DNA from: Naegleria gruberi
Lineage: Eukaryota
Length of the DNA: 3,888 nucleotides
Direction: 5' to 3' (one strand)
Assembly: GCA_000004985.1 (NCBI GenBank)
Contig: GG739204.1
Positions within the stretch are counted from its first letter, which is position 1. Every line of letters begins with the position of its first letter. This document shows, piece after piece, positions 1 to 3,888 of this stretch. Made by a program: the position numbers and the translations under genes. A model generated the notes under the pieces. The model was not told the origin of the DNA and made no database searches. It was given only the letters and a program-made list of their open reading frames with translations.

Positions 1-117
1 ATGCTTTAATATCAATTTCACATTCATAATGAAAGTAACATTTTACCCTTAGACCCACAGTCATTTAAAAGTTTAGAAAATCAAAATATCGGCCTTACCA
101 TTATTCCAACTGACCAC

Positions 118-717
118 TTGATTCGTATTGTGAAACCAGTACAGTGTAAAATCTGTGAGAGCACAAATATACATTTAAGAGAAATTACTAAAAATGGATT
201 TGAACAGATATTCCGTTTTACTTGTTTGGCTTGTAATACGGTATTTGTTTTTAGAACATGTCCAAGGAATCTTAAATTGAATAGACATATTATTCAATCA
301 TTTGAACTCTCGAACTCTACCTATGAATCATTTAAAACATTTACAACCCTTGTCGGATTGCCAATAATTAATAAGAAATCATATTATCAAGCAACAAACA
401 AGTTATGGAGCAGTAGTAGTCAAGTATTAAATCAAGAAATGGACAAGGAATTGGAAAAGATTGCAAATCAGAAAATGAAACAAGTGCTTGGTTCTTTAAT
501 TTCTGCATTTGAACTGGGAAGAGAATGTTGTAGAGTTGCGAGGAACTATTCAACGTTAGTATTTCGACAAATTGTAAACAATAAAATTGAGTTGATAAAT
601 AATTTTATGCTCAAAAAAATTAAGTATATTGAAATGGTTCAAACACCAAGCAAGGCGAATAAAGTCAATGACCTAAAAGGCAGCATTTCTGAGCAACATA
701 CCTCATCCTTTGGATGA
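118..717 (+). CDS. Zinc-ribbon protein resembling the N-terminus of an IS1595/Merlin (IS1 InsA-like) transposase. Possibly the 5' part of a disrupted transposase gene; there is no ATG start (TTG in the track).
   Basis: Frame 1 is open from nt 10 (a TAA sits at 7-9) to the TGA at 715-717. That is 236 codons in 32% GC DNA, where the expected random ORF is about 13 codons. Residues C10-x2-C13-x22-C36-x2-C39 (nt 145..234) read CKICESTNIHLREITKNGFEQIFRFTCLACNTVF. This matches the C-x2-C...NG...R(F/Y)xC-x2-C...F pattern of the Zn_Tnp_IS1595 / IS1 InsA zinc ribbon. A possible HTH-like stretch follows (TLVGLPIINKKSYYQATNKLW). There is no in-frame ATG before codon about 107. The ribbon lies about 10 residues after the TTG at 118, as in bacterial IS1595 transposases, but no SD motif is seen. 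Confidence 0.45.
   Translation: MIRIVKPVQCKICESTNIHLREITKNGFEQIFRFTCLACNTVFVFRTCPRNLKLNRHIIQSFELSNSTYESFKTFTTLVGLPIINKKSYYQATNKLWSSSSQVLNQEMDKELEKIANQKMKQVLGSLISAFELGRECCRVARNYSTLVFRQIVNNKIELINNFMLKKIKYIEMVQTPSKANKVNDLKGSISEQHTSSFG
145..234 (+). other. C4 zinc-ribbon motif (C-x2-C-x22-C-x2-C) within ORF1
   Basis: Direct translation gives TGT 145-147, TGT 154-156, TGT 223-225, TGT 232-234. A KNG motif lies between the Cys pairs and RFTC immediately precedes the second pair. Confidence 0.6.
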
Positions 718-787
718 AGAATATGTTGAGTGAGCTTTTACCCATTGGTTTATCAACGATTGTTTTATTGTTTCTTTTGGAGAAATA

Positions 788-1080
788 TTTTAAAACCACA
801 AAATAATAAAATAATAAATTAAGACAAATGGATTAAAAGTTCAAGGATTGAGACACCATTTGGTGAATCAACCTTGGAACCTGCTTTAAAGGATATAAAT
901 CTTTATTTAGCAGGTCCCTAGAAATTAAAGTGTTTTTAAAACCACAAAATAATAAAATGATAAATTAAGACAAATGGATTAAAAGCTCAAGGATTGAGAC
1001 ACCATTTGGTGAATCAACCTTGGAACCTGCTTTAAAAGGATATAAATCTTTATTTAGCAGGTCCCTAGAAATTAAAGTCT
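788..1080. repeat. Tandem direct duplication, two units of about 145 and 148 bp (788..932 and 933..1080), roughly 97% identical
   Basis: Read directly. ttttaaaaccacaaaataataaaat[a/g]ataaattaagacaaatggattaaaag[t/c]tcaaggattgagacaccatttggtgaatcaaccttggaacctgctttaaa[-/a]ggatataaatctttatttagcaggtccctagaaattaaagt[g/c] occurs twice head-to-tail. There are only 4 differences. All of them fall outside the two internal inverted repeats. Confidence 0.9.
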
Positions 1081-1388
1081 CAAAATTATGAAAAACTTAT
1101 CGATAGTTTTGAAGCTAAAGATAAGAAAAAACATAGAGTATGTGAATAAATTGTAAAACCTGTTCATAAAATCACCATTAGTATATAAAAATCTATATGA
1201 ATTTTCTGAAACAAATGGAATGAAAAATAAAATGATTCGAATCTATTAGAAACTGTCATCCAAAAAATAAGTTAGTGAATAAATGTAAAAATTGCACATC
1301 TTGAATGTACACAGCTGCACTCTGAAATTAGCCCACTTACTGGATGCTAATGAGCGAAAAAGGCTGAAAAATTGTAAATACTAATTAA

Positions 1389-1405
1389 GGGTGGGTATGG
1401 GTGGG
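1389..1405 (+). other. Canonical G-quadruplex-forming motif G3-N1-G3-N3-G3-N1-G3 (GGGTGGGTATGGGTGGG)
   Basis: Four GGG runs at 1389-1391, 1393-1395, 1399-1401 and 1403-1405 with loops T, TAT, T. The surrounding DNA is only about 32% GC, so the motif stands out. It lies about 145 bp upstream of the ORF2 ATG. Function is not inferable from sequence. Confidence 0.5.
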
Positions 1406-1493
1406 ACTTTGCCTTAATGATGACATGATGTTGAGACTATTTTTTGAGCATAATTTTTAAAATAATATTTTAATAATTTTGTATAAAAACACT

Positions 1494-1524
1494 AGTTCTT
1501 CACCATGTTCAGAACTCCCAGTTC
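1494..1524. promoter_or_regulatory. Cluster of AGTTC/GAACT half-sites in alternating orientation (AGTTC..GTTCaGAAC T ccc AGTTC), 25 bp upstream of the ORF2 start. Candidate protein-binding site or small hairpin.
   Basis: Read directly. agttc 1494-1498; palindrome gttc-a-gaac 1507-1515; gaact 1512-1516 and its reverse complement agttc 1520-1524, which form the hairpin gaact-ccc-agttc. A regulatory role is inference only. Confidence 0.25.
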
Positions 1525-1548
1525 CGGCATTGATTTACTCCTTCATTC

Positions 1549-2649
1549 ATGATGCAATATTTTTGGATATCAGTTGATGCAAGATATTCATCTAGGAGAA
1601 ATGTTTACGAATGTACTCTTGTGGTATTCGAAACAAAGGCAAAAAAAACAATTGAACGATCACACGTTATCAAGAAAAGAGCATCTAATAGAAAAAGTGC
1701 CTTACAATGGTTTATGGGAGCCTCTAAATTAATGGAGCCAGAAGCATGTCGTTTAGCAATTACATCTTTGAAACACAAGTCATTTCCAGTAATGGGTTAT
1801 GGTATTTTACATTTCAAAATTGGCTCTTTTGTTCATGACAAAGACTCAACTGTGGCAGCAGTCATCAAAAAATTAGAACCAACAGCATTAGAAAAGTTAG
1901 ATCCAAATCATGTAATCAAAAATCTGAGCAAGGAAGTAGAAGAAAAAGCACCCCGTATTGCCAGTATTATTGTATCATCCTTTAGGAAAGCTCTAAAATT
2001 AGCCAACACCACCACTAATTCAAATGAGAAACTCCAAGCATTATTGAAAGCTTATCCACAACATTTACAAAATAACCATTCTCTGTGCGATTCAGGTTGT
2101 CCACACACAATTAAACCAGAAAAATTGATCACTAAAGAGGAAGCACAAGTTGTTAAAGAAATATTTGACAAACGAATCAAATATAGTCACAAATTTTGTG
2201 ATATTGCATGCAATAGCCAAAACAATGAGTCCATACATAGTACTATTTGTCATACAACACCAAAGACATTAGATTTCAGTCGAAATTATTGTGGAAGAGC
2301 TGATCTGGCAATAGGTGAACGATTGCTTGGAAAATTTGCACAATTAAGAAAAATTCAAAGATTTATTGGTAGTCTCTTCGTGATTCCAAAAGAGCAGGCC
2401 ATCAAGTTAGATACTCAATATCATCAGGATAAAATAAGGAAACAGTCTAAAGCTTATAAGGAAAGAAGAGTGGAGCTTCGGAAAACAAAACTTAAGGTAA
2501 AAGAATCTCCACAGCCAAAGGGAACAATTGGAAGTTGCACATGTTCGAAGGGTTCGACATGTACAAAAGCTTGTCCATGCAGAAAAGCCGGGAAATCATG
2601 TACTTCCAAATGCTCTTGTTCTCTTACCAAATGTCAAACAAAAGTTTGA
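1549..2649 (+). CDS. 366-aa Lys-rich protein with a degenerate IS1595/Merlin-like DDE transposase-core region at its N-terminus, a central Cys/His cluster, a basic NLS-like linker and a C-terminal CXC-type cysteine module. Candidate inactivated or domesticated transposase.
   Basis: Frame 1 is open from 1534 to the TGA at 2647-2649, 372 codons, which is highly non-random in AT-rich DNA. From memory of the DDE_Tnp_IS1595 consensus: LVVFETK resembles vEiDEty, with the first D replaced by F27. FVHDKDS resembles i(T/H)Dgw (D97). LDPNH resembles tVNH. IIVSSFRKALKL resembles NtIEsfWsllKR, with the E position occupied by S. The spacing from first D to second D is about 70 residues. The same HD(K/N) motif also resembles the Tc1/mariner HDNA second-D motif, so the family call is tentative. 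C-terminus: K/R-rich KIRKQSKAYKERRVELRKTKLKVK, then CTCSKGSTCTKACPCRKAGKSCTSKCSC..C. Confidence 0.55.
   Translation: MMQYFWISVDARYSSRRNVYECTLVVFETKAKKTIERSHVIKKRASNRKSALQWFMGASKLMEPEACRLAITSLKHKSFPVMGYGILHFKIGSFVHDKDSTVAAVIKKLEPTALEKLDPNHVIKNLSKEVEEKAPRIASIIVSSFRKALKLANTTTNSNEKLQALLKAYPQHLQNNHSLCDSGCPHTIKPEKLITKEEAQVVKEIFDKRIKYSHKFCDIACNSQNNESIHSTICHTTPKTLDFSRNYCGRADLAIGERLLGKFAQLRKIQRFIGSLFVIPKEQAIKLDTQYHQDKIRKQSKAYKERRVELRKTKLKVKESPQPKGTIGSCTCSKGSTCTKACPCRKAGKSCTSKCSCSLTKCQTKV
2536..2634 (+). other. C-terminal 9-Cys module C-x-C-x5-C-x3-C-x-C-x6-C-x3-C-x-C-x4-C, resembling a tesmin/TSO1 (CRC/CXC) domain
   Basis: Translated directly (TGC 2536-2538 ... TGT 2632-2634). The Cys spacing closely follows the CXC consensus C-x-C-x4-C-x3-YC-x-C-x6-C-x3-C-x-C-x2-C, except that Ala occupies the Tyr position and two loops differ by 1-2 residues. 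A metallothionein-like C-x-C cluster is an alternative reading. Confidence 0.45.
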
Positions 2650-2950
2650 CTTGTAATAATAGATGATTTTTTATTAAAATTGCTAAATTTGTAATTTTGC
2701 CAATAATAGATATTCGAATATTTGTAAACCAACATTTGCACTTCCAATTAAAATAGGTAGACCGCCACCTTAAGGGGTAAATAAATGTAATCTGAACAGA
2801 TAAATGAATTTTCGAGGAATTATGATGAAAAGGATGTAGTGAGAATGGGATTTGATAAAGAGAAGATAAGTAAAAAACATGATGAGGAGTATGATGAAGA
2901 ATAATAGGGAAATGATTTTTCTAACATAGATAAATATAATTTTTGTTCAC

Positions 2951-2974
2951 ATATATATATATATATATATATAT
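2951..2974. repeat. (AT)12 dinucleotide microsatellite
   Basis: Read directly: atatatatatatatatatatatat at 2951-2974. Confidence 0.95.
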
Positions 2975-3133
2975 TCACCCAATAATTTATCAAAAAAATA
3001 AAATACAAAAAATCAATTCTCATATAACAACAAAATAAATTGTGAATATATACAAAAATTAAATTCAAACTCGAATTTAGATCGAGAAACACACTAAACC
3101 ACCAAACGGTACTACTAAGATAAGAATTACAAT

Positions 3134-3415
3134 ATGATGCATGCAATGTATGAGTGCACAATAGATAACCTCGTCAAGCTGTTGGCCATTACATTATCTG
3201 TATGTTTATTGATAGTCATGGTTATTTTCTCTGTCTACCAGTTTAAACTCAAAGGAATGGAGTTTGTTAGTTCTCTCATAGTGGGTGCTCATGTTTCCAT
3301 TCAGTTTTGGATGGATACTCATGAAGAAAGTTATAGTTCAGAAGTTTCTAAAACGGTTGAAAAATACTGCGCAGAAACCAACCATCATCATGATCAGATA
3401 TTAAAATCCATCTAA
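3134..3415 (+). CDS. Hypothetical 93-aa protein with one predicted transmembrane helix (LVKLLAITLSVCLLIVMVIFSVY) and a His-rich C-terminus (NHHHD)
   Basis: ATG ATG start at 3134 with A at -3 (acaatATGa). A TATATA element sits at about 3047-3054, roughly 80 bp upstream. A 23-residue hydrophobic stretch is present. The ORF length is only marginally significant in AT-rich DNA. There is no recognisable homology. Confidence 0.25.
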   Translation: MMHAMYECTIDNLVKLLAITLSVCLLIVMVIFSVYQFKLKGMEFVSSLIVGAHVSIQFWMDTHEESYSSEVSKTVEKYCAETNHHHDQILKSI

Positions 3416-3604
3416 TCAATCCAAGCCAATCTCCCATGTGGCATTTGAAAATAAATATGAATTTCTTATAATCCTTTCTGAGCTCAATGACAGAAAGTTG
3501 CTCCCAACGCTTTTCCAAGAATATGCCAAGTGCTCACCCTTGAACATGTGGTTTTGTTCAAAGAACACCTTATCAAATTTGCTTTCTTTCTCGCCCTTTG
3601 TCAT
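3416..3604 (-). CDS. Hypothetical 62-aa ORF, possibly an exon fragment, convergent with and directly abutting the 3134..3415 ORF
   Basis: From the ORF track. The protein MTKGEKESKFDKVFFEQNHMFKGEHLAYSWKSVGSNFLSLSSERIIRNSYLFSNATWEIGLD has non-repetitive composition. Its length is not statistically significant on its own. Confidence 0.15.
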   Translation of the reverse strand: MTKGEKESKFDKVFFEQNHMFKGEHLAYSWKSVGSNFLSLSSERIIRNSYLFSNATWEIGLD

Positions 3605-3888
3605 TAATTAAGGCACTCAATAATGGAAACCTTTTTTCAAGTGTTGTATTTTATCATGTCAAGTACTTGGGAAACTCGTTTGATGTAGTGGAAGATCCAC
3701 TAGTAATTCAGTAAGTAACAAATCTATCTAATTTGTAACCCAGCATTTCTGAAAATGTCGAATTCATTGTAAAGAAATTAAACCACATTCAAACTTAATG
3801 AATCGTTCCTGATGCCATCCCAGCTTGATATGGAATTAAGTAATACCAATAAGGTGATTTTCAAGGCACTCTATACTGACATCCAACC

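Follow-up and report, generated by a model that had tools for sequence, protein, structure and literature searches.

Duplication of a TTAA target is the hallmark of Kolobok transposons, according to a study that contains a Repbase-based Kolobok alignment and places Kolobok in Naegleria (PMC9587614). The C/DxxH motif of the catalytic core is common to MuDR, hAT, P, Kolobok, and Dada (PMC9587614). A zinc finger ahead of the catalytic Glu, with a highly conserved Cys at its third position, is found in all Kolobok lineages but Kolobok1 and is absent from MuDR, P, and hAT (PMC9587614). Mutator-like elements (MULEs) are characterized by target-site duplications (TSDs) of 8-11 bp and usually long terminal inverted repeats (TIRs) (PMC6446971). 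The transposon content of the Naegleria genome has been reported to be very low, at 0.28% (bioRxiv 10.64898/2026.06.24.734286).

The window analyzed here is an entire, unplaced contig of Naegleria gruberi, 3888 bp in length and with a GC content of 31.7%. We consider it most probable (roughly 0.8) that this contig carries a truncated copy of Kolobok-1_NaeGru, the transposase gene of which was broken in its linker by three lesions and is most likely non-functional. The features of the window are as follows.

1-2769, plus strand: element assigned to Kolobok-1_NaeGru, 5' side cut by the contig start, 3' terminus present
10-489, plus strand: transposase N terminus in frame 1, comprising the zinc ribbon and a helical stretch (PF20700, BLASTP)
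490-606, plus strand: host-element sequence, frame 1 open, without significant homology
601-606, plus strand: AATTTT, left copy of a putative TSD (TIR and TSD scan)
607-1451, no strand assigned: putative nested non-coding element of 845 bp (TIR and TSD scan)
788-1078, plus strand: tandem repeat within the putative nested element, two units of 146 bp with 97% identity
1452-1457, plus strand: AATTTT, right copy of the putative TSD (TIR and TSD scan)
1458-1460, plus strand: TAA, in frame with the first open frame (insert removed) and with the frame-3 linker, read from the sequence
1461-1574, plus strand: transposase linker in frame 3, NNILIILYKNTSSSPCSELPVPALIYSFIHDAIFLDIS, helix and start of beta-1 leading to the first catalytic Asp
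1572-1578, plus strand: frameshift site AGTTGAT, from comparison of the frames with P0002 and the curated protein
1573-2649, plus strand: catalytic core and C terminus, frame 1, 68% identical to residues 281-643 of P0002
2756-2769, plus strand: 3' terminal inverted-repeat end GGTAGACCGCCACC, with a YY-3' terminus matching the termini of relatives
2770-2773, plus strand: TTAA target site adjoining the 3' terminus, from the motif and the flanks of relatives

Frame 1 is free of stops at 10-717 (235 codons followed by TGA) and again at 1534-2649 (371 codons followed by TGA). With a per-codon stop probability of about 0.08, runs of this length are not due to chance. The interval between them, 718-1533, has stops in every frame. 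Both open frames align end to end and colinearly with a 649-aa N. gruberi paralog (P0002), and when joined they gave a single continuous match to PF20700 (hmmscan against Pfam, profile positions 5-351, E = 6e-17), identifying them by sequence as two halves of a single interrupted transposase gene. The preliminary description, made from the sequence alone, had reported two long frame-1 open frames in DNA of about 32% GC, a stop-rich interval between them bearing a tandem duplication, and one disrupted transposase gene, and these points were borne out, the duplication measuring 2.0 x 146 bp. It had also remarked that no ATG heads the first part and had proposed an upstream exon, decay, or a non-ATG start. 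The ATG is indeed absent, because the contig begins within the transposase gene, which runs off the 5' end. The N terminus of P0002 is 82 residues longer than that of the window's transposase. A TAA is also present at 7-9, ahead of the first open frame.

The segment 10-489 matched PF20700 (profile 4-135, E = 5e-10) and was 48% identical to residues 83-244 of P0002 by BLASTP, with clear homology up to the sequence ...KMKQVL. It contains the zinc ribbon noted in the preliminary description, formed by CKIC (145-156) and CLAC (223-234), at columns that are conserved in relatives (alignment A1). The zinc ribbon and the helical region that accompanies it presumably bind DNA, and we infer DNA-binding roles for the ribbon and for a Cys-rich CXC tail at the opposite end of the protein. 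The following 490-606 gave no significant match to the family linker profile; a stop-free run of its 39 codons would arise by chance with a probability of about 0.04. It is either the rapidly evolving first stretch of the linker or a portion of an ancestral intron of small size. Homology of residues 159-235 of the first open frame to the family linker did not reach significance (p of about 0.03 when P0002 was included in the profile and 0.24 when it was left out).

The second half begins with VDARY (1573-1587), in which the first catalytic Asp is encoded at 1576-1578, and continues through HDKDS (1834-1848), DPNH (1900-1911), and NNES (2221-2232, catalytic Glu at 2227-2229). A zinc finger of the form H-x4-H-x2-C-x3-C, HLQNNHSLCDSGC, lies at 2062-2100, after the C/DxxH motif and before the catalytic Glu. 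The CXC module occupies 2536-2634 and is followed by the stop; its match to PF03638 (Tesmin-like CXC) was weak (E = 0.054), the module of one relative giving E = 7.6e-6. In an alignment of 36 relatives (A2) the DDE triad sits on the invariant or near-invariant columns D284, D376/D378, and E508, and the columns H400, H453, H458, and C461 are conserved at 90% or above; all of these residues are kept in the window. An AF2 model of P0002 matched DDE transposase and RNase H folds. Its best solved match was the IS256-family ISCth4 transposase (PDB 6xg8; Foldseek E = 2e-5, probability 1.00), with which it shares an RNase-H-like DDE core carrying an inserted helical domain, as in eukaryotic MULEs, at about 10% sequence identity and a TM-score of 0.29-0.42. 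Solved structures searched by sequence returned only spurious matches.

When the frame-3 linker and the frame-1 core are joined, 224 of 228 residues from FLDISVDARY to NNESIHS are identical to Kolobok_1_NaeGru_1p, a curated protein of the same organism (Supplemental Data S5, PMC9587614). The four mismatches look like PDF-reading errors, and we assume them to be such. By this sequence identity the window's transposase is that of the curated Kolobok-1_NaeGru, a DNA transposon of the cut-and-paste type, and the family is already catalogued. In the window's copy, a 2-nt frameshift separates FLDIS from VDARY, a TAA lies in frame, 845 bp are inserted, and the 5' end is missing. P0002 corresponds to Kolobok_2_NaeGru_1p. 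It has the same domain order as the window's transposase, with a zinc ribbon at one end and a CXC tail at the other, and the two are 48% identical over the N-terminal region and 68% identical over core plus tail, but P0002 is uninterrupted, with a linker of 36 residues. The locus also resembles the wider Kolobok superfamily (for example Kolobok-1_XT and the T2 MITEs of Xenopus) in its C/DxxH-type DDE core and zinc finger, and its one visible end, a YY-3' terminus beside TTAA, fits the TTAA target and 5'-RR...YY-3' ends of the superfamily. The elements of Naegleria, like their metagenomic relatives, differ in carrying a C-terminal module of the Tesmin-like CXC or CCHC type. The DDE triad, the DPNH form of C/DxxH, the zinc finger before the catalytic Glu, and membership in the curated family are thus all found in the window.

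The element ends in ...GACCGCCACC, its final CACC adjoining TTAA, with the junction at 2769/2770. This end has 3 mismatches in 18 nt relative to the TIR of a metagenomic relative (L002), a similarity that was reached in none of 200 shuffles. Its reverse complement, TTAA followed by GGTGGCGGTCT, agrees without mismatch over 11 nt with the left terminus of a second metagenomic relative (L001). The left terminus of L001 was located by motif search, and a scan of the surroundings of its gene for inverted repeats found none of at least 14 nt. At each of three separate insertion sites, one relative has TTAA on either side. The TIRs of the window's 3' end and of the relatives measure 14-16 bp. The 3' end is the single Kolobok end in the window, the 5' end lying beyond the contig, and the portion of the element on this contig shows no KolX or other accessory open frame.

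The preliminary description had attributed the gene to the Merlin/IS1595 family on the strength of an N-terminal CxxC...CxxC ribbon and core motifs of IS1595 type. The DDE-type motifs are real, and the resemblance to IS1595 is a general one. Searches with hmmscan for PF12760, PF12762, and the Tc1/mariner models gave no match at E <= 10 with either open frame or with joined constructs. A lack of significant matches to any IS1595/Merlin model was the outcome that the preliminary description had named as refuting it, and the family claim is refuted on that ground. The specific matches to PF20700, the identity with a curated Kolobok protein, the C/DxxH signature, and the TTAA-adjoining end likewise leave virtually no room for a Merlin/IS1595 element. 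The expected TSD of 8-9 bp has no counterpart at the one end visible in the window, which adjoins TTAA, the sequence duplicated by the relatives.

A MULE in the strict sense is suggested by the name of PF20700, "Mutator-like transposase," which is the sole Pfam family matched. IS256, the group of the best structural match, is a bacterial relative of Mutator. Two relatives of the window's transposase contain Ulp1-protease domains, which some MULEs also carry. The C/DxxH motif is shared with MuDR, yet it and the IS256-related DDE core are common to Kolobok and do not discriminate between the two. Repbase curators file the sequence as Kolobok; TTAA at the window terminus and at the three sites of the relative takes the place of duplications of 8-11 bp; the TIRs are short; and a zinc finger, additional to the IS256/Mutator core, lies between C/DxxH and the catalytic Glu. 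We regard a MULE as very improbable. Because curated Kolobok transposases that target TTAA are among the proteins matching PF20700, its "Mutator-like" label should not be read as indicating a MULE.

The preliminary description had taken the ends of the two open frames as the borders of the inserted DNA. The foreign DNA instead appears to be 607-1451, which has perfect 12-bp TIRs at its ends, ATGCTCAAAAAA and TTTTTTGAGCAT (14 bp counting the adjacent TT/AA), between direct copies of AATTTT. An inverted repeat of 12 bp with a flanking duplication of at least 6 bp occurred anywhere in the window in 7 of 2000 Markov-simulated windows (0.35%). Deletion of 607-1457 brings frame 1 of the first open frame into phase with the frame-3 linker. 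On the left, the open frame would read through into the insert in frame 1, its first 111 bases extending the frame by chance. On the right, frame 1 would be an open stretch overlapping the true frame-3 linker. Frame-1 codons 1534-1566 are not ancestral coding sequence, because the ancestral frame upstream of VDARY is frame 3. That both halves lie in frame 1, as had been pointed out, is correct but partly a coincidence.

The linker itself places AIFLDIS directly ahead of VDARY, matching AIPLDIS of P0002, and the curated Kolobok_1_NaeGru_1p begins with FLDISVDARY. Adding the linker raised the full-length score on the family profile by about 19-20 bits, the gain being about 19 bits when P0002 was kept out of the profile, and the AF2 model folds the equivalent segment of P0002 with confidence. 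Scored alone and unanchored, the linker was not significant because it is short and hydrophobic; its support comes from its anchored position beside VDARY, the gain of 19 bits, and the curated protein, not from a standalone score. At the junction 2 nt are missing relative to the curated protein, so that the Ser codon at 1572-1574 (frame 3) overlaps the Val codon at 1573-1575 (frame 1); AGT[GT]TGAT is one example of a restored site. The contig is small and of low coverage, and this frameshift could be a sequencing error.

These observations are consistent with the following course, although the order of events and the non-functionality of the copy are inferred. The intact gene would have encoded one protein running from the zinc ribbon and helical region through a short structured linker to the DDE core and CXC tail. 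Judged from the rest of the superfamily, this enzyme would attach to the GG...CC ends, cut the element out, and place it at a TTAA site. One lesion would be insertion of the 845-bp non-coding element at AATTTT, with 146 bp duplicated internally at a later time; another is the in-frame TAA; and a third would be loss of 2 bases just ahead of the first catalytic Asp codon, shifting the linker and core frames relative to each other.

An alternative is that the interruption is, or lies inside, a spliceosomal intron and that the gene is still expressed. All of the lesions cluster within 491-1574, while no stop or frameshift occurs in the coding sequence on either flank, some 1750 nt in all, a pattern that speaks against a dead copy and fits a spliced-out region too. 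Phase-compatible canonical GT and AG sites are present, with candidate donors read from the sequence at the 490/491, 526/527, 529/530, and 554/555 junctions. A single intron from GT at 491 to AG at 1573 would yield ...KMKQVL-V-DARY..., bypassing all three lesions. However, it would also remove the conserved helix and beta-1 segment, lowering the family-profile score by about 20 bits, and FLDIS is coding in the curated protein. Alternatively, a small ancestral intron could host the nested element, for example from AC/GTTAGT at 555 to CACTAG/ at 1495. Such an intron would have measured 90 nt before the insertion; the pre-insertion sequence between 555 and 1495 is very AT-rich and includes the TAA. 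In favor of an intron in general, the window is about 39 residues longer here than P0002, and some distant relatives, P0042 and P0007, have a short linker or none. The 2-nt frameshift remains in the short-intron versions. Against an intron of either kind, the donors GTTCTT, GTTGTA, and GTAGAG look weak, and the metagenomic relatives L001 and L002 have open frames that run uninterrupted across the linker point, without an intron. We judge an intron unlikely. Less likely still, the 845-bp element may represent an undescribed MITE family that landed in or created an intron in an introner-like manner, leaving the gene spliced and expressed. In a remoter variant, +1 recoding at AUC AGU UGA would carry translation from the linker in frame 3 into the core in frame 1.

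Under the favored reading of a broken Kolobok-1_NaeGru copy, the element at 607-1451 has the TIRs and TSD of a TIR DNA transposon or MITE. Its putative mobility is read from that geometry, and the 6-bp duplication indicates no particular superfamily. It appears from sequence comparison to be unrelated to the Kolobok transposase: compared by tblastx, the insert and the coding parts scored no better than shuffles, any similarity being within chance. Protein searches with its translated peptides matched nothing, and no tRNA or Rfam family was found in it. Other interpretations were rejected. A degenerate direct duplication of 572-718 at 1455-1600 and an origin of pieces around 1170-1330 as decayed transposase copies both scored no higher than other AT-rich windows of the contig, and with a 9-bp TSD, AATAATTTT (copies at 598-606 and at 1472-1480), the inverted repeat on the right would no longer be terminal. 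The nested element may be a minor new repeat in a transposon-poor genome.

The locus as a whole is most likely ordinary decayed transposon DNA, of little importance beyond annotation, and it should be masked as Kolobok-1_NaeGru. Downstream of the transposon end, peptides from the open frame at 3134-3415 and from the minus strand at 3416-3886 gave no protein match except a self-hit to the deposited gene model P0001. This model runs past the transposon end, joining the transposase core to the unrelated downstream open frame, and should be regarded as an artefact.

Frame and repeat scans recovered the two long frame-1 ORFs, the stop-rich middle and the tandem duplication of the preliminary description. 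The window has a GC content of 31.7%, and frame 1 is stop-free at 10-717 (ORF1, 235 codons) and 1534-2649 (ORF2, 371 codons); at a stop probability of ~8% per codon, neither run is due to chance. Every frame is stop-rich between the ORFs, and at 788-1078 Tandem Repeats Finder detected a 146-bp unit repeated in tandem (2.0 copies, 97% identity).

ORF1 alone had a single Pfam match, PF20700 "Mutator-like transposase" (E 5e-10, profile 4-135 of 357), and ORF2 alone had none, whereas the joined ORFs gave one uninterrupted match to PF20700 (profile 5-351, E 6e-17). The 649-aa N. gruberi paralog P0002 covers 99% of the joined ORFs, its residues 83-244 being 48% identical to ORF1 and residues 281-643 being 68% identical to ORF2. 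The proposal that the ORFs are parts of one interrupted transposase gene is thereby supported. The IS1595/Merlin identity proposed for that gene is not, as no IS1595, Merlin or Tc1/mariner model in Pfam matched ORF1, ORF2 or the joined ORFs at E <= 10. The window spans a whole N. gruberi contig of 3888 bp. P0002 has 82 N-terminal residues beyond the aligned part of the window, and therefore the gene passes the 5' end of the contig; the reported absence of an ATG from the first part is correct and is explained by this edge. A TAA at 7-9, two codons before the first P0002-aligned residue (YQFH...), where P0002 reads ...QNQS, may be another lesion or poor sequence at the contig edge.

With P0002 as the query, an exhaustive HMMER search found 87 relatives, comprising a third N. 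gruberi protein and metagenome proteins. The near-invariant family columns (D284, D376/D378, H400, H453, H458, C461 and E508) are all retained in the window, in VDARY, HDKDS, DPNH, HLQNNHSLC and NNES. The best solved-structure match to the P0002 AlphaFold2 model (pLDDT 79) was the IS256-family ISCth4 transposase (E 2e-5), followed by RNase H and retroviral integrase cores.

Kolobok transposons have TTAA duplications, 5'-RR/YY-3' termini, a C/DxxH motif common to Kolobok, hAT, P, MuDR and Dada, and, between this motif and the catalytic E, a zinc finger; Naegleria is among their hosts (PMC9587614). Supplemental Data S5 of that paper lists "Kolobok_1_NaeGru_1p" and "Kolobok_2_NaeGru_1p". The latter is P0002. 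The former is identical to the window (frame-3 FLDIS plus frame-1 VDARY...NNESIHS) at 224 of 228 residues, the four mismatches looking like machine-reading errors. The family to which this copy belongs has thus been curated before. On this sequence evidence the element is assigned to the Kolobok superfamily, Repbase family Kolobok-1_NaeGru; the feature is real, already known and ordinary. The curated match, with the Pfam result, rules out IS1595/Merlin. A MULE in the strict sense was likewise rejected despite the PF20700 label, given the curated match and the TTAA next to the 3' terminus of this copy and to both ends of a relative's element, which is not the Mutator signature. PF20700 (here, window 10-2100) matches transposases filed as Kolobok (TTAA target) by Repbase curators, and its name can mislead superfamily assignment. 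DEDDh exonuclease domains, a feature described in the KolobokD lineage, occur in two relatives.

At 2756-2773 the window reads GGTAGACCGCCACC followed by TTAA. This end differs from that of the element carrying the relative P0088 at 3 of 18 nt (0 matches in 200 shuffles), and its reverse complement, TTAA GGTGGCGGTCT, shares 11 identical nt with the left end that precedes the gene for P0010, another relative (L001). The transposon therefore stops at 2769, 120 bp past the stop codon. P0088 is encoded by a 2.4-kb element, identical copies of which occupy three distinct sites among ENA metagenome contigs.

Contig positions of the P0088 element
L002, 783-3199
L003, 73-2489
L004, 1-2417
L005, 124-2540

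Because its copies are identical, with perfect 16-bp inverted ends (GGTAGCGGTACACCAC) and TTAA adjoining each end, this looks like a recently active Kolobok.

Homology to P0002 ends near ...KMKQVL (nt 489) and starts again at VDARY. Relatives carry a linker at this point, including single unbroken metagenomic ORFs (L001, L002); its C-terminal part is a helix (LPxEI..I..F-like) and then strand beta-1, and it is confidently folded in the P0002 model.

1461-1574, frame 3: window linker, ...SELPVPALIYSFIHDAIFLDIS

Window AIFLDIS resembles P0002 AIPLDIS, each immediately before VDARY; including the frame-3 linker raised the family-profile score by ~19 bits with P0002 left out of the profile; and curated Kolobok_1_NaeGru_1p begins FLDISVDARY. 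Two bases are therefore missing at ~1574 (AGT[GT]TGAT), possibly through sequencing error. Both parts are open in frame 1, as described, but the true linker is in frame 3, and what frame 1 spells across 1534-1566 is not ancestral.

A TIR/TSD scan delimited an 845-bp nested element:

607-1451: ATGCTCAAAAAA ... TTTTTTGAGCAT, with AATTTT directly outside each end

Of 2000 Markov-simulated windows, 0.35% contained a perfect 12-bp inverted repeat flanked by a duplication of at least 6 bp. Taking out 607-1457 (851 nt) puts ORF1 in phase with the frame-3 linker, and TAA 1458-1460 stays in frame. The element contains the 146-bp tandem duplication; no coding capacity, RNA family or transposase similarity was detected in it. 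It and the C-terminal CXC module described below are the only two possibly new items. An imperfect 86-bp palindrome (1423-1508, 72% self-complementary) overlies the right TIR, target duplication and AT-rich host sequence.

The transposase gene is most likely a decayed copy. A functional intron would account for the confinement of insert, TAA and frameshift to 491-1574, the adjoining coding sequence (1750 nt) being free of lesions, and canonical, phase-compatible GT/AG pairs are present: a 490/1574 join gives KMKQVL-V-DARY, and a 554/1496 join would have been a 90-nt intron prior to the insertion. We consider this improbable, however, since splicing out the long intron would eliminate the conserved helix/beta-1 segment and lower the family-profile score by ~20 bits, the frameshift persists in the short-intron versions, FLDIS is coding in the curated protein, and relatives lack an intron here.

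The transposase C-terminus (2536-2634) is a Cys-rich CXC module (CTCSKGSTCTKACPCRKAGKSCTSKCSCSLTKC) conserved in P0002 and the relatives P0020 and P0021. It shows weak similarity to Tesmin/TSO1 (E 0.054 against PF03638, a model that one relative matches at E 7.6e-6), and other relatives have a CCHC knuckle in its place. The deposited gene model, P0001, extends into downstream sequence.

1552-2496 and 3242-3415: exons of P0001 (372 aa), the first beginning with an ATG inside the transposase core
3134-3415, plus strand: ORF of 93 aa with a hydrophobic segment
3416-3886, minus strand: frame broken by several stops, with a 62-aa ORF at its end

Searches of a 5.8-billion-protein collection with both downstream frames returned no homologs except the self-match P0001. 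The P0001 splice (AAG/GTAAAA at 2496/2497 to CCAG at 3241; predicted intron 2497-3241) omits the conserved CXC tail, spans the transposon end at 2769 and appends the unrelated, homolog-less 93-aa ORF, and P0001 is for these reasons probably a chimeric prediction, an annotation artefact. Just beyond the transposon end, 2900-3100 is very AT-rich, its GC content being about 18-22%, and includes a (TA)12 microsatellite at 2951-2974; a minus-strand ORF crossing this stretch (2820-3161, 113 aa) is probably spurious.

What the first reader, a model, noticed from the sequence alone, without database searches (positions are those of the whole stretch)
1621..2649. Transposase-like core with substituted catalytic residues fused to a tesmin/TSO1-type CXC cysteine module: a candidate domesticated transposase or novel DNA-binding factor
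IS1595/Merlin transposases are normally about 300 aa and end soon after the ...FRYN motif. Here the DDE-like region (residues about 25-151) is followed by more than 200 extra residues. These comprise a Cys/His cluster (C180-x3-C-P-H186 ... C217-x3-C221 ... H230-x3-C234-H235 ... C248, nt 2086..2292), a basic NLS-like linker, and a terminal 9-Cys array whose spacing matches the CXC (CRC) DNA-binding domain of tesmin/LIN54/TSO1. The positions aligned to catalytic D1 and E appear to be F and S. An intact 372-codon frame despite apparently dead catalysis is the signature of a transposase recruited for DNA binding. A CXC fusion to this superfamily is not something I know to be described.
Basis: partly seen in the sequence, partly recalled or inferred. 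Interest (0 to 1): 0.65.

Follow-up and report, generated by a model that had tools for sequence, protein, structure and literature searches.

The report
Broken Mutator-like transposase gene with CXC tail
This stretch of Naegleria gruberi DNA is the rear two-thirds of a jumping-gene enzyme (a Mutator-like transposase) whose catalytic residues are intact, which ends in a small zinc-binding CXC module shared by many relatives, and which in this copy is cut off from its front part, so it is an ordinary decaying transposon copy with one mildly unusual domain.

Summary

- **Family:** the protein is a Mutator-like transposase (Pfam PF20700), not IS1595/Merlin.
- **Catalysis:** the DDE triad is intact (D10, D97, E227), and a (C/D)x2H motif follows D97. 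The AlphaFold model (pLDDT 81) is an RNase H-like fold nearest to the Hermes and ISCth4 transposases.
- **"Extra" residues:** most of the supposed 200 extra residues are the helical insertion and the E-bearing helix of the catalytic core.
- **Missing front:** the N-terminal zinc finger lies upstream at nt 10-554. It is separated from this ORF by about 0.9 kb of stop-filled DNA with a 146-bp tandem repeat. A probable 2-bp frameshift near nt 1568 and an in-frame stop at nt 7-9 add to the damage.
- **CXC tail (nt 2536-2634):** the window's own tail is below the Pfam threshold (14.8 bits). A profile of 19 homologous tails hits LIN54 CXC at E=1.8e-9, and 16 of the 19 tails hit Pfam TCR. About a third of relatives with a long C-terminus carry it, so it is a family feature.
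- **Copy number:** the closest relative is a full-length 649-aa N. gruberi paralogue at 68% identity.
- **Annotation:** the public gene model splices the CXC tail out.

Domestication is not supported.

The parts
7..9 (+). In-frame TAA immediately before the first residues homologous to the paralogue. P0002 has Ser at this position.
   Evidence: The contig starts at nt 1, so only two codons lie upstream. Reading this as a nonsense mutation is an inference.
10..554 (+). N-terminal part of the transposase, frame 1, including a C-x2-C...C-x2-C zinc finger at nt 145-234.
   Evidence: Pfam PF20700 positions 19-135 of 357, 37.4 bits. tblastn of P0002 aa 83-240 maps to nt 10-480 at 49% identity. The frame stays open to nt 717.
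555..1495 (+). Interruption between the two gene halves. It is either a long intron (GTTAGT...AG) or inserted DNA, and has stops in all frames.
   Evidence: The boundaries are my best fit to P0002 and are inferred. Frame 1 stays open from 555 to 717, with a chance probability of about 0.006-0.009. The exon may therefore once have run further.
788..1078 (.). 146-bp tandem repeat, 2.0 copies, 97% match, inside the interruption.
605..1453 (.). Segment bounded by a perfect 14-nt inverted repeat (605-618 and 1440-1453). It is a possible MITE-like insertion.
   Evidence: Removing it does not restore an open frame by my reading, so this remains unproven.
1497..1572 (+). Frame-3 coding remnant '...SELPVPALIYSFIHDAIFLDIS'. 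It is the segment that precedes the first catalytic strand in relatives.
   Evidence: It matches P0043 aa 16-32 (59% over 17 aa, E=0.02 in the small database) and P0002 'AIIYLYVCGFAIPLDIS'. Both matches are colinear with the start of the frame-1 homology. The profile score for this piece alone is not significant.
1564..1573 (+). Probable 2-bp deletion (TTGGATAT^CAGTTGAT) that shifts frame 3 to frame 1.
   Evidence: Inferred from overlapping LDIS (frame 3) and ISVDARY (frame 1) readings compared with P0002 'PLDISVDARY'. A sequencing error cannot be excluded.
1567..2493 (+). RNase H-like DDE catalytic core with an alpha-helical insertion. Key residues are D10 (nt 1576-1578), D97 (1837-1839), the D118-x2-H121 motif (1900-1911), H172/H177/C180/C184 (2062-2100), E227 (2227-2229) and K239.
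2389..2535 (+). Basic, helical linker (aa 281-329, 'QDKIRKQSKAYKERRVELRK...'). It is conserved as a basic stretch in relatives.
   Evidence: Helices 281-299 and 301-315 in the model. Alignment A1.
2536..2634 (+). Single CXC-type nine-cysteine module (aa 330-362). The stop codon is at 2647-2649.
   Evidence: 31 of 39 residues identical to P0002, with all 9 Cys kept. Pfam TCR gives 14.8 bits, E=0.036, below the 23.5-bit cut-off. The family profile hits LIN54 5fd3 at E=1.8e-9.
2497..3241 (+). Intron of the public gene model (P0001). It removes the CXC tail and joins to nt 3242-3415.
   Evidence: The P0001 sequence compared with the window. Conservation of the read-through in P0002 argues that this model is wrong at its 3' end.

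Best explanation
The window is a whole 3.9-kb Naegleria gruberi contig. It carries one degraded copy of the transposase gene of a Mutator-like (Pfam PF20700-type) cut-and-paste DNA transposon.

**Protein layout.** By homology with the 649-aa paralogue NAEGRDRAFT_46350, the full protein has four parts:
- an N-terminal CxxC...CxxC zinc finger;
- an RNase H-like DDE core (D10, D97, E227 in ORF numbering) with the (C/D)x2H motif and a helical insertion;
- a basic helical linker;
- a single C-terminal nine-Cys CXC module.

**Inferred mechanism.**
- The zinc finger and the CXC/basic tail bind DNA at the transposon ends or the target.
- The DDE site cuts and joins DNA, as shown experimentally for the MULE Muta1 and for hAT elements, with a hairpin on the flanking DNA.
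- The CXC tail takes the place that SWIM or other C-terminal zinc modules hold in other Mutator-type transposases.

**State of this copy.** It is separated from the N-terminal third by about 0.9 kb of non-coding DNA and a probable 2-bp frameshift. An in-frame stop lies at the contig start. The copy is therefore most likely non-functional, or at best N-terminally truncated.

**Shown versus inferred.** Family membership, the intact triad, the fold, conservation of the CXC tail and the split gene are shown. DNA binding by the CXC tail, the hairpin mechanism and pseudogene status are inferred.
For: - **Source:** the contig is from N. gruberi and the whole contig is the window.
- **Pfam:** PF20700 hits both halves, at positions 19-135 and 153-351 of the model. 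The joined halves score 59.3 bits against a 26.5-bit cut-off.
- **Paralogue:** P0002 is full length, 68% identical over 363 aa including the tail, and 49% identical over the N-terminal part.
- **Conserved residues:** D10, D97, D99, H121, H172, E227 and K239 are invariant. Column 118 is D or C in 15 of 16 sequences. This matches the MULE/hAT motif described in PMC5499845.
- **CXC tail in relatives:** 17 representative relatives carry it. About 15 of 44 relatives with a long C-terminus carry it.
- **CXC tail identity:** Pfam TCR passes its threshold in P0031 and P0061. The tail profile hits both CXC units of LIN54.
- **Frameshift:** the frame-3 remnant is colinear with P0043 and P0002.
Against: - No terminal inverted repeats or target-site duplication could be seen, because the contig cuts the element at its 5' end.
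- Copy number in the genome could not be measured.
- ORF2 (371 codons) and ORF1 (236 codons) are both far longer than chance allows in 30% GC DNA. The decay is therefore recent, or the gene may be intact if the gap is an intron and the frameshift is a sequencing error.
- The window's own tail is below the Pfam TCR threshold.
- The tail model was low-confidence (pLDDT 62) and gave no structural match.
- The position after H172 is Trp in 5 of 16 relatives and may correspond to the functional W of MULE/hAT. It is Leu in the window and in P0002.
Confidence: 0.8

Rival explanations
1. Intact, possibly active transposase gene. On this reading the 0.9-kb gap is a genuine long intron (GTTAGT at 555, AG at 1494-1495), the frameshift near 1568 is a sequencing error on a low-coverage contig, and the 5' exon lies beyond the contig end.
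For: - Both halves are open far beyond chance.
- Candidate GT..AG sites give a junction that aligns well with P0002.
- The catalytic residues and all nine Cys are intact.
Against: - It needs three separate excuses: the intron, the frameshift and the TAA at nt 7-9.
- The intron would be about 941 nt and would contain a tandem repeat and an inverted repeat. From memory, this is much longer than typical Naegleria introns.
- Frame 1 stays open for 54 codons past the proposed donor (P about 0.006-0.009). That fits an interrupted exon better than an intron.
Confidence: 0.12
2. Domesticated transposase or new DNA-binding factor. On this reading, ORF2 is translated from the ATG at 1549 or 1552 and yields a protein that lacks the N-terminal zinc finger and acts through its CXC tail, for example as a regulator.
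For: - The ORF is long and is annotated as a gene.
- Apparent copy number among annotated proteins is low, with only P0002 close.
- No transposon ends are visible in the window.
Against: - Its premise of dead catalysis is false.
- No orthologues were found in other species at recognisable similarity.
- The homologous N-terminal coding remnant lies just upstream, in another frame and across a gap. That marks a broken full-length gene, not a remodelled one.
- The CXC tail is inherited from the transposon family, not a new fusion.
Confidence: 0.06
3. The Cys array is metallothionein-like low complexity or a chance feature, and the core is an IS1595/Merlin transposase.
For: - The window's own tail is below the TCR cut-off (14.8 against 23.5 bits).
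- One of the 19 homologous tails gave a weak metallothionein hit (E=0.019).
Against: - Nine aligned Cys and a trailing C-x-N are conserved in 19 tails.
- The tail profile hits LIN54 at E=1.8e-9.
- TCR matches 16 of 19 tails, best E=4.2e-8.
- No IS1595 hit appeared at E<=10, while PF20700 is above its threshold.
Confidence: 0.02

Closest known systems
Pfam PF20700 'Mutator-like transposase' proteins; closest is N. gruberi NAEGRDRAFT_46350 (XP_002681476.1, 649 aa)
   Same: - Colinear homology over the zinc finger, the DDE core, the basic linker and the CXC tail. Identity is 68% over the C-terminal part and 49% over the N-terminal part.
- The same invariant residues.
   Different: The window copy is split, frameshifted and truncated by the contig end. 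The paralogue is annotated as one continuous 649-aa protein on a 707-kb scaffold.
Mutator/MULE superfamily transposases (MuDR MURA, Muta1, Phantom) and the bacterial IS256/ISCth4 Mutator family
   Same: - A DDE triad on an RNase H-like fold.
- A (C/D)x2H motif 21 aa after the second D. The range reported is 15-45 aa (PMC5499845).
- A helical insertion before the E.
- An N-terminal zinc finger.
- A weak PF00872 hit in relative P0045.
   Different: - The zinc modules listed for MULEs in the 2019 survey are PHD, FLYWCH, SWIM, RING and C2H2 (PMC6446971). A CXC tail and Heterolobosean hosts are not listed.
- The conserved W upstream of E is not conserved here, and is Leu in the window.
- TIR and TSD features could not be examined.
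Tesmin/TSO1/LIN54 CXC (CRC) domain, Pfam PF03638; structure 5FD3
   Same: - Nine Cys with nearly the same spacing, and a trailing C-x-N.
- The family tail profile aligns to both LIN54 CXC units (E=1.8e-9).
- TCR passes its threshold in relatives P0031 and P0061.
   Different: - A single unit rather than a tandem pair with a conserved spacer.
- The residue before the fourth Cys is Tyr in both LIN54 units in the alignment. By my recollection it contacts DNA. It is Ala here and mostly Arg or Lys in relatives.
- The loop lengths x5 and x4 replace x4 and x2.
- The window's own score is below the threshold.
MSL2 CXC domain (Pfam PF16682) and the EZH2 pre-SET CXC
   Same: A single nine-Cys unit next to basic residues. 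Two of the homologous tails hit PF16682 (best E=4.3e-5).
   Different: There is no RING or SET context. The window's tail itself gave no PF16682 hit.

Membership tests
IS1595 / Merlin (ISXO2-like) transposases | Match to the IS1595-type DDE transposase profile | tested here: not met
   No such Pfam family was listed at E<=10 for ORF1, ORF2, P0001 or the joined protein. PF20700 matched instead.
Mutator-like transposase (Pfam PF20700) | Profile match above the curated cut-off of 26.5 bits | tested here: met
   ORF1 scores 37.4 bits, P0001 29.2 bits and the joined halves 59.3 bits. The matches cover model positions 19-135 and 153-351.
Mutator/MULE superfamily | DDE triad, with D on beta1, D just after beta4 and E on a helix of an RNase H-like fold | tested here: met
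Mutator/MULE superfamily | (C/D)x2H motif 15-45 aa after the second D | tested here: met
   D118-P-N-H121 lies 21 aa after D97. The column is D or C in 15 of 16 sequences and the H is invariant. The motif definition comes from PMC5499845.
Mutator/MULE superfamily | Conserved W upstream of the catalytic E | tested here: inconclusive
   The only candidate column is the one after invariant H172. It is W in 5 of 16 sequences, and L in the window and in P0002. Equivalence to the Hermes/Muta1 W was not established.
Mutator/MULE superfamily | Terminal inverted repeats and an 8-10 bp target-site duplication | not testable with these tools
   The contig ends inside the gene's 5' part. The N. gruberi genome is not in any searchable DNA collection. 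Two metagenome scans found nothing.
Tesmin/TSO1-type CXC domain (PF03638) | Profile match above the curated cut-off of 23.5 bits | tested here: not met
   The window tail scores 13.1-14.8 bits, E=0.036-0.12. Relatives P0031 (26.6 bits) and P0061 (29.5 bits) pass. The family profile hits LIN54 at E=1.8e-9. Homology to CXC is therefore supported at family level only.
Tesmin/TSO1-type CXC domain (PF03638) | Nine cysteines in the C-x-C-x4-C-x3-(Y)C-x-C-x6-C-x3-C-x-C-x2-C pattern | tested here: met
   All nine Cys are present and aligned in 19 tails. Two loops are longer in the window, x5 and x4.
Tesmin/TSO1-type CXC domain (PF03638) | Tandem pair of CXC units, with Tyr before the fourth Cys (DNA-contacting in LIN54 by my recollection) | tested here: not met
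   The window has a single unit, with Ala at that position. Relatives mostly have Arg or Lys there.
Domesticated transposase | Orthologues kept in related species, loss of transposon ends, and an intact frame under purifying selection | tested here: inconclusive
   The only close relative in 5.8 billion clusters is one N. gruberi paralogue. The gene is split and frameshifted. dN/dS and synteny could not be computed because no DNA of relatives was available.

The most novel reading that the evidence does not exclude
Mutator-like transposases with a C-terminal single CXC (Zn3Cys9-type) module would form a so far undescribed clade. It would be spread through protists, including Heterolobosea, Amoebozoa and uncultured eukaryotes in metagenomes. 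In this clade the CXC tail would be the end-recognition or target-recognition module. It would be interchangeable with CCHC knuckles and combinable with captured Ulp1 protease or exonuclease domains. Such elements could also be a reservoir related to the CXC DNA-binding domains of cellular factors such as LIN54/tesmin and MSL2.
Probability: 0.3. Interest if true: 0.45.

Novelty: new variant of a known kind. Interest (0 to 1): 0.3.

Why it matters
- **For this locus, little.** It is a decaying transposon copy. The one practical point is that the public gene model is probably wrong, because it drops the conserved CXC tail and misses the upstream half.
- **For transposon biology, a modest point.** A tesmin-type CXC module is a recurrent C-terminal domain of one Mutator-like transposase family. 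None of the MULE surveys I could read lists it. It offers a testable candidate for how these elements recognise their ends or targets.
- **For CXC domains.** It is another example of this zinc module moving between mobile elements and host chromatin factors.

Tried and rejected
- **IS1595/Merlin assignment:** rejected. There is no profile hit, and PF20700 matches instead.
- **Metallothionein or low-complexity reading of the tail:** rejected.
- **AFDB fold search:** the library was not available.
- **DNA of the paralogue P0002, wanted for dN/dS, introns and TIRs:** not on record.
- **Metagenome scans with ORF2 and with ORF2 plus P0002:** both found no relatives. The 16-sequence alignment was too divergent to scan with.
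- **Word-indexed protein searches:** they returned almost only the protein itself and P0002. The exhaustive HMMER search was what revealed the family.
- **Contigs carrying P0036:** these were the same short sequence from several samples and gave no information on transposon ends.
- **Excising the segment bounded by the 14-nt inverted repeat (605-1453), or a TA-flanked version of it:** by my reading of the sequence, neither restores an open frame. The MITE-insertion idea remains unproven.
- **Other features in the window:** no tRNA or Rfam matches and no Pfam hits for the downstream ORFs.
- **Literature:** searches for PF20700, tesmin plus transposase, and CXC plus transposase found no description of this architecture.
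Full report
**What the window is.** The 3888-base window is an entire small contig of Naegleria gruberi. Its annotated 372-aa 'predicted protein' (P0001) is recorded on one contig of 3888 bases. The first ATG is at 1549, giving 366 aa.

**Checking the observation.**
C180 falls at nt 2086 and C248 at nt 2290.
- The terminal array holds 9 Cys in 33 residues (aa 330-362, nt 2536-2634). The other 329 residues hold 8. The binomial probability is 7e-8.
- So the physical observation of a Cys/His-rich region and a terminal nine-Cys array stands.
- The statements about catalytic residues and about 'extra' residues do not stand, as shown below.

**Which transposase family.**
- Pfam gives no IS1595-type hit at E<=10.
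- Instead, the upstream ORF (nt 118-717) matches PF20700 'Mutator-like transposase' at model positions 19-135 (37.4 bits). P0001 matches model positions 153-351 (29.2 bits). The two halves joined score 59.3 bits against a cut-off of 26.5.
- An exhaustive HMMER search of 1.84 billion representatives found 102 relatives.
- The best is P0002, N. gruberi NAEGRDRAFT_46350 (XP_002681476.1), 649 aa, on a 707-kb scaffold.
- tblastn of P0002 against the window aligns its aa 83-240 to nt 10-480 (49% identity) and its aa 281-643 to nt 1567-2634 (68% identity). Both alignments are in frame 1.
The N-terminal third, with a CxxC...CxxC zinc finger at nt 145-234, lies upstream in the same window.

**Catalytic residues.**
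- In an alignment with 15 relatives, the invariant columns are D10, E63, H96, D97, D99, H121, H172, E227 and K239. All are present in the window.
- Column 118 is D or C in 15 of 16 sequences, and it is followed by the invariant H121.
- This is the (C/D)x2H motif that MULE and hAT transposases carry 15-45 residues after the second D (PMC5499845). Here it lies 21 residues after D97.
- An AlphaFold2 model built on this alignment has mean pLDDT 80.9 and pTM 0.69. It shows beta1 (2-13), beta2, beta3, alpha1 (59-75), beta4 (85-96), then helices up to residue 315.
- D10 sits on beta1, D97 sits just after beta4, and E227 sits in a helix. This is the canonical RNase H arrangement.
- The claim of D-to-F and E-to-S substitutions came from aligning to the wrong superfamily.
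They belong to the helical insertion of the core. C217, C221, H230, C234, H235 and C248 are specific to the Naegleria pair.

**The CXC tail.**
- The window's own tail scores 13-15 bits on Pfam TCR (PF03638), below the 23.5-bit cut-off. Taken alone it is inconclusive.
- The same tail occurs in 17 representative relatives. It is present in about 15 of the 44 relatives that have a long enough C-terminus.
- Carriers include N. gruberi P0002 and P0027, a Stenamoeba transcript (P0012) and many metagenomic proteins.
- Aligned, the 19 tails keep eight Cys columns strictly invariant, with the third Cys present in all but split by the alignment. Nearly all (at least 90%) also keep a trailing C-x-N.
- Sixteen of the 19 hit TCR, best E=4.2e-8. 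Two hit MSL2-CXC.
- P0031 (26.6 bits) and P0061 (29.5 bits) pass the curated threshold as whole proteins.
- A profile of the tails finds exactly one solved structure, LIN54 (5FD3), at E=1.8e-9. It aligns to both of LIN54's CXC units.
- Between the window and P0002, the tail is 31/39 identical with all nine Cys kept.
- The tail is therefore a genuine CXC-type module. It is a family feature, not a new fusion at this locus.
- It differs from tesmin/LIN54 in three ways. It is a single unit. Two of its loops are longer. It lacks the Tyr before the fourth Cys, having Ala in the window and mostly Arg or Lys in relatives.
- A structure prediction of the tail alone was poor (pLDDT 62) and gave no fold match.

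**State of the gene in this window.**
- Between nt ~554 and ~1496 every frame has stops.
- The gap contains a 146-bp repeat in two tandem copies (788-1078). It also holds a perfect 14-nt inverted repeat at 605-618 and 1440-1453.
- Just upstream of the ORF's ATG, frame 3 reads '...SELPVPALIYSFIHDAIFLDIS'. This matches P0043 'LPQEIAILIYSFIKDYISLDV' (59% over 17 aa; sequence). It also matches P0002 'NEVVAIIYLYVCGFAIPLDIS'.
- In both relatives this is exactly the segment that precedes the D1 strand.
- The frame-3 'LDIS' and the frame-1 'ISVDARY' overlap on the same bases. The simplest reading is a 2-bp loss in TTGGAT(AT)ATCAG near nt 1568.
- The profile score of this short piece alone is not significant. 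The inference rests on its colinearity.
- A GTTAGT at 555 and an AG at 1494-1495 would give a 941-nt intron. The resulting junction aligns well with P0002.
- However, frame 1 stays open for 54 codons past that donor (P about 0.006-0.009). That fits an interrupted exon at least as well.
- An in-frame TAA at nt 7-9 sits where P0002 has Ser.
- Taken together, the copy is most likely a pseudogene. An intact gene would need a long intron, a sequencing error and an upstream exon beyond the contig. I give that reading about 0.12.

**The public gene model.** P0001 starts at the ATG at 1552. It then splices nt 2497-3241 out, which removes the CXC tail and adds 56 residues from a downstream ORF that has no family match. 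Conservation of the read-through in the paralogue argues that the model is wrong at its 3' end. The model also misses the upstream half.

**Domestication.**
- The premise of dead catalysis is false.
- A search with P0002 of 5.8 billion clusters returned only P0001 as a close relative.
- After P0002, the exhaustive search drops to about 30% identity.
- So there is no sign of conserved orthologues. There is also no sign of many near-identical copies, at least among annotated proteins.
- I could not obtain DNA of any relative for dN/dS or synteny.
- Domestication is not excluded but has nothing positive in its favour. I give it about 0.06.

**How it most likely works (inferred).**
- In an intact family member, the N-terminal zinc finger and the basic-linker-plus-CXC tail would bind DNA.
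- The DDE site would perform cut-and-paste with a flanking-DNA hairpin, as shown for the MULE Muta1 (PMC5499845).
- The CXC tail occupies the place of the C-terminal zinc modules of other Mutator-type transposases.
- Relatives swap it for a CCHC knuckle (P0005, P0009, P0046). Others add captured domains: Ulp1 protease in P0031 and an RNase T-like exonuclease in P0051. This modular behaviour is typical of transposases.

**Comparison with the literature.**
- The 2019 survey of MULE diversity lists PHD, FLYWCH, SWIM, RING and C2H2 zinc fingers. It does not mention a CXC tail or Heterolobosean hosts (PMC6446971).
- Full-text searches for PF20700, tesmin plus transposase, and CXC domain plus transposase found nothing relevant.
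- The library is incomplete, and Repbase reports are not covered. 'Undescribed' is therefore provisional.

**Verdict.**
- The locus is an ordinary, probably dead, copy of a Mutator-like transposon gene.
- The only feature of wider interest is the recurrent CXC tail in this transposase family. I rate it a new variant of a known kind.
- Interest is 0.3.

Noticed in passing
window 2497-3415: The public gene model (P0001) splices out nt 2497-3241 and so drops the conserved CXC tail. It joins to a 93-aa hydrophobic ORF (3134-3415) that has no family match. The 3' end of the model is probably wrong.
   Followed up: partly
window 788-1078: A 146-bp unit in two tandem copies (97% match) lies in the gap between the two halves of the transposase gene.
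   Followed up: partly
window 605-618 and 1440-1453: A perfect 14-nt inverted repeat (TTATGCTCAAAAAA / TTTTTTGAGCATAA) brackets most of the gap. It could mark a MITE-like insertion, but removing it does not restore the frame.
   Followed up: partly
window 2951-2976: An (AT)n microsatellite lies downstream of the gene.
   Followed up: no
P0031 (metagenomic relative, 653 aa): Its architecture is a Mutator-like core, then a CXC module (TCR 26.6 bits), then a Ulp1 Peptidase_C48 domain (22.3 bits, above its cut-off). From memory, this recalls the Ulp1 capture known in plant MULEs.
   Followed up: no
P0051 (relative, 487 aa, on a 9.9-kb NCBI contig): It carries two CXC units followed by an RNase_T-type exonuclease domain (41.4 bits).
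   Followed up: no
P0005, P0009, P0046 (relatives): They carry a CCHC zinc knuckle where the CXC tail sits in other family members. The C-terminal zinc module therefore seems interchangeable.
   Followed up: no
window 2065-2067 (aa 173): The residue after invariant H172 is Trp in 5 of 16 relatives, but Leu in the window and its paralogue. If it corresponds to the functional Trp of MULE/hAT transposases, the Naegleria pair has lost it.
   Followed up: partly
window 555-717: Frame 1 stays open for 54 codons beyond the last residue homologous to the paralogue (chance about 0.006-0.009), with no similarity to any relative.
   Followed up: partly
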